Source: Nitrospirota bacterium (GTDB lineage Bacteria; Nitrospirota; Thermodesulfovibrionia; Thermodesulfovibrionales; UBA9159). From it: a stretch of DNA of 64,000 nucleotides. The position numbers and the translations under genes were made by a program. Below, piece by piece: positions 1 to 64,000 of the stretch (the first letter of the stretch is position 1; each line of letters begins with the position of its first letter). The notes below the pieces were generated by a model that saw only the letters and a list, made by a program, of their open reading frames with translations, was not told the origin of the DNA and did not search any database. Where the stretch lies: the NCBI GenBank assembly GCA_963699545.1, contig CAVOUE010000006.1:352001-416000 (forward strand). Reading direction: 5' to 3'.

Positions 1-769
1 CCCCTTGCCGGTCCGCATCCCTGATAAAGGTCTTCACTTCCCTGTCCTCTAAAGAGTGGTACGAGATCGCGCAGAGCCGCCCGCCCTTCCTCAGGAGACC
101 TGCCGCAGCATTGAGCCCGCCGCGGATCTCGCCGATCTCATTATTCACCTCGATCCGCAGCGCCTGGAACGTCTTGGTGGCGGGATGATGTCTTCCCCGT
201 CCCCGGTAGACAGTGAGTACGATCTCAGCAAGTTCCCTGCATGTGACAATCTTTTTCTTTGCCCTGTACGTTCTTATCGCCCGGGCGATCTTCGGAGCGA
301 GCCTCTCTTCTCCATACTCCCTCAGTATCCTTCCCAGTTCCTTTTCAGGATACGTGTTCACCACATCTTCAGCCCTCAGTCCCTGTGACCTGTCCATCCT
401 CATATCGAGCGCTTCATCTGAACTAAAGCTGAATCCCCTGCCGGGGTCCTTGAACTGCATCATCGAGACGCCGAAGTCGAAGAGGATCCCGTCCACCTCA
501 CAAACGCCTTTTCCCCCAAGCACGTCTTTGAGATTGGAGAATCTCCCCTGGGCCAGAACAACCCTGCTGTCCCCCAGTCTTTCCTTTGCCATCTTCAATG
601 CCTCATCGTCCCTGTCGATCCCGATAAGCCTTCCTCCCGGACCGATCAACTTGAGCAACTCTTCTGCATGACCCCCGAGACCCACCGTTGCATCCACATA
701 TATTCCCCCTGGCTCCGGTTCCAGCACCCCCATCGCCTCCCTCACCATCACGGGGGGATGCACTGTCAT
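1..769 (-). CDS. rsmH: 16S rRNA m4C1402 methyltransferase RsmH (3' end outside window)
   Basis: Manual translation from ATG at 769: MTVHPPVMVREAM...YVDATVGLGGHAEELL...IGIDRD, later GILFDFGVS and LDMRMD; directly downstream of mraZ. Confidence 0.95.
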   Translation of the reverse strand, partial: MTVHPPVMVREAMGVLEPEPGGIYVDATVGLGGHAEELLKLIGPGGRLIGIDRDDEALKMAKERLGDSRVVLAQGRFSNLKDVLGGKGVCEVDGILFDFGVSMMQFKDPGRGFSFSSDEALDMRMDRSQGLRAEDVVNTYPEKELGRILREYGEERLAPKIARAIRTYRAKKKIVTCRELAEIVLTVYRGRGRHHPATKTFQALRIEVNNEIGEIRGGLNAAAGLLRKGGRLCAISYHSLEDREVKTFIRDADRQG

Positions 770-1222
770 CTAAAGACCGTATGACGCCAGGCGTTCTTCT
801 GCGGCCTTTCTGTCTATCTTCGAGATATCAATGACCGCTTCCCATGCTTTCCTGTCCCATATCTCGATCTTCTCGATCTGCCCCACAATGACCACTTCAC
901 CGTCAATGCCGGCATCCTGCCTGTGCGCGGACGGGATGAGGATCCTTCCCTGCTTGTCAATAGGACATTCCTGAGCACACGCAATGACGCGCCTCATAAA
1001 GAGACGGACTTCTTCAAGCATCTTCGGAAGCTCTCTCACTTTTTCTTCAAGCCTTGACCATTCTTCGGAGGGATATATGTGGAGACAACTGTCCATGAAG
1101 GCATTGGTGATGTACAACTTTGGACTGTAACCGGAAGAAATGATCTCTCTGAAGGGAGCAGGTACCATGAGCCTGCCCTTTTCATCCACGGTGTAATAAT
1201 ATTTCCCAGAGAAAGCTGGCAT
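770..1222 (-). CDS. mraZ: Division/cell-wall cluster transcriptional repressor MraZ
   Basis: Two DxxGR motifs (VDEKGRL, IDKQGRI), IEIWD; upstream of rsmH; start taken at MPAFSGKY. Confidence 0.95.
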   Translation of the reverse strand: MPAFSGKYYYTVDEKGRLMVPAPFREIISSGYSPKLYITNAFMDSCLHIYPSEEWSRLEEKVRELPKMLEEVRLFMRRVIACAQECPIDKQGRILIPSAHRQDAGIDGEVVIVGQIEKIEIWDRKAWEAVIDISKIDRKAAEERLASYGL

Positions 1223-1227
1223 TTCCC

Positions 1228-1252
1228 CCCACTTTTTACCACAATTTACCAC
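1228..1252 (-). promoter_or_regulatory. MraZ autoregulatory boxes
   Basis: Minus strand GTGGT-AAATT-GTGGT-AAAAA-GTGGG: three GTGG units at 10-bp period just upstream of the mraZ start. Confidence 0.8.
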
Positions 1253-1457
1253 CAATATATAAGAAAGGGGCGTCCTTGTCAAGGGAAAAATGAATATTTT
1301 TTGAGAGTTACAAGATATTGTGGGTCGGGTAACGCGTGTACACTATATATTCGTATCATGAGCCAAAAACCGCCAGATCACAAAATTCCTCCCGAAAATG
1401 CTTGAATGAGCCTGTCCGGAAACTCCAGTCCATCATTCCCCGGGCGCGCAAGACCCT

Positions 1458-1495
1458 TTGACTTTCAGGATAAAAAGTAATACAATGTATTACTT
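1458..1495 (+). promoter_or_regulatory. Sigma70 promoter with overlapping operator palindrome for the BrnT-type TA module
   Basis: TTGACT(1458)-17 bp-TACAAT(1481); perfect inverted repeat AAGTAATACA-A-TGTATTACTT (1475-1495) covers the -10. Confidence 0.75.
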
Positions 1496-1510
1496 AGAGG
1501 AGAGCTTCCA

Positions 1511-1783
1511 TTGAGGATAAGGGATTTTGAATGGGACGAGGGCAATGTCGTGCACCTTGAGCTGGGTCATGGCGTGAGGCCCGAGGAGGCGGAGGAAGTC
1601 TTTGCGTGTAAGCCGTTGTATCGAAAGACGAAGCAAGACCACTACGTTGCGATGGGACCGACGCATGAAGGCCGTTATCTCACCATTGTGTTCGCGTTGA
1701 AACGGGACGGCGCAGCAAGGGTTATTACGGGGTGGGACATGGATAGGGCTGAGATCAGGTACTGGCAGAAACGCCGGGGCTAA
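1511..1783 (+). CDS. BrnT-family toxin
   Basis: 90 aa; FEWDEGN..H...HGV...EAEEVF and GRYLTIVF...ARVITGWD signatures. Confidence 0.85.
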   Translation: MRIRDFEWDEGNVVHLELGHGVRPEEAEEVFACKPLYRKTKQDHYVAMGPTHEGRYLTIVFALKRDGAARVITGWDMDRAEIRYWQKRRG

Positions 1784-1796
1784 GGCCCGGAAGGAG

Positions 1797-2096
1797 ATGA
1801 AGGGTATGAAGGTTAAGGCGGCAACGAAGAGGATGACAAACGAAGAATACTATGATAAGAGGGGTGTCCTCGACGAGATCGTTGAAGGGGACATAGCGAT
1901 CAGCCTCGACGAGGCCCTCGCCAGGGACATCGTGACGGGAAAGCGGAGGAGGAAGCTGCAAAACGTGACCATCAAGATCGACCCGCTGTATCTCATCTCG
2001 ATCAAGAAAGTCGCAACGAAAAAGGGTATTCCGTACCAAACGCTGGTGCGGCAGTGGGTCGCTGAAAAGATTCGGAAAGAGCTGAAAATTGCATAG
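1797..2096 (+). CDS. CopG/BrnA-like antitoxin
   Basis: C-terminal RHH-like VTIKID...IKKVATKKGIPYQTLVRQW; follows the toxin. Confidence 0.8.
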   Translation: MKGMKVKAATKRMTNEEYYDKRGVLDEIVEGDIAISLDEALARDIVTGKRRRKLQNVTIKIDPLYLISIKKVATKKGIPYQTLVRQWVAEKIRKELKIA

Positions 2097-2122
2097 AGCG
2101 GAGCAATCGCTTCCCTAGGGTT

Positions 2123-3418
2123 CAAGAGGGACGCGCCCCGTATGCCTATCATCAGATTCCTGCGGAGCGGGCAAAGCTAAAAAAGTCGATTGCTTTTGCA
2201 CAGATAGCGACTCACAATCACTTTGTATTTGACAAAGATGGCGCGGCCTTTAATGAAAAGGCGCCATTGATTAAGCTGGACAAAAGTGCTTCCGATGCTG
2301 ATCACCATTTACTGATGGGTTTCCTCAACTCGTCATCTGCACTCTTTTGGCTTCGCCAGGTTTGTTTCAGCAAGAGAGAGGCTGAAGTAGCTGAGAGCGG
2401 CACATATTATGAATTCGCCGGCGGCAAGGTTGAGCAATTGCCCGTGCCTGATGGGATCGCTCATTCCCTCGAAGGGAAGTCAGACAAGATATCCAACCGT
2501 CTTTCATTTCTCTCCGAGGAATGCTGGAAACGGGGCCAGAAGGTGCCTTCTCTTGGCATGAAAAAGCTTTTCGAAAAAAAAGGTGAGGCTTATGACAAAT
2601 GGAATCGCTCGTTGCCAGGGTACATTGCTCCTCATCCTTTGATCGCTGAGCCGTTTGCAGACGCTCCTTCACTCCAGGATGCGTATGCGAAAACGATCTC
2701 GGAACGTGAACTATTGCGTACTGAAATGATCGCGCTTCAGGAAGAAATGGACTGGCTTGTTTATGAGGCTTATGGTCTGATCGATAAGAAAGCAAAGTGC
2801 ACGATGGATTCGAATGAACTGCCCGAGCATTTGCCTCTAGGCCAGCGGCCCTTCGAGCTTTGGGCAGCGGCAGACGAAGATGTTGAAAAAGCGTGCGAGC
2901 TTATTCCGGCTGAATGGATCGCTTTGCGCCGGGAGCTCTGGAAGCAACGACTTGAAGTCATAAGAGACAACGAACATATCCGCAGGATAGAACAGCCTGT
3001 ATACAAGCGGCGGTGGTATCAGCCAGATTCTTATGAAAAACAGTTCACAAAAGCATTCGAATGGTGGCTCCTCGAAAAGGCCGAGTGGTGGCTTGAGAAC
3101 AAGAAAGCCGGCGGTCCTGTATCCCTTGAGGACTGGGCTGCGGCATTGTGGAAAGATGACAGGGTGCAAGCTGCTGCATCTGTTGTCGAAGGTAAGAGCC
3201 TCACCTTTGCCCTCTTCACCAAACTTTTCAAAAGTGTGATCAATTCCGAAACCGTCCCGGAAGGTATCCCCTTCGCAAAACCATGGGACGAACTCGAAGC
3301 CAAAGGGAAACTCCCGGCCAAGGTGAAAAACATCCGTGGCAAGCTCAACGTCCCCCGCGAACGCTTCCGCCTGCGCGGAAAAGACGAGTACCTCTGGGCT
3401 GGGTTAGATTGGAAATAG
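2123..3418 (+). pseudogene. 5'-truncated C-terminal part of a BREX-2 PglX-like adenine DNA methyltransferase
   Basis: Frame is open upstream of the listed TTG and reads IAFAQIATHNHFVFD...APLIKL, LNSS.ALFWL, LQEEMDWLVY..YGL, IEQPVYKRRW, RGKLNVPRERF; no SAM-binding or NPPY motifs; start coordinate approximate. Confidence 0.7.
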
Positions 3419-3432
3419 TTTTTCCGTACTGC

Positions 3433-3461
3433 TTGACAAAAGTTAACTCATAGGTTAATTT
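3433..3461 (+). promoter_or_regulatory. Putative promoter/operator of the TAC operon
   Basis: TTGACA(3433)-17 bp-TAATTT(3456); imperfect inverted repeat AAGTTAAC-N6-GTTAATTT; the -10 sits unusually close to the ATG at 3462. Confidence 0.45.
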
Positions 3462-3830
3462 ATGATTGACAGCGAGATAATTTACCGGGGGAGATGCTTT
3501 ACCATATCTGGCATTACGGTCAAAGGCATTTGCCTCGTCCAAGAATTCATAGAGGGACTGAACGAACCGGACAAGCAGAAGGTGTTGGCGCTTCTGCAGC
3601 GGTCCGCTGATAATGGACCGCCGAAAAATAAGGAAAAGTTTAATCATCTTAAAGATAAGATATTCGAGTTTAAGTCATACCAGATGAGGCTTCTTTGTTT
3701 TTTTGCGACGGATAAAGTGATACTTCTCACTCATGGTTTTATAAAGAAGAAGGACAAGACCCCCAGGGAAGAGATTGAAAGGGCCAAGAGTTTGAAGGCC
3801 TCATATCAACGAAGGGAGAGAAAAAAATGA
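3462..3830 (+). CDS. RelE/HigB-like (Gp49-like) toxin
   Basis: KFNHLKDKIFEFKSYQMRLLCFF...ILLTHGFIKKKDKTPREEIERAK signature. Confidence 0.85.
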   Translation: MIDSEIIYRGRCFTISGITVKGICLVQEFIEGLNEPDKQKVLALLQRSADNGPPKNKEKFNHLKDKIFEFKSYQMRLLCFFATDKVILLTHGFIKKKDKTPREEIERAKSLKASYQRRERKK

Positions 3831-4213
3831 AGACAGAACAGTGGTTCAACCGTTTGATTGACGAATACAGAGAGGACGCGGAGTTTCGGCTTGAGGGAAT
3901 AATCCTGGACTTTACCGAGAAGATTGTCGCTAAGATGGAAGAAAAAAAGGTCAGTCGGGCTGAACTCGCGAAAAGGCTTGGCGTTTCAAAGGCGTTCATA
4001 AGCAAGTTGCTCAATGGCAACCCGAACCTCACCATCAAGAGCATGATGTCCATCGCCGCTGCCCTCGGGTGCGACCTCAGCCTGGATATTTTCCCGAAAG
4101 GTTTTGAGGCGCGACATTTTTATGTCTGCACAAATAAAAATTTTGACGCAAGAAAATTTACGAAAGCGGTGAAGCCTATTATCGGGGAAGAAGTGAATGC
4201 AAGCGCTGCTTAA
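3827..4213 (+). CDS. XRE-HTH (HigA-like) antitoxin with C-terminal extension
   Basis: SRAELAKRLGVSKAFISKLLNGNPNLTIKSM HTH; ATGA overlap with toxin; ~40-aa aromatic-rich tail ending NASAA. Confidence 0.8.
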   Translation: MKTEQWFNRLIDEYREDAEFRLEGIILDFTEKIVAKMEEKKVSRAELAKRLGVSKAFISKLLNGNPNLTIKSMMSIAAALGCDLSLDIFPKGFEARHFYVCTNKNFDARKFTKAVKPIIGEEVNASAA

Positions 4214-4649
4214 CATAGACGACTACTTTGTCGAAGAGTTCTCAATAAGAACCAATCCGAATTACAAGAAGGCGGAGGCCGAACAAGGCGGTTTGGAAAT
4301 CTCTTTTGACATAAAGAGGAAAGGCACGGAACCCAGGTTTATGATCTTAATGCAGATAGACCTGAATAAATCAAAGAAGGCCTTTTCGTCCGCAGCATAT
4401 CAGATTTCGCTTAAGATCAGTGGTTTCTTCAGTTTTGTGGAGGGAACGCCTGAAGAAACAATGAACAAAATGATTGGACTCAATGGCTTGTCAATACTGT
4501 ATGGTGTCTCAAGAGGCATTGTAGCCCAGGCAACTGCGAATTGCCCTCACGGGAAGTTCATCCTGCCTTCCATGAATTTTGTGGTATTGTTGAAGAAGAA
4601 AGCTCAGGCGGTGGAACGACTGGCGCGTGCGCAGACGAAGAAGAAGTAA
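4197..4649 (+). CDS. SecB-like chaperone
   Basis: 150 aa, beta-rich N-half, YQISLKISGFF, NGLSILYGVSRGIVAQATAN...FILPSMNF resembling the SecB C-terminal helix motif; overlaps the antitoxin gene. Confidence 0.75.
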   Translation: MQALLNIDDYFVEEFSIRTNPNYKKAEAEQGGLEISFDIKRKGTEPRFMILMQIDLNKSKKAFSSAAYQISLKISGFFSFVEGTPEETMNKMIGLNGLSILYGVSRGIVAQATANCPHGKFILPSMNFVVLLKKKAQAVERLARAQTKKK

Positions 4650-4883
4650 TCGCGGATAAAACAGGGACATCATCGTTTTAATCTGAGCATTCTCCTCTTC
4701 TTTCTGACAGCCTGAAAAACGGCGAGCAATTGACAATGAAGCAAAAAAATGATATGGCAAAGTGCTGGTCGGTGCTCGGTTTAGGCCATAAGGGGCCAGA
4801 CGGAACACCTGGTTATAAAAAGCGTTTACAACAACTGTAAACAAAAAGGCTGTCTATTACAATTTTATTTCTTTATTGCCTTT

Positions 4884-4908
4884 TCTGCGAACTCCGTGTT
4901 CTCTGCGG
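4884..4908. repeat. 9-bp-period degenerate tandem repeat
   Basis: TCTGCGAAC TCCGTGTTC TCTGCGG. Confidence 0.55.
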
Positions 4909-5002
4909 CTAAATTCACATCCTTCCCGGGGAATACCCTGCTTCAGGAATCTTCATGATGTCCCGGTGCTATAATGAAACTGTGGAGAGAGGAAATATCC
5001 CC

Positions 5003-5725
5003 GTGAAGAATCTGCGGCTGTTCATCCTCGCAGTCCTCCTGCCCCTCATGTTTCCTCCAGGCGCGTCATCGGAGGTGATCATCCATGACCTCATTGCTGC
5101 CCGCGGCAAGAAGATCACCATCAGTATAGAAACGAGAGGGAGGTTCTTCATCAAAGGGGGTGAGGTTGTTCAACTGTCCATCGACGGCAAATCGGTGGGA
5201 AACGTCCTTTCAGGGGGAGATGGCTTTGCCTTCAGACAGTTTACTCCGCAAAAGACCGGCATCCATCGGATCATCGCCAGGACAGGAACTGAGGAGGGAT
5301 CGGGACTGCTCATTTCGATGAAGCAGGGAACAGGGATAGTCTACGTGGACGTGGAAGGCAGTCTCCTGGAAGCGCCGTTCTCAATGAAACCAAGAAGTGG
5401 AAGCAAAGAAGGAATAGAGGAAATCGGCAGAAGGTATCCCGTGGTTCTACTCAGTTCGGAAAAAGCAAGTACAAAGACTCTTAAGGCATGGCTGAAAAAG
5501 AACGGATTCCCTGAGTTGCCTGTCGTCCCCTGGGACGGAGGGAAGATCTTCGAAGATAGCCATGAGAAGGGGCTTGCGATAAGGGCCATAATCGGGAGCC
5601 CTGACATCATCACATCCGCGAGGGAATACCGCCCCAGGGCATTCAGCTTCACGGAGGCAGAGGGAGCACGGGAGGTGAAGGACTGGGAAGAGATAAGAAG
5701 GGTTCTGCGGTCCGGCGGTTTTTGA
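5003..5725 (+). CDS. Exported hypothetical protein with degenerate HAD-like C-terminal domain
   Basis: GTG start after GGAGAGAGG; signal-peptide-like N-terminus; VYVDVEGSL, WLKKNGFP and IIGS motifs. Confidence 0.6.
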   Translation: MKNLRLFILAVLLPLMFPPGASSEVIIHDLIAARGKKITISIETRGRFFIKGGEVVQLSIDGKSVGNVLSGGDGFAFRQFTPQKTGIHRIIARTGTEEGSGLLISMKQGTGIVYVDVEGSLLEAPFSMKPRSGSKEGIEEIGRRYPVVLLSSEKASTKTLKAWLKKNGFPELPVVPWDGGKIFEDSHEKGLAIRAIIGSPDIITSAREYRPRAFSFTEAEGAREVKDWEEIRRVLRSGGF

Positions 5726-5782
5726 CATTCATGGTTGCGACCTATATAATGCAAAAAATCCGATTGATCAGGAGAGGACCGC

Positions 5783-6583
5783 TTGAGAATAGGACGTGTG
5801 AGGATAGGCAGGATACGTTACGCAAATCTTTTCCCCATTTTTTACATGCTGGAGAGGAGCGCTGACCGTTCAGCATATGAGTTCGTTGACGGAGTGCCCT
5901 CCGTCGTGAACAGGCTTCTGCGGGAAGGGGATATCGCGATAAGCCCGTCTTCTTCCATAGAGTATCTCAGACACAGGGAGAAGTATACGTTTTTGGACGG
6001 CCACTCTATAAGTTCAGCGGGGCCGATTGGGAGCATCCTCCTCTTCAGCAGAAGGCCTATCGAGACCCTGGGTGGGTTGGTCGTCCTCGCTTCGTCCCAG
6101 TCCGAGACTTCAGTGGCACTTCTCGGGATCGTCCTGAAGAAATTCTACGACCTTGATTGCCCGGTGAGATCCACCTCGGAGCCCTTTGACAGGGCCATCG
6201 AACGTCATAGCGCATACCTCCTCATCGGTGACGATGCATTGAGGGAAGCTCTCAGGTGGCCGAAGCTTTATATGTATGACCTGGGAGACATCTGGTATAA
6301 GAACACCGGCCTGCCCTTTGTTTTTGCGCTCTGGATCGCGCGCAACGACTGGAGGAGGAAGGAGCCTGCGCTCTTTGAACGGTTCAGGCAGGACCTGGAT
6401 GCCGCCAAGATCAATGCCCTGAAGGATCTGCAGACCATCGCCAGGGAATCATCTCTCGTCAACCTGCTTTCCGTTGACGAGATCGTTTCTTACTGGAAAG
6501 CTATCTCCTACGAGCTCGACGACGAACATAAAAAAGGCCTCGAATTATTCCGGAAGTATACTGAGGAACTGAAGCTCCTTTAA
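5783..6583 (+). CDS. mqnA: Chorismate dehydratase, futalosine menaquinone pathway
   Basis: RIGRIRYANLFPIFY, GVPSVVN, SSSIEY, SETSVALL, LLIGDDAL, DLGDIW..TGLPFVFALW. Confidence 0.85.
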   Translation: MRIGRVRIGRIRYANLFPIFYMLERSADRSAYEFVDGVPSVVNRLLREGDIAISPSSSIEYLRHREKYTFLDGHSISSAGPIGSILLFSRRPIETLGGLVVLASSQSETSVALLGIVLKKFYDLDCPVRSTSEPFDRAIERHSAYLLIGDDALREALRWPKLYMYDLGDIWYKNTGLPFVFALWIARNDWRRKEPALFERFRQDLDAAKINALKDLQTIARESSLVNLLSVDEIVSYWKAISYELDDEHKKGLELFRKYTEELKLL

Positions 6584-6607
6584 ACAGCGCCTTTCAGCCG
6601 CGACGGG

Positions 6608-8095
6608 TTATCCGTTGTTTTTCTTCTCTTCCAGTTTGGCCCTGAGTATGTCCCCGAGACTCCCGAAGCTCCCCGACGAAGTTGAGTTTCTTGCGGATTC
6701 CTTGTATTCGTCGAACTCGTCCTGCGCAACCTTTTCGATCATGGCCTTGCGGCTGAGGCGGACCTTATTGTTTGCAGTATCCACATCAATCACTGCAACC
6801 TGCATCTCAGTGCCGGGAGGGAACATGCGCCTGTGGTCTGTCCCTGATGGTGTTCCCATCTCCGCGTTCGGAATCAGTCCTTTAATGCCGTTATTCATCT
6901 TCAAAAAAATTCCATAGGGCATTACCGTTTCAACTGTACCGTCGAGGATTTCTCCTACAGCGGGAAGGACGATCTTTGCAGGCTCGACCTTCGGCTGCAT
7001 GGAGAGTGAGATCTTCCTCTGCTGCTGGTCTACGGAGTGAACATAGACCTCCACCCATTGCCCGGAATCGACAACTTCCCTCGGATGGTTGATCCGCCTG
7101 CCGGCGCCGAGATTGGAGATGTGGATCAGACCTTCGACCCCCGCTTCAAGCCTTACAAAGGCGCCGAAGGGCAAGAGACGGATGATGGAGCCGCCTACCC
7201 TGCTGCCCACCGGGTATTTTTCGGCGGCTGAGACCCATGGATCAGGCTGCATCGCCTTCATGCTCAGGGTGAGACGGTTGCTCTCCCAATCTAAAGAGAT
7301 GATCTTTGCGGTTATGCTTTGACCGAGGGAGAGCACGTCACCGGGGGTTACACTCCTGTCCCAGGACATCTCGCTCACAGGGATCAGAGCATCGATGCCT
7401 CCCAGGTCCACAAAGGCACCGAACTTCTGTATTGATTTCACTGTGGCGGTGACTTCCATTCCCACTGCGAGGCTCTCCTTGAGGTTCTCGACCCTTGTCT
7501 GCCTCTCCTGTTCGAGGAGCACCTTTCTGGAGAGAACTATTTTTCCCCCCTCTTCCCCGTATTCCAATATCTTGAAGGGAAATGTCCGGCCGGGATAGAT
7601 GCCGCCTTCGTGTCCTCGCTTCAGGTCGATCTGGGAAAAGGGGCAGAAGCACCGTACCCCGCCGACCGATACCTCAAAGCCTCCCTTGATCTCCTGTTTC
7701 ACCTCGCCGTTAACCGGCACCCCTGCCTCGTATGCGTCCCTGATGGCGTTCAATGTTACGGCTGAGTATCCGCCAACAAGGGTTGTCAGTTTCATTAAAC
7801 CGTCCTGGACGGTCACAAAAAATGCCTCTACCTCGTCACCTTCACGGACACCGGTTGTTCCCTCCTTATCGATGAATTCAGCGAGGTCCACAGCCCCTTC
7901 ACTTTTTCCTCCGAGATCGATGTACACAAGGTCCCCTGATACACTTACGACCTTTGCCCTGACCTTCTGCCCGGGGTAAAGTCTTTCGCCCATACTGCTC
8001 TTGTCGAGCATTGAGGCAAAGTTTTCTTCCTGCTCTCCCTTCACCTCTGTGTTCCCGGTATCAGGAGAATTATTTGCGATATTCTCATCAGGCAT
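6608..8095 (-). CDS. Ribosomal protein S1-like multi-S1-domain protein
   Basis: Five S1 repeats (FGAFVDLGGID, FGAFVRLEAGVEGLIHIS, YGIFLKM), C-terminal GSLGDIL. Confidence 0.85.
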   Translation of the reverse strand: MPDENIANNSPDTGNTEVKGEQEENFASMLDKSSMGERLYPGQKVRAKVVSVSGDLVYIDLGGKSEGAVDLAEFIDKEGTTGVREGDEVEAFFVTVQDGLMKLTTLVGGYSAVTLNAIRDAYEAGVPVNGEVKQEIKGGFEVSVGGVRCFCPFSQIDLKRGHEGGIYPGRTFPFKILEYGEEGGKIVLSRKVLLEQERQTRVENLKESLAVGMEVTATVKSIQKFGAFVDLGGIDALIPVSEMSWDRSVTPGDVLSLGQSITAKIISLDWESNRLTLSMKAMQPDPWVSAAEKYPVGSRVGGSIIRLLPFGAFVRLEAGVEGLIHISNLGAGRRINHPREVVDSGQWVEVYVHSVDQQQRKISLSMQPKVEPAKIVLPAVGEILDGTVETVMPYGIFLKMNNGIKGLIPNAEMGTPSGTDHRRMFPPGTEMQVAVIDVDTANNKVRLSRKAMIEKVAQDEFDEYKESARNSTSSGSFGSLGDILRAKLEEKKNNG

Positions 8096-8590
8096 GATTT
8101 TCTACCTCTCTGCAAACAATTAAGATCTTCTCCACTCACTATACCCTTCGGGGTTATGACCATAACCTGGCAGGCAAAGAAAAACATGGAACTGAAGTTT
8201 AATAGATTTGTGATACATGAGTCAATGCCATGCGGGGGAAAGATTTTCTGAGTTCGAAATCTTCCATCACGGGAAAGACCGGCGTACAAGACAAGAACGA
8301 GAACATACCCTGAAGAACCATAATCAATTTCCTTGCAAACGCTTGCCGCCTTCTTGCATGCAATAGCTTACATTGATATGCAAGTTATTGCATGACTAGA
8401 GGTGTAAGTTCACTCGTAGTTTCTTTAAAATCAAACAACTTAACTCCCGGAACGGTATTTGCTTCTCTATTGTACGGATTACGATAATAGGACCATCCCT
8501 TGGCCAGTTTCGAGGACTTGCATGGTCACTGGCTATCCCCTGAAAGCGGGGCACCGAAGAATGACTTCGAAAAGACCCGAAGGAGGCATT

Positions 8591-9097
8591 ATGATGAACG
8601 CCGTCAAGATAGCGATCAAGACAGAGACTGATGCCATAGCCTTTTATGAGGAAGCGGCACAAAAGACCAGCCACCCCATTGGGAAAAAGATGTTCCTTTC
8701 GATCATGGAAGACGAGAAGAACCACGTTGAAGACTTCAAGTGTATCCTCAACGGGCTTCATCTGAAAGTCCGTGATGCGGTGAGCCGGATGAGAAAGATA
8801 AAGACCGTGTTTGAAGGAAACCGGGATGCCTTCCTTGGCAGGATCAGGGCAGCAACAGATGAGATGGAGGCCCTGAAAGTGGCGATGCAGATGGAAAAGG
8901 AGAGCATAGAGTTCTACAAGAGGCTTTCAAAGAAGGTGAAAACCCCAAAGGAAAGGGCGCTCTTCGAAAGGCTTGTCAGGGAAGAACAGCACCACTATGC
9001 CATATTCTCCGAAACCTATTTTTTCCTGGCGAACTCTGAAAGCTGGTTTCTGTGGGAAGAGCACAGCATTGTGGACGGCGGCACTCCGTGGGCATGA
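8591..9097 (+). CDS. Rubrerythrin/ferritin-like protein
   Basis: AGGAGG RBS; duplicated AxxxExxxxxFY ... ExxH motifs. Confidence 0.85.
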   Translation: MMNAVKIAIKTETDAIAFYEEAAQKTSHPIGKKMFLSIMEDEKNHVEDFKCILNGLHLKVRDAVSRMRKIKTVFEGNRDAFLGRIRAATDEMEALKVAMQMEKESIEFYKRLSKKVKTPKERALFERLVREEQHHYAIFSETYFFLANSESWFLWEEHSIVDGGTPWA

Positions 9098-9445
9098 CGG
9101 ACGAAAATGGATAGAAGAGAACCCGGTTCCCGGGGAAACCTCCAAGGTCTCCCCTTTTCAGCATGGAGGTTTCTGTGCTGAGCCCGCGGGGACTTTGACG
9201 TTATCCTTCCTTCTTCCTCCCTCTCTTCCAGAACCTGATATAAATCTTAATAATGGTATAATAACAGAGTTGGTAAGAACGGGCATGGTGCGCTATTATT
9301 CTGTAAGGACGGCAGGAAAAGTGTATCGATAGGAGGGATATCCCTCAGCAGAAGAACGAACCCTTTCCTCACCTGCATGTTTCACTGTTATCGCAGCACG
9401 ATCAAGTAACGAGGTTACATAGACGGTGTTAACCCAAGGAGGACA

Positions 9446-12400
9446 ATGACGATGAGCAGAAGGATGGTGACTGTTGATGGCTGCACAGCATGCGCACACG
9501 TGGTGCATGCGACAAACGAGATTATCACGATTTATCCCATAACCCCTTCTTCCCCTATCGCAGAGATATGCGATGCGAAGTCTGCTGCGGGTAAGGTGAA
9601 TATCTGGGGATCCGTTCCTCTCGTGAGCCAGATGCAGTCAGAGGCGGGTGTGGCGGGGTCGGTTCACGGTTCTCTCACTACCGGGGCATTGACCACAACG
9701 ATCTCCGCTTCGCAGGGCCTCCTCCTGATCATGCCGAACATGTTCAAGATAGCGGGAGAGCTCACGCCGACGGTCTTTCATGTGACGGCCCGCTCCCTTG
9801 CCGCCCAGGCGCTCTGCATCTTTGGGGACCACTCCGACGTTATGGCGGCCCGCGCCACCGGTTTTGCGATGCTGTGCTCACGGGATGTCCAGGAAACGAT
9901 GGACTTTGCGCTTATCGCGCAGGCTGCGACCCTTGAATCACGGATCCCCTTCGTTCACTTCTTTGACGGTTTCAGAACTTCCCATGAGGTCCAGAAGATC
10001 GAGGAACTCACCTTGGATGACATGAGGGCTATGATAGACAGCGACCTCGTTATCGCCCATCGCATGAGGGCGCTTACCCCCGACCGTCCCATGTTACGCG
10101 GTACCGCCCAGAACCCGGATGTCTATTTCCAGGGGAGGGAAACGGTGAACAGTTTCTATAATGCGACCCCGGCGATCGTGCAGAAGGTCATGGACAGGTT
10201 TGCCGGAGTGGTCGGCAGACAGTACAGGCTCTTTGACTACTACGGCCACCCCGAAGCCGAGCGCGTGGTCGTCATTATGGGTTCGGGAGGAGAAACCGTG
10301 CTGAGCACGATCAATACCCTGAACGCCAAAGGGGAAAGACTGGGACTCGTTCAGGTGAGGCTCTTCAGGCCCTTTGATACCGATGCCCTTGTCGCGGCTC
10401 TTCCTGCCAGCGTGAAATCCATCGCGGTCCTGGACCGCACGAAGGAGCCCGGAGCCGTCGGCGAGCCCCTCTACCTTGATGTCAGGACATCGATCGGTGA
10501 GGCGATGGAGAGGGGGATCTCGCGGTTCACGACGTATCCCACGATCGTGGGAGGCCGTTACGGTCTCGGCTCGAAAGAGTTCACGCCCGCCATGGCAAAG
10601 GCCGTATTGGATAACCTGTCTGCGGCCAGGCCGAAGAACCACTTTACGGTCGGCATAAACGACGATGTCGCGGGGACAAGCCTCGGATATGACGAGTCCT
10701 TTACCGTTGAAGGGAAGGGCGCTTACCGGGCGATGTTCTACGGGCTGGGCGCCGATGGCACGGTCGGGGCGAACAAGAATACGATAAAGATCATCGGTTC
10801 CGAAACCGATAACTTACGCCCAGGGGTATTTCGTCTATGACTCGAAAAAATCCGGCTCCATCACCACGTCTCACCTCCGTTTCGGCAAGGAGAAAATACT
10901 CAACCCCTATCTCCTGTCGAACGCCGACTTCATCGCCTGCCACAACCCCACGTTCCTCGAAAAATATGATATGCTCTCCCGCGCGGAGAACGGGGCGACC
11001 TTCCTCCTTACCACCTCCCATCCGAAGGACGAGATATGGGACACCCTCCCCGCTGAAGTACAGGAGCAGCTCATTGCGAAGAATATGAAGTTTTACATCA
11101 TCGATGCCATATCCCTCGCCGAGGAGATCGGACTCGGGGCCAGGATCAATATGATCATGCAGACGGCGTTCTTCGTCATCTCGGGGATCATTCCGAAAGA
11201 GGAAGCGATCAGGGCGATCAAGACCGAGATCAAGAAGACCTACATGAAGAAGGGGCAGAAGGTCCTCGACATGAACTATGCCGCGGTCGATAAGGCCCTC
11301 CAGAACATCGTTGAAGTCCCCGTCCCCCGCAAGGCCACGAGCGCGATACGGATGAAACCGCCGGTGCCCGGTGACGCTCCGGAGTTCGTCAGGGCTGTGA
11401 CAGCAAAGATGATCGCGGGCAAGGGCGATGAGCTGCCCGTTTCCGCCATGCCCGCCGACGGAACCTGGCCGACGGGTACGACACAGTATGAGAAGCGGAA
11501 CATCGGCGTACATATCCCGGTATGGGAGCCCGATATCTGCATTCAGTGCGGCCAATGCTCCTTTGTCTGTCCGCACGCAACGATACGGATCAAGGCTTAT
11601 GACACGGGCCTCTTGAAAGACGCTCCGTCAGGGTTCAGGTCCGTGGATGCCAAGGGAAAGGAACTGGAGGGCCTGAAGTTCACGGTACAGGTGGCGCCCG
11701 AGGACTGCACCGGCTGCGGTTCCTGCGTGTTCGTCTGTCCGGGCTCAAAGAAAGACGCCGAAGGCAAGAAGATCCCCGGGTTCAAGGCGATCAACATGAA
11801 GCTCCAGGAACCGCTGAGAGCTCAGGAGGCAGGGTATTACTCGTTCTTCCTCGGTCTCCCTGAAACAGACCCCTCACGATATAGCAGAGCGACACTTAAG
11901 GGAAGCCAGTTCGTGAAGCCCCTCTTTGAATACAGCGGCGCTTGTGCGGGATGCGGAGAAACGCCGTATCTGAAACTGCTTACCCAGCTCTTTGGTGACC
12001 GCCTGCTCATCGCCAATGCGACCGGCTGCTCATCAATTTACGGCGGCAACCTGCCGACGACACCATATGCAAAACGGGCCGACGGCAGGGGACCTGCATG
12101 GTCGAATTCTCTCTTCGAAGACAACGCCGAATTCGGCCTCGGGATGAGGCTGACGGCGGACAAGTTCAATGCCCAGGCTCTCGAAATCATGGACAAGCTC
12201 GCTCAAAATCCTTCCTATGCCGATGCACGGGAACTCTTCGATTCCATAAGAAATGCCGATCAGGCAACACAGGAAAGGATCGAAGAACAGAGGGCCCGTG
12301 TCGGGGAACTGAAAAAGAGATGCTCGAAAGACAGCTCGCCGGAGGCAAAGAGCCTCTCCTCCCTCGCCGATTACCTCGTCAGGAAATCGGTCTGGGCGGT

Positions 12401-13043
12401 GGGCGGAGACGGGTGGGCATATGACATCGGCTACGGAGGGCTCGACCAGGTCCTTGCATCGGGGAAAAACATTAACATCCTGATCCTCGATACGGAGGTC
12501 TACTCGAATACGGGAGGACAGATGTCCAAGTCCACTCCGCTTGCTGCTACCGCCCAGTTTGCGGCCGGAGGAAAGAGGACGCCGAAAAAGAACATTGGCC
12601 TGATCATGGCTACGTACGGAAACGTGTACGTCGCTCAGATCGCGTTCGGCGCCAATCCTGCCCAGGCGGTGAAGGCGTTCGCCGAGGCCGAGGCATACAA
12701 CGGGCCGTCGCTGATCATCGCTTACTCGACCTGCATCGCGCAGGGCATCGATATGAGCAAGGGTGTCGAAGAGCAGAAAAAGGCTGTCGCCTGCGGCCAC
12801 TGGCCTCTCTACCGGTATAACCCGACACTGGAGGGACAGGGCAAGAGCCCTCTCATTATCGACAGCAAGGAGCCGACGATCTCCTTCGAGGAATATGCGT
12901 ATAATGAGAACCGATACAGCGCATTGAGGGCGAGCAATCCGGAACTGGCAGCTGCACTGATGAAAGAGGCTGAGGCGGATGTGAAGCGGAGATGGAAATA
13001 CTTGAAGCACAGGGCATCGTGGTCTCCCTCGGAACAGGGGTAG
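9446..13043 (+). CDS. nifJ: Pyruvate:ferredoxin/flavodoxin oxidoreductase (one apparent +1 frameshift near 10814)
   Basis: IYPITPSS, QSEAG, FFDGFRTSHE, two CxxCxxC ferredoxin motifs, GACAGCGE, GDGW; removing one T restores ETDNYAQGYFVYDSKK. Confidence 0.95.
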
Positions 13044-13140
13044 GCGCAGGCATTGGCACGCGTTTCCTTTGCAGGACGACGTTTCCGTGAGAAATGCCCC
13101 GAGGCCGCAGGCTGCCGGCATGAATACAGAGGAGGTTGAT

Positions 13141-13623
13141 ATGGATATATACGAATTTGCGATGAAGATGGAAAAGGACGGAGAGACCTATTATCGTGAA
13201 TTGGCAACGAAGACGGTGAATCACGGGCTCGGCAACATATTCACCATGCTCGCCAATACCGAAGTGATCCACTACAAGGTCTTTCAGAAGATGAAGGAGC
13301 ATCAGAAGATCGAAGTGCCCCCTACGACAATCCTGTCCGGGGTGAAAAACGTCTTCGAAAAGATGAAAGAGGAAGATGATACCAATGTGAATATGGCTGA
13401 GACAGAATGGTACAGGAAGGCACAGGAGATCGAAAAGGCCTCGCGGGACTTCTACCTCAAGGAGGCGGGTGAGGTGGAAAGGGCCGACCAAAAACAGACC
13501 TTTCTCAGGATCGCCGAGGAAGAAAAAAGACACTACCTCATCCTGGAGAAGATAATCGACTTTGTATCGAGGCCCCAGACCTGGCTCGAGGACGGGGAGT
13601 GGTATCACCTGGAAGAATATTAG
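13141..13623 (+). CDS. Rubrerythrin/ferritin-like protein
   Basis: GGAGG RBS; FAMKMEKDGETYY ... AQEIEKASRDFY ... EEKRH. Confidence 0.85.
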   Translation: MDIYEFAMKMEKDGETYYRELATKTVNHGLGNIFTMLANTEVIHYKVFQKMKEHQKIEVPPTTILSGVKNVFEKMKEEDDTNVNMAETEWYRKAQEIEKASRDFYLKEAGEVERADQKQTFLRIAEEEKRHYLILEKIIDFVSRPQTWLEDGEWYHLEEY

Positions 13624-13647
13624 GAGGGGAAACTGCGGTATGAAAGC

Positions 13648-13680
13648 ACAAAAAGGGCACGGAATTCGTGCCCTTTTTGT
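13648..13680. terminator. Bidirectional intrinsic terminator
   Basis: Perfect 14-bp stem ACAAAAAGGGCACG-GAATT-CGTGCCCTTTTTGT between convergent genes. Confidence 0.85.
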
Positions 13681-13697
13681 TTGAACCGACCGACAGA

Positions 13698-14150
13698 TCA
13701 GTAGCCTCCTGTTTTCTTCTTCTCTGCAGGAGCTGCAGGCTTCTTCTCTTCAGCCTTGGGAGCAGCGGGAGCTGCTTCCTTCTTCTCCATCTTCTTCTCA
13801 GCGGTCTTCTTGCCGGCGACGCTGGTTGCTATGTTCTTGCCGTCCATCTCTTTGTACTTCACGGTGACCTTGTCCCCCGTCTTAACGTCGGCAAGCTTGG
13901 CAACTGCCTTCTCATCAACGGAAAAAGCCATATCACCCTTCTTTCCCTTTACGGTGAGGGTCTTTGCCTTTGCATCAACTGCAACAACCTCTCCGGTCAT
14001 ATGCTTTATCTTTGCAGGAGCCTTCTCCTCAGCCTTTGCAGGGGCTGCCTTATCGGCAGGGGCTGCTGCCTTCTGCTCTGCGGCGAAGGAGAGACCTGCC
14101 ACGGAAAGAATGAAGAGTACTGATACTACAATGGCGATTACCTTTTTCAT
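13698..14150 (-). CDS. Exported Ala/Lys/Pro-rich protein with small OB-fold-like domain
   Basis: GGAGGTG RBS, signal peptide, TGEVVAVDAKAKTLTVK...VKTGDKVTVKY. Confidence 0.75.
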   Translation of the reverse strand: MKKVIAIVVSVLFILSVAGLSFAAEQKAAAPADKAAPAKAEEKAPAKIKHMTGEVVAVDAKAKTLTVKGKKGDMAFSVDEKAVAKLADVKTGDKVTVKYKEMDGKNIATSVAGKKTAEKKMEKKEAAPAAPKAEEKKPAAPAEKKKTGGY

Positions 14151-14198
14151 GGAATTCACCTCCTTTCAATTTTTTTTTCGTCCTGAAGTTGTCTATAC

Positions 14199-14214
14199 AC
14201 AAGATTTATGCCAA
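14199..14214 (-). promoter_or_regulatory. Possible sigma54 (-24/-12) promoter
   Basis: TTGGCATAAATCTTGT: GG-N10-GT, non-canonical -12. Confidence 0.4.
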
Positions 14215-14369
14215 GGGGAAAGAAGCACAACAAAAGAAGTTTGAGTCGCAGAATCAAGGGGTTCCGGGCATGTTCTTTTTGCGTGGTTCGGTCCGGAGAA
14301 CTCTGCTGTTCCCATTTAGGAAATATATTCCTTTTTTGGGGAAGGCTGCAGTTTACATTGTCAAATGCA

Positions 14370-14987
14370 TCACTTCCTGACCCAGTTTCCGTCAGAGCTC
14401 TGAATCCACCACCCCTTCTTGGCAGAATCCCGCCGTATAGACGCAAATTGTTCAGTGGCCTGGGGCATGACCTGTTTAAGGTTCTCCTCGGTTTCAGGTA
14501 CCCTATTGATCCGTATAATCGCCCTCGCCATGCCGTTGATCACTGTCCTCCTGTTTGCATTTTCCATCTCAACGATATTCCTGTCAGCAGGAGAAAGTGT
14601 CTTCTCCCTCTCCATGAGCATCCCCTTATTCCCTTCACCCACAGCCCCGCTGTCCCTCAGCCTGTCGGTATCGGCTATCCTTGCGCCCATTTCCCTGTAT
14701 GCATTCACCACATCCGGCATCTTCTTCACGATCTCTGAAATCTTCTCAGAAAGTCCTGCTTCCTGCGCATAGGCAGAGGGTACCAGTTCAAAAAGTATCG
14801 AACTCTGAGGCTTGCCCTCGGGTTTAGGTTCGCGGTTCTTCTCCTCAGGAGCCATCAACTCTTTCTCCAGTGCTTTGTAAGCCTCCTTTACGTCTTTTTC
14901 GGGAAAGTAGATGTTCACAGTGATCACGGCACATGATGCAACAACGAAAAACAGTCCAAAGGTGACAAACGTAATGCTCCTTTTCAT
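14370..14987 (-). CDS. YdbL/DUF1318-family lipoprotein
   Basis: Lipobox VASC; GAVGEGNKGML, VEMENANRR, KGWWIQ..GNW. Confidence 0.8.
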   Translation of the reverse strand: MKRSITFVTFGLFFVVASCAVITVNIYFPEKDVKEAYKALEKELMAPEEKNREPKPEGKPQSSILFELVPSAYAQEAGLSEKISEIVKKMPDVVNAYREMGARIADTDRLRDSGAVGEGNKGMLMEREKTLSPADRNIVEMENANRRTVINGMARAIIRINRVPETEENLKQVMPQATEQFASIRRDSAKKGWWIQSSDGNWVRK

Positions 14988-15030
14988 AGCCATTCCTCCC
15001 TTGTGCGTTATTTGAATTCCCAATCCCTCT

Positions 15031-18000
15031 CTATTGCTTGTCACCGGCCCTCTGCGCCGCTTCAGTAACTGTCCAGAGCAGATGGTTAATCTCGATCCGG
15101 TTGTTAAAGGGCGCGACTTTCACGGAGAGGTCGGTAACGCCAACCATGTTCCTGTGAGATATCTCCAGTTCCCTGAAGATCACAAAGCCGTTCTGGAGAT
15201 AAAGGCCCATCACCCCTTTGTCAAAGCTCCTGTCCTCGATGTATGCCTTCAGAGACGGGCCTCCGATCTTCTGGAGGAACTCCCTGCTCACCTTTGTCTT
15301 CTCGCCGCCGGAACTGTATGACCGGAAATCGGCCTTGCCTATGAGACGGGAAACGCCCGCACCGGAACCCTTGACAGTAGCAGTGCCATCCACCTTTCCC
15401 GATATATAGCCCTTGAGCGGTTCGATCTCTTCACAGAGCTGTGCAAGGCTGAGTCCCTCAAGAAGAATGCCTGCCCGGTACGTGAGCCCGTCAGAAAAAT
15501 CGACGCGGGCTGAGCCATTCAGCTTTCCTCCAAACATGTTAGCACTAAGGCGGCCGATATTCAAACCGTTCTCCTCCTGCTTGACCCAGATATTCACTGC
15601 GTCCAGAATTCTGAAGCCGTATCGAAGGGAATTGATGGTTATCTTTTGATAGCCATCCTCCACGAACTCCCGTGAATAATGTCTGCTGAGCGCTGTAAAT
15701 TCCGAAGGCTCAAAAGAAGGCATGCCGGTGATATTCTGAGCGTGGTGCGCTGTGTCATACTGAAAGGGAACAATGCCATTGATCGCTCCCACCGAATATT
15801 CGCCGTTCTCTCCCTGCAGAAGCACATTGGCGAGCCGTATCGTTCCCGTTGCCTTCATCCCGTGGTCGGAATGCTCCATGGCAACGTCAGACGACAGATA
15901 TCCGTCAAGTCCTCCATAGAGAAGCCCCTCGGGAAAGATATCCCATAATGAAGTTCTTATGTCTGTCAATTTAGTTTCCGGCAGGAGCGCCTTCATGGTG
16001 ACAACTCTCTCCTTCTCCGCAAACCTCTTTACCTCTCCTGAAGCCGCTGCGCGTATGCTTCCAGCAGCCATGTCCGTTCTGAACCCGCAATCCCTTCCTT
16101 TACAGATAATCTCTGCGTCGAGTCCCGCACCCTTTACTATTGTTTTCTTGTTATCTTTCTTTACAAGGGAGAGATTTTTTGTCCCTATCAGGATTTTTCC
16201 CTGAAGTGATTCAGGAGAATCCATGGTCCCGTTAAAGGCAGCATGCTCCAGGGTCCCTGATGCGGCGTAACTGAGTTTATTGAATTGAGAAGCTCCAGCA
16301 AGGACTCCCAGATCAATACCTCCCGCATGAATGTCCGCATTCAACGGAAACGGTCCCCTTGATACTTTTCCCTTTGCGCTCAGCGATGCCCTGCCCCCTG
16401 CAATCTCGGCAAGAGGGAGAGAAAGGGAAAAATCGTTTTCATCAAAACGTACAGAGCCGGAGGTTACCCTTGCAGGGATGCCCTGAAACGTAATGTTCCC
16501 CGATGACAGAGCTATCTCACCCGAAACCGCCTTCTTGTCCGTGCGCAGATTAAGAACAATATCTGTATTGTCCACTCGGAATTCCCTTGCCGGGTAAAGG
16601 GCGCTCATGTCCTTGATCTCTACTGACCAGGCAGACTGCCTTTCATGCCTCTTTACATCGATCCTGCCCACAGATGCTCTTGCCTCTCCCGAATTGAGCT
16701 TGAGATCTCTGATGGCAATCAGCCCTTTCCGGTAATCCACATAAAGGCTTCCGTTGAAAGAGGGGATTTTATAATCACCAAATGTTATGCCCTTCATTCC
16801 GACGGTGCCCTTGCCCGCGAATAACGCGCCATGCACAAGGGTCCCCTCCACCGAAGAGTCCATTCTGTCCATGAGAAGACTCGTGCCATCCTGCGTCTTC
16901 AGGCTCACGGACGAGAGATGGATATCTGACGTTGTTGCCATCCTCTCAGGGCCTCCCCTGGCTTTGAGGGAAAGGGACGCATCAACGGGGATGTCTGCGC
17001 CGTAGCCCCGCAGAGAGAGAATTTTTGCGGACAGAACAGTATTGACAGACATCTCCGTGCCTGTGGAAAACGTGATCTCTGCATCGGCCTTTTCGATATG
17101 GATATCAGACGACCTGACCGCCCCGCCCCTGAGCCTTATTGCACCCGACACTTCGGACACCCTGTTGCCTGGAGAGCCTTTGATTCTAACCCCACCAGAT
17201 GTCACTTCTCCCCTGATCTCCGTTCCCTTTATAATATTAAAAAGTGAAAGGTCGATCTTCCCAATCGTGACGTCCGCAACATACGAGGGATGTTTCCCTA
17301 TGTCCATAAACGATCCTTTCAGATGCATCAGAGATACATTGTCCTGATACAAAGAAAGGTCATTCACTATGAAAGAACTTTCCCGGTTATCGTAAAATGC
17401 ATCGGACTCCAGACGGACACCTCTTTTGTCTTTGTAAAACGGGAGAAAGCCTCCCTCCTTAAACCGCATACGCGAGGTGACCCTGCACCCTTTCACCGCA
17501 TCCCCTTCAGCATTGACCTTGAGGGCCGCCCTCACTCTTTCAGCATCGACGCGGTACCTCTCCAGGATTTTCTTGAATGCAGAGAAAGAAAGATCGTCGG
17601 CGGAAAAAGATACATTGTAATGCTTATCGGCACTGTTCAGATGTGCCCATCCCTCTATCTGTACGGCGTTGCCGGCGTATGACAGGGCACCGCTCAGGAG
17701 CGTTCTGGCGTCTTCACGGGAAGAGAGATTTTTCATGGAGAGATCGATATCCCTGCCCATCGTCATGAGAGAGTTATCGAAGGAAACAGTTCCCGAACGT
17801 ATCCTGAGCTCATCAATCTGGTACTTCGTCGTACCCTTTTTTGAGAGGAAGCTCTTCAGTTCGTCCGATACATTCATCCCCCCTTTTTCCCCTGTTATCA
17901 GGGTAAGCTCGGGGGAGCGGACTTCGATATCCCTAAAGGAGAACCTGCCCCTGACAAGTTCCCGCCATCTCGGGCCGAGGGCAAGTCTCTTTACTCTGAG

Positions 18001-18255
18001 AAGCCGCCCTGACATAAATCCCGGGGGATTATTGACGACAATATCATGGAGGTTTATTTCTCCTCCAGGGCTGAAAGAGATATCCCCTATGGTAACGCTC
18101 TGGCCGAAGAGCACGGTCGCCTTTTGGGAAATTTTCTGCACGAATGTCTTCTTGAGGTCGCGATAGCGGAAATAACTGATGCCGATAAAAAAAATTATGA
18201 GAACTGCGAAGGTCGCAGAGGTTATTTTGAGAACCTTTTTCCCGGTTGGCGTCAT
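15031..18255 (-). CDS. AsmA/YdbH-like intermembrane bridge protein
   Basis: 1074 aa, single N-terminal TM helix, long beta-strand-rich body, C-terminal LSANMFGGKLNG...ISGKVDG; upstream of YdbL-like gene. Confidence 0.7.
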   Translation of the reverse strand: MTPTGKKVLKITSATFAVLIIFFIGISYFRYRDLKKTFVQKISQKATVLFGQSVTIGDISFSPGGEINLHDIVVNNPPGFMSGRLLRVKRLALGPRWRELVRGRFSFRDIEVRSPELTLITGEKGGMNVSDELKSFLSKKGTTKYQIDELRIRSGTVSFDNSLMTMGRDIDLSMKNLSSREDARTLLSGALSYAGNAVQIEGWAHLNSADKHYNVSFSADDLSFSAFKKILERYRVDAERVRAALKVNAEGDAVKGCRVTSRMRFKEGGFLPFYKDKRGVRLESDAFYDNRESSFIVNDLSLYQDNVSLMHLKGSFMDIGKHPSYVADVTIGKIDLSLFNIIKGTEIRGEVTSGGVRIKGSPGNRVSEVSGAIRLRGGAVRSSDIHIEKADAEITFSTGTEMSVNTVLSAKILSLRGYGADIPVDASLSLKARGGPERMATTSDIHLSSVSLKTQDGTSLLMDRMDSSVEGTLVHGALFAGKGTVGMKGITFGDYKIPSFNGSLYVDYRKGLIAIRDLKLNSGEARASVGRIDVKRHERQSAWSVEIKDMSALYPAREFRVDNTDIVLNLRTDKKAVSGEIALSSGNITFQGIPARVTSGSVRFDENDFSLSLPLAEIAGGRASLSAKGKVSRGPFPLNADIHAGGIDLGVLAGASQFNKLSYAASGTLEHAAFNGTMDSPESLQGKILIGTKNLSLVKKDNKKTIVKGAGLDAEIICKGRDCGFRTDMAAGSIRAAASGEVKRFAEKERVVTMKALLPETKLTDIRTSLWDIFPEGLLYGGLDGYLSSDVAMEHSDHGMKATGTIRLANVLLQGENGEYSVGAINGIVPFQYDTAHHAQNITGMPSFEPSEFTALSRHYSREFVEDGYQKITINSLRYGFRILDAVNIWVKQEENGLNIGRLSANMFGGKLNGSARVDFSDGLTYRAGILLEGLSLAQLCEEIEPLKGYISGKVDGTATVKGSGAGVSRLIGKADFRSYSSGGEKTKVSREFLQKIGGPSLKAYIEDRSFDKGVMGLYLQNGFVIFRELEISHRNMVGVTDLSVKVAPFNNRIEINHLLWTVTEAAQRAGDKQ

Positions 18256-18386
18256 ACTTTATCTCTCTGTTAAACGAAGTGCACTGCGAAAAAATCCCAT
18301 TTATCCGATTATACAGCAGATTAAAGAGAAAGACACGGTCGAGATGATGAATGTCAGGAAGCGCTGTCGATCGAAGATAAGTGAAC

Positions 18387-18418
18387 TTGACAGTGCTTCT
18401 CTTATGTGTTACACTGTC
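18387..18418 (+). promoter_or_regulatory. Sigma70 promoter/operator of RHH-PIN TA module
   Basis: TTGACA-17 bp-TACACT; inverted repeat GACAGTG...CACTGTC overlapping both boxes. Confidence 0.7.
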
Positions 18419-18441
18419 TTACATAAAGAAAGGAGGGCACA

Positions 18442-18660
18442 ATGCGCGACACGATTACCATACGGCTGCCCGAGAAACTCCAGCGAGACCTGAATAGGGT
18501 TGTAAAAGCCGAAAAGACATCGAAAAGTGACGTGATCAGGGATGCCATAGAGCGTTACATCGCGCTCAAACGGTTTCAGCAACTGAGGAAGAAAGTCCTT
18601 CCTTTTGCCGAAGCAGAAGGCCTGGTCACCGACGAAGACGTTTTCAAGGCGATCTCTTGA
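18442..18660 (+). CDS. RHH/CopG antitoxin
   Basis: TITIRLPEKL...SKSDVIRDAIERY. Confidence 0.85.
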   Translation: MRDTITIRLPEKLQRDLNRVVKAEKTSKSDVIRDAIERYIALKRFQQLRKKVLPFAEAEGLVTDEDVFKAIS

Positions 18661-19052
18661 GGATCGTGCTTGACACAAATGTAATTGTGGCTGCTTTTGC
18701 GACCCGCGGTCTGTGTGCAGAGGTATTTGAAGTTTGCGCTTCCAACCATGCCATCGTGATGAGCGAACATATCCTTGCTGAGGTCAGTAGTGCATTTCGA
18801 AAAAAGGTAAAACTTCCCGAGGAGATCGTCCATGACGTAACCGGCTATTTGAGAGATATAGCAGAAACGGTGAAACCGGACCATATTGACACCTCTGCTT
18901 GCAGAGACAAGCATGATCTCCCCGTCATTGGAACGGCAACGAAAGGGAATGCTGATTTCATTGTTACGGGAGATGCTGATCTATTGGCACTCAAAAGCTA
19001 CCGGGGGATTGATATTATAACCCCTCGGGAATTATGGAATCGTCTGAGATAA
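18657..19052 (+). CDS. PIN-domain toxin (VapC-like)
   Basis: IVLDTNV, CRDKHD, IVTGDADLL; 4-bp overlap with antitoxin. Confidence 0.9.
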   Translation: MRIVLDTNVIVAAFATRGLCAEVFEVCASNHAIVMSEHILAEVSSAFRKKVKLPEEIVHDVTGYLRDIAETVKPDHIDTSACRDKHDLPVIGTATKGNADFIVTGDADLLALKSYRGIDIITPRELWNRLR

Positions 19053-19322
19053 AGAATCATCGGCCCTGTTTGAATAACACCTCATAATTGTCAAGATGCT
19101 TCGATTTGTCAGTTGCTGTGAGAACACCGTTCCGATCCTCACGACCTTCGCACGTTTGCTTCTGGATGTAGCCGCTGACCCTATTCTTCCCCCGAAACTG
19201 CATAATAGCAGGAGTACTCCACAATCGTCGGAAGACAAACATAATGGACTTCTCGGGAAGAATGTCTCACAGGCAAATCACTGGCAACTCATGGACAAAA
19301 CTGACGGACAACTACCGACTCC

Positions 19323-22300
19323 CTACTCCTTCCCGTCCCTGTGATATTCATTCAGAGACTTTATATGGATCTTCCTCTTCAGGAGCATCTCGATCGCTTT
19401 TACCACGGCATTGGCGCCGGTCAGCGTCGTGGTGAAGGGCACGCGGTACTGGAGGGCGCTCTGCCGGATGGAGGAGGAGTCCTTCTGTGCCTGAGCGCCG
19501 CTCACCGTGTTGACCACAAAGCTTATCTCCTTATTCTTGATAAGGTCCACGATATGGGGTCTTCCCTCCATTACCTTATTCACCACTCCCACCTCGATCC
19601 CTTTATTCCTGAGGTGCTCGGCAGTCCCCCGCGTGGCGATGACATCAAAGCCCATCTCCAGGAATTTCTGCACGATACGGCACGTGCCGGGCTTGTCCTT
19701 GTCCTTCACGCTGATGAATATCTTCCCGGACAGGGGAACTTTGTTACCGCTGGACTCCTGGGCCTTTGCATAGGCAAGACCGAAATCCTCATCGATCCCC
19801 ATCACTTCACCCGTGGACTTCATCTCGGGTCCGAGGATCGTGTCCACGCCGTGGAAACGGTCAAAGGGGAAGACCGCCTCTTTCACCGCCATATGCTTCA
19901 TCTCCCGCTCCGCGAGGAGGCCGAGTTCCTTCAGAGTCATTCCGCCCAGGATCTTTGCCGCCACCTTTGCCAGGGGAACCCCTGTGGCCTTTGAGACAAA
20001 GGGCACCGTCCTTGACCCCCTCGGGTTCACCTCGAGGATATAGATCTCTCCGTCCTTGACCGCAAACTGGATATTCATCAGGCCGACGACATTCAGTTCC
20101 TTTGCCAGGGCCCTGGTCTGTCTCTTTATCTCATCCACGATGGGACTGCTGAGGGAGTAAGGAGGCAGGGAGCATGCCGAGTCCCCGGAGTGGATCCCTG
20201 CCTCTTCGATATGCTCCATAACGCCGCCGATGATGACGTCGGTGCCGTCAGCTATGGCATCCACATCGACCTCGATGGCGTCTTCAAGATACTTGTCGAC
20301 CAGCACCGGGTGTTCGGGAGAGGCCTTCACCGCCCGCCGCATATAGTCAGCAAGGGATTTTTCATCGTACACGATCTCCATGGCCCTTCCTCCGAGGACA
20401 TAGGAAGGCCTCACCATGACGGGGTATCCGATGTGCGCTGCAATCTCCAGCGCCTCATCAGGAGACATCGCCGTGTCGCTCTCGGCCTGTTTCAGGTTGA
20501 GCTTATGGAGAAGTTCCCTGAACCTCCTCCTGTCCTCTGCCCGGTCGATGGAGTCGGGGGATGTGCCGAGGATATTCACCCCTTCCCTTTCCAGGGGAAC
20601 CGCGAGCCTGAGGGGCGTCTGCCCACCGAACTGGACGATCACTCCCTCCGGCTTTTCGGTCTCTATGATACTGAGGACGTCCTCTATGGTGAGGGGTTCG
20701 AAATAGAGCCGGTCGGCGGTATCATAGTCGGTGCTCACTGTTTCCGGGTTACAGTTGATCATGATCGTCTCATACCCCAGTTCTCTGAGGGCAAAAACCG
20801 CATGGACGCAGCAGTAGTCGAACTCGATCCCCTGCCCTATCCTGTTGGGACCGGAGCCGAGGATGACCACCTTTTTTCTGTCGGTGGGGTTTGATTCGGA
20901 TTCAACCGCAGGGTCAGAGGATTCGGGAGTGAGAGGGTTCTCTCTTTGCCGTGACCCTATCTGATAGAAAGGTCTTTCATACGTCGAATAGAGATACGGG
21001 GTATATGCCTCAAACTCTGCAGCGCAGGTATCCACCATCTTATACACCGCATGCATACCGTACCGCTTCCGGAGATGGCGTATCTCCTCCTCCTTTACCT
21101 TCAGAAGCCCTGCAATGGTCCTGTCAGAGAAGCCGTTCTCCTTTGCTTCACGCAATAAGGGTTCAGAGATCTGAACGTTCGGGTCCCGCAGGCCATCGGG
21201 ATTGACCCCTTGAACCCCTGAACTCTTTATCCTCTCTTCCACGGCCAGTATCTTTCTTATGTGGTTCAGGAACCACGGGTCTATTCCGGTAAGTTCATGT
21301 ATCTCGCTCACAGGCATGCCGTTCCTGAACCCCTGGGCCACATGCCATATCCTCTCGGCATTGGGGATCTTCAGCTTTGCCTTGAGCTCATCGGAAGTGA
21401 CCTGCACTTCTTCGAATCCGTAACTCCCGATCTCGAGGCTCCTTAAGGCCTTCTGGAGAGATTCGTAAAGGTCCTTCCGATGGACATGGCCTCTCCCACT
21501 GACTTCATCTGTGTGGTGAGGGTCGCGTCCGCCTCGGGGAATTTCTCGAAGGCAAAACGGGGGAACTTCGTCACCACATAATCGATCGTCGGCTCAAAGG
21601 ACGCAGGGGTCTCCTTTGTAATGTCATTGGGAATCTCATCCAGGGTAAGTCCCACCGCCAGTTTCGCAGCTATCTTTGCGATGGGAAACCCCGTGGCCTT
21701 GCTCGCGAGGGCTGAACTCCTCGAGACCCTCGGGTTCATCTCTATGACGACCATCCTCCCGTTTTCAGGACTGACCGCGAACTGGATGTTCGATCCCCCC
21801 GTATCCACACCGATCTCCCGGATAATGGCGATGGAGGCATCCCGCATCCTCTGGTATTCCTTGTCGGTGAGGGTCTGGGCAGGGGCGACGGTAATGGAAT
21901 CCCCGGTATGGACCCCCATGGGATCGAAGTTCTCGATGGAGCAGATGATCACCACATTGTCCTTCATGTCCCGCATCACTTCCAGTTCATATTCCTTCCA
22001 GCCGATGACCGATTCCTCCACGAGGACCTGGTGAACAGGGCTGAGTTTCAGTCCGTTGTCCAGGAGCCCCATATACTCTTCCATGTTATAGGCGATGCCG
22101 CCCCCTGTCCCGCCCAACGTAAAGGAAGGCCTCAGGATCGCGGGAAACCCTATGCGATCAATGGCATCCAGTCCTTCCTTTAAGCTGCCCACATACGCCG
22201 ATTGCGGGACTTCAAGTCCTATCCTCTCCATGGCTTCCTTGAACAATTCGCGGTCCTCAGCCTTTTTTATCGCAGGGAGCTTTGCGCCGATGAGCTCTAC

Positions 22301-22636
22301 CTGGTATCTCCCGAGGACTCCTGACTCCGCAAGCTCCACCGCGAGGTTCAGGGCGGTCTGTCCGCCCATGGTGGGAAGCAGGGCATCAGGCTTCTCATTC
22401 GCTATAATGAGCTCAACCACCTCCACGGTAAGGGGCTCGATGTATACCGCGTCAGCCGTCTCAGGGTCGGTCATGATGGTGGCGGGGTTTGAGTTCACGA
22501 GCACTACCGTATAGCCCTCCTCCCGAAGGGCCTTGCACGCCTGTGTGCCGGAATAATCGAACTCGCATGCCTGGCCGATGACGATGGGTCCCGAACCTAT
22601 CAAAAGTATTTTCTTCAGGTCAGTTCTCTTCGGCAC
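19323..22636 (-). CDS. carB: Carbamoyl-phosphate synthase large subunit (one apparent frameshift near 21465)
   Basis: [30 protein letters not shown]; second half [15 protein letters not shown]; adding one base restores [15 protein letters not shown]. Confidence 0.95.
20910..20960. repeat. Octamer-period insert inside carB
   Basis: AGGGTCAG AGGATTCG GGAGTGAG AGGGTTC; encodes [18 protein letters not shown]. Confidence 0.55.
21158..21225. repeat. Octamer-period inverted insert inside carB
   Basis: GGGTTCAG arm and TTGACCCC TTGAACCC CTGAACTC arm; encodes [22 protein letters not shown]. Confidence 0.55.
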
Positions 22637-22685
22637 GTTCACCTCTCATCGACAAAATATCCCTATCATCACGCTGAGTAGCCAT

Positions 22686-23312
22686 TTACACCATCCAGAC
22701 CGCATCAGGCAAAAGCCCGCTCAGTGAACTCTTCAGTTCGGCGATCATCGACTCGGCAGCCTGCCTCGCCCTGGCGCTGAAGATCACCGGCTTCTCCCCG
22801 CCGAAGTCCAGCTCCACCGCATAAAAATCTTCTGTCTTTCCGAATCCCGGTATGACCGTACCATGCTGGAGGGCAACCCTCTCCACAAGTTGCACGGCAT
22901 CCATATTTTCCGGTTGCATTGATATATGAACAAGCCGGATAGCAGTCAGCCCATCCAATAAATAGGACTTTGCACTGCCGCCGATCGTCCTTTTCAGAGA
23001 AAGGGTGACGGCCCTCTTCTCCCCGTCAAAAACCGCCTCGAGAGCCACTTCCCGGAAAAAATATAACCTGAAAATAATGAAAAGGACCGCAAATAGCAGT
23101 GCAACTGCCATCAGGTAAAGAGCAGATATCCTAAAGTAAAGCGCAAAAAAAAAGCTCAGCACCACGATCACAGCCCCTGCTGCGAGGCTCGATGCAAGCT
23201 CACGGTTGAAGATGCCGCTGTGGAGGACACTCCTGCGCTCTGTCTTAAAGGAGGATGTCTTCAGCACGACAGTATTGCCTCTCTTTTCGATGTGATACGG
23301 TTTCTCCTTCAT
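22686..23312 (-). CDS. Hypothetical membrane protein (two TM helices)
   Basis: 208-aa ORF in operon orientation with two hydrophobic segments. Confidence 0.65.
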   Translation of the reverse strand: MKEKPYHIEKRGNTVVLKTSSFKTERRSVLHSGIFNRELASSLAAGAVIVVLSFFFALYFRISALYLMAVALLFAVLFIIFRLYFFREVALEAVFDGEKRAVTLSLKRTIGGSAKSYLLDGLTAIRLVHISMQPENMDAVQLVERVALQHGTVIPGFGKTEDFYAVELDFGGEKPVIFSARARQAAESMIAELKSSLSGLLPDAVWMV

Positions 23313-23348
23313 TCAGGCAGTAAATGCAAAACTCAACACCCACAACTC

Positions 23349-23873
23349 TTATTTCTTGAAATAGACGATCCTGCTTCCACCGAGGTGGAGGGGGATATTT
23401 GCTTCCTCATCCCATAAGCCCTTTTCGACATATCGTTCATCCGCGTATGCGATACGGACCTTGCCGAAAAATGCATCACATTCCCCTGCATCAACGGTCT
23501 TCCATACCTTGCACTCAATATACCCTATGCATCCACCAATGACAGGAGGTTTCACCTTTATTGCACCGATTTTCTTCAATCCGGCCTTTTTGAACTTATC
23601 AGTATTTCTTCCGGAAGTTTTTCCACATATCCATAAAGCCTTCAGAAGCTTTTTTGTGGGGACGTTTATGACAAACTCTCTCGTCTGTCTTATCAGCCGG
23701 GCGGTATGACTTTCCTTTGACACGCAGACCATCACGATGGGCGGCTCCTCGCTCACGGGAGTGGCCCATGCACAGGTCATGACATTGGGCCTTCCTTCCT
23801 TATCGGCACTCGTCAGGAAGAAAGCCATCTTCGGATGGAGGAGGTGGTAGATGCCTGACGTGAATTCCTTCAT
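23349..23873 (-). CDS. Flavin reductase-like protein
   Basis: PNVMTCAW, EFVINVP, CGKTSGRNTDKF, IECKV. Confidence 0.85.
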   Translation of the reverse strand: MKEFTSGIYHLLHPKMAFFLTSADKEGRPNVMTCAWATPVSEEPPIVMVCVSKESHTARLIRQTREFVINVPTKKLLKALWICGKTSGRNTDKFKKAGLKKIGAIKVKPPVIGGCIGYIECKVWKTVDAGECDAFFGKVRIAYADERYVEKGLWDEEANIPLHLGGSRIVYFKK

Positions 23874-25009
23874 CAGCATTCCCTTCCTTCGATCATCTCC
23901 CTGAACCTTGTGAACAGCATCACAGAATCATTCGGGCCCGGTCCAGCCTCGGGATGATGCTGCACAGAGAATATGGGCATTTCCACGTGGTGCATGCCCT
24001 CTTCCGTTCCGTCGTAGAGGTTCTTGTGCGTGAGCCTGGCCTGACCGTGAAGACTATTGATGTCAACACAGTAATTGTGGTTCTGGGAGGTGATCTCGAC
24101 CTTCCCTGAGGAGAGGTCTTTCACCGGGTGGTTTCCGCCGTGATGGCCGAACTTCAGTTTATAGGTCCTGCCCCCCATCGCGAGGCCCAATATCTGGTGA
24201 CCGAGACAGATCCCGAAAATCGGTTTCTTGCCCATGAGCTTCCGCGCATTCTCAATGGCATAGGTAACGGTCTCGGGGTCTCCGGGGCCGTTGCTCAGGA
24301 TTATCCCGTCCGGGTCCATTTCGAGGACCTTCTCCGCAGGTGTCTGAGCAGGCACAACCGTCACACCAAAGCCCGCTTCCACAAGGTTCCTCAAAATATT
24401 GAACTTGACCCCGAAATCATAGACGACCGCCTTAACCCCCCCCATCCCCCCCTTGGCAAGGGGGGGATGGGGGGGTTGGCACCACTTCCAGCATCCCTCG
24501 TTCCACTCGTATGTTTCTTTGGTGGTTACGTCCTTCACAAGATCGAAAGCTGATATCCCGGGATGTGCCCTCACCTTTGAAAGAAGACCGGTCGGATCCA
24601 CATCTGCGGTCGAGATGATCCCCATCTGGGCGCCGTGATTTCTCAAATGCCTCGTCAATCCCCTTGTGTCGATACCCTGAATGCCGACGACGTTATGCCT
24701 TTTCAGATAGTCAGTGAGTCCGAGGGACGAGCGCCAGCTGGAGGGAAAATCGCATGCCTCCTTCACAATAAACCCCTCCGCCTTGACCCCTCCGGCAGAC
24801 TCGATATCCTCTTCATTCACCCCGTAATTGCCTATCTGGGTGTAGGTCATGGTGACGATCTGGCCTCTATATGACGGGTCCGTGAGGATCTCCTGATATC
24901 CGGTCATGGAGGTGTTGAACACCACCTCCCCCATGGTCTCTCCCTCTGCGCCGAAGGACGTTCCTTCGAACACCGCGCCATCCGACAGCACAAGCAGCGC
25001 CTTATCCAT
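23873..25009 (-). CDS. carA: Carbamoyl-phosphate synthase small subunit
   Basis: [32 protein letters not shown]. Confidence 0.97.
24434..24477. repeat. GC-run palindrome inserted in frame in carA
   Basis: C7-AT-C7-TTG-G-CAA-G7-AT-G7 perfect hairpin; encodes [13 protein letters not shown]. Confidence 0.85.
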
Positions 25010-26314
25010 TTATCTTCCCCTTGCATATGGTCGTTACAGGCATCCCTTGCAATGCCCAGCCTTCAAAGGGGGTATTCTTGCCCTTGGAAGCGAAAGCCTC
25101 CGCCGCCACCCGCCATCCTCTGTTAGGATCGATGATGGCAACATCTGCGTCAGAGCCAACCTTTAACGTCCCCTTGTTCAACTTCATTATCCGGGCAGGA
25201 TTCAGTGCCATCTTTTCTGTAAGCTGCGTCATGGTCAAAATTCCGTTATGAACGAGTCTGAGGCTTAATGACAGCGCGGTCTCAAGCCCTGATATGCCGG
25301 AGGGTGCCTTATCGAATTCCCTGAGTTTCTCGTCCCGGTGATGGGGGGCATGGTCCGTAGCGATGACATCAATGGTGCCGTCCCTCAGTCCTTCCTTAAT
25401 GGCGTCCACATCCCGCTGCGTCCTTAGGGGAGGATTCACTTTCGCATTGGTATCATAGCCTTTCACCGCTTCCTCTGTGATGCTGAAATAATGGGGGCAG
25501 GTCTCTGCAGTGACGCCCGTTCCTCTCTCCTTTGGCCTGTCGTATGAGTTGCACAGAGCCTGCCGTGGAAACATGGGCGATATGGAGCCTTCCACCGGTC
25601 AGTTCCGCAAGGATTATATCCCTTGCCACCATCACCTCTTCCGAGGCTGCAGGTATCCTGCTTAATCCGAGAGACTGTGGAAACCGTTCCCTCATTCATC
25701 ACCCCGCCGTCGGAGAGGTTGAGGTCTTCGCAGTGGGAGATAATCGGCACGATGAATACCTTCGAATATTCCAGAGCCCTTCTCATCAGAAGGCTGTTCA
25801 TCACCGGATGACCGTCATCGGAAAAAGCCACGCACCCCGCCTCGAACATCATTCCCATTTCGGCAAGTTCTTCGCCCTTCTGACCCTTTGTGATCGCGCC
25901 TATGGGAAAGACATGGCAAGCTCCTTCGGCATAGGCCTTTCGGAGGATGAACTCTGTAACGGTTTCATTATCATTCACCGGGTCTGTATTCGGCATACAG
26001 CAAACAGAGGTGAATCCGCCCTTCACCGCAGCCATGGTTCCCGAACTGATGGTCTCCTTGCCTTCAAATCCCGGTTCCCTCAGATGCGTATGCATATCGA
26101 CAAGCCCGGGAAGAACGTAAATCCTGTGGCGTCAACGACATGGGGTTTAGGGGTTGGGGGCTGGAGATCTTCTTTCTTCTTTTTTGCCAATCTCTGATAC
26201 CGTATTCCCAAACCCCTTTATCTTTCCGTTCTCGATCAACAGGTCGCCCACCCCGTCGATCCCCTGGGAGGGGTCTATGATATGGCCGTTCTCTATCAGT
26301 ATGCTATTATCCAT
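25002..26314 (-). CDS. pyrC: Dihydroorotase (several apparent frameshifts)
   Basis: [42 protein letters not shown] spread over successive frames. Confidence 0.9.
26141..26217. repeat. Heptamer-period inverted insert near the pyrC N-terminus
   Basis: TGGGGTT TAGGGGT TGGGGGC arm and ...TATTCCC AAACCCC arm. Confidence 0.5.
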
Positions 26315-27229
26315 TTCCCCCTTCTCTGCTCAGGAGGTACATCACCGCCATCCTCACCGCTATCCCGTTCGTCACCTGGTCAAGGATGACCGACCTCGGA
26401 CAGAATCCGCCACATCAGAGGATATCTCGATTCCCCTGTTCATAGGGCCGGGATGCATCACAAGGGCATCCCTCTTCGCACGTGTAAGCCTCTTCAGTGG
26501 TCCAGTCCCCAGTATCTGAAAGTACTCCTGGGTGGACGGGAAGAATCCCCTCCCCTGCCTCTCCATCTGGATCCTGAGCATCATGACCACGTCCGCGTCC
26601 TTCAGTCCCTCATCCATGTCGGAAAAGAGTTCAACGTCGTACCCTTTCATCTCCGGAACAAGGGTAGGCGGCCCGATGAGTCTGATGCGGGCCCCGAACT
26701 TTGAGAGGAGATACACATCGGATTTCGCAACCCTGCTGTGAAAGACATCCCCCACGATAGCTATGGTGAGTCCCTGGAGGCTTCCCTTCCTTTCAATAAT
26801 GGTAAAGGCATCAAGCAATGCCTGGGTAGGATGCTCGTTGATACCGTCACCGGCATTTATGACCGACGCGTTCACATTCCTGGCAATGAAATGCGGCGCC
26901 CCGCTGGAGGAATGCCGTATCACGATGAAGTCCACGCCGTACGCTTCGATGGTCTTCACCGTATCATAAAGACTCTCGCCTTTCACCACACTGCTGGTCG
27001 GTACTGAAAAGTTCAGCACGTCAGTGCTCAACCTCTTCTCTGCCAGCTCAAAGGAGGTCTTTGTCCTCGTGGAAGGCTCAAAAAAGAGGTTGACCGTGGT
27101 CTTTCCCCTGAGGGTCGGAACCTTCTTTATATCCCTCTTCAGCACGTCCTTGAAAGAGGAAGCGGTGCTGAGTATGAGCTCAATATCCTCCCGGGAACTG
27201 TCCTTTATGCCGACCAGGTCCTTAAGCAT
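26307..27229 (-). CDS. pyrB: Aspartate carbamoyltransferase catalytic subunit (apparent indels near 26395 and 26500)
   Basis: [25 protein letters not shown]-terminal [17 protein letters not shown] lies in a shifted frame. Confidence 0.93.
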
Positions 27230-27773
27230 CTTCGCCTGATGATACTAAATAGACGCCATCTTCACGGCCGTCCTCTTCAAGCTGCATCTCTATGTTTTCT
27301 CCCCTCGATGTGGGGATATTCTTTCCGACATAATCCGCCCTGACCGGCAGTTCCCTGTGTCCCCTGTCAAGGAGCACCGCCAGCTGTATCTGGGACGGTC
27401 TTCCAAAATCCATGAGAGCGTCCATGGCCGCCCGTATGGAACGCCCGGTGAAAAGCACATCGTCCACCAGGATTATCTTCTTGTCCGTGAGGTCCCATGG
27501 GATATTCGTCTTTCTCACCACAGGATGCTCCTTTCTCATGCCGAGGTCATCCCGGTACAGAGAGATGTCAAGGGAGCCCACGGGGATATCGACGTCTTCA
27601 ATCGCCTTGATGCGCGCGGAAATCCTCTTCGCAAGATGCACCCCGCCCCGCTGAATGCCGACGATGCAGAGGTTTTCTGTTCCCTTGTTCTTTTCGATGA
27701 TCTCATGGGCCATGCGCGAGAGAATCCTCTCGATATCCTTTTTGTTGAGAAGTTCTTTTGTCATTCCGGGCAT
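27222..27773 (-). CDS. pyrR: Pyrimidine operon regulator/uracil phosphoribosyltransferase
   Basis: [40 protein letters not shown]. Confidence 0.95.
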
Positions 27774-27876
27774 AAAAAAACCCTCCCCATCAGTCATGGG
27801 AAAGGTCTGTTTGGCTTTGTTTCAGCAGCTTGGGCTCCTTTGCCTTCACAGCCTCACCGGGCTGTTCTTAAAGGCA
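27774..27876 (-). promoter_or_regulatory. PyrR-binding attenuator leader
   Basis: CTTTAA followed by the AGCCCGGTGAGGCT binding loop (27850-27863), then hairpin CCTTTCCCAT...ATGGGGAGGG plus T7 (27774-27806). Confidence 0.85.
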
Positions 27877-27981
27877 GCACTATTAAACCATATCGGGGTG
27901 AAGGCTGTCAACGTGTGCCGGCCTTATCCCCATTCAGACCATTCCGGGCAACAATGACCGGCACGATTCGGTCAATCTTTC

Positions 27982-30201
27982 TTACTTCGACAGAGCCTTT
28001 TTTATGGCAAGAGCGATAGCCTGCCGTGAGAAAGGTTTTTGGACAAATCCGCAGGCCCCCTGCCTCACGAGATCGTCAATTCCGGCAAAGCCGTTCTGGC
28101 TGTAGCCGGAGCACAGCAAGACCTTAACTCCCTGATCAATGGTCTTCAGCGCCCGATATACCTCCTCTCCTCCCATTCCGGGCATGATCATATCAAGGAC
28201 GACCAGTGATATTGTATCCTTCATCTCCCTGAATGTTCTTATGCCGTTCCGCCCGTTCTCCTCAATCAGTACTGTATAGCCAAGGGGCTCAAGCATGTCC
28301 CTGCACAAATCTCTGATATCGGATTCGTCATCGATCACGAGGATGGTCCCTGTACCCCTGATGTCTTCCCTATCCTGTGTCTCACCGTTATCCGCACTCT
28401 TTGCAGCGGGAAGATATATGTTGAACTGTGTCCCTTTGTGCGGTTCGCTGTAGAGGTTGATATACCCTCCATGGTTGCTTATGATCGAATTGACGATGTA
28501 GAGCCCCAGTCCCGTGCCCTCGCCCATACCCTTTGTGGTAAAAAAGGGATCAAAGACCTTTCCCTGTATTTTTCTGTCAATGCCCATGCCGGTATCAGAA
28601 ATGGAGAGCTTCACAAACTCACGCCCCTCCCAGGGCGCGGCATCATCGGTCCCGCTCTCCCTGCCGACCGCTGCTGTCTCGATGGACAGCCTGCCCCCTT
28701 TGGGCATGGCGTCGCGGGCATTCACGACGAGGTTCATGATCACCTGCTCGAGTTGCGACGTATCCGCCATAATGGGCGGGATCTCATCTCTGAGGTGTGT
28801 CACGATCTCTATGTTCTTGGGGATGCTCCCCAGAAGCAGTTCCATCGAGTTCTTCACGATATCGTTGATGTTTACCGCCGTTGTTTGTATCTTCTCTTTC
28901 CTTGTGATCGAGAGGACCTTTTTCCCGAAATCTGCTCCCCTCGTTGCGGCCTCATATATTATTGTCGCAGGCTTGTAGAAAGGATCCCCTTCCTTCGCTT
29001 TCGTCAGAATGATCTCGGAATAGCCAAGTATCGCCGTCAGGAGGTTATTGAATTCATGCGCCATTCCTCCCGCAAGGGTCCCGACGGCTTCCATCTTCTG
29101 GGCCCTGATCAGCCTTTCTTCGAGCCTCTTTTTCTCCGTGATGTCGATGATGTATCCGTCGAAGCCCGATAGGGTGCCGTCGTTCTCCCTTTCGGGGTAT
29201 AAGGCCAGGGATATAACAAGCTCTTCCCTGTTCTTCCCGACAGCGTTCTCTTCGATATGCAGTCCCTTTGTTTGGGAAGCTGCTTTCCCCAGGCACTCAG
29301 CGGTATCCTCATGTCCCATCAATATCTCACAGAGCTGAGTCACATTGCCGAAGAGCGTTTTGAATCTGCTGTTGGTCTCTACGATAGAGCCCTTGCTGTC
29401 AAGCTTGAAAATAGCATGCTCGACCCTGTCAAACAGGGATCGTATCCGTCTGTCCGATTCTACAAGCTTTTCTTCCTTCTCCTTGATCGACCCGCACATC
29501 CGGTTAAACTCCAGGGAGAGCTCCCGGAACTCGTCCGCTGATTTGCCTGGCATTCCGGCAATATCGGGCATCGTGCCGTCCTTAAACAGCGAGACCGATC
29601 GGTGAAGGGCCATCAGGGGTCTCATCACGAGACGTCTCATAAGGATGTTGAGAGAAATAATCGCGAGAAGCGTGATAATCGCGGAGACGGCGATGCTCGT
29701 GAGGACGATCTGCCGCAGTTCCTCCTTTATGCCGGCAGAGGACAGGATAATCCTTGCAAACCCTACGATTACGGGAGGCGCGGTATCTGAGGCCTTGAAG
29801 GATATGGGAGTATAGAAATCATAGCCGCCGTTTGTCTTCAGATAGAGAGGAGCTGCGGATTTCCTGAAATGGGCAACGGCCCCGGGGAGGGGCTGCTCTT
29901 TCAATTGCCTTACGGGATACGCGTCGAGAGCATCCCAGATGTTGGAATAGACCTGCGCAAGGGTCACATCCGGCGCCTGAACGATAGAGGATGCCTTCTT
30001 CAAAAGGTCAAGGTTTTCGTTGATAAGCCCCTCCCCTGCGGCCTGGGAGAGCGCATAGCTCAACGTCACACCCCTCGTGATTCTCCCCGTTTCTGCACTC
30101 TGCCTGTACACCGTCGCAAAAAGATAGGTGCTTATGACACTGGTCCCGACAATGATCAGCGCGATAAAGATCGAGACCCTTGTCTGCAAAGATAGTTTCA
30201 T
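27982..30201 (-). CDS. Membrane hybrid sensor kinase (HAMP-PAS-HisKA-HATPase-REC)
   Basis: AHEFNNLL, NARDAM, DTGMGI, FFTTK, GTGLGL, receiver IDDE/LDMIMP. Confidence 0.92.
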   Translation of the reverse strand: MKLSLQTRVSIFIALIIVGTSVISTYLFATVYRQSAETGRITRGVTLSYALSQAAGEGLINENLDLLKKASSIVQAPDVTLAQVYSNIWDALDAYPVRQLKEQPLPGAVAHFRKSAAPLYLKTNGGYDFYTPISFKASDTAPPVIVGFARIILSSAGIKEELRQIVLTSIAVSAIITLLAIISLNILMRRLVMRPLMALHRSVSLFKDGTMPDIAGMPGKSADEFRELSLEFNRMCGSIKEKEEKLVESDRRIRSLFDRVEHAIFKLDSKGSIVETNSRFKTLFGNVTQLCEILMGHEDTAECLGKAASQTKGLHIEENAVGKNREELVISLALYPERENDGTLSGFDGYIIDITEKKRLEERLIRAQKMEAVGTLAGGMAHEFNNLLTAILGYSEIILTKAKEGDPFYKPATIIYEAATRGADFGKKVLSITRKEKIQTTAVNINDIVKNSMELLLGSIPKNIEIVTHLRDEIPPIMADTSQLEQVIMNLVVNARDAMPKGGRLSIETAAVGRESGTDDAAPWEGREFVKLSISDTGMGIDRKIQGKVFDPFFTTKGMGEGTGLGLYIVNSIISNHGGYINLYSEPHKGTQFNIYLPAAKSADNGETQDREDIRGTGTILVIDDESDIRDLCRDMLEPLGYTVLIEENGRNGIRTFREMKDTISLVVLDMIMPGMGGEEVYRALKTIDQGVKVLLCSGYSQNGFAGIDDLVRQGACGFVQKPFSRQAIALAIKKALSK

Positions 30202-31028
30202 TTCATATCGAGAAGCGAAACAACACCCTGCGACCTGATAAATGTCTGTCCTTCCTTACTCAGCGCGAAATCAACGAACCTCGTCACAGCGGGTTTGCTC
30301 TGCCTTGGAACCAGGATGAACAGCGGTCTTTTCAACGGGTACTTGCCCTGCACTATGTTCTTCACCGACGGAGATACCCCATCCACCTTCAGCATCCTGA
30401 CCTCACGTTTTCTGGCGCTTGTGAAACCCGTTGTCGCAAATCCTTCGGGCGTATTTTCGACCATCTGCTCAACGATGCCTGTCGAGGCGACGACAAAGGT
30501 ATTCGGGGTCTCGGCCGGGTTCTTCCCTTCCAAGATCATCTGCCGGGTAGATGCTTCGACGCCGGAGAGACCTTGTCTCGGTCGGGAGACGAATAGCTTG
30601 ATCGCCATATCGCCGCCTTTCAATTCCTTCCAGTTGGTCATCCGGCCCGCATATATCGCCCTGGCATTTTCAAGCGACATGTTTCTCACAGGGTTCGATT
30701 TATGGACAATAAAGACCAGCGCATCCCATGCGACCTGTATGAAGTCCACATCATTGGGGTCGCCTTTCTCTCTGGATCTGCAGCTCGCCGCGAAGTCCAC
30801 TTTGCCGCTCCGCAAATCCTCGATGCCCACCACACTGCCTCCACCCCGGACAAAGACCTTGACACCGCTTCGCCTCTCATATTCCTTTGCGAGTTCCGTA
30901 AGATACCCGATATTGCTCACAGAGCATCCGCTCGCGGTAAGATAATCCGCAGAAAACGACAGGGGTGTTTCGACAAGGGAGACCGAGAGGAAGAGGAAAA
31001 AAGCTACCTTACTTAACCCTCTTTTCAT
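30198..31028 (-). CDS. PstS-like periplasmic binding protein
   Basis: Signal peptide; GGGSVVGI, VAWDALVFIVH..NP, YPLKRPLF. Confidence 0.8.
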   Translation of the reverse strand: MKRGLSKVAFFLFLSVSLVETPLSFSADYLTASGCSVSNIGYLTELAKEYERRSGVKVFVRGGGSVVGIEDLRSGKVDFAASCRSREKGDPNDVDFIQVAWDALVFIVHKSNPVRNMSLENARAIYAGRMTNWKELKGGDMAIKLFVSRPRQGLSGVEASTRQMILEGKNPAETPNTFVVASTGIVEQMVENTPEGFATTGFTSARKREVRMLKVDGVSPSVKNIVQGKYPLKRPLFILVPRQSKPAVTRFVDFALSKEGQTFIRSQGVVSLLDMK

Positions 31029-31144
31029 ATTCCTGCATTCTCGCATCAAATACCGGTTTGAAAAACGAACCTCTTAAGGTCCATTTGATAGCTATTGTAA
31101 CAGATTAGGAAATTTTGCTCCATATTTCATGATGTTGCGGCCGT

Positions 31145-32062
31145 TTAGCTTTTCTCCTCTTCCCGGTCTTCTTCGTCTTCGTCCTTATATTCTCTCTTCT
31201 TCTTAAGAACCCTGAAAAAGCCGAAGATCGTTATCAGGGCGGCACACAGGAACAGTATCTCGTAAAGGTAGTCGCCGAGAGAGGAAAGCCACCAGGTTCT
31301 TCCTGCGAGAGACGATCTCCATCGCTTTTCAAGTTCATCGAGAGATATCAGAAGGCTTTCCAGGACCGCATTGTCGAGAGTATCGCCCCTGCCCATCTGC
31401 TCCAATATCCGTTGCAGCCCGGGAACACCGAACTCTTTTTTTATATATTCGACAATGCTTCTGCTTTCTTCATAGGCGAGGAGAAGGTCTCTTCCGTCAG
31501 CGGGAAATCTTTCCGTTAAGCTTTCGACGCTCATGAGACGGTTTGAGAGGACAGCCTCCCGGAGAATTGACCGGTTGCCCTCGATCATTATCTCAGATAG
31601 ACCGCCTGTCACCCACTGACATATCCCTTCATCAAGCCAGCGCGGGAGTTTCCCCCCGGCGATATGGTGATGAAGCTCAAGGTGACACAATTCATGTTTC
31701 AAGGTTGTCCCAAGGGTAAAGGGGTGCACATTCATTCGGGAGTAATCGATCACGATAACATCCTGTTGAGGGACCGCAAGGGCTGTGACAAGGTCGCTTT
31801 CGACGCTCTTCCTGAAGGAGGCACTCTCCTTCACCAACACGATCTCGGGACGGAGATCCGACTCCCATCCAAGGTCTCTCATCAGGTCTGCACGGATCCC
31901 GGGATATGCCTTCAGGACCTCCGTTGCTGCGTTTTCAAGCGGGCCGTCGAATCGGACGACAACCCTCTCATCTTCAAGCGTATATTTTTCAGCGTACGAG
32001 GGTCCGATCAGGAGTGCCGCCAGAAAAAATAGTGCGAATGAAAAGATTTCCTTTTTTGGCAT
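31145..32062 (-). CDS. Peptidase MA-like zinc metallohydrolase
   Basis: HELCH (HExxH), LPRWLDEG, AYEES; signal peptide and C-terminal TM. Confidence 0.8.
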   Translation of the reverse strand: MPKKEIFSFALFFLAALLIGPSYAEKYTLEDERVVVRFDGPLENAATEVLKAYPGIRADLMRDLGWESDLRPEIVLVKESASFRKSVESDLVTALAVPQQDVIVIDYSRMNVHPFTLGTTLKHELCHLELHHHIAGGKLPRWLDEGICQWVTGGLSEIMIEGNRSILREAVLSNRLMSVESLTERFPADGRDLLLAYEESRSIVEYIKKEFGVPGLQRILEQMGRGDTLDNAVLESLLISLDELEKRWRSSLAGRTWWLSSLGDYLYEILFLCAALITIFGFFRVLKKKREYKDEDEEDREEEKS

Positions 32063-32177
32063 GATGCAGGCCTTTTATAAAGATTACCATTTTTTCGGTA
32101 AGAGCGGAGAGCCCCTCCCTGAGCATTGTGTTGACGTCTTACCCGACATCTGATAGATTATTTACAGAGCGGGGGTT

Positions 32178-32657
32178 ATGAGAAAAGGTGCATTCCCATT
32201 ACAGGACATGATATCGCGCGTCAACAAGAATAGCATTTTCATCCTTCTCTTTTCTATTTACTTCCTTTCTTATGCGGTCTCGCCGCTCTCCTATAGTCTT
32301 ACGGAACAGAACGCCAGTGAGAATATCTCCTCAGCCGGGAAGGCCCCTTGGCCCGCAAAAAATATTCGTATTTTCTTATGGGAACTTATCTGCGCACAAT
32401 TTTCTGTAGCAGAGGATGATACCAGCACACATTCAACTTTCAGGATCCTTGTTAAGAAAGCACGGGCGGTCATACCTCAGAACACCCTTGCGAAATTGAC
32501 ACCGTCGGTGGAAAGTGCAATCACGATCGGCATTTGTCTTTTTCTGCTTCTGTTGTCCCTATCTCCTCTTCAAAACAGATACAATTCACGAACTCGAAAG
32601 GGGTTCTCTCCCCTTTATCGGGATCGTTCTCCCCCTTATCGGCAGTTCCGCATATGA
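32178..32657 (+). CDS. Hypothetical membrane protein
   Basis: 159-aa ORF with two hydrophobic segments, no recognised motif. Confidence 0.4.
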   Translation: MRKGAFPLQDMISRVNKNSIFILLFSIYFLSYAVSPLSYSLTEQNASENISSAGKAPWPAKNIRIFLWELICAQFSVAEDDTSTHSTFRILVKKARAVIPQNTLAKLTPSVESAITIGICLFLLLLSLSPLQNRYNSRTRKGFSPLYRDRSPPYRQFRI

Positions 32658-32735
32658 AGCTTCTCTCTCACGTTACAAGACATTTCGCGTGCGTGTGACG
32701 CGAGTCTTATTCTTTTCCGAAAGGGGGTGAGAACC

Positions 32736-33017
32736 GTGCAAAAGATTGTGTTTCTCCTGGCAACACTCAGCATTTTAATGATTTCTTCTTACGGGTGCGC
32801 CTCGAAAGAATATGTGAAACAGCAGATTGATCCGCTCGTAGACAGGATCAGCAAACTCGAGGCAATGACCGAAGGCTTGAAGGATTGCTGCAACAAGGCA
32901 GATGCCGCAGCTCAAAGGGCAGAAGCTGCTGCAAGGGAGGCGCAGGCCGCTGCAAAGAAGGCTGAGGCCGCAGCTGAAAAGTCAGCAAAGTCTTTCGACT
33001 TACACCAGAAGAAATAG
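32736..33017 (+). CDS. Lpp/OprI-like alanine-zipper lipoprotein
   Basis: Lipobox YGC, AAxRAEAAA repeats, C-terminal KK. Confidence 0.75.
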   Translation: MQKIVFLLATLSILMISSYGCASKEYVKQQIDPLVDRISKLEAMTEGLKDCCNKADAAAQRAEAAAREAQAAAKKAEAAAEKSAKSFDLHQKK

Positions 33018-33022
33018 TACCT

Positions 33023-33064
33023 CAGCTGACAAGCCCGTTCCTCCCTGAATGGGCTTGTCAGCTG
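33023..33064. terminator. Long hairpin after lipoprotein gene (putative terminator)
   Basis: CAGCTGACAAGCCCGTTC-loop-GAATGGGCTTGTCAGCTG; weak U tract. Confidence 0.6.
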
Positions 33065-33266
33065 TCTCTCAGTGAACGGACTGACCGTATGTCCCAGGGT
33101 ATCCGAATAACGAGATGGATGAACACATGCCTTTTGTCCTGGTGCCGCAGATCCTCTCCCTCATTCGAAACGATATGCCCTGCCATGAGGGGAACCTGTG
33201 GATATGCATTGATTGGGAAACCGGAGGAGATGCGCGCGCCCCGGTCATACGGTAGTCTTTCCGGGG

Positions 33267-33674
33267 CTATTCCGTCGGGGGAAGTGTCAGACTTGCAAAG
33301 TGTCTCTTACTCAACATCTTCTCCACCTGTTTCCTCACCTCAACCCAGACAGGATGAATAGTGCACGTTCCGCTTAACCTGCACATCTTCTTATCGAGGG
33401 CGCATATGTTCATCACAACGGGTCCCTGCACCGCCTCGATGACATCGAGGAGGTTAATTTGTCTCGGCTTTCTCGCGAGCCGGAACCCTCCCTTCACCCC
33501 CCGATAAGACTTCACGATGTTCGCCCTGGCAAGCTTCTGCAGAATCTTTGCGAGAAAGCTTTTCGGCGTATCCATGTTTCGTGCAATCTCATCCACCATG
33601 GTCACCTCATCTTCCTTGCCGGCAAGGTAGAAAACACAGCGGATCGCATAGTCTGTTTCACGCGTTATCTGCAT
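33267..33674 (-). CDS. Rrf2-family transcriptional regulator
   Basis: ITRETDYAIR, FLAKILQKL, RGVKGGF; three C-terminal Cys (possible Fe-S). Confidence 0.92.
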   Translation of the reverse strand: MQITRETDYAIRCVFYLAGKEDEVTMVDEIARNMDTPKSFLAKILQKLARANIVKSYRGVKGGFRLARKPRQINLLDVIEAVQGPVVMNICALDKKMCRLSGTCTIHPVWVEVRKQVEKMLSKRHFASLTLPPTE

Positions 33675-34011
33675 GGATCATGCCTTTCCTTTGAGCGTTC
33701 GCCTCCAGCCGAGGGTCTCCCCGGCAATAAGGCGTACCATCAATATGATTCTTTCTCTCCCTGTATGTCAAGTCGAGCAGTAGTATGCCGGAAAACCGTG
33801 CACATCCGGATCCGCCGGGAGACTGTTGCGCGACTGTCACGTGCATCCTTCCTGACTATCCACGCTGCTTCGTTCGTGGTATTCTTTATATAATGAATTC
33901 AGGCTTATCTGTTCTTGGACTTTGGGAATCGCGTCTTGCCAAAAAAAAGGAGGCGTGGTTGCGCGTGAACATACCCTCTGTGGATGGTGGCAGGCATGAG
34001 GAAGTCCCCTC

Positions 34012-36699
34012 ATGTCAATAAAGAACCTTGAGGTCTTTTTCAATCCAAAAAGGATAGCGGTCATCGGGGCCAGCGAGGACCCTGATTCCACGGGATATTT
34101 CATCCTCCGGAATATGATCGGCAAGGGTTTTAAGGGAGTCGTGTATCCGGTCAATCCCCTGTCAGAATCAGTACAGGGCGTCGAGGCGTACAGGACCATC
34201 TCGGATATCCCCCATGCAGTGGATCTGGCCATCCTTGCCAGGCCCTTTGAAGAGATCCCTGCAGCACTTGAAGAATGCGGAAAGAAAGGCGTCAAAGGGA
34301 TCTCGATCATCTGTCCCGACTTCGAACCTTCCGTGGAGGACAGGCGGTTCTTTCCCCGGATACAACAGCTCTCTTCAAAATACGAGTTCAGGCTCCTGGG
34401 GCCTAACACGCTGGGCTTTATACGGCCCAGCATCAATCTCAACGCCAGTCTTTTCCCGAAGATGCCGAAAAGCGGGTCCACTGCCTTCATTTCCCAGAGC
34501 GCTACTCTCACCACTGCGCTTCTGGACAGGGCCATAGACAAGAACTTCGGGTTCAGCTATATCATTTCCCTGGGGACAAAAATGGATCTCGGTTTTTCCG
34601 ACCTCATCGATTTTCTTGGCGTTGATCCGAAAACAAGGGCGATCATCCTCTATATCGAACACATTTCGAGAGGCCGCACATTCATGGCTGCCGTGCGGAG
34701 CTTTGCAAGGAGCAAGCCCATCGTCGTAGTGAAGTCCGGCACGTCCGATATCTCCGCCCGGGTGGCATTGACCCATTCAGGGGTCCTGGCGGGAGAAGAC
34801 AAGGTCTATGATGCGGTTTTTAAAAGAGCGGGCGCGGTAAGGATTGATGAGATCCTCGATCTCTTCTACCTTGCCGAGACCCTTTCCCAGGAGAGGAGGC
34901 CAAAGGGAAAGCGTCTCGCCATCATTACCAATGCCGACGCACCGTCCATCATCGCGGTGGACACCCTCCTGCGGCTGGAGGGGGAGCTCTCGACCCTGGG
35001 CGAGGATACCATAAGAAATCTGCGCGAAAGCATCCCGGCGGTAAGACAGGTCCGGAACCCTGTCAATCTCATCACCAATGCCTCTCCTGCCGACTATAAG
35101 ATTGCCGTGGAGAACTGCTTGAAAGATCCCAATGTGGACGGGATTCTCGTGATCCATGTTCCTAACTTTGGCGCACAGCCCCAGAAGACAGCAGAAGCCA
35201 TTGTTTCAGCAAAACACGACAATCCCGCGGTACCCCTCTTCACCGTCTGGATGGGAGGCGGGCTTGTGCAGTCTGCCAGGGAGTTCCTGAACAGCAAGGC
35301 GATGCCGACCTTTGTCACTCCCGAACAGGCGGTAAGGAGTTTTATCTATCTGTACCGCTATGACTATAATCTTCAGCTTCTCCAGGAAACACCGGAAACC
35401 ATCCTGAGGGACTTCTCTCCTGACAGAGATAAGGCAAGGAAGGCCGTGAAGGAGGCCCTGGATCAAAAGAGGCTCGTGCTGCACATGAACGAAGTCAAAG
35501 AGATCCTCCAGGCCTATGGTATCCCGGTAATCGCCACGGAAAGGGCAGAGAGCGAAGATGAAGCTGTTCGTTTTTCTGAAGAGATCGGTTACCCTGTTGT
35601 TCTGAAGGTCGAATCGGAAATGACCTTCCACAAAAGAGAAATCGGTGGGCTCATCTTTAATCTGAAAAACGAGGGCTCGGTCCGGAAAGCGTTCAAGAAA
35701 CTCAAGAACCCGGCCGTTTCCAAAGGAGATCCCGAAGCCTATGTCCTGGTCCAGCCGATGATCACGCAGCACGGTCATGAACTGGTCATAGGGGCGAGAA
35801 AGGATCCCGCCTTCGGTTCGGTCATAGTCTTCGGTACAGCCGGCGAACTCCTTGAGACCTTCGGCGATTACGCGGTGGGATTGCCGCCTCTCAACCAGAC
35901 ACTGGCGAGGCGGCTGATGGAGGAGACAAAGGTCGGCAAATTCCTGCTCACCCAGGACCACCACGAGGACACCCTGAGACTGCTGGAGGAGATGCTGGTA
36001 CGCTTTTCCTATCTTCTCGTGGATTTCCCCGGCATTAAAGAGATCGATATCAACCCGTTCTTCGTCACCAGGGGGAAGGGTTTTGCACTTGACGCGGGAA
36101 TCATACTCGAAAAAGAAGTATCCCAGGATATGGCAGGGTTCAAAGGATATCTCTGTCCGCCCCACCTCTCCATCTGTCCGTACCCGTTTCAATATGTCCG
36201 GGAGATCTCCCTCGACAACGGGGTCCCTGCCCTTATACGCCCGATACGTCCTGAAGATGAACCGCTTATCTATGACCTCTTCAGAACACTGTCAGAGGAG
36301 AGTATCGTATCCAGGTTCAATCAGCGCCTTACCGATATACCCCACGAGCGACTCGCCCGATACTGCCAACTGGATTACGAAAGAGAGCTGGCCTTCGTAG
36401 CAGCGATCAAGGAAAGCCCCGGAAAGGAGCAGGTCATCGCTGATGTGAGGATGCTGAAAATGCCGGATCTCGAGACAGCAGAGCTGGCGATCCTCGTGAC
36501 CGATGAGTGGCAGGGCCACGGCATCGGCACGGTGCTTATTGATTACTGCATCAAGATCGCACGGGAACTGGAGATCCGGACGCTCTGGATGGAAATCCTG
36601 AGGACAAACGCAAAGATGCTGCACCTCGCAAAGGGCTCGGGCTTCAAAGAGGCCCACACGGACGACGATATGGTGCGGGTAGTTCTCGAACTCGAGTAA
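34012..36699 (+). CDS. Acyl-CoA ligase-like/GNAT fusion (Pat-type protein lysine acyltransferase)
   Basis: IAVIGAS, LLGPN.LG, ISQS, GYPVVLK, DPAFG, EIDINP, C-terminal GNAT WQGHGIG. Confidence 0.9.
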   Translation: MSIKNLEVFFNPKRIAVIGASEDPDSTGYFILRNMIGKGFKGVVYPVNPLSESVQGVEAYRTISDIPHAVDLAILARPFEEIPAALEECGKKGVKGISIICPDFEPSVEDRRFFPRIQQLSSKYEFRLLGPNTLGFIRPSINLNASLFPKMPKSGSTAFISQSATLTTALLDRAIDKNFGFSYIISLGTKMDLGFSDLIDFLGVDPKTRAIILYIEHISRGRTFMAAVRSFARSKPIVVVKSGTSDISARVALTHSGVLAGEDKVYDAVFKRAGAVRIDEILDLFYLAETLSQERRPKGKRLAIITNADAPSIIAVDTLLRLEGELSTLGEDTIRNLRESIPAVRQVRNPVNLITNASPADYKIAVENCLKDPNVDGILVIHVPNFGAQPQKTAEAIVSAKHDNPAVPLFTVWMGGGLVQSAREFLNSKAMPTFVTPEQAVRSFIYLYRYDYNLQLLQETPETILRDFSPDRDKARKAVKEALDQKRLVLHMNEVKEILQAYGIPVIATERAESEDEAVRFSEEIGYPVVLKVESEMTFHKREIGGLIFNLKNEGSVRKAFKKLKNPAVSKGDPEAYVLVQPMITQHGHELVIGARKDPAFGSVIVFGTAGELLETFGDYAVGLPPLNQTLARRLMEETKVGKFLLTQDHHEDTLRLLEEMLVRFSYLLVDFPGIKEIDINPFFVTRGKGFALDAGIILEKEVSQDMAGFKGYLCPPHLSICPYPFQYVREISLDNGVPALIRPIRPEDEPLIYDLFRTLSEESIVSRFNQRLTDIPHERLARYCQLDYERELAFVAAIKESPGKEQVIADVRMLKMPDLETAELAILVTDEWQGHGIGTVLIDYCIKIARELEIRTLWMEILRTNAKMLHLAKGSGFKEAHTDDDMVRVVLELE

Positions 36700-36733
36700 T
36701 ACCCTTGCCTCGTCTCATGTCAGGGGACAGGCG

Positions 36734-37654
36734 TCACCCGACTTTCAGCATCTCCCCAATGGTGATCCCTACCGATTCAGCGAGGGACTCCAGATCATAT
36801 CCGCCTTCGAGGACGAATACCATGGGACAGGACGACGAGGTGAGAATGCCCCGCACGATGCCCCATATGCCCTCGCTGGTGATCTTGATCTCCGCGTGCG
36901 GATCGTTCACGTGAATATCATAGCCGGCGGAAACAAGAATGAGGTCAGGCCTGAACCTTCTCACAAGGTCGGGGAGAATGTCCTGATAAATGATGAGATA
37001 ATCCTTGTTCCCGGAGCCTTTCAATACCGGAACGTTATAGGTATATCCGGTTCCTCTCCCCTTCCCCCGCTCCATGTCCTTTCCGGTATCTGGATAATAG
37101 GGATACTGGTGCGTGCTGAAATAGAAGACCGTATCGTCCTCTTCAAATATATGCTCAGTGCCATTACCGTGATGTGCGTCAAAATCGGCAATAAACACTC
37201 TTTCATATCCCGTCTTTTGCGCATGCCGTGCACCTATGGCGACGTTGTTAAAGAGGCAGAAACCCATTCCCCCGTCAGCCTCTGCATGATGCCCGGGAGG
37301 ACGCACAGCACAAAACGCCCTGGTTATCTCGCCGTCCCTGCATTTTTCGATCGCCCCCATGACCGAACCGACCGCATACAAAGCCGCTTCCAGACTCCCT
37401 GCTGAAGTGTAGGTATCCGGGTCCAGGCACCCTTCGCCGAAGGTCCTCATCTTCTCGACGTATTCCGGGGTATGGACAAGGGCGATGTCCTGAAAACCGG
37501 CCTTGGGGGGGTTGATGCGGATGAGATTGTCCCATAAGCCTGTATTCTTTAAGCTTTCACGTATACAGACCAGGCGGGCTTTCCTATCGGGATGCCACGG
37601 CGGAGGTTCATGCTTCAGCATGACATCGTCATAGAGGAATCCGACCCTGTGCAT
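36734..37654 (-). CDS. Zn-dependent histone-deacetylase-family protein
   Basis: RPPGHHA, GFCLFNN, DFDAHHGNGT, SAGYD, LEGGY. Confidence 0.92.
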   Translation of the reverse strand: MHRVGFLYDDVMLKHEPPPWHPDRKARLVCIRESLKNTGLWDNLIRINPPKAGFQDIALVHTPEYVEKMRTFGEGCLDPDTYTSAGSLEAALYAVGSVMGAIEKCRDGEITRAFCAVRPPGHHAEADGGMGFCLFNNVAIGARHAQKTGYERVFIADFDAHHGNGTEHIFEEDDTVFYFSTHQYPYYPDTGKDMERGKGRGTGYTYNVPVLKGSGNKDYLIIYQDILPDLVRRFRPDLILVSAGYDIHVNDPHAEIKITSEGIWGIVRGILTSSSCPMVFVLEGGYDLESLAESVGITIGEMLKVG

Positions 37655-37700
37655 ATCTGATTATACCTGAAAGAGGATGAGCTTCCAAAGGGAACGGGGC

Positions 37701-40407
37701 TTACGCCCTTGCTATCAGCTCCCGCAGCACGCAAGGGAGAATCCCTCCGTGCCGGTAGTAGTCCACTTCGATGGCGGTGTCGATACGGGACAGGAGCGTC
37801 ACTTCTTTCCTGCTACCGTCCCTGCGCCTGATCACCAGGGTGATGTCCTGCTGCGGCCTGAGGTCTTCCAGTCCTCGGATGTCGAATTCCTCATCTCCCT
37901 TGATAGCGAGGGATTGAACCGAATCATCGCCCTTGAACTGGAGCGGCAGCACTCCCATGCCCACGAGGTTGGAGCGGTGGATACGTTCGAAGCTCTTCGC
38001 TATCACCGCTCTGATACCGAGGAGTTGCGTGCCTTTGGCCGCCCAGTCACGGGAAGAGCCGGTACCGTATTCATCGCCGCCGAAAACCACGGTCGGAGTG
38101 CCCTGGGCCACGTATTTCATCGCAGCGTCATATATGAACATCTGCTCTGCCGGATGGCTGAAAGAGTGTGAGGCCGCCCTCTGCACGTGTGCCGTCACCT
38201 TTTGGAGGCAGCATGAGGTTCTTGATGCGCACATTGGCGAACGTGCCACGGATCATGACCTCATGGTTGCCTCTGCGGGTACCGTAGCTCTGGAAGTCGG
38301 CCTTTGCCACGCCGTTCTCCAGCAGATACGTTCCTGCAGGAGAGGTCTCCTTGATCGTGCCTGCAGGACTGATATGGTCGGTGGTAACGGAATCTCCAAA
38401 AATCCCCAGAGCCCGGGCGCCGGTGATCTCACGTATTGTGCCCGACTGCATACTGAAATTCTCGAAAAAAGGAGGCTCCGCGATGTACGTGGATCTCGGC
38501 CAGTTGTACACCTTGCCCGAAGAGAAGGCACGGCGTTCCACAATGGATGGTCTTTGGTAAGATCCGAGTAAAGTCTCCGGAAGGTATCCGGGTCAGTGGC
38601 ATATTTCATCACAGCTGCGACTTCAGCGCTGGCGGGCCATACGTCCCTCAGATAGACCGGACGTCCATCTTTACCGGTGCCAAGAGGGTCCTCCTCCATA
38701 TTCCTGAGCACAGTTCCGGCGAGGGCAAAGGCCACAACAAGAGGAGGGCTCATCAGGAAGTTGGCACGGAGGTGAGGATGGATGCGAGCCTCAAAGTTGC
38801 GGTTGCCGGAAAGGACTGCAGCACAGACGAGATCGTTCCGGACAATCGTCTCTTCTATCCCCTCATCCAGCGGTCCTGCATTGCCGATGCAGGTGGTGCA
38901 GCCATACGCGGCAAGGTAAAAGCCGAGCTTTTCGAGGTAGGGCAGGAGACCGGCCTTCTTCAGATACTCGGTCACGACCCGTGAACCCGGCGCGAGGGAG
39001 GTCTTGACATGCTTCTTCACCGTGAGGCCCTTTTCGACCGCCTTCTTTGCCAGCAGACCGGCGGCAAGGAGCACAGCCGGGTTAGAGGTATTGGTACAGG
39101 AAGTAATGGCTGCGATGACCACATCTCCTGAACCTATGTCAATGCCATCCCTGGTCGTGAAGCGCTTTGGAAGATCCTCCGTTTTACTGCCAAAGCCGTT
39201 TTCTGCCGCCGGTTTGGTGAACAAATCAGCGAACGTGTCCCCGAGGTCGGAAAGGTCGATGCGGTCCTGGGGTCGCCTTGGACCTGCCACAGACGGCTTT
39301 ATGCCAGAGAGGTCCACTTCCAGGACTCTTCGAGTAGTCGATCTCTCCAGCCCTTGGTATGCCATACATTCCCTGGGCCTTGAAGTATGCCCGGAACGCC
39401 GAGATCTCATCATCGGTGCGGCCGCTGCTTCGGAAAAAATCCACGGTGACATCGTCCACCGGAAAGAAGCCCATGGTCGCGCCGTATTCCGGCGCCATAT
39501 TGGCAACAGTGGCCCGGTCAGGCAGCGCCAAGGGAAGAAGTCGCCCTCTCCGAAGAACTCCACAAACTTTCCGACCACTTTTTCCCTGCGGAGCATTTCG
39601 GTGATCGAAAGGACCAGGTCTGTGGCGGTTACCCCCTCCTTCAGTCTACCCTTGAGATTCACGCCCACGACGTCGGGAGTAAGGAAATAGACCGGCTGGC
39701 CGAGCATTCCCGCCTCCGCCTCGATGCCGCCTACCCCCCATCCCACAACGCCGATACCGTTGATCATGGTGGTGTGGCTGTCAGTGCCCACAAGGGTATC
39801 AGGGTAATACACGCCTCCTTTGTGGTGCACACCCCGGGCCAGGTATTCAAGGTTGACCTGGTGGACAATGCCGATACCCGGAGGCACCACCCTGAAGGTC
39901 TCGAAGGCGTTCATGCCCCATTTCAGAAACTGGTAGCGCTCCCTGTTGCGGGTGAACTCCATTTCCATGTTCTTCCGGAGCGCATCGGGTTCCCCGTAAC
40001 AATCGATCTGGACTGAGTGGTCCACGACCAGATCCACGGGAACCAGGGGCTCGATGATCCCGGGATCTTTCCCCATCGTGTGATGCAACGCCGCGCATGG
40101 CCGCCAGATCGCAGAGGAGGGGAACACCGGTGAAGTCCTGGAGAACGATGCGCGCCACCACAAAGGGGATCTCTTCGGTGCGTGACGCAGTGGGGCTCCA
40201 GCCGGCAAGCTGCTTCACATGTTCTTCAGTGATCTTTTTGCCGTCAAAATTCCGCAGAACCGATTCCAGCACGATACGGATGGATACGGGCAAACGGGAG
40301 ATCCTGCCGATCCCCGCCCGCTCCAGAGCAGGAAGGGAATAGAACTTCCCTTTCCTGCCATTGCCTGGGTCGAATTCCTGGAATGCGTTGAAAAGGTTAT
40401 GGCTCAT
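37701..40407 (-). CDS. acnA: Aconitate hydratase A (several apparent frameshifts)
   Basis: [56 protein letters not shown] across successive frames. Confidence 0.92.
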
Positions 40408-40442
40408 GGTGCTTTCCTGCAATAACAAATTAAGAGTTTCTA

Positions 40443-41895
40443 TCATATGACGAACATGTCGACGAATTCATTCACCGGCATCGCCTTCCAGTCCAGCCTG
40501 GTCCAGACAGACATCGAGGATCGCCTTCTGCTGCTTTGCCGGGAAGCGGCGGGCAAGGTTCGTCTTGAACTTCTCCACCAGCACCGGCATGCCTTCCTTG
40601 CGGCGGCGGCGGTGGCCGATGGGATATTCCACCACCACTTCCGGCAGCCTGGTGCCGTCCTTCAGCTCCACTGTGAGGCCATTGGCGATGGAGCGCTTCT
40701 CAGGATCATGGTAGTCCCTGGTGAACTGCGGGTCCTCGACGCACTCGATCTTGTCGCGCAGCGCATCGATGCGCGGGTCGGCAGCCACGTTGTCCTCGTA
40801 GTCGGCAGCGGTGAGTCGTCCGAAGATGAGGGGCACGGCGACCATGTACTGTATGCAGTGGTCCCGGTCCGCGGGATTGTTGAGCGGGCCCTTCTTGTCG
40901 ATGATGCGGATTGCCGCCTCGTGGGTGCGGATGGTGATCTTCTTGATGTCATCCGTGCTCCTGCCCATCTCCTTGAGCTTGCCGTGCAGCGTCATGGCGC
41001 ACTCCACAGCCGTCTGGGAATGGAACTCGGCCGGGAAGGATATCTTGAAGAGCACATGCTCCATGACATAGGAGCCGTAGGGCCTCTGGAACTTGAATTC
41101 ATTGCCCTTGAAGAGGACATCGTAGAAGCCCCAGGTCTTGGCCGTCAGCGCAGAAGGATAGCCCATCTCGCCCTTCAGTGCCATGAGCGCCAGTCTCACA
41201 CCGCGGGCCGTGGCATCGCCTGCTGCCCAGGATTTTCGGGAGCCGGTGTTCGGGGCATGGCGGTAGGTTCTGAGGGACTGGCCGTCTATCCATGCATTGG
41301 AGAGCGCGTTGATCACCTCTTCCTTGCTGCCGCCCAGCATCCTGGTAACGACCGCGGTCGTGGCGACCTTCACCAGGACGACGTGGTCGAGACCGACACG
41401 GTTAAAGGAGTTTTCCAGGGCGATCACTCCCTGGATCTCGTGCGCCTTGATCATGGCGGTCAACACGTCCTTCATCAGCATCGGCTTCTTTCCCTCTGCA
41501 ACGGCCTTGCGTGAAAGGTAATCCGCCGTCGCAAGGATGCCTCCCAGATTGTCCGAGGGATGGCCCCATTCTGCAGCCAGCCAGGTGTCGTTGAAGTCCA
41601 GCCAGCGGATCATGGCGCCGATGTTGAAGGCCGCCTGCACAGGGTCGAGCTGGAACTGCGTGCCCGGGACCTTTGCGCCGTTGGGGACAACGGTGCCCGG
41701 AACGATGGGACCCAGGAGCTTTGTGCAGGCCGGATACCCTAACGCCTCAAGTCCGCAGCCCAGGGTGTCGATGAGACAGTTACGGGCGGTGTCATAGGCC
41801 TCATCAGATTTGATCTCATAGTCGCAGACATAGTCCGCGATATCCACCAGGACCTTGTCAGGATCAGGGCGGACATTGGAGATGTGTGAACCCAT
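40443..41895 (-). CDS. prpD: 2-methylcitrate dehydratase (apparent +1 indel near 40487)
   Basis: [44 protein letters not shown]-terminal [13 protein letters not shown] in shifted frame. Confidence 0.95.
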
Positions 41896-42083
41896 AGTTC
41901 TACCTCTTCCTTTTCCTTAGAATTGTTCAAAGCAAAAAATCGCAGCGGAACGCGGGCTTCACCGGTCCGTTTGCATCAGGCGGTCCGGGAGATAAGGGCA
42001 CGAGCCCCTGTTCCGACCATCATTCCCGGTGCCGTTCAGATGCGGCTGGCATTTTACCTTTTTCAGCGCAGCAACAGCAAGCA

Positions 42084-43256
42084 CTATGCTGTTCCGGCCT
42101 TATTCCTGTCCTTTATCGGCACATATCTCCGGTCTTCCTCGCCGATGTAATTGGCGGAAGGCCGGATGATCTTGTTGTCCAGGCGCTGCTCGATGACATG
42201 TGCTCCCCAGCCGGTGGTCCGCGAGATCACAAAGATGGGAGTGAACATGGCGGTCGGAACGCCCAGCATGTGATACGACACCGCGGAATACCAGTCCAGG
42301 TTGGCGAACATGTTCTTCTCCCTCTTCATGACCGCCTCGATGCGGTCGGCGACGGCAAAGAGATTCATGTTGTCGCCGTCGCTGCAGAGGTTCTTTGCGA
42401 GTTCCTTGATGATGGGGTTCCTCGGGTCACTCACCGTATATACCGGATGTCCGAAGCCGATGATGATCTCCTTGTTGGCGACCCGCGCCCTGATGTCGGC
42501 CTCAGCTTCGTCAGCAGTGCGGTAACGTCTCTGGATCTCGTGGGCCGCTTCGTTGGCGCCGCCGTGCTTCGGCCCGCGGAGGGCGCCGATGGCGCCGGTG
42601 ATGGCGGAATACACATCAGAGAGCGTCCCGGTGATCACGCGCGCAGCAAAGGTGGATGCGGTGAACTCGTGCTCTGCGTAGAGGATCAGGGACTGGTCAA
42701 GGGCCTTCTCATGGAGAGGCGAAGGCTTCCTGCCGTGCAGCAGGTGCAGGAAATGGCCTGCCACCGAGTCGTCGTCCGTTTCGACCTCGATCCTGCGGCC
42801 GTTCTGGCTGTAATGCCACCAGTAGAGGAGCATGGAACCGAAGGACGCCACCAGCCGGTCTATGATGTCCCGCGCGCCCTGAATATTGCGGTCGTCCTTC
42901 TCGGGAAGCACAGTGCCGAGGACGGAACATCCGGTGCGGAGCACGTCCATGGGATGGGCTGCAGCAGGAATGTGTTCCAGCACCGTCTTCACCTGGGCCG
43001 GCAGACCGCGCAGGCTCTTCAGTTTCTTTACGTAGTCCTTCAGTTCCGACTGAGTGGGCAGATTGCCGTGGACGAGGAGATAGGCAACCTCTTCAAAGGT
43101 CGATCTCCTCGCAAGCTCAACGATGTCATAGCCCCGGTAGTGCAGGTCATTTCCGGTACGCCCCACGGTGCAGACCGCGGTATTGCCGGCGATCACGCCG
43201 GAGAGGGCAACGGATTTTTTCACTTTTGTCGCGATGACTTCTGTGTTATTGCTCAT
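42084..43256 (-). CDS. prpC: 2-methylcitrate synthase
   Basis: [43 protein letters not shown]. Confidence 0.93.
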
Positions 43257-44140
43257 TACTTTTCCTCCTTGGAAAAGATTGTATCAAGTTTTTGTTCAAA
43301 GGCATGGTAATCAAGATAATCGTAAAGTTCTGCCCGGGTCTGCATGAGATCAACCACATTCTTCTGGGTCCCTTCCTTGCGGATCGCGCCGTATACCGAG
43401 AGCGCGGCCTTGCTCATGGCACGGAATGCCGAGAGGGGATAGAGTACAAGGGAGACATCCGCCTTGCGCAGTTCTTCCACCGTATACAGTGGAGTTGAGC
43501 CGAACTCGGTGATATTGGCCAGGATCGGCACTTTCACCGCGCGGGCGAATTTCTTGTACATGGAGAGTTCTGTTATGGCCTCGGGAAAGATCATGTCGGC
43601 CCCGGCTTCAACACAGGCACCGGCCCGGTCGATGGCGGCCTGAAGACCTTCCACGGCAAGGGCATCGGTCCTTGCCATGATGACAAAGTCGGGGTCGGTC
43701 TTTGCGTCGACCGCCGCCTTGATGCGGTCCACCATCTCGTCCTTGCTCACGATGGCCTTTCCCGGACGGTGGCCGCAGCGTTTTGCCTGGACCTGGTCCT
43801 CGATATGCACCGCTGCCGCGCCGAACTTTATCATGGACCTGATAGTACGCGCGATGTTGAAGGCGCCGCCCCATCCGGTGTCGATGTCCACCAGCACCGG
43901 CAGATCGGTGATGTCGGTGATGCGCCGGACATCGGTGAGCACATCGTCCATGGTGCTGATCCCGAGGTCAGGGACACCGAGGGAACTCGCGGCAACACCG
44001 CCGCCGGAAACGTAGAGGGCCTTGAACCCCACGCGTTCGGCAAGACGTGCCGCGTAGGCGTTGATCGCTCCCACTACCTGCAAGGGCTTTTCCTCCCGCA
44101 CCGCAGTCCTGAAACGTGTCCCAGGTGATAACCGATTCAT
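43256..44140 (-). CDS. prpB: 2-methylisocitrate lyase
   Basis: [30 protein letters not shown]. Confidence 0.95.
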
Positions 44141-44629
44141 GATTGAGTCCTCCTATGGAACATAAAAGTCACACCTCATCCTTTGTACGCTTATACTGCC
44201 CGCCGATATTTTTCGCGGCTTCGGTTGTCCATTCCCGACGATGCCTTCGCTGTTTCAGTTGATAAGGCTGACCGTGCGCATCACAAAGCCCGAAGTGAAG
44301 GCAAAACTAATTCATTATACACTATGCAATGGGTGTTCAACCGACATGGTTATCACAAAATATGCCAGGTTCTCGATGGGGGGAAGGATGATCGACAAAT
44401 TAAGATAGAAGAAGAGGCAAAGACTTGTAAAATAACGTAAACCATCATATTTCTGATTTGAGTTTCTGAGTTGGCAGTGACTCGGGCGGAGGAAGAATTT
44501 CGTGCAATGCATTGCATCAATGGGCAATTTATTGCATGCATCCTCCTGCCAGAGAGGAGGGGGAATCTATTCACTTTACGGCCATCGAAAGAATGCAGGG
44601 CAAGGCGATACGCTCATTAAGGATTAAGT

Positions 44630-44705
44630 TGGCTCCTGGGGAGGGATTCGAACCCCCGACCAAGTGGTTAACAGCCACCCGCTCTGCCAGCTGAGCTACC
44701 CAGGA
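44630..44705 (-). tRNA. tRNA-Asn (GTT)
   Basis: 76 nt TCCTGGG TAGCTCAG...CTGTTAA...GGTTCGAATCC...CCAGGAGCCA with encoded CCA. Confidence 0.97.
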
Positions 44706-44747
44706 ACGAAAGATATTATATATCAAAAGAAAGTTTCAGGGCAATAT

Positions 44748-46442
44748 TTACTTCTTCTGTGATCTTTCGATCTTTGCCCAGGTATCTTTTAACGTCACTG
44801 TCCTGTTGAATACAAGCTTTTTGTCCGAAGAGTCGGGGTCGACGCAGAAATAGCCCTGTCTCTCAAACTGGAACCGGCCTCCCGGCGCCACGCCTGCAAG
44901 ACCGGGTTCAACAAAGCACGATGTCAGTTTCTCGACGGATCCGGGATTCAGATGGGCCTTGAAATCCTCGCCTTCTTCCACATCACCGGGGTCTGCCTTT
45001 GCGAAGAGATGGTCATACAGCCGCACCTCTGCTTCGACCGCGTGTGACGCGGAAACCCAGTGCAGTGTTGCCTTGACCTTGCGTCCGTCAGGGGAGTCGC
45101 CGCCCCGCGTTGCAGGATCATACACGCAGTGAAGCTCCACCGGCTCCCCGGTCCATGCGTCCTTCACCACGCCCACGCATTTGATGAAATAGGCATATCG
45201 CAGCCTCACCTCGCGGTCCGGCGCAAGACGGAAGAATTCCTTGGGAGGCTTCTCGCGAAAATCATCCTGTTCTATATAAAGCACTCTGGAAAAGGGGACC
45301 TTCCGTGTTCCCATGGCGGGGTCTTCCGGATTATTTACGGCATCCAGCTCCTCCACCTTTCCCTCAGGATAGTTATCGATCACTACTTTGAGAGGCCGCA
45401 GCACCGCCATAGCGCGCTGCGCACGCTTGTTCAGATCTTCACGGATACAGTGTTCGAGCAGGGCGATATCCACCGTGCTGTCCCTCTTCGCCACACCGAT
45501 ACGTTCGCAGAAGTTCCGTATGGATTCCGGAGTGTACCCCCGTCTCTTCAATCCCGATATGGTGGGCATGCGTGGGTCGTCCCATCCTGCCACATGTCCC
45601 TCCTGCACCAGTTGTATAAGCTTCCGCTTGCTCAATACGGTATGGCTGAGGTTGAGGCGGGCGAATTCGATCTGCTGCGGACGATAGACCTTCGCCTCCT
45701 CAAGGAACCAGTCATACAGAGGGCGGTGGTCCTCAAACTCCAGGGTGCAGATGGAATGGGTGATCCCCTCGATTGAATCCGAGAAACAGTGGGCAAAGTC
45801 ATACATGGGATAGATGCACCATTTTTCGCCTGTCCTGTGATGGGATGCATGAAGGATACGGTAGATGACCGGGTCCCGCATATTGATATTGCCTGACGAC
45901 ATGTCGATCCTCGTCCTGAGGGTACGGGAGCCGTCAGGGAATTCCCCTGCCCTCATACGGGCAAACAGATCGAGGTTATCTTCCACGGACCGGCTCCGGT
46001 AGGGACTTTCTCTGCCCGGCTCGGTCAACGTGCCCCGGTATTCCCTCATTTCGTCGGCGCTCAGATCGCAGACGTATGCCTTGCCCGTCCTGATCAGCTT
46101 CACCGCATACCCGTAAAGCTGTTCAAAGTAGTCCGATGCATAGAAGAGCCGGTCATCCCAGTCAAACCCGACCCAGCGTACGTCCGCCTTTATGGATTCC
46201 ACATATTCGACTTCCTCCTTGGTGGGATTGGTGTCGTCCATGCGCAGGTTGCAAAGCCCCCTGAATTCTGCTGCGATCCCGAAATTCAGGCAGATGGACT
46301 TGGCATGTCCTATGTGGAGATATCCGTTCGGTTCAGGAGGGAAGCGGGTATGTACGCGGCCGTCGTACTTGTTGGTCTCCAGATCGGCAGCAACGATCTC
46401 ACGGATAAAGTCGTAGGGTTTTTCAGCACCGTTCGCAGTCAT
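44748..46442 (-). CDS. glnS: Glutamine--tRNA ligase
   Basis: [41 protein letters not shown]. Confidence 0.95.
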
Positions 46443-46444
46443 GG

Positions 46445-47869
46445 TCACCCCTCCTTCCTCTCAGCGCCTTCAATGGTCTTTATGGCCTTCTCCAGCCTCT
46501 TCAGTGTCTTTTCTTTTCCGACGATCCCGAGCACTTCAAATATGCCGGGGCTTTCGGTCCCCCCGGTGATCGCAACGCGGACCGGTTGAGCAAGGTTGCC
46601 GAGCTTTATGCCGTGCCTCTCCACGAGCGCCTTGAATACCTTTTCCAGTTCCGGGGCAGAAAAATCCTCAAGGTGAACAAGGTCCTGCTTCAACTCCGTC
46701 AAATAGGGCAGGCTCTTCTCATTGAGGAATTTTGTTCGTGCCTTTTCGTCGTAGTCTACGTCTTCAGCAATATAATAGCGCAGGGAGACCGCAAGTTCCA
46801 CCAGCGTCTTTGCCCGCTCTCTCAACGTCATGATCGCTTTTGAGAGCCACTGTGTGTCCAGCGCCTGGCCTTCATGTATGATCTTTTCCCTTTCCAGAAA
46901 AGGGATGACGAGTTCAGCCAGTCTCAGGGGATCTGAGTTCATGATGTACTGGCTATTGAGCCAGAGGAGTTTCTCCGGGTTGAATACCGCAGAGGACTTC
47001 CCGACGGTCTCAAAGGAAAAGTATTGTATCAACTCTTCCCGTGTGAACACTTCCTGGTCTCCGTAGGACCACCCAAGGCGGACGAGGTAGTTCACAAGGG
47101 CATCGGGAAGATACCCCATCTCCTTATACGCCATGACCGAGGTCGCCCCGTGTCTCTTGCTCAGTCTCGCCTTGTCGGAGCCGAGGATCATGGGGAGGTG
47201 CGCAAACGCCGGTATCTCATACCCCAAAGCCTTATAGATATGGATCTGTTTCGGGGTGTTGTTCAGGTGGTCGTCGCCCCTGATGACATGGGTTATCTTC
47301 ATGTCCACATCATCCACCACCACAACGAAATTATACGTGGGGGCGCCGTCGGACCTCATAATGATCAGGTCATCGAGCTGGCTGTTCTCGAACACCACGC
47401 TTCCCTTGATCATGTCGTTCACCACGGTCTGCCCTTCCTGGGGCATTTTGAACCGTACCACCGGCTCTCTGCCTGCCACGGGTTGTTTCAGGTCCCGGCA
47501 TCTGCCGTCATATTTCGGCGTCTTTCCCCGGGCCAGGGCCTCCTGCCTCCGCTGCTCCAGCTCTTCAGCGGAACAATAGCAGCGATATGCTTTGCCTGCC
47601 TTTATCAGTCTTTCAATATACCCCCTGTATACATCGAACCTTTCGGTTTGCCTGAAGGGCCCCTCGTCCCAGTCGAGGTTGAGCCACTTCATCCCCTCGA
47701 TGATGGCCTCGATATATTCATCCGTGGAGCGACTCGTGTCGGTGTCCTCTATCCTCAGAATGAAGGTGCCCCCCTCATGCCGCGCAAAAAGCCAGTTGAA
47801 AAGGGCGGTCCTCGCCCCGCCTATGTGCAGATGGCCCGTGGGACTGGGTGCAAAACGAACACGTACCAT
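46445..47869 (-). CDS. gltX: Glutamate--tRNA ligase
   Basis: [26 protein letters not shown]. Confidence 0.97.
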
Positions 47870-48089
47870 TACCTCTGTATCCTCCTCATTTGCGGATATT
47901 ATACCCTAAAAAATACATTAAGCAGGGATATGGATGACTGAAAAGTCTTTTGCAGCGACACCTTTTTAGATGACATAATGGAATTCTTGATGAGCATAGG
48001 ATTGTCCGTATAACTTCCAGAATTACATCATGTCATATGGTAAGATCAAGTCGAAATTAAAAGACTTTGAAGGCATTCGTGTCCCTGCT

Positions 48090-49481
48090 TCACAGCTTCC
48101 TCTTAAACTCCAGCTTCAGGAACCTCTTTGTCCCCTCAGTTACCTTGAACCTCTCATCTCCCCTGTAGCCGGCGATCCAGACGATGTTGCCACCCGATAC
48201 AATGATCGGTATCGCATCCCGTTCATCTCTCGGCACCTTCTCATCCACAAAAAAGTCCTGGAGTTTCTTTTTTTTCCCGAATCCCAGAGGATAAAAGACG
48301 TCGCCCTTTTCCCTTGGTCTGACCGTAAGGAGGGCTCCCGCTTTATCTGCATCGAAAACCGCTTTGGTCTTTCCGTCCCCGGAGCTGTCAACTCTTTCCT
48401 CTGCGGACGCTACGATCGTAGCCCTGATCTCCTTCAAAACAACCTCTCCCGGCACGGTGAGAGTCAAGGCCTTCAGCCTTTGAGGAGGCTCCGATGTCAT
48501 CACCAAAGTCGAATAGGTCTTTACGACCCTCAACCCCTTTGGCAGGGAGAGCCTGTCTCCGTGCCTTCCTTTTTTTATCAGGTCGATTATGCCTTCAATG
48601 TGAATGAATTCCATGCCCCGAAGGCCCTTTGTCTCATCAATGGCCCGTCTCAAAACCCTTCTGAGGATGACCTTTTCCATCGACTCCATTGGTGTGAGAA
48701 AGAGTTCAATGCGGAGTTCAGTCTTTCTTGAAATCAGTTTCATAAGGGTCATCGTGACGATGAGATCAAAATATTTTTCCTCCTCCCTCAGCACGTCCAT
48801 GGTCCTTGATACCGTCCGGACGATACCCGGATTCATCTTCCTGATCACAGGCATTACCAGCAGCCTGAGCTTGTTCCTGAGGTAATCTTCCTTCACGTTC
48901 GACGAATCGACCATGAAATTGATTTGCTCTTCATCAAGAAAGGCCTCTATTTGGCTTCGCTCAATTTCTATGAGAGGCCTGATAATTCTCGCTCTCACCG
49001 GAGGTATGCCGCCGAGGCCCACGGGTCCCGATCCCCTGAAAAATCTCATAAGGAACGTCTCGACCTGGTCATCCGCGGTATGTCCCATGGCCAGACGGCT
49101 GGCCTTCAGGTCCGCGAAAACCTCATCGAATGCCTTATAACGCAGTTCCCGCGCAGCCTCCTGCTTGTTCATGCCCTGTTCCTTCGCATACGCCTTCACG
49201 TCAATGGATCGAACGATAAGGGGCACGGACAATCCATCGCAGAGTTTTCTGCAGAACGCTATCTCGTCAGGGGTCTCCCCGGGCCGTAACCCGTGATCTA
49301 CATACACGGCATGGAGCTTCGAGTGAAATTCATCCTTCAGCTTATGAAGGACGGTGAGGAGGCAGACGGAATCCGGCCCTCCCGAGAGGCCTACCAGGAC
49401 CATATCTCCCCTGGAGAGCATCGAGTACTTCGCGATCGTTGTTCTTACCTTTTCGATGAATGTATGTTTTTCCTGGGTCAT
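48090..49481 (-). CDS. tilS: tRNA(Ile)-lysidine synthetase
   Basis: SGGPDS, HGLR, AARELRY, HTADDQ.ET, DSSN..YLRNKLR. Confidence 0.95.
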   Translation of the reverse strand: MTQEKHTFIEKVRTTIAKYSMLSRGDMVLVGLSGGPDSVCLLTVLHKLKDEFHSKLHAVYVDHGLRPGETPDEIAFCRKLCDGLSVPLIVRSIDVKAYAKEQGMNKQEAARELRYKAFDEVFADLKASRLAMGHTADDQVETFLMRFFRGSGPVGLGGIPPVRARIIRPLIEIERSQIEAFLDEEQINFMVDSSNVKEDYLRNKLRLLVMPVIRKMNPGIVRTVSRTMDVLREEEKYFDLIVTMTLMKLISRKTELRIELFLTPMESMEKVILRRVLRRAIDETKGLRGMEFIHIEGIIDLIKKGRHGDRLSLPKGLRVVKTYSTLVMTSEPPQRLKALTLTVPGEVVLKEIRATIVASAEERVDSSGDGKTKAVFDADKAGALLTVRPREKGDVFYPLGFGKKKKLQDFFVDEKVPRDERDAIPIIVSGGNIVWIAGYRGDERFKVTEGTKRFLKLEFKRKL

Positions 49482-49608
49482 AAGGGTCAGAAGAAAATAA
49501 TATGCATCATAATTAATTCATAAATTATATCGCACGCGACATAATTTATGATAAGAAATTAATCTCTTTATCTTTCAATTGGTTAAATGAGGGCCAACTG
49601 CGATATTC

Positions 49609-49637
49609 TTGACACATCCTTCGAATTCCCCTAAAAT
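49609..49637 (+). promoter_or_regulatory. Strong sigma70 promoter heading the cassette array
   Basis: TTGACA-17 bp-TAAAAT. Confidence 0.7.
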
Positions 49638-49716
49638 CATCACAAAAAGACGTATGCGGCTCAAAAAAGAATGTTGCACGTAAATAAAATTAACTGCATA
49701 TAAAGACAAATAGAAA

Positions 49717-50226
49717 ATGAAGCCAATAAAGATGACCAAGGCAATGCTGCCAAATCTTCCTAATGAAGTTTTCGACATGTTTATCACACAAATAAATGAC
49801 ACCGACTCAAGCCCCTTTGATTCCATGCTCGGTGGCAGATGGTTTTACTATTTTGGAGAACTTACTATTGAGGCGTTCAATCAACTCCGGTGGATAAGAA
49901 CCACGCTTTCCTTCAAGGAGGCAATCTTTCATCCAACTTCGGGTAGCGACATCGATAGACTTGTCCATTATTGCAAACTTGAGGGCAAGCCGATAGCCAG
50001 GGCACTTTATCCAGGGTATCCCCCGGATTCCCCAGCCCGTCTCGCTGGGATCAAAGAAGTTATTATGAATACAGGACGGCTCCCTGCACCCATTGTAGCC
50101 ATAAGGACAGACAACGGCATCAGGGTTCTTGACGGTTGCCACAGGCTTGCCGCTGCTGTGTCTTGTCCGAACCCAGAAGATATACCTCTTGATGTATGGA
50201 TAGGCGAAAGACCAGAAAATAAATGA
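49717..50226 (+). CDS. Cassette-borne protein with ParB/Srx-like C-terminal motif
   Basis: LPAPIVA...VLDGCHRLAAA; stop codon followed 7 bp later by an attC. Confidence 0.65.
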   Translation: MKPIKMTKAMLPNLPNEVFDMFITQINDTDSSPFDSMLGGRWFYYFGELTIEAFNQLRWIRTTLSFKEAIFHPTSGSDIDRLVHYCKLEGKPIARALYPGYPPDSPARLAGIKEVIMNTGRLPAPIVAIRTDNGIRVLDGCHRLAAAVSCPNPEDIPLDVWIGERPENK

Positions 50227-50232
50227 AAGACC

Positions 50233-50320
50233 GTGCAACAAGAGGCTCGACCCGACTGTCGATAGCCCTGTGGCTTTCAGGTTACGCTTATTCTTCAGCG
50301 GGTCAGCCTTGGCGTTGTGG
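50233..50320 (+). other. Integron attC recombination site (complete)
   Basis: R'' GTGCAAC-5 bp-L'' GCT(C)GACC-CGAC...GCG-L' GGTCAGC-6 bp-R' GTTGTGG; L'' minus the extrahelical C is the exact complement of L'. Confidence 0.85.
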
Positions 50321-50383
50321 CGACAATATATTTAAATAACCTCCGGCAATACGTTATAATTTGGTCATAGCGGAGGTAAAAAT

Positions 50384-50587
50384 ATGAAGACAGAATTTAC
50401 TGCAATAATGAAACAGGCTGGAGAATGGTGGATCGAAGAAATTCCAGGCGTAAACTGTCAGGAACGTACACGTGAAGACTTAATTGAAACCCTTCGTCTT
50501 ACGCTTAAGGAAGCACTCGAATTTAACCGTCAAGACGCTATCGCCGCCGTAGGCTCAGGATACACAGAAGAAACAATCGCAGTATGA
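50384..50587 (+). CDS. HicB-family antitoxin (short form)
   Basis: GGAGG RBS; WWIEEIPGVNCQERTREDL; overlaps a hicA start. Confidence 0.75.
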   Translation: MKTEFTAIMKQAGEWWIEEIPGVNCQERTREDLIETLRLTLKEALEFNRQDAIAAVGSGYTEETIAV

Positions 50588-50676
50588 AACGCAGTGACCT
50601 GCTGAAATATCTGCGGTCACAAGGCTGTGAATTTATCAGAGAAGGTAGCCGTCACTCTTGGATGCTTTTTTGGTAA
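50584..50676 (+). pseudogene. Truncated HicA toxin
   Basis: MKRSDLLKYLRSQGCEFIREGSRHSW then stop after 30 aa; C-terminal half missing. Confidence 0.75.
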
Positions 50677-50690
50677 GCTGCCGGTTCCCC

Positions 50691-50713
50691 GCCGCTGAGT
50701 TCTCTCGTTAATA
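50691..50713 (+). other. 3' half of an attC site
   Basis: GCC-L' GCTGAGT-6 bp TCTCTC-R' GTTAATA; no matching R''/L'' upstream. Confidence 0.6.
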
Positions 50714-50766
50714 CCTACCCATACTTTTATATTGCTATCATTACATAGCTTTGGTATATTATAGCT

Positions 50767-51054
50767 ATGAAGAAGACACGCTTCGAATGGGACGATGAGA
50801 AAGATAAAGAAAATCAAATTAAACATACTGTTTCGTTTGCATTGGCTCAACGTGCTTTTCTCGATCCTCATCGTGTCATAGCGGAAGACGTCAGCCATAG
50901 CAGCGATGAAAAGAGATTTTACTGTATCGGTCGTGTCAGCGAAGGCATTATGACCGTCAGGTTTACTTATAGAGGAAATATCATCCGCATCTATGGTGCC
51001 GGATATTGGAGAAAAGGGAGGAAACTATATGAAGAGCAAAACAAAATATACTGA
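50767..51054 (+). CDS. BrnT-family toxin (cassette)
   Basis: FEWDDEKDKENQIKH.VSF, EKRFYCIG, TVRFTYR...IRIYGA. Confidence 0.88.
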   Translation: MKKTRFEWDDEKDKENQIKHTVSFALAQRAFLDPHRVIAEDVSHSSDEKRFYCIGRVSEGIMTVRFTYRGNIIRIYGAGYWRKGRKLYEEQNKIY

Positions 51055-51268
51055 TGAGCCGATGGGCAAGCTGAAAGTAATTAAAGACTTTCTTCCACCT
51101 CCGGAACAACTCGTCATGAAAGAAGAAAATGTAAAGGTGACCATTGCATTGAACAAATCAAGCATCGAGTTTTTCAAAAGAGAGGCGCAGCGTTACCATA
51201 CCTCGTATCAAAAAATGATTCGGCGGCTGATAGATTTATATGCCTCACACCATAAAAAGAGCGCTTAA
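51029..51268 (+). CDS. CopG/BrnA-like antitoxin (cassette)
   Basis: DFLPPPEQL...KVTIAL...FFK...YQKMIR; TAA overlaps the attC R'' box. Confidence 0.82.
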   Translation: MKSKTKYTDEPMGKLKVIKDFLPPPEQLVMKEENVKVTIALNKSSIEFFKREAQRYHTSYQKMIRRLIDLYASHHKKSA

Positions 51269-51293
51269 CACTTATAAGGCCCCCCGCTGTCAA

Positions 51294-51800
51294 GAGAAAA
51301 AGCGTTCCTAATCGGAAATCAGAATAAAGACATTTCCTTAATGTTCTTCAGATTGCCGGTGAGTTCCGACTTGGTTTCCGAAAGCGGCGTCAGATCAATA
51401 TCTGCACCAAACACTTATCGAGGCTCGATAGCCGGTCAGCACGGAACAATGTATCAATTCCGTACTGCCGACGACAGTGGAGAGACCAATCGGTCTTGTT
51501 CTCCACGGCCTGGAAACAATTCAGAACCCTTATACCGTCCTCATCAAAGGTCTGGTTCATCCCGACTAATCGGGATCCTCCAGTTAGTATCAGGCTCGGG
51601 TAAGGGGCAGAACCTGTAACAATCTTTTATGTCTTATAGAGACCGGGCGTCCTAATCAAAAAAGATAGGCGCCGGGTATCGCATTCCATGATGCCCTATC
51701 CATGATCGAAGCCATATACAAAGGCATGTTCTAAAGAGCATCCGTCGGACTTAACCCTAATGGCGCCAGTTAGACGCAACAGGCTCACCCGGTCCCAGCC
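51294..51800 (-). ncRNA. Candidate bridge/seek RNA in the non-coding right end (boundaries unknown)
   Basis: ~0.5 kb without a credible ORF downstream of the recombinase; repeated GAGCCT..TGG and TTGAT..GACG scaffold units; segments matching target and donor sequences. Confidence 0.65.
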
Positions 51801-52844
51801 TTATTTCGCAAAGAAGACTTCTGGATGAAACACCTCTTTTCTTTTCAGGATATGATAGGCAGCCCTCGCAAGCTTATGTGCCAAAATGGTCAGGGACTTC
51901 GCCTTGCCGTGCTTCCTTGCCAGTTTGTCCCGATACTTTACCGCTTCGGGGTTTCTCCTGAGGAAAAGAACGGCTGCTTCTGAGAAGGCCCATTTAAGAT
52001 GTGCATTGCCGATCTTCTTGCCCGAGGTGCCGAGTTTCTTGCCTGCCGACTCCTTGGCGGATTTAACAAGTCTGCAGTATGAGACGAAATCCTGCACTCT
52101 GGGGAAGCGGTCGATATCGTGAATCTCATAGAGAATGACCAGGCCGAGGATTCTTCCTATACCGGGTATGGAGCGAAGACGGAAATAGGAATCGGCATCA
52201 TCGACCTTTGCGATAAGGGATATCTCATGTTCAACACGGTGAAGCAGTTGATCATAGTGGTCTATGAGGCCAAGATCCAGTTCGATGCTCTTTTGGACAC
52301 TCATGTCGGTGAACCGTTCGGCCAAGCCTTCGCGGTTGCCTTTCTTTCCGATATTCTTCCCTATCTCCGGAAGGTTGTATTGATGATTGGTGTTTTGCAC
52401 ATGGGCAAGGAGTTCGGCCCGCTTGCGGACAAGGTGCAACCTTCTTCTCAAGAGATCCCTCGTGGACCGCATTTCGGAAGGGTAGACATACGCCATAGGC
52501 ATCATGCCGCCCCTTAGCAGCACCGCTATCTTATGAGCGTCTACCTTGTCGTTTTTGGCTTTGCCTCCGTGGATGGCTTTCATGTACAGGGCATGGCCCA
52601 GGACAAACGGGATATTCTCCTTATTGCAGAGATCGGCGATCCAGTACCAGGTGAAGATGCATTCTACGGCCACGACAATGTCCTCACGATACGGCGCGAT
52701 AGTCTTAAGGAAGATGTCGGGATTTGTTTTGATGTCCCGGTGCAGAACGATTCTTCCCTCCTGATTGAGGATGCAAAGGTACATGGTCTTGGCATGCAGA
52801 TCGATTCCGCAAGAAAATTTGTGCTGCTTGGTGTAAAATCTCAT
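51801..52844 (-). CDS. IS110-family DEDD recombinase/transposase
   Basis: AGGAGG RBS; GIDLH, VAVE, KNDKVDA, SIPGIG, ESAGK, GNAHLKWAF; intact 347 aa. Confidence 0.95.
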   Translation of the reverse strand: MRFYTKQHKFSCGIDLHAKTMYLCILNQEGRIVLHRDIKTNPDIFLKTIAPYREDIVVAVECIFTWYWIADLCNKENIPFVLGHALYMKAIHGGKAKNDKVDAHKIAVLLRGGMMPMAYVYPSEMRSTRDLLRRRLHLVRKRAELLAHVQNTNHQYNLPEIGKNIGKKGNREGLAERFTDMSVQKSIELDLGLIDHYDQLLHRVEHEISLIAKVDDADSYFRLRSIPGIGRILGLVILYEIHDIDRFPRVQDFVSYCRLVKSAKESAGKKLGTSGKKIGNAHLKWAFSEAAVLFLRRNPEAVKYRDKLARKHGKAKSLTILAHKLARAAYHILKRKEVFHPEVFFAK

Positions 52845-53026
52845 TTGAGGCCTCCTATGGGAAAAGGTTTTGGGTCCCTGAATCATACCTGCTTCGGGTA
52901 TGGTTCAGGGGGGCCTTAATGAGTATCAATTAAATCCGCGGGACGGGCAATGGCCCGCCCGTGATTTAACGCGTTGGACGGAACTGGGAAAAGAAAGGAG
53001 AACAGAAGACCCAGTGCACGTGTTGG

Positions 53027-53062
53027 TCTGATACAAACTCTGATACAAACTCTGAAACAAAC
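53027..53062. repeat. Three 12-bp tandem repeats
   Basis: TCTGATACAAAC x2 plus TCTGAAACAAAC directly before the cupin RBS. Confidence 0.85.
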
Positions 53063-53076
53063 AAGGAGGTGAACAA

Positions 53077-53427
53077 ATGATATCAAAGCCAATGATACAG
53101 GATGCTATTGTAACAGATGGGGATAAGTATTCGGTTGTTCTGGAAAACGAACGCGTTAGGGTGCTCAGATACCACGATACGCCGGGGGACAGAACTTCGC
53201 AACACGCTCACCCCGACTACGTATTGTACGCGGAGTCTTCTTTCAAGCGGCGTTTGACATTTCCTGATGGTCAGAAGCGTGAGGTCGACGTCAAAGCGGG
53301 GAGTGTCGTTTGGATGAAAGGGCATACACACATCGGCGAGAACATAGGAGATACGAATACTGACGTAGTAATTGTGGAACTGAAAGAGAACAGAACGTTA
53401 GACAAGACGGAGAAGAATCTGAAATAA
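53077..53427 (+). CDS. Small cupin-fold protein (cassette)
   Basis: AGGAGG RBS; LENERVRVL...PGDRT..HAHP...H.GEN.G.T....VELK. Confidence 0.8.
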   Translation: MISKPMIQDAIVTDGDKYSVVLENERVRVLRYHDTPGDRTSQHAHPDYVLYAESSFKRRLTFPDGQKREVDVKAGSVVWMKGHTHIGENIGDTNTDVVIVELKENRTLDKTEKNLK

Positions 53428-53452
53428 GCGCGTCAGGCAACTAAACGCTACG

Positions 53453-54415
53453 TTAGCCCACTTCAAGGCCATACTGCCTTATCAGTCTCAGGTCGTCATC
53501 ATAGGGCGTTCCCGCTGTTGTGAGATAATTTCCGGTCAGCAGTGAATCGGCCCCTGCCATGAAGACCATTGAATTGAACTCTCCAAGCGTTTGCCTCCTC
53601 CCTCCGCACACCCGTATCTCCTTTTGAGGGAGTGCGAACCGGTAAAGGCTGATGATCTTCAGGGCATCAAAGGGATGCAAGGGAACCCTGTCCTCCATCG
53701 CTGTTCCCTTGACCGCGATGAGAAAATTAATGGGGACGGAATCCACATCAAGCTCTCTCAGCGCCTGCGCCATCTCTATCCTGTCCTGCCACGACTCACC
53801 GATGCCGAATATACCCCCGGAGCAGAGGGAAAGACCAATGGATTTTGCAGCCATGATCGTCCTTGTCTTGTCCGCATAGGTGTGGGTCGAACAGATCTCA
53901 GGGAAGAACCTCTCCGAAGCTTCAAGGTTATGGTGATACCGCACCAGACCGCTGTCCCTGAGCATCGACAGTTCATCCTTCTCGAGAAGGCCGAGGGTCG
54001 CGCAGGGAAGGAGACCGAGCCCCCGGACCTTTCCGATCATCGAAGCTATCTCCTTCAGCTCTCCCTTGCCCGCCTTCCTTCCGCTGGTGACGATGCAGAA
54101 CCTCTTCACCCCGGCCTCTTTCGCTTCTCTGGCTTTTTCCAATACAGCGCTTTCATTCACAAGGGGATGCACGGGGACATCGGCTTTGCTCTTTGATGAC
54201 TGTGCACAATAGGAACAGTCTTCGGAACATGCGCCCGATTTGGCGTTTATGATGGAGCAGAGATCAACGCTGCTTCCCCTGTATCTTTCCCGTATTTTGC
54301 AGGCCGCGGCAAAGAGCTGAAAGAGCTCACTGCCTGCGAGGGAAGCAATGTGGGACAGGTCGCCTCCGGAAGGCACGTCGCCTGCCAATACTTTCTCTGT
54401 GAGCCTGTCTATCAT
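53453..54415 (-). CDS. bioB: Biotin synthase
   Basis: CSEDCSYCAQS, YHHNLE, CSGGIFG.GE, VPINFL, GNYLTT. Confidence 0.95.
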   Translation of the reverse strand: MIDRLTEKVLAGDVPSGGDLSHIASLAGSELFQLFAAACKIRERYRGSSVDLCSIINAKSGACSEDCSYCAQSSKSKADVPVHPLVNESAVLEKAREAKEAGVKRFCIVTSGRKAGKGELKEIASMIGKVRGLGLLPCATLGLLEKDELSMLRDSGLVRYHHNLEASERFFPEICSTHTYADKTRTIMAAKSIGLSLCSGGIFGIGESWQDRIEMAQALRELDVDSVPINFLIAVKGTAMEDRVPLHPFDALKIISLYRFALPQKEIRVCGGRRQTLGEFNSMVFMAGADSLLTGNYLTTAGTPYDDDLRLIRQYGLEVG

Positions 54416-54418
54416 TAT

Positions 54419-55495
54419 TCAGTCGTTGACAGACTCAATGATCCTGGCTTTATCGGTGACTTCCCTGACAGTCACGGACCCTATCTTCTGAGGGAGGATA
54501 AACTTCAACTTTCCCGCCACCGCCTTCTTGTCGAGACGCATCGAGGAAAGGACCCCCTCTGCATCAACGTCCGACCGTATCTCTGAAGGCAGTCCATACG
54601 CCGCTATGAGGGAACGCACCCGCTCTACCTCTCCCCCGTCCATATAGCCAAGGTGCGAAGAGAGCCTTGCCTCGAGATACATCCCTATGGCCACGGCCTC
54701 CCCGTGCAGATACGTTGTGTATCCGGTGGCCGTTTCCAGCGCATGGCCTATCGTATGGCCGTAATTCAGGATCGCCCTCAGCCCACCCTCTCTTTCGTCC
54801 CTGGAGACGATCTCCGACTTGATCTCACAGGAACGCTTGATGATATGCTCTAGGGCATGCCGGTCAAGGTTCAGTATCTTTTCCCTGTTCTCCTCAAGGA
54901 ACCGGAAAAGCTCCTCGTCCCATATGACGCCGTACTTGATGACTTCGGCCATCCCGGCAATGAACTGACGCTTCGGCAGTGATGCAAGCGTGCTAATATC
55001 CGCCCATACGAGCCCCGGCTGATAGAACGTCCCTATCATGTTCTTCCCGAGAGGATGGTTCACCCCGGTCTTTCCGCCTACGGAGCTGTCCACTTGGGCA
55101 AGAAGGGTCGTGGGGACCTGAATGAACGGGATCCCTCTCATATAGGCTGAGGCGACGAACCCGGTGATATCGCCGATCACGCCGCCGCCAAGGGCGATCA
55201 ACGCAGACGCCCTGTCGAACCTCTGTTTAAGAAGTTCTCCGAAGAGGTAATAAGCCCAGAGGAGCTCCTTGTACCCCTCACCGTCAGGGATGAGGATCAC
55301 GGGCGCATCGAACCCGGCCTTGCTCAGGGAATCGGAAACCCTGGCGCCGTAGAACCCGTGAACGGTCGGATTGCTGATAACGGCCACGCGGCTGGGATGA
55401 AGCCCCTTCACCTTTTCGCCAAGGTCCCTGAGCGTGTCAGCGCCGATAAAGATGCCGTAACTCCTCTCTCCGAGCTCAACCCTTATCTCCTGCAT
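54419..55495 (-). CDS. aroB: 3-dehydroquinate synthase
   Basis: GGGVIGD, PTTLLAQVDSSVGGKT, LNYGHTIGHA, HGEAV. Confidence 0.96.
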   Translation of the reverse strand: MQEIRVELGERSYGIFIGADTLRDLGEKVKGLHPSRVAVISNPTVHGFYGARVSDSLSKAGFDAPVILIPDGEGYKELLWAYYLFGELLKQRFDRASALIALGGGVIGDITGFVASAYMRGIPFIQVPTTLLAQVDSSVGGKTGVNHPLGKNMIGTFYQPGLVWADISTLASLPKRQFIAGMAEVIKYGVIWDEELFRFLEENREKILNLDRHALEHIIKRSCEIKSEIVSRDEREGGLRAILNYGHTIGHALETATGYTTYLHGEAVAIGMYLEARLSSHLGYMDGGEVERVRSLIAAYGLPSEIRSDVDAEGVLSSMRLDKKAVAGKLKFILPQKIGSVTVREVTDKARIIESVND

Positions 55496-55993
55496 CCCAT
55501 CCTCTCCAGTATCTCCTTTGCGACAAGAAAGGGAGACTTCTCATCGGTTTCGATCATGATATCCGCCTTCTCGTAAAAGGGCTTCCTGAATTCCAGAAGC
55601 TCTTTAATCTTTTTGAGCGGGTCCTTCACCTGGAGAAGGGGTCTTTCATCGTTGCCCCTGGTCCTTCCGAGGACCGTCTCCCGGACTTGCCCAGAGACAT
55701 ACGATAACCCCATGCTCTCTGAGGATATCCATGTTCTCCTGCCGGAGGACCGCTCCGCCGCCCGTGGAGATGATCACGCTCCGGTCCTGCGAAACTTTCC
55801 TTATCATCCCGGTCTCTATATCCCTGAAGGCGGGTTCCCCGAGCGTGCTGAAGATCTCATGTATGGTCATGTTCCGGGCCTTGACGATCTCATCGTCCAC
55901 ATCGATGATCTTCCACCCAAGGATCCGGGAAAGCTCTCTTCCCACCGCCGTCTTGCCCGCACCCATGAAACCGGTAAGAACAATGTTCTTCAT
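55483..55993 (-). CDS. aroK: Shikimate kinase (apparent +1 indel near 55681)
   Basis: GFMGAGKT, GEPAFR, STGGG; C-terminal RPLL...R.PFY in shifted frame. Confidence 0.9.
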
Positions 55994-56031
55994 TTATGAG
56001 CTAACCTTCTTGATTCAGCCTTCGATTCTTG

Positions 56032-56195
56032 CCACAGAGGCACTGAGACACAGAGATAAACCTAAAAAGACTGAACGTTTCATGCTTCATCGATTCCTTG
56101 AGATTCAAAACCCTCCGAGCCTGATCCAAAAAAATCTTGACGTAATCTTGAGGCTGAAATGCGCTTGTCTTCTCCGTGCCTCGGTGTCTCTGTGG
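56032..56195. repeat. Intergenic element bounded by inverted octamer-period arms
   Basis: CCACAGAG GCACTGAG ACACAGAG (56032-56055) versus CTCCGTGC CTCGGTGT CTCTGTGG (56172-56195). Confidence 0.75.
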
Positions 56196-56209
56196 TTAAT
56201 TGTCTTTTG

Positions 56210-57459
56210 TCAGAATTGTTTTACATATTCCGTGTACGACCTATAGTTCCTCATAACCTCTTCCATGTCGTCTCCGCCGAACTTCTCGAGAAAGGCATCA
56301 GCAATGACCAGGGCAGTCATCGCTTCACCGACTACCGCTGCCGCCGGCACCGCGCAGACGTCAGAACGCTCGTAGGCAGCCTCGATCGGCTCCTTGCTGA
56401 CCATATCCACAGAATTGAGGGGTCTCCTCAACGTAGGGATCGGCTTCATGCCCGCCCTGATGGTAACGGGCATTCCGTTCGTCATGCCTCCCTCGATCCC
56501 GCCTGCGTTGTTGGTCTTCCGGTAAAAACCAGGGCGTAACGTGTAACGTGCAGCGTGTGGAGAACCCGGGGTGTTGACCTTTGACTTCCGACTTCTCGCT
56601 TCTGGCTTCTGCTCGTAGAATATCTCATCCATAACCTCGGAACCGGACCTGCCCGACATCTCAAATCCGAGGCCGACCTCCACCGCCTTGATCGCCTGAA
56701 CGGACATCAGCGCCCGGGCGAGTCTTCCGTCCAATCTTCTGTCCCACTGGATGTAGCTTCCCACCCCAGGCGGAACGCCTGTCACAAATACCTCGAAAAC
56801 ACCCCCGAGGGAGTTACCCTCCTTCATGGCGCTCTTAATGACCGAGACCATTTTCTTGGAAGCATCCGCATCAGGACACCTCACCGACGAGGTCTCAGCT
56901 TTCTCAAACATTTCGAAAAGTTCTTTTTCCTTAAGCTGACTGCTGACCGCTGACCGCTGACTGCCTATCTGTATCACATAACTTCCGACCCTGATACCGA
57001 ATTCGGAGAGGAATCTCTTTGCCACAGCCCCCAGGGCGACCCTCATGGCGGTTTCCCTCGCACTTGACCGCTCCAGGATGTTCCGTATGTCGTCCTGGTG
57101 ATACTTTATGGCCCCTGACAGGTCCGCATGCCCCGGCCTCGGCTTTGTTACCGGAGGTATCGAGCCCTTGAACCCGGCATCTTCGGACATGCCCTCAGCC
57201 CAGTTCTTGTGATCCCTGTTCTCTATCAGAAGGGCGATGGGAGAACCGATGGTCTTGCCCCAGCGGACCCCGGAGAGGATCTCGGCATGGTCCGACTCAA
57301 TCTTCATCCTTCCCCCCTGCCGAAGCCGGACTGTCTTCTTTTCAGTTCGACGTCGATATCAGAGGAAGAAAGGGCAAGGTTTGCCGGAACGCCTTCCAGA
57401 ATCCCGGTGAGGGCCTTTCCATGGGATTCCCCTGCGGTAAGAAATCTAAGGCTTGACAT
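56210..57459 (-). CDS. aroC: Chorismate synthase (apparent missing G near 57315)
   Basis: [44 protein letters not shown]. Confidence 0.95.
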
Positions 57460-57493
57460 GGCACATTGTGTCCAATCCTCTCCGGTCTCCGGC

Positions 57494-59605
57494 CTATTCC
57501 CTGCGTCTCAGAATCGCCGCAAGCAGGAGGGGCATCAGCATCACCGCAAAGTCAGCCACCGCCGTGGGGGTGTTCTGACGTGCGCCGACAGAGCAGCCGC
57601 CTCCTCCTCCCCCGCCACTGCTGCTGCCGCCCCCGTCTCCTGAACTCTGGGTTGTTGCGGAGGCTTCATTGGAATAGAGGGAATTCCCTGCTGCTGCACT
57701 GAAGGCCCTGACCCTGTGAGTAAAAGAGGTGCCGGGGGGAAGCCCTGACTGCGTGAACGTCGTGGTGTTCGGCCCCACAGTTGCTGTCTGGACAAAGCCA
57801 CCTGCATCCTTCCTTTCAATGGCATATCCCTCTTCACTCTGTGAGTTGTCTGTCCATGTAAGCATTATCTGCGTTGTGGATATCCCGGTAGCGGTGAGCC
57901 CGGTGGGAGGGTTCAGGGGTGTTGTGACGGACGCCTCACCGGAATAAGAAGAATCTCCCTCTATGAGAGCACCCCCTGGAGGATTGGGGAGGGAGTTAAA
58001 TGCCCTCACTCTGTATGTCGATGTCGTGCCGTCAGCAAGACCATTGTCGGTAAATGTGGTCACGTTCGCAGCGAGTGTTGTTATCTCGCTGAAAGAGCCT
58101 CCTCCAGTTTTCTTCTCAACTTTGTACCCGTCCTCACCTGTAGCGTTGTCCGTCCACGTGAGACCGATCTGGGTCGCGGATGTTGCTGAGGCAGTAAGGT
58201 TGGTCGGTGTCAGCAGGGATGACAATGCCTTGTATGCATTGATCCTTCCTCCTGTCATTATCTTGCCATTGAGCGTTGGCAATACATCGACGTACCTTAG
58301 GATTGTCCCGCGTATCTGGGAATAGGTGAAGTTCGTGTAGTAACTGTATAGCAATCCCGCCAGGCCCGAGACAAAAGGGGTCGACATGGAAGTGCCGGAT
58401 ATGAAACCGTACGTACTCGGCAGAAGGGTACTCAGAATGCTTACCCCCGGCGCCGCAACATGAACCGAGTTGCCGAAATTCGAAAAAAACGCCAGGCTGT
58501 CGCCCTGGTCCGTGGCGGTAACGGATATTATATTCGGCAAACTGTAATTCGCCGGATAATTCGGCGCCTGATCATTACTTGTTCCGTCATTGCCGGCAGC
58601 GGCCATGAGGAGAACCCCTGCACTGTTCGCGGCGCTCACTGCAGCAAGCTCGGACTGCGCAACACCACCACCCGCAAAACTCGCATTCATCGCCTTTATA
58701 TTCACTCCCCTGTTCTTCATCATCACCGCGTAGTCAATGGCAGCGACCTCATCTCCAATGGACCCGTCACCATCTGCATTGAGGAACTTCAACGGCATGA
58801 GCTTCACATTCCACACCACACCGGCAACGCCTGTCCCGTTATTTCCAACTGCGCCCACAATCCCGGACACATGGGTTCCATGGCCCTCGCTGTCGTTATC
58901 CATGGGGTTGTTCCCCGGTAATTTTGGGATAATGCAGGCGAACGTCGATTGATTAAACTCTGCGCACGTAGTGAAATCCCATCCTCTACAGTCGTTAATA
59001 AACCCATTGCCGTCATGATCGATGCCGTCAGTACAAGTCTCCCCCGGATTTGTCCATATATTCTGCGTCAAATCAGGATGATTAAGATCGATCCCCGTAT
59101 CCACGACCGCAATAACAACGGTGCTGTTCCCCGTGCTGATATCCCACGCCTGGGGCGCATTTATCTTCGGGAGTGCATATTGCTGGCTGAAAAACGGATC
59201 ATTGGGCGTCACCGAAGCCCGTCTTATATAATTAGGCTCGGCATATTCCACGGTCGGGTCTGACATATATTTGATAATTCCATCTCTTACCGAAAGGCCC
59301 TGGGGAAGCTTCACGTGTTCAAGATTGGGGACAAGAGCATACCTCCGGAGCGATGTCGCGCCCAACGCCTGGTGTGTCTTCAGAGAGGAAGCGGCCAGGA
59401 CTCCTCCCCTGAACTTCACAAGAAGTTCTCCTTCCCTGTATTTCCCCCTTTCCATAGTGGATAAAACAGACTGAACCGAGACCCGGGAAGAGCTGACCTC
59501 GTTCGACGCAGCTGAAATGGGAGAATCCGAAGAAAGCCCAGGGGTCTTATCGCTCCCGCAGGATACCAGGAACAGGAACAGGAAAGTGTAAACAATTCTC
59601 TTCAT
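57494..59605 (-). CDS. Subtilisin-family (S8) lipoprotein with two FN3 domains and Gly-rich Cys-TM-basic C-terminal signal
   Basis: LVSC lipobox; [23 protein letters not shown]; tail [11 protein letters not shown]...TM...RRRE. Confidence 0.9.
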
Positions 59606-59638
59606 TTTTTCCCCTCACGTGGAACTTTTTGTTTACCG

Positions 59639-60196
59639 TTAGAGTATATCATAAACTCCCAAAAACACAATATTTGAGGCGAAATGAAAGATGGCGGACG
59701 GCAGGACATTTGATGTCCGACAATAGAGAAAGCCCATCACCAGGGAAGGGAAGAACGTCAATAACGCATAGGGGTCACGGTAGATAACAAACTGAGGAAG
59801 ATGCACGAGAGCGAACAGGAGACTCACCACGACGACTCCCTTCATCGTGTTGCCCAGCCTCTCCTGGAGGAATCCCCTGAAATAGACCTCCTCAGGGAGG
59901 GAGACACCGAGGAGCTGAAAGATCACGGCGCTCACAGGTAATACCATAAAAGGTCTTCCCGGCTGGGAAGCGAAATACCAGAAGGGTAACAACACTGCGG
60001 CGGATACGGCAATGCCCGTTGCCGCGTCCCTCACCGAGAATCTGAGATGGAGAGTTCGCTGGAAGAGAACCGGCGCACCAAGAAGATAGAGCGGGATCAG
60101 GTACTTGAAGAGGGGCCGGGGAAAGGCGTGATATGCACACACCAGTACGAACAGTATCAGGTATGTAGAGAGTGTCTTTCCCCTCCGGATATCCAG
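59639..60196 (-). CDS. CPBP/Abi-family glutamic intramembrane protease (myxosortase-like); start uncertain
   Basis: EEVYFRGFLQ, FALVH, TFFPSL, AIFHFASN; multiple TM segments. Confidence 0.85.
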   Translation of the reverse strand: MDIRRGKTLSTYLILFVLVCAYHAFPRPLFKYLIPLYLLGAPVLFQRTLHLRFSVRDAATGIAVSAAVLLPFWYFASQPGRPFMVLPVSAVIFQLLGVSLPEEVYFRGFLQERLGNTMKGVVVVSLLFALVHLPQFVIYRDPYALLTFFPSLVMGFLYCRTSNVLPSAIFHFASNIVFLGVYDIL

Positions 60197-60216
60197 TCTA
60201 ACCCTTATCCCTCAAA

Positions 60217-61992
60217 TTATCTCTTGCGCCTTAATAGTGCTGCGAGCAGTAACGGCGTCAGCAGCACGGCGAGGTCGGCCATTGCCGTTGGAGCATTCTG
60301 TTTTGCACTTATGGAACAGCCACCGCCGGAAGAGGATTGCTGGGGCTCTGGTGAAGGTGTCGGCAGCGTCGTTGCGGATGCCTCGTTCGAGTAGGCAGAA
60401 TCCGCGGGGATTGTATTGAACGCCCTCACCCTGTATGTGTAGCTCGTGTTTGCGACCAGACCGCCATCCGTAAACGTATACGCCACCGGAGGCTGAGGAA
60501 TGACATTCGGCCTCGATATCGGCGCGATCGTTGTTATCTGGACATAGGCACCGTTCCCCAACTTTCTCTCTATCTTGTACCCATCTTCACCTGTGGCATT
60601 CCCTGCCCATGCAAGCGAAATCTCTGTTGAGGAGGTAGCGTTGGCGGTAAGGCCTGTCGGTTGCTGCAGGGATGATACCGCCCTATACGCATTGATCCTC
60701 GCTCTTGTCTGAACCAGGACATTATTGTCCGGCAGCAGATCGGCATATCTCAGAATCGTTGCCCGAACCTGAGAGTAGGTGAAATCGGAGTAGTAGCTGA
60801 AGAGCAATCCCGCAAGCCCCGAGACGTGAGGGGCAGCCATGGAAGTGCCGTCACAAAAATCATAGCTCACGACAAAAGAATTGCTGCAGAGAGATCTAAA
60901 ACTCCCTGCTACACCGGTCGCGGGCACCGTGCTCAGGATGTACACGCCGGGCGCGGTGACATGGACCGAATTGAGACCGAAGTTGCTAAATGTCGCCATC
61001 TTGTCAGTCTGGTCAGTGGCAGCAACGGAGATGATATTGGGCAGCGGGTAACTTGCGGGATATACCGGATTCACATCATTGTTGTTCGAATCATTCCCCG
61101 CAGCAGCGACCACCAGCGCTCCCGCATTCCTTGCGAAATCGATGGCATCAAGCACGGTCTGGGAAAAACCAAATCCGCCGAGGCTCAGATTGATCACTTT
61201 CGCTCCGTTTGAAGCGGCAAAGGTGATGCCGGACGCTACGGCGCTTATCGGACACGCATCGGAAGCACATACCTTTACCGGCATCAAACGCGCATTCCAG
61301 ATCACTCCGCTGGTTCCTAACCCGTTATTCCCGAGCGCGCCGATAATACCTGCCACATGGGTCCCGTGCCCGTCAATGTCGGAGGTGTCCGCATTGTCGT
61401 CAATGAAATTAAAGCCTGGGATAACATTATTCAGCAGGTCGACGTGGTTCGGGTCCACGCCCGAATCAGCCACCGCCACGATCACATTGCTGTTCTTCAC
61501 TATATCCCATGCCCACGGCGCCCTTATGTCCGCACCTTCCTTGCCGCTTGCGAATTGGCCGGTATTGTAAAGCCCCCACTGCTGCGGGAAAAAATATGTG
61601 TCATTCGGAAGAATGAAGGGATGCATCACGTAGTTAGGCTCGGCATACGCCACGCCGGGATCCGACATGTACCGGATGATCGCATCTTTCACCGAAAGAC
61701 CCTGCGGAAGCCTGACGTGATCGACATTTATGAGGGCGATCTTTCTTACAGGCGCCGCGCCGACGGACTGATGAGTCTGCAATGAAGCTGCCGTGAGCAC
61801 CCCCGGCTTGAACTTCACAAGAAGCTCTCCTTCTTTATACCTTCCCTTTTCCATAGTGGATAAAATAGACTGAACGGTGACCTTTGGGGCGCTGACCTCC
61901 TTTGACGCATCCGGGGCAAGGCTTGAGGTAGTGCCGCTCCCGCAGGATACCAACAAAAGAACCATAAAAAGATAGATAATCTTATTCTTCAT
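60217..61992 (-). CDS. Subtilisin-family (S8) lipoprotein with one FN3 domain and the same C-terminal signal
   Basis: LVSC; VADSG, HGTHVAG, AAGN, GTSMAAP; tail SSGGGCSIS...TM...RRKR. Confidence 0.9.
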   Translation of the reverse strand: MKNKIIYLFMVLLLVSCGSGTTSSLAPDASKEVSAPKVTVQSILSTMEKGRYKEGELLVKFKPGVLTAASLQTHQSVGAAPVRKIALINVDHVRLPQGLSVKDAIIRYMSDPGVAYAEPNYVMHPFILPNDTYFFPQQWGLYNTGQFASGKEGADIRAPWAWDIVKNSNVIVAVADSGVDPNHVDLLNNVIPGFNFIDDNADTSDIDGHGTHVAGIIGALGNNGLGTSGVIWNARLMPVKVCASDACPISAVASGITFAASNGAKVINLSLGGFGFSQTVLDAIDFARNAGALVVAAAGNDSNNNDVNPVYPASYPLPNIISVAATDQTDKMATFSNFGLNSVHVTAPGVYILSTVPATGVAGSFRSLCSNSFVVSYDFCDGTSMAAPHVSGLAGLLFSYYSDFTYSQVRATILRYADLLPDNNVLVQTRARINAYRAVSSLQQPTGLTANATSSTEISLAWAGNATGEDGYKIERKLGNGAYVQITTIAPISRPNVIPQPPVAYTFTDGGLVANTSYTYRVRAFNTIPADSAYSNEASATTLPTPSPEPQQSSSGGGCSISAKQNAPTAMADLAVLLTPLLLAALLRRKR

Positions 61993-62253
61993 CTTGTCCT
62001 CTCCTTAAATTAAAAGAGTTTTTATCTATTCCACCTTAAATTGAAGCACATTAATTCTTTATTGTCAAGTATTTTTAGACTTTTATTAGAGTTTTTTGTT
62101 AAGAAATATTGCTTTATTTTATAAAGGGATAAGGGAGGAGTTCCTGAACCGAATATTTTTTGATACCGGCATCAGATGCCAGATATATTTCGATGTCGGG
62201 GGCGAACTCCACAAGCAATGTATCGACGTCGGCAGGAACCATCGTTGTTGCAG

Positions 62254-62329
62254 GCGGTCAGCTATCAGTTGTCAGCGGTCAGCAAGAAAGACTAAAAGGC
62301 TTAGAGCTAATGGCTGAAAGCTGATTGCT
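62254..62329. repeat. Inverted heptamer-period repeat arms
   Basis: GCGGTCA GCTATCA GTTGTCA GCGGTCA ... GCTAATG GCTGAAA GCTGATT. Confidence 0.75.
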
Positions 62330-62332
62330 CTC

Positions 62333-63064
62333 TTAGTAATTCATTATCTCGAGCAGGTCTTCCATGTCCTTTTCGTCGTCGCCCCTGAGAAGCAGCTTCT
62401 TTTCTCTCATATCGCTCATCGCCTTTTCCCTGTTCCCCCGGTAAGAAGGATCCATGTCCACAGCCTTTTTCAGGGCGGTGGCGGCATCCCCGTATCTTCC
62501 CAAAGCGTTATAACAGAGGGCAAGCCCGTAATAGGGCTGATGAAAATCGGAATTTCTCTTTGCCGCCTCCCGATAGGCATCCATTGACTCATCATATCTC
62601 TTTATCCTGTAGTATGCCCTGCCCAGATTGTTGAAAGCCCTGTCCGTGTTCCGGTACAGGGGATTCGCGATCGCAGCCTTGTAGGAACTCACCGCGTCAT
62701 CGTACTTCCCCAGTTTCTCATAGGCGCCCCCCAGATTGTTTGACGCCTCAGAGAAGCTCTTGTCCACCTTGAGGGCCCTCTGGAAATACTCTATCGCCCT
62801 GGGATAGTCTTCGAGTTTCATAAGGTAGATGACACCGATGCCGTTGAGGACCTCCTTGTCCATGGGGTTAAGCTCAAGGGCCTTCTGGAACTCCACAAAG
62901 GCCGGCTGGATATTGTTGTCATTAAGGTAGGATAGGCCCAACTGGCGGTGGGCTGATGCCTTCTGCGCCTTTTCCTCATTGGACGTCGTCGCACAGGCCC
63001 CCACCAGGAGAACGGGCATCAGGGTCAGAGCGACCAGTACACAGACGAATTTCTGTCTTACCAT
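62333..63064 (-). CDS. TPR lipoprotein (PilF/PilW-like)
   Basis: Lipobox VGAC; TPRs; NPLY...AFNNLG. Confidence 0.75.
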   Translation of the reverse strand: MVRQKFVCVLVALTLMPVLLVGACATTSNEEKAQKASAHRQLGLSYLNDNNIQPAFVEFQKALELNPMDKEVLNGIGVIYLMKLEDYPRAIEYFQRALKVDKSFSEASNNLGGAYEKLGKYDDAVSSYKAAIANPLYRNTDRAFNNLGRAYYRIKRYDESMDAYREAAKRNSDFHQPYYGLALCYNALGRYGDAATALKKAVDMDPSYRGNREKAMSDMREKKLLLRGDDEKDMEDLLEIMNY

Positions 63065-63413
63065 ATCGATCACTAAAATTATCAGAAAGGTCTCGTACAT
63101 GTAAAGAACAAATTTTGCCTCTGTGCGCATCAAGGGACCACTTCCACTCCCTGATTCCCCCGCAGTATTGCGTCCTGTCCTCATCAAATACTTTTCTTGG
63201 GGGGGAGGGAATTCATATGGATGGCAGTCTTGAATAGAGTATAACTGGTGGACTGGACCAATGACGTCATGGCACGGCTCCAATGGCGAAAGAACGCATA
63301 ATTTGTCATTATACGCTGCCATTTTTTGCTCATCACTCTTGACCCCACTTCTTCCTTCTTCAACAAATACTTTTAATTTCGTCAGTTATAGCACGGGGAG
63401 CATTCAAAATATC

Positions 63414-63429
63414 AGGCATGTTGATTGCA
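63414..63429 (+). promoter_or_regulatory. Putative sigma54 promoter
   Basis: AGGCATGTTGATTGCA: GG-N10-GC with TTGC at -12. Confidence 0.55.
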
Positions 63430-63488
63430 TATTTTTTTTGAAGCCCAGTAGTACCACAATGACCAAGGAAGATAAGAGGAGATCCGAT

Positions 63489-64000
63489 ATGCTCACCAAC
63501 AAGAGGAATAGTGCTCACTTGAGGGTTGATCTTAATGATATCCTCTTTCGAAGAACGATCATGTGGTTCACTGTGCTCTTATTGATCATGGTATTTCTTA
63601 ATGGGGGAGTATCCTATGCCCAGAATTTGCCTGAGCTGTTCCATCAGACAGCCGGTGAGAGGACAGCGCGGGGGGTCCCTCTACTCCCCGGCGAAAGGAT
63701 AACCGGCTCGATCGATCTTTCTCTGATACACCCTGACAATGACTCAACGCCCAGAATGATGTCAGCCGTCCCTGGAAAGACGCTCGTTCTCGTGAGAGAC
63801 AGGGTCGAGACACGGAGAGAGGGCAATTACACCTGGGTTGGGACAGTTGAGGGAAGTGAACTGAGTACCGTTGTTATTTCGGTAGTGGATGGTTCCCTTC
63901 ATGGGCATATAGACATGGATGGAGAGACCTATTCCATAAGACCGGAAAGCGGTGCATATGTGGTGACCAAGCACGACCCTGCGATGGTGCGCCCCTTTGA
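63489..64000 (+). CDS. Secreted protein, probably a reprolysin-like (M12) metallopeptidase prodomain (3' end outside window)
   Basis: Manual translation open to window end; GAGGAG RBS; signal peptide; YTWVGTVEG...STVVISVVDGSLHGHI..DGETYSIRP; catalytic motif not in view. Confidence 0.55.
   Translation, partial: MLTNKRNSAHLRVDLNDILFRRTIMWFTVLLLIMVFLNGGVSYAQNLPELFHQTAGERTARGVPLLPGERITGSIDLSLIHPDNDSTPRMMSAVPGKTLVLVRDRVETRREGNYTWVGTVEGSELSTVVISVVDGSLHGHIDMDGETYSIRPESGAYVVTKHDPAMVRPF

Follow-up and report, generated by a model that had tools for sequence, protein, structure and literature searches.

Insertion sequences of the IS1111 type that home into the attC sites of integron cassettes have been on record since 2008 and are referred to as the IS1111-attC group (Tetu & Holmes 2008 and Post & Hall 2009, as cited in PMC3001079 and PMC11187229). 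Within this group, ISPa21 and ISPst6 belong to a monophyletic subgroup according to Léon and Roy (PMC3001079), and the same source describes IS1111-attC elements as being located near the 5' end of attC and in antisense orientation to the cassettes. Immobilisation of cassettes by such an insertion has already been suggested for ISPa21 (PMC11616780). According to PMC11187229, IS1111 elements are marked by repeats that lie subterminally and by an extended non-coding region on the 3' side, and the family is further described there as having terminal extensions, which reach 7 bp past the left repeat and 3 bp past the right one. Junction promoters are described there for ISEc11, and for ISKpn4, ISPst6 and ISPa25 a seekRNA derived from the downstream non-coding region is reported (PMC11187229). 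In bridge and seek RNAs the segment for one strand lies 5' and the segment for the other strand lies 3', and the two overlap at the core (PMC11208160, PMC11187229). Here we describe an element that resembles these systems in a window of 64,000 nucleotides, meaning the whole stretch of DNA that was analysed, from an uncultured member of the Nitrospirota whose genome is a metagenome-derived assembly of 13 contigs, 87% complete and 5% contaminated. We estimate a probability of roughly 88% that it is an IS1111-type, RNA-guided element homing into integron attC sites and lying antisense to the cassettes. This is the reading offered by the initial annotation of the window, and it is upheld by another copy in the genome, by sites that occur naturally uninterrupted, by the scar that one relative carries, and by ends and flanks that relatives have conserved.

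The insertion sequence proper comprises 1656 bp, with its right end (RE) at the low and its left end (LE) at the high coordinate (Table 1), and the slightly longer stretch 51271–52928 delimited in the initial annotation corresponds to the element plus one copy of the core. The CA core claimed for both flanks, where the R'' box of attC meets the spacer, is present, and so are the subterminal inverted repeats, which form a perfect pair of 11 bp and thereby fit the length of about 11–13 bp that characterises the IS1111 group. As in that group, the non-coding DNA around the transposase gene is distributed unequally, 532 nt being located downstream and about 80 nt upstream. Outside the CA core the terminal extensions amount to 8 nt (left) and 4 nt (right), or to 10/4 or 8/6 when the core is assigned to one of the ends, and none of these pairs equals the 7/3 of the IS1111 group. 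Going by the junction promoter of ISEc11, the -35-like hexamer pointing out of the RE would be half of a promoter that is formed only when the two ends are joined in a circle.

The open reading frame 51801–52886 on the minus strand matches PF01548 (DEDD_Tnp_IS110, E 1.9e-14) and PF02371 (E 1.4e-19), indicating that the N-terminal DEDD/RuvC-like domain and the C-terminal Tnp domain of the IS110 superfamily are both present, and it scores 203.6 bits against a cut-off of 140 with the NCBIfam model NF033542 (IS110 family RNA-guided transposase). Since homologues are mostly 346–348 aa long, covering the query fully among the 120 best listed, and since GGAGG precedes the second ATG, the ATG at 52844 is most likely the start codon, which gives a protein of 347 aa and an intact gene. 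An intact DEDD recombinase oriented against the array, as had been noted before, is therefore what the locus contains: the gene lies on the minus strand, the cassettes lie on the plus strand, and the product is of full length against its homologues. At least 8000 protein clusters reach E<=1e-20 with this transposase. Its C-terminal domain aligns with the solved structure of the IS621 recombinase (8wt6, E 1.7e-8), and a stretch NDKVDA aligns with the D102/D105 stretch of IS621 in a weak segment of the alignment, in which the position of the catalytic serine is ambiguous.

Table 1. Features of the element and of the cassettes around it (positions are those of the window).
Feature	Position	Strand	Basis or remark
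ORF of preceding cassette	49717–50226		
Uninterrupted attC of preceding cassette, GTGCAAC ... GTTGTGG	50233–50320	+	sequence; R boxes pair, bulged bases in fold
brnT	50767–51054		Pfam BrnT_toxin, E 7.7e-20
brnA-like antitoxin gene, upstream BrnT/BrnA cassette	51029–51268	+	BrnA_antitoxin, E 2.7e-4, under gathering score
attC R'' box GCTTAAC (RYYYAAC)	51263–51269	+	sequence; box followed by uninterrupted attC in L093, L094 and L105
Left CA core (TG in transposase orientation)	51269–51270		edge of two-copy identity; right-end core of relatives
Insertion sequence proper	51271–52926	-	second identical copy, empty site, ends conserved in relatives
RE subterminal inverted repeat TAAGGCCCCCC	51275–51285		4 nt inside core
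TTGACA, -35-like hexamer pointing out of RE	51288–51293	-	TTGAC kept throughout alignment of 47 relatives
Guide-like segment GAUAAGUG-UUUGG	51407–51419	-	sense of RE + core, then near-copy of complement of attC R'' box
Second conserved CUAACUGG block	51581–51588	-	conserved in relatives
First structured loop of predicted non-coding RNA	51641–51795	-	outer stem 51787–51795 with 51641–51649
DEDD/IS110-family transposase gene, 347 aa	51801–52844	-	domain profiles, homologue lengths; longer frame reaches 52886
LE subterminal inverted repeat GGGGGGCCTTA	52908–52918		8 nt inside core
Right CA core	52927–52928		edge of two-copy identity; TG before left-end extension of relatives
Rest of split attC: spacer A, L''-loop-L' hairpin with bulged bases, R'	52929–52979	+	fold and similar sites in relatives
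attC R' box GTTGGAC (GTTRRRY)	52973–52979	+	sequence

The attC site that was split belongs to a BrnT/BrnA toxin-antitoxin (TA) cassette, and the TAA stop codon of brnA (51266–51268) lies inside the R'' box; the start of brnA was picked by eye, behind GGGAGG. It had been claimed that a canonical attC is regenerated when 51271–52928 is excised, and after this excision R'' box, the spacer A, the hairpin and the R' box do follow each other in order. The portion on the far side of the element contains an imperfect hairpin (52930–52969) of -16.1 kcal/mol (z -3.75), and attC sites that are 88–89% identical to the split one occur at two other loci, L105 and L106. The insertion is thus located at the R''/spacer boundary with the transposase gene antisense to the plus-strand cassettes, which is the placement given for IS1111-attC elements in PMC3001079. 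The attC of the preceding cassette (50233–50320) was also recovered by a loose attC scan. Such scans were set aside as unspecific, as 26 scattered hits among 630 sites were obtained genome-wide and the local scan behaved likewise, and a strict test of R''/R' complementarity was dropped for the same lack of specificity (18 of 50 elements versus 290 of 1100 controls), both copies of the element in its own genome being missed by it. No integron integrase over the cut-off was detected in this genome (best score 70.8 bits versus 265, in an assembly that is 87% complete). When interrupted by the element the attC would no longer fold, and an integrase could then not use the split site; since the genome shows no integron integrase, we infer, rather than assert, that the upstream TA cassette is locked in place by the element. 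The downstream cassette would suffer from the split attC just as much as the upstream cassette.

The brnT/brnA cassette was encountered in 49 of the 301 same-order genomes searched, the element's own genome being counted, and five brnA-end loci of this order were inspected (L093, L094, L095, L096, and L097). At L093 and L094 the end of brnA (...GCTTAACA) runs straight into an uninterrupted attC. In another genome of the same order (L105) one contiguous stretch corresponds to window positions 51254–51270 (16 of 17 bases) directly joined to 52929–52967, and the junction reads ...CTTAACAATTAAATCC..., so that the uninterrupted site predicted from the window exists in nature and is contiguous across the junction exactly as foreseen. 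In the case of L095 the end of brnA, the R'' box and CA are followed by the first 11–12 nt of the element's RE, after which the sequence jumps, via a common GGCCC, to the counterpart of window positions 52952–52967 (16 of 16 bases). This arrangement is a scar, left in that attC by a deletion of the element. At the remaining two of the five loci, L096 and L097, the sequence past the end of brnA was not readable as attC. A regular array of small cassettes that are spaced by attC sites of the same family is present at L104 (genome G249). Together with a second copy and a family-wide pattern, both presented below, these empty sites exclude chance.

A search of the whole genome returned exactly two matches, both 100% identical, which are the window copy and a copy on contig C3. 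The identity of the two spans window positions 51267–52929 and the sequences diverge outside. The C3 copy sits behind a gene for a TIR-domain protein and before a HigB/HigA pair, and it is flanked on one side by an R''-like GCCCAAC-A and on the other side, 29 nt further on, by GTTGGTT, in agreement with the expectation that other copies would stand behind an R'' box and AAC-A. The hairpin at this target is weak (-4.4 kcal/mol, z -0.77), R boxes and an L''-side motif are present, and the target is read as an eroded attC. Two identical copies with differing flanks argue for recent movement. Relatives of 90–99% identity were detected in wetland and sediment metagenome contigs, where matches end at 51265/51266 and at 52929 and other flanks follow beyond. 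Among the assembled Logan contigs from other samples (shares at most 0.19), none was seen that skips the element or joins its ends. The initial annotation had called the element likely active. Two 100% identical copies, an intact gene and intact ends speak for this, no circle junction or excision product was seen, and activity is therefore best described as plausible.

The family set used for comparison consisted of 81 sequences, 79 loci of other genomes and the two own copies. In the orientation of the transposase, the LE reads N-TG-ATACTCAT followed by the inverted repeat, and the RE reads inverted repeat-TAAG-TG-TTRRRY. The left-end motif together with the inverted-repeat pair was found in 74 of the 81 sequences, and in 62 of these 74 a TG, which was not part of the search pattern, stands directly outside the left extension. 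For the right end, a gap-free alignment was made of 47 distinct sequences that had been preselected by the pattern NG + T and from which eight rows had been dropped by eye and two duplicates removed; its core columns contain TG (43/47), GG (3/47) or AG (1/47), and the two bases past the core are TT in all 47. The six bases past the core conform to TTRRRY in 24 of 45 cases and start with TTA or TTG in 39 of 45. On the other side, the 20 nt before the LE have an upstream partner at -15 kcal/mol or better with an adjacent AAC in 27 of 52 elements versus 80 of 1085 control TGTT sites, the median partner energies being -19.8 and -12.0, respectively, and these controls were drawn from the same loci or arrays and may contain true attC sites. 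Single-base bulges in the same register recur in many of the flank structures. The same ends, together with GTTAGGT- or GTTATGT-type flanks, recur in relatives of 54% identity that are carried on Vibrio campbellii, Alteromonas and Pseudoalteromonas plasmids. An integron integrase (TIGR02249) scored over the cut-off in three of five relatives' genomes tested. In one of these three (G003) a stop-ridden piece of intI lies about 2 kb from the element at L030, and in G002, a genome with no match over the cut-off, pieces of intI lie about 20 kb from L021, both distances assuming that contig numbers match the named records.

Relatives share conserved blocks within the 532 nt that follow the transposase gene. 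An Rfam search of window positions 49000–54000 at E<=1 returned only a chance match to RNA-OUT (E 0.9), and blastn of the non-coding region against plasmids gave no match. In the RNA predicted from this region, a first structured part begins at the stop codon, and its outer stem displays compensatory changes in 8 of 8 pairs with 86.8% of cells paired; for the distal hairpin 93.8% of cells are paired and for a less certain inner stem 72%, versus 34–52% in slid controls. Between the stems, the 5' side contains an invariant CUAAC (51769–51773) that is complementary to the target-strand GTTAG, the complement of the R'' box, and this very invariance blocks a check by covariation. The 3' side reads ...UUG-AUUAGGA (51650–51659), and in relatives a variable stretch ending in UUG is followed by AUU(A/G)G. 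The variable ...YUUG stretch corresponds to the sense of the L''-side flank plus the core and is a candidate guide for the left target. Its match is weakly lineage-dependent, in that it fits the flank of its own element better than flanks of other lineages (3.42/8 versus 2.62/8, p 4e-4), with values of 7/8 in L053 and L063 and of 3/8 and 2/8 for the two copies of the genome studied here.

A second part of the predicted RNA contains the guide-like segment GAUAAGUG-UUUGG (Table 1). In 39 of 46 relatives the 7-mer inside it is identical to that of the right end, and among the 20 whose right end departs from the commonest form this holds for 15, showing that copy and end covary. For the count of 39, 2000 shuffles gave a mean of 17.9 and a maximum of 27; as related sequences are not independent, the shuffle controls used in this work overstate significance. 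The segment is followed by a covarying hairpin with compensatory changes. No guide segment complementary to the LE was found in the non-coding region. A hairpin loop that matches the left junction over 9 nt was rejected, as the match is not conserved in relatives, and a UGAUAC stretch before the second CUAAC block was rejected as well, as it does not track the LE in relatives. An all-against-all covariation analysis that admitted wobble pairs yielded mostly noise from invariant G columns, and the right-end position alone stood out. Judged from the sequence, the non-coding region seems to have its guide-like segments laid out in the manner known from bridge and seek RNAs.

A coherent, though partly conjectural, course of events can be proposed from these observations. 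The element would be excised as a circle, as in other members of its family, and the joining of its ends would create a promoter for the transposase. The 532-nt downstream region would give rise to a structured bridge or seek RNA that is used by the DEDD/serine recombinase, a step for which the conserved structures offer partial support. In one loop of this RNA, CUAAC would pair with GTTAG, the complement of R'', and the lineage-specific ...YUUG of the same loop would represent the sense of the L''-side flank and the TG core, while the second region of the RNA would carry a copy of the element's own RE and core. Recombination at the common TG, which is CA on the window strand, would then place the element between R'' and the spacer, always antisense and with a core on both sides. 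At the locus studied here the attC of the BrnT/BrnA cassette has been split, and the element appears to have copied itself recently into a second, attC-like site.

The same observations can be accommodated in other ways. An ordinary IS110-family insertion might have used a short linear target that stands beside palindromes by chance, in which case the link with attC would be incidental and the palindromes would not be integron sites. In the genome itself no integron integrase exceeds the cut-off, the surrounding 'array' is short and has decayed, the hairpin at the C3 target is weak and the loose attC scans are unspecific, all of which would suit this explanation, but RYYYAAC and GTTRRRY boxes and hairpins bulged in the same register are found in the flanks of many relatives, integron integrases occur in the genomes of relatives, one of which has a decayed intI some 2 kb away from a copy, and the regular array of G249 has the same attC family between small cassettes. 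An incidental link is for these reasons considered highly improbable. What is recognised could also be the structure that single-stranded attC adopts on folding into a hairpin, as is the case for the integron integrase, and not a sequence that is read by an RNA guide. Against this, the C3 target folds poorly and yet was used, the conserved part of the target is the R'' box with its complementarity to an invariant RNA segment, and guide-like segments specific to a lineage agree more closely with that lineage's flanks than with those of another; moreover, dependence on a seekRNA has been shown for ISKpn4 and ISPst6 (PMC11187229). Although targets have structure in common more than sequence, and although the left-flank guide match is weak for the element itself, recognition of the hairpin alone is thus distinctly unlikely.

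A further question concerns the two identical copies, which might be inert relics that owe their identity to a recent segmental duplication or to an assembly artefact and not to transposition. Such an origin would be compatible with a 13-contig metagenome assembly of 5% contamination, with the lack of circle or empty-site evidence in the other-sample contigs searched, and with a relative in which insertions are seen decaying into scars. It appears unlikely, as the identity ends exactly at the ends of the element within unrelated flanks, as the gene is intact, together with the two repeats and the conserved blocks of the RNA, and as contigs of other samples harbor the 90–99% relatives whose matches stop at 51265/51266 and 52929 before other flanks. 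An RNA-guided element that homes into attC stays the preferred reading.

Homing of IS1111 elements into attC is already known and is here found in an uncultured environmental bacterium; the accepted picture is unchanged. Most of the insertion sequences known to have this habit come from Pseudomonas or from class 1 integrons of clinical origin, and the element and its relatives show that uncultured bacteria of many phyla, in soil, in sediment and in the sea, are parasitised in the same way. As the attC of one and the same cassette is found naturally empty, occupied and scarred by deletion, a cycle of infection and decay becomes visible at the resolution of a single site, and the conserved RNA blocks matching the attC core suggest a concrete guide layout for an IS1111-type element with a degenerate, structured target. 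It is possible, if somewhat doubtful, that a separate and very widespread environmental lineage of attC-homing IS1111 elements exists, ranging from Nitrospirota to marine Gammaproteobacteria and independent of the Pseudomonas IS1111-attC clade, whose RNA would read degenerate attC sites through invariant CUAAC and UUUGG against GTTRRRY with tolerance for G-U pairs, and in which a lineage-specific segment would choose attC subfamilies. If this separate lineage is real, attC homing arose or spread far beyond its described range, and scars of such elements would be a common route of cassette-array decay.

Comparison with known systems separates the element from some neighbors in function or niche and aligns it with others. 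Group IIC-attC introns occupy the same niche, the 5' part of attC in antisense to the array (PMC3001079), but are retroelements with a ribozyme and a reverse transcriptase, and their mechanism is unrelated. The bridge recombinase of IS621, from the IS110 group, has DEDD and Tnp domains and a core dinucleotide common to donor and target, as here, and its RNA loops carry one guide per strand (PMC11208160). Unlike the element described here, IS621 has its RNA upstream of the gene, no long subterminal repeats and a CT core, and in IS1111 types the strand-specific segments follow each other in the opposite order to that of IS621 (PMC11187229). ISEc11 and ISPa11, which belong to the IS1111 family, resemble the element in their subterminal inverted repeats and downstream non-coding region, which in their case yields a seekRNA (PMC11187229). 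For them a circle intermediate with a junction promoter is described (PMC11187229), which for the present element we infer, and their targets, by description a short linear site and REP sequences and not attC, set them apart.

The IS1111-attC group comes closest. Its members are likewise of the IS1111 type; they insert close to the R'' box, towards the 5' end of attC, and run antisense to the cassettes (PMC3001079); their target is read by an RNA from the downstream region (PMC11187229), the counterpart of which is here predicted from sequence, and they have been suggested to immobilise cassettes (PMC11616780), as the present element may do. Differences are found in the host, here an uncultured member of the Nitrospirota, in length (about 1513 bp for ISPst6, from coordinates in PMC11187229, versus 1656 bp) and in the extensions, 7 and 3 in the group (PMC11187229) versus 8 and 4 nt plus the CA core. 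The best matches to the element on Pseudomonas and Klebsiella plasmids are 33% and 27.5% identical, respectively, in a plasmid collection that may lack the reference elements. Judged by position and orientation, the element appears to be of the known IS1111-attC kind represented by ISPa21, ISPst6 and ISKpn4.

The local cassette array of the window looks decayed, because no recognisable attC is present between the hicB-like/hicA-like pair and brnT. Inspection by eye shows that the hicA-like sequence, which follows the hicB-like open reading frame, is apparently cut short after about 30 codons. On the other side of the IS1111-type insertion sequence, the paired motifs AGGCAAC and GTTAGCC could be a vestigial attC or a chance occurrence, and there is no hairpin between them. 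GTTAGCC shares bases with the stop codon of the adjoining minus-strand gene, which by eye resembles bioB.

Features around the two identical copies of the element in this genome (copy 1 in the window; second copy at locus L002, contig C3)
Feature	Location	Remarks
hicB-like ORF and putative shortened hicA	window 50384-50680	ORF of 67 aa, without family match
ORF of 116 aa	window 53077-53427	without family match
AGGCAAC and GTTAGCC	window 53428-53452	10 nt apart, behind the 116-aa ORF
CAP12/Pycsar-type TIR-domain gene	L002 312-1469	E 1.2e-17
HigB/HTH antitoxin pair	L002 3339-3929	

In one relative (locus L095, G043:C143, about 845-875), a deletion scar was found in the attC behind the same brnA end as in the window. 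There, after the brnA end, the R'' box and the CA core, the right end of the element is reduced to its first 11-12 nt, and this remnant is joined to the L' arm of the attC via a common GGCCC, so that about 1.67 kb is absent in comparison with the window. At three further loci (L020, L025 and L039) the right-end core is GG, where other relatives have TG, and TG is retained at the left end and in the internal guide copy. This GG may be the trace of an insertion into a target whose core was mismatched.

Integron-integrase genes interrupted by stops or in pieces were detected in two related genomes (G003:C1:1155265-1155768 and G002:C4:148772-151187), at distances from copies of the element family of about 2 kb and 20 kb, respectively, provided that contig numbers match the named records. 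A tyrosine-recombinase frame of 311 aa (G004:C41) reached 103 and 89 bits against the integron-integrase model, under its cut-off, and is repeated with identical scores at about 25 places in that genome, and it probably belongs to a mobile element present in multiple copies.

The second copy of the element lies between the TIR-domain gene and the HigB/HTH antitoxin pair, and its surroundings, like those of copy 1, are a defence and toxin-antitoxin neighbourhood.

Follow-up and report, generated by a model that had tools for sequence, protein, structure and literature searches.

A probable bridge (seek) RNA gene in an IS1111-type insertion sequence located at an attC-like site of a Nitrospirota genome

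The window analysed here is a 64,000-nucleotide stretch of DNA from a Nitrospirota bacterium. Between positions 49717 and 53427 it carries small cassette-like genes arranged in a short array, with attC-like hairpins between them (an unknown 169-aa ORF, a 67-aa ORF, a pair resembling BrnT/BrnA and a 116-aa ORF), and the array is flanked by tilS-like and bioB/aroB-like genes. One of the array genes was matched to BrnT by Pfam, and the BrnA match lay below the Pfam cut-off. Since no integron integrase above cut-off was found in the genome, which is 87% complete, the sites are named attC-like rather than attC. The search of Rfam returned only a sub-threshold match to RNA-OUT (22.2 bits against 41), lying on the attC-like hairpin at 50177-50250.

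An insertion sequence (IS) of 1.66 kb was located within the array, on the minus strand at 51269..52928. The genome holds the element a second time on a different contig (G000:C3:424884-426546), with 100% identity and other flanks, and this copy served to define the ends; the stretch common to both copies runs over 1663 bp from 52929 to 51267, with a TG core at the left end (52927-28) and at the right end (51269-70). The transposase (recombinase) gene (51801..52844, minus strand) encodes 347 aa counted from MRFYT and has an AGGAGG ribosome-binding site upstream. Its product matched PF01548 (DEDD_Tnp_IS110, 1.9e-14) and PF02371 (Transposase_20, 1.4e-19) in Pfam, and the NCBIfam model NF033542, "IS110 family RNA-guided transposase", with 203.6 bits (cut-off 140). 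The non-coding DNA of the element amounts to 534 nt downstream of this gene against 85 nt upstream, which is the layout of the IS1111 group.

At the left end (52908..52926, minus strand) the tip ATACTCAT (52919-26) is followed by the subterminal inverted repeat TAAGGCCCCCC (52908-18), and at the right end (51271..51293, minus strand) a -35-like TTGACA (51288-93) is followed by the subterminal inverted repeat GGGGGGCCTTA (51275-85) and the tip TAAG (51271-74); the two ends read T-TG-ATACTCAT-TAAGGCCCCCC and GGGGGGCCTTA-TAAG-TG-TT. The repeats are 11 bp long, within the 7-17 bp of the IS1111 group, and are offset from the core by 8 nt on the left and 4 nt on the right. Based on the DEDD transposase, the 3' non-coding layout and the 11-bp subterminal repeats, the element was assigned to the IS1111 type of the IS110 family, as this type is defined in the text of Siddiquee et al. 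(2024; PMC11187229). As far as can be judged from its sequence it has the defining features of, and is an ordinary member of, a known type of RNA-guided IS. The TTGAC of the right end is kept in all 44 aligned homologues. Once the ends are joined, TTGACA lies 18 nt from GATACT (52922-27), a candidate -10 box, and the two may form a junction promoter after circularisation, for which the text of PMC11187229 provides a precedent in ISEc11.

Both copies in this genome, as well as about 45 junctions of homologues, read x-TG-[IS]-TG-TTRRRY, in full x-TG-ATACTCAT ... ATAAG-TG-TTRRRY; insertion is site- and orientation-specific, without a long target duplication. From these junctions the target was identified as the R'' box of attC-like hairpins, with the insertion point between T-TG and TTRRRY. 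The R''-like box GCTTAAC is cut by the element, its halves lying at 51262-68 and 52927, and the rest of the split hairpin was found at 52930..52980 on the plus strand (TTAAATCC...GATTTAA, with the R'-like GTTGGAC). The flanks together reconstitute the hairpin, which has a DNA fold of -16 kcal/mol (z -3.63); bounded by GCTTAAC and GTTGGAC, it has the shape of an attC site that was hit in its R'' box. Among the homologous loci, the core at the right junction is GG or AG, with the left core still TG, in L014, L016, L018, L022, L039 and L067, and also in L045 and L058, which suggests tolerance of mismatches at the first base of the core and may be a clue to the point of strand exchange.

Homologues were collected by a scan of species-representative genomes (79 loci, transposases 59-96% identical) and by a metagenome scan (80 loci listed out of more than 560, with 68-89% identity among the matches listed), to which plasmid-borne relatives from Vibrio campbellii and Pseudoalteromonas were added (53-55% transposase identity). 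Many of the loci belong to MAGs labelled Nitrospirota or Thermodesulfovibrionia, and others are distributed over many phyla. The element was matched in 96 of the 390 genomes of the host's class.

The original prediction had noted three GAGCCT..TGG units on the minus strand of the non-coding tail, at 51766-86 (unit 1), 51580-97 (unit 2) and 51407-26 (unit 3). All three are present and conserved in homologues, and every string that it listed was located on the minus strand within 1-2 nt of the position given for it. The GAGCCT..TGG pattern by itself is not enriched in the window (8 occurrences where 5.1 are expected, a count equalled or exceeded in 11 of 100 shuffles); the units are not attributed to chance because three copies occur within 380 nt on one strand and are conserved. 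Counted by pattern matching in assessable loci, that is, those with 520 nt or more downstream of the gene, all three units were present in 106 of 138 homologous loci (in 54 of 70 for the initial set), and several of the loci missing a unit are interrupted or oddly spaced copies. The plasmid relatives show the same RNA layout, which together with the 106 loci makes the three units a feature of the clade and not a peculiarity of this copy. Three GAGCC..CTGG-like motifs were also seen in the 3' tail of a distant element of the IS110 family on a Pseudomonas aeruginosa plasmid (L148, NZ_CP093017.1), the transposase of which is 33% identical, and GAGCC may recur more widely as a scaffold motif among the guide RNAs of IS1111-type elements.

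That the non-coding tail specifies a bridge (seek) RNA was borne out by folding, by covariation within helices and by covariation between guides and DNA, and the minus-strand segment 51363-51796 is probably the RNA gene of this IS1111-type element. The predicted fold of the non-coding region has -197.9 kcal/mol (z -4.59 against shuffles), and no Rfam family covered the region. In RNAalifold alignments of 34 sequences for unit 1 and 30 for the remaining tail, compensatory changes were found in four helices, namely the unit 1 closing stem, a long-range helix, the unit 2 stem and an inner donor helix. For the guide tests, the loop strands and both junctions were taken from every complete element, and the fit of each RNA to its own DNA was compared by permutation with its fit to the DNA of other elements; related elements are treated as independent in these permutations, so that the tail counts given below are not true probabilities.

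Unit 1 occupies 51639..51796 (minus strand) and is closed by the stem GGGACCGGG (51788-96) / GCCCGGUCUC (51639-48). This stem covaries, one example pair being CG in 13 sequences, AU in 11, GC in 8 and GU in 2 (RNAalifold, 34 sequences). The 5' strand contains the putative right-target guide GUUGCGUCUAAC (51769-80), and the 3' strand the putative left-target guide with core and handshake bases, UCUUUUUUGAU (51655-65). Over 66 distinct insertions, the 5' strand (antisense) followed the right target with a z of 4.19 (1/20000 permutations), and the 3' strand (same-sense) followed the left target with a z of 3.49 (9/20000 permutations). Per-position identity to the right target, counted from the core G, was 1.0,.95,.98,.68,.76,.45,.62,.52,.36 and.26, the values after.52 being at background level. 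Natural retargeting was apparent in L006 (GCACAAC with GTTGTGC), L053 (GUCGAAC with GTTCGA) and L062 (GCAUAAC with GTTAT), and also in L112. Based on this covariation and on the matched unusual boxes, unit 1 was assigned as the target-binding loop, in which ..GCGUCUAAC on the 5' strand reads the right target in antisense and the 3' strand reads the left target in the same sense. In the two copies of this genome the fit of the guides to the insertion sites is no more than moderate: the right-target guide fits them at 7/9 and 5/9 bases, and the left-target guide fits them little past UUG/UUUG. The ideal unit 1 target was not enriched in the same genome (21 matches with at most 3 mismatches; the reversed control gave 37).

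Unit 1 had originally been read through the TGTTGC that follows its GAGCC. This string does occur at 50235-40, in an unoccupied attC-like site, but it is not the guide, since ..GCGUCUAAC, in antisense, and the 3' strand are what reads the target; in unit 2, the T after GAGCC that had been counted as core is a paired stem base. The unoccupied site itself (50230-50250, minus strand) reads GAGCCUCU-TG-TTGCAC and satisfies the T-TG-TT requirement of the element; 6/9 of its bases match the right-target guide, and the GAGCC at its start is a coincidence.

The remainder of the RNA, 51363..51613 (minus strand), was folded into a putative donor-binding multiloop domain closed by GUUCUG (51608-13) and CGGAAC (51363-68), a helix of 6 predicted pairs of which 3 show compensatory changes on both sides (RNAalifold, 30 sequences). 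Inside the multiloop, in order, are the unit 2 arm, the single strand 51513-25, the inner donor helix (CAGGCCG, 51506-12 / CGGCUAU, 51428-34, minus strand), which covaries, the unit 3 strand and a hairpin. The unit 3 strand (51407..51426, minus strand) reads GAGCCUCG-AUAAG-UG-UU-UGG, in which AUAAG (51414-18) would be the left-donor guide, UG the core and UU a 2-nt handshake; AUAAGUGUU (51410-18) lies within it. The pentamer of unit 3 is identical to the right-end pentamer of its own element in 85 of 96 distinct elements (62 ATAAG, 18 ATAGG, 4 ATACG and 1 ATAGA), and in the plasmid relatives both pentamers are ATATG. Among the 11 mismatches, seven place an RNA G opposite an A of the end, which is compatible with G-T wobble, and none an A opposite a G, an asymmetry that is expected if the unit 3 strand pairs with the bottom strand; a single reverse mismatch occurs, in the transposase-less deletion derivative L135. 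The match between unit 3 and the right end was not reached in any of 20000 permutations in an earlier test.

The opposite strand of this loop, UCUGAAUUGUUUC (51513..51525, minus strand), is the putative right-donor guide, oriented antisense to the sequence of the left end, G-ATACTCAT... Over 57 distinct pairs of guide and left end it was complementary at a mean of 6.46 of 11 positions (z 4.18, 1/20000). The match is weak in this copy, at 6/11 positions, and clear where left ends are altered, as in L039-41, L051 and L052. On this comparative evidence 51513-25 and the unit 3 strand, placed around a covarying helix, constitute the donor-binding loop, in the form of a multiloop. A multi-loop that carries the donor-binding bases is ascribed to many IS1111 bridge RNAs in the text of Durrant et al. 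(2024; PMC11208160).

Unit 2 is a hairpin (51526..51607, minus strand) with the stem CCCCUUACCC / GGUAUAAGGG and the loop strands GAUACUAAC (51583-91) and GACCUUUGAUG (51542-52), and forms the first arm inside the donor multiloop. Its stem covaries at CCCCUUACC/GGUAUAAGGG (UA 16, CG 10; 30 sequences), and the GCCU of GAGCCU pairs with the AGG of AGGAC (UA 18, CG 8). The hairpin has the full scaffold of unit 1, GAGCC-UG-NNN(N)-CUAAC-UGG ... UUUGA(A/U)nGGAC, and its 5' strand, which served as the anchor in the count, was present in 120 of 138 assessable homologous loci. These features mark unit 2 as a paralogue of the target loop, in which only the constant motifs CUAAC and UUUGA have been kept. 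It may serve as a scaffold, a structural or recombinase-docking arm and not as a guide, a role that is held loosely.

The conservation of CUAAC and UUUGA exceeds what a plain structural arm would need, and it is conceivable, if unlikely, that unit 2 is a duplicated target loop kept across a wide clade as a functional third loop that binds nucleic acid, whether a second class of site, the second GTT box of the folded attC, a regulatory nucleic acid or some other partner. Consistent with this, the scaffold (GAGCC..CUAACUGG, UUUGAnnGGAC) is complete in those 120 loci and also in the 53-55% identical relatives, the loop is constant in length while 3-4 of its bases differ between lineages in a guide-like manner, and in L006, L014 and L053 the box beside AAC is altered in unit 1 and unit 2 alike. 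In L062, L030, L037 and L035, however, the two boxes are unlike. The unit 2 strands had no relation to the target flanks of the 66 distinct insertions (z -0.32 and 0.80), with an identity to the right target of only.08-.20 immediately after GTTAG. None of the 66 insertions appeared to be directed by unit 2, and at most 2 of them match 4/6 variable bases. The site predicted from unit 2 was not enriched in the element's own genome (21 matches against 19 for the control), and a crude scan of the RNA for a partner column of the variable bases gave no diagonal. Nor can unit 2 read the donor, because its variable bases change while the ends of the element stay constant. If the reading of unit 2 as a third loop were true, the RNA would be a guide of three specificities and may recruit a third recombinase dimer.

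The original prediction went further and divided the RNA into three modules, in which unit 1 would address the target, unit 2 the donor, and unit 3 together with 51451-59 the junctions formed by insertion, for example for excision. Matches of 9/9 bases to both junctions exist. The right-junction copy in unit 3, ATAAGTGTT, has the look of a functional match, covaries with the right end and occurs in the 64 kb only at 51410-18 and 51267-75 (2 matches against 0.10 expected; 0/100 shuffles reach 2). However, unit 3 belongs to the ordinary donor loop as one of its strands and is already needed as the only left-donor guide, which leaves it no part as an extra module. The left-junction copy AATTGATAC was likewise found, at 51451-59 and 52923-31, but it lies in the loop of a non-conserved hairpin, which differs or is missing in the close relatives L003-L006, and its occurrence is compatible with chance (2 matches against 0.35 expected; 6/100 shuffles reach 2). 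The TTGAT..GACG strings described after each unit were found at about 51648-59, 51536-47 and 51388-98, the third of them within a non-conserved hairpin. The empty-target match ATTGTT(A/T) is present at 51617-23 and 51515-21.

As to unit 2, its TGATACT, which had been taken as the guide to the left end, is found here, and TGATAC is the commonest variant (about 20 of the 136 homologues with a unit 2 5' strand); it is nevertheless lineage-specific, most homologues having unrelated bases instead (more than 20 other sequences) while their left ends still read TGATACT. The TATAAG that had been equated with the right end is a stem strand, which pairs and covaries with CCCCUUA. Covariation of the segments with targets and ends across homologues was thus seen for units 1 and 3, which track the target and the right end, and not for unit 2, which tracks neither. 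In the study of IS621 excision (PMC13626964), this reaction works through the same two loops, with substrates spanning both. The three-module reading is highly improbable and was largely refuted by the comparison of homologues.

The copies of the junctions find an explanation in the handshake guides of IS621, in which, as described in the text of PMC11208158, one strand of each loop runs 2 bases past the core and pairs with the partner DNA after strand exchange. The same-sense strand of unit 1 is LT-UG-AU, in which AU corresponds to bases 1 and 2 of the left end, and that of unit 3 is AUAAG-UG-UU, in which UU corresponds to bases 1 and 2 of the target's right side; because the core and two handshake bases are included, each of these strands is a literal copy of a post-insertion junction. 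The handshake UU and AU fit the junctions, with RNA and DNA bases both invariant and hence without a covariation signal. By analogy, the handshake principle of IS621 would hold here as well, as a mirror image, which agrees with the strand order of IS1111 RNAs being reversed. Since guides that span junctions are the published principle, mirrored, no dedicated excision module would be needed. Finally, that the matches are due to chance or are relics in a tail without RNA function has next to no probability: every single match is short, but the blocks are conserved across transposases 53-96% identical, the helices carry compensatory changes and the guides covary with the DNA.

The anatomy of the RNA, the covariation of its helices and that of its guides with DNA were observed here, and from them the following mechanism is proposed. 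The RNA at 51363-51796 would follow the published logic of two specificities as a mirror image of IS621. It would be transcribed from the junction promoter after circularisation and bound by the transposase. The 3' strand of each loop would be a same-sense copy of the left-hand DNA, the core and two bases of the future partner, and being same-sense would pair with the bottom strand. In the target loop (unit 1), GCGUCUAAC would guide to the right target and ..UUUU-UG-AU to the left target; in the donor loop, the multiloop closed by GUUCUG/CGGAAC, 51513-25 would read the left end and AUAAG-UG-UU of unit 3 the right end. Unit 2, structurally paralogous to unit 1, would form a hairpin arm of the donor multiloop.

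Several derived forms of the element were encountered in the homologue set. MITE-like deletion derivatives without a transposase (L132, G199:C112; L133, G181:C142; L134, L135, L136 and L122) have the left end joined to the final 150-400 nt of the element. Solo right-end fragments with varied truncation points are numerous in related genomes. The possibility that TGATAC of unit 2 acts as a pseudo-left-end and creates mobile mini-modules was considered and rejected, as the starts of these fragments vary (query 1209 to 1446); in view of the varied starts and the unrelated upstream DNA, the fragments were regarded as decay products. In L009:3545-4313 (= L137, G159:C4) a partial copy lies directly behind a full element and begins within the right-donor guide strand, with the junction ATAAG-TG-TTTCTAGG.. 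From its sequence this arrangement was interpreted as an insertion into the RNA gene of another copy, between AAT-TG and TTTC of a look-alike target, with later loss of the duplicated left part; the ATTGTTT motif of this look-alike is also present in the window at 51515-21. In L008:3828-4966, about 1.1 kb of foreign DNA interrupts the RNA gene after unit 2, near the start of the right-donor guide.

With the seekRNA or bridge RNA of the IS1111 group (ISEc11 and ISPa11, as described in the texts of PMC11187229 and PMC11208160) the present system shares the DEDD transposase, the subterminal inverted repeats, an RNA downstream of the gene, the strand order of the target loop, the donor multiloop and the -35 box in the right end. 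The strand order given for IS1111 seekRNAs in the text of Siddiquee et al. (PMC11187229) has the match to the top strand 5' and the match to the bottom strand 3'. The non-coding region is larger, about 500 nt against the 145-170 nt of the long seekRNAs described in those texts, and the unit 2 hairpin, placed after the target loop and before the donor strands, is additional in comparison with the running texts of these papers. On the same basis, the single sentence of Durrant et al. was all that was found in the literature on a three-loop or multi-loop IS1111 bridge RNA.

The IS1111-attC group (ISKpn4, ISPst6 and ISPa25) is alike in its insertion at one end of attC sites, attC-like ones in the present case, in one orientation under the direction of a seekRNA. 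According to Table 1 of PMC13604230, the target of ISKpn4 ends in ..AATTGTTAG, the same R'' end as here, whereas ISKpn4 inserts between GAA and CGAATTGTTAG, about 11 bp from the insertion point between TTG and TTAG that is used here. By its insertion point the element is therefore not an ISKpn4-type member of this group. Among the plasmid-borne relatives, no named IS1111-attC member more than 55% identical was found. IS621, in the texts of PMC11208158 and PMC13626964, is alike in having two loops that each read both strands with a 2-nt core overlap, and would be alike in its 2-nt handshake and in using the same loops for excision. It differs in that the RNA is encoded here at the opposite end of the element, the polarity is mirrored with the junction-spanning strands same-sense, the core is TG instead of CT, and a multiloop serves as the donor loop.

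The analysis provides a comparative decoding of a probable IS1111-type bridge RNA in an uncharacterised and widespread clade, found in MAGs of Nitrospirota, Binatia, deltaproteobacteria and gammaproteobacteria and on plasmids of Vibrio, Pseudoalteromonas and Alteromonas. Unit 2, the conserved paralogue of the target loop, may be of interest for engineering. Same-sense copies of junctions in the tails of IS110/IS1111 elements would be ordinary features of the guides and not signs of extra modules. For attC-like sites, the junctions reveal a second position of insertion, which is the R'' box.
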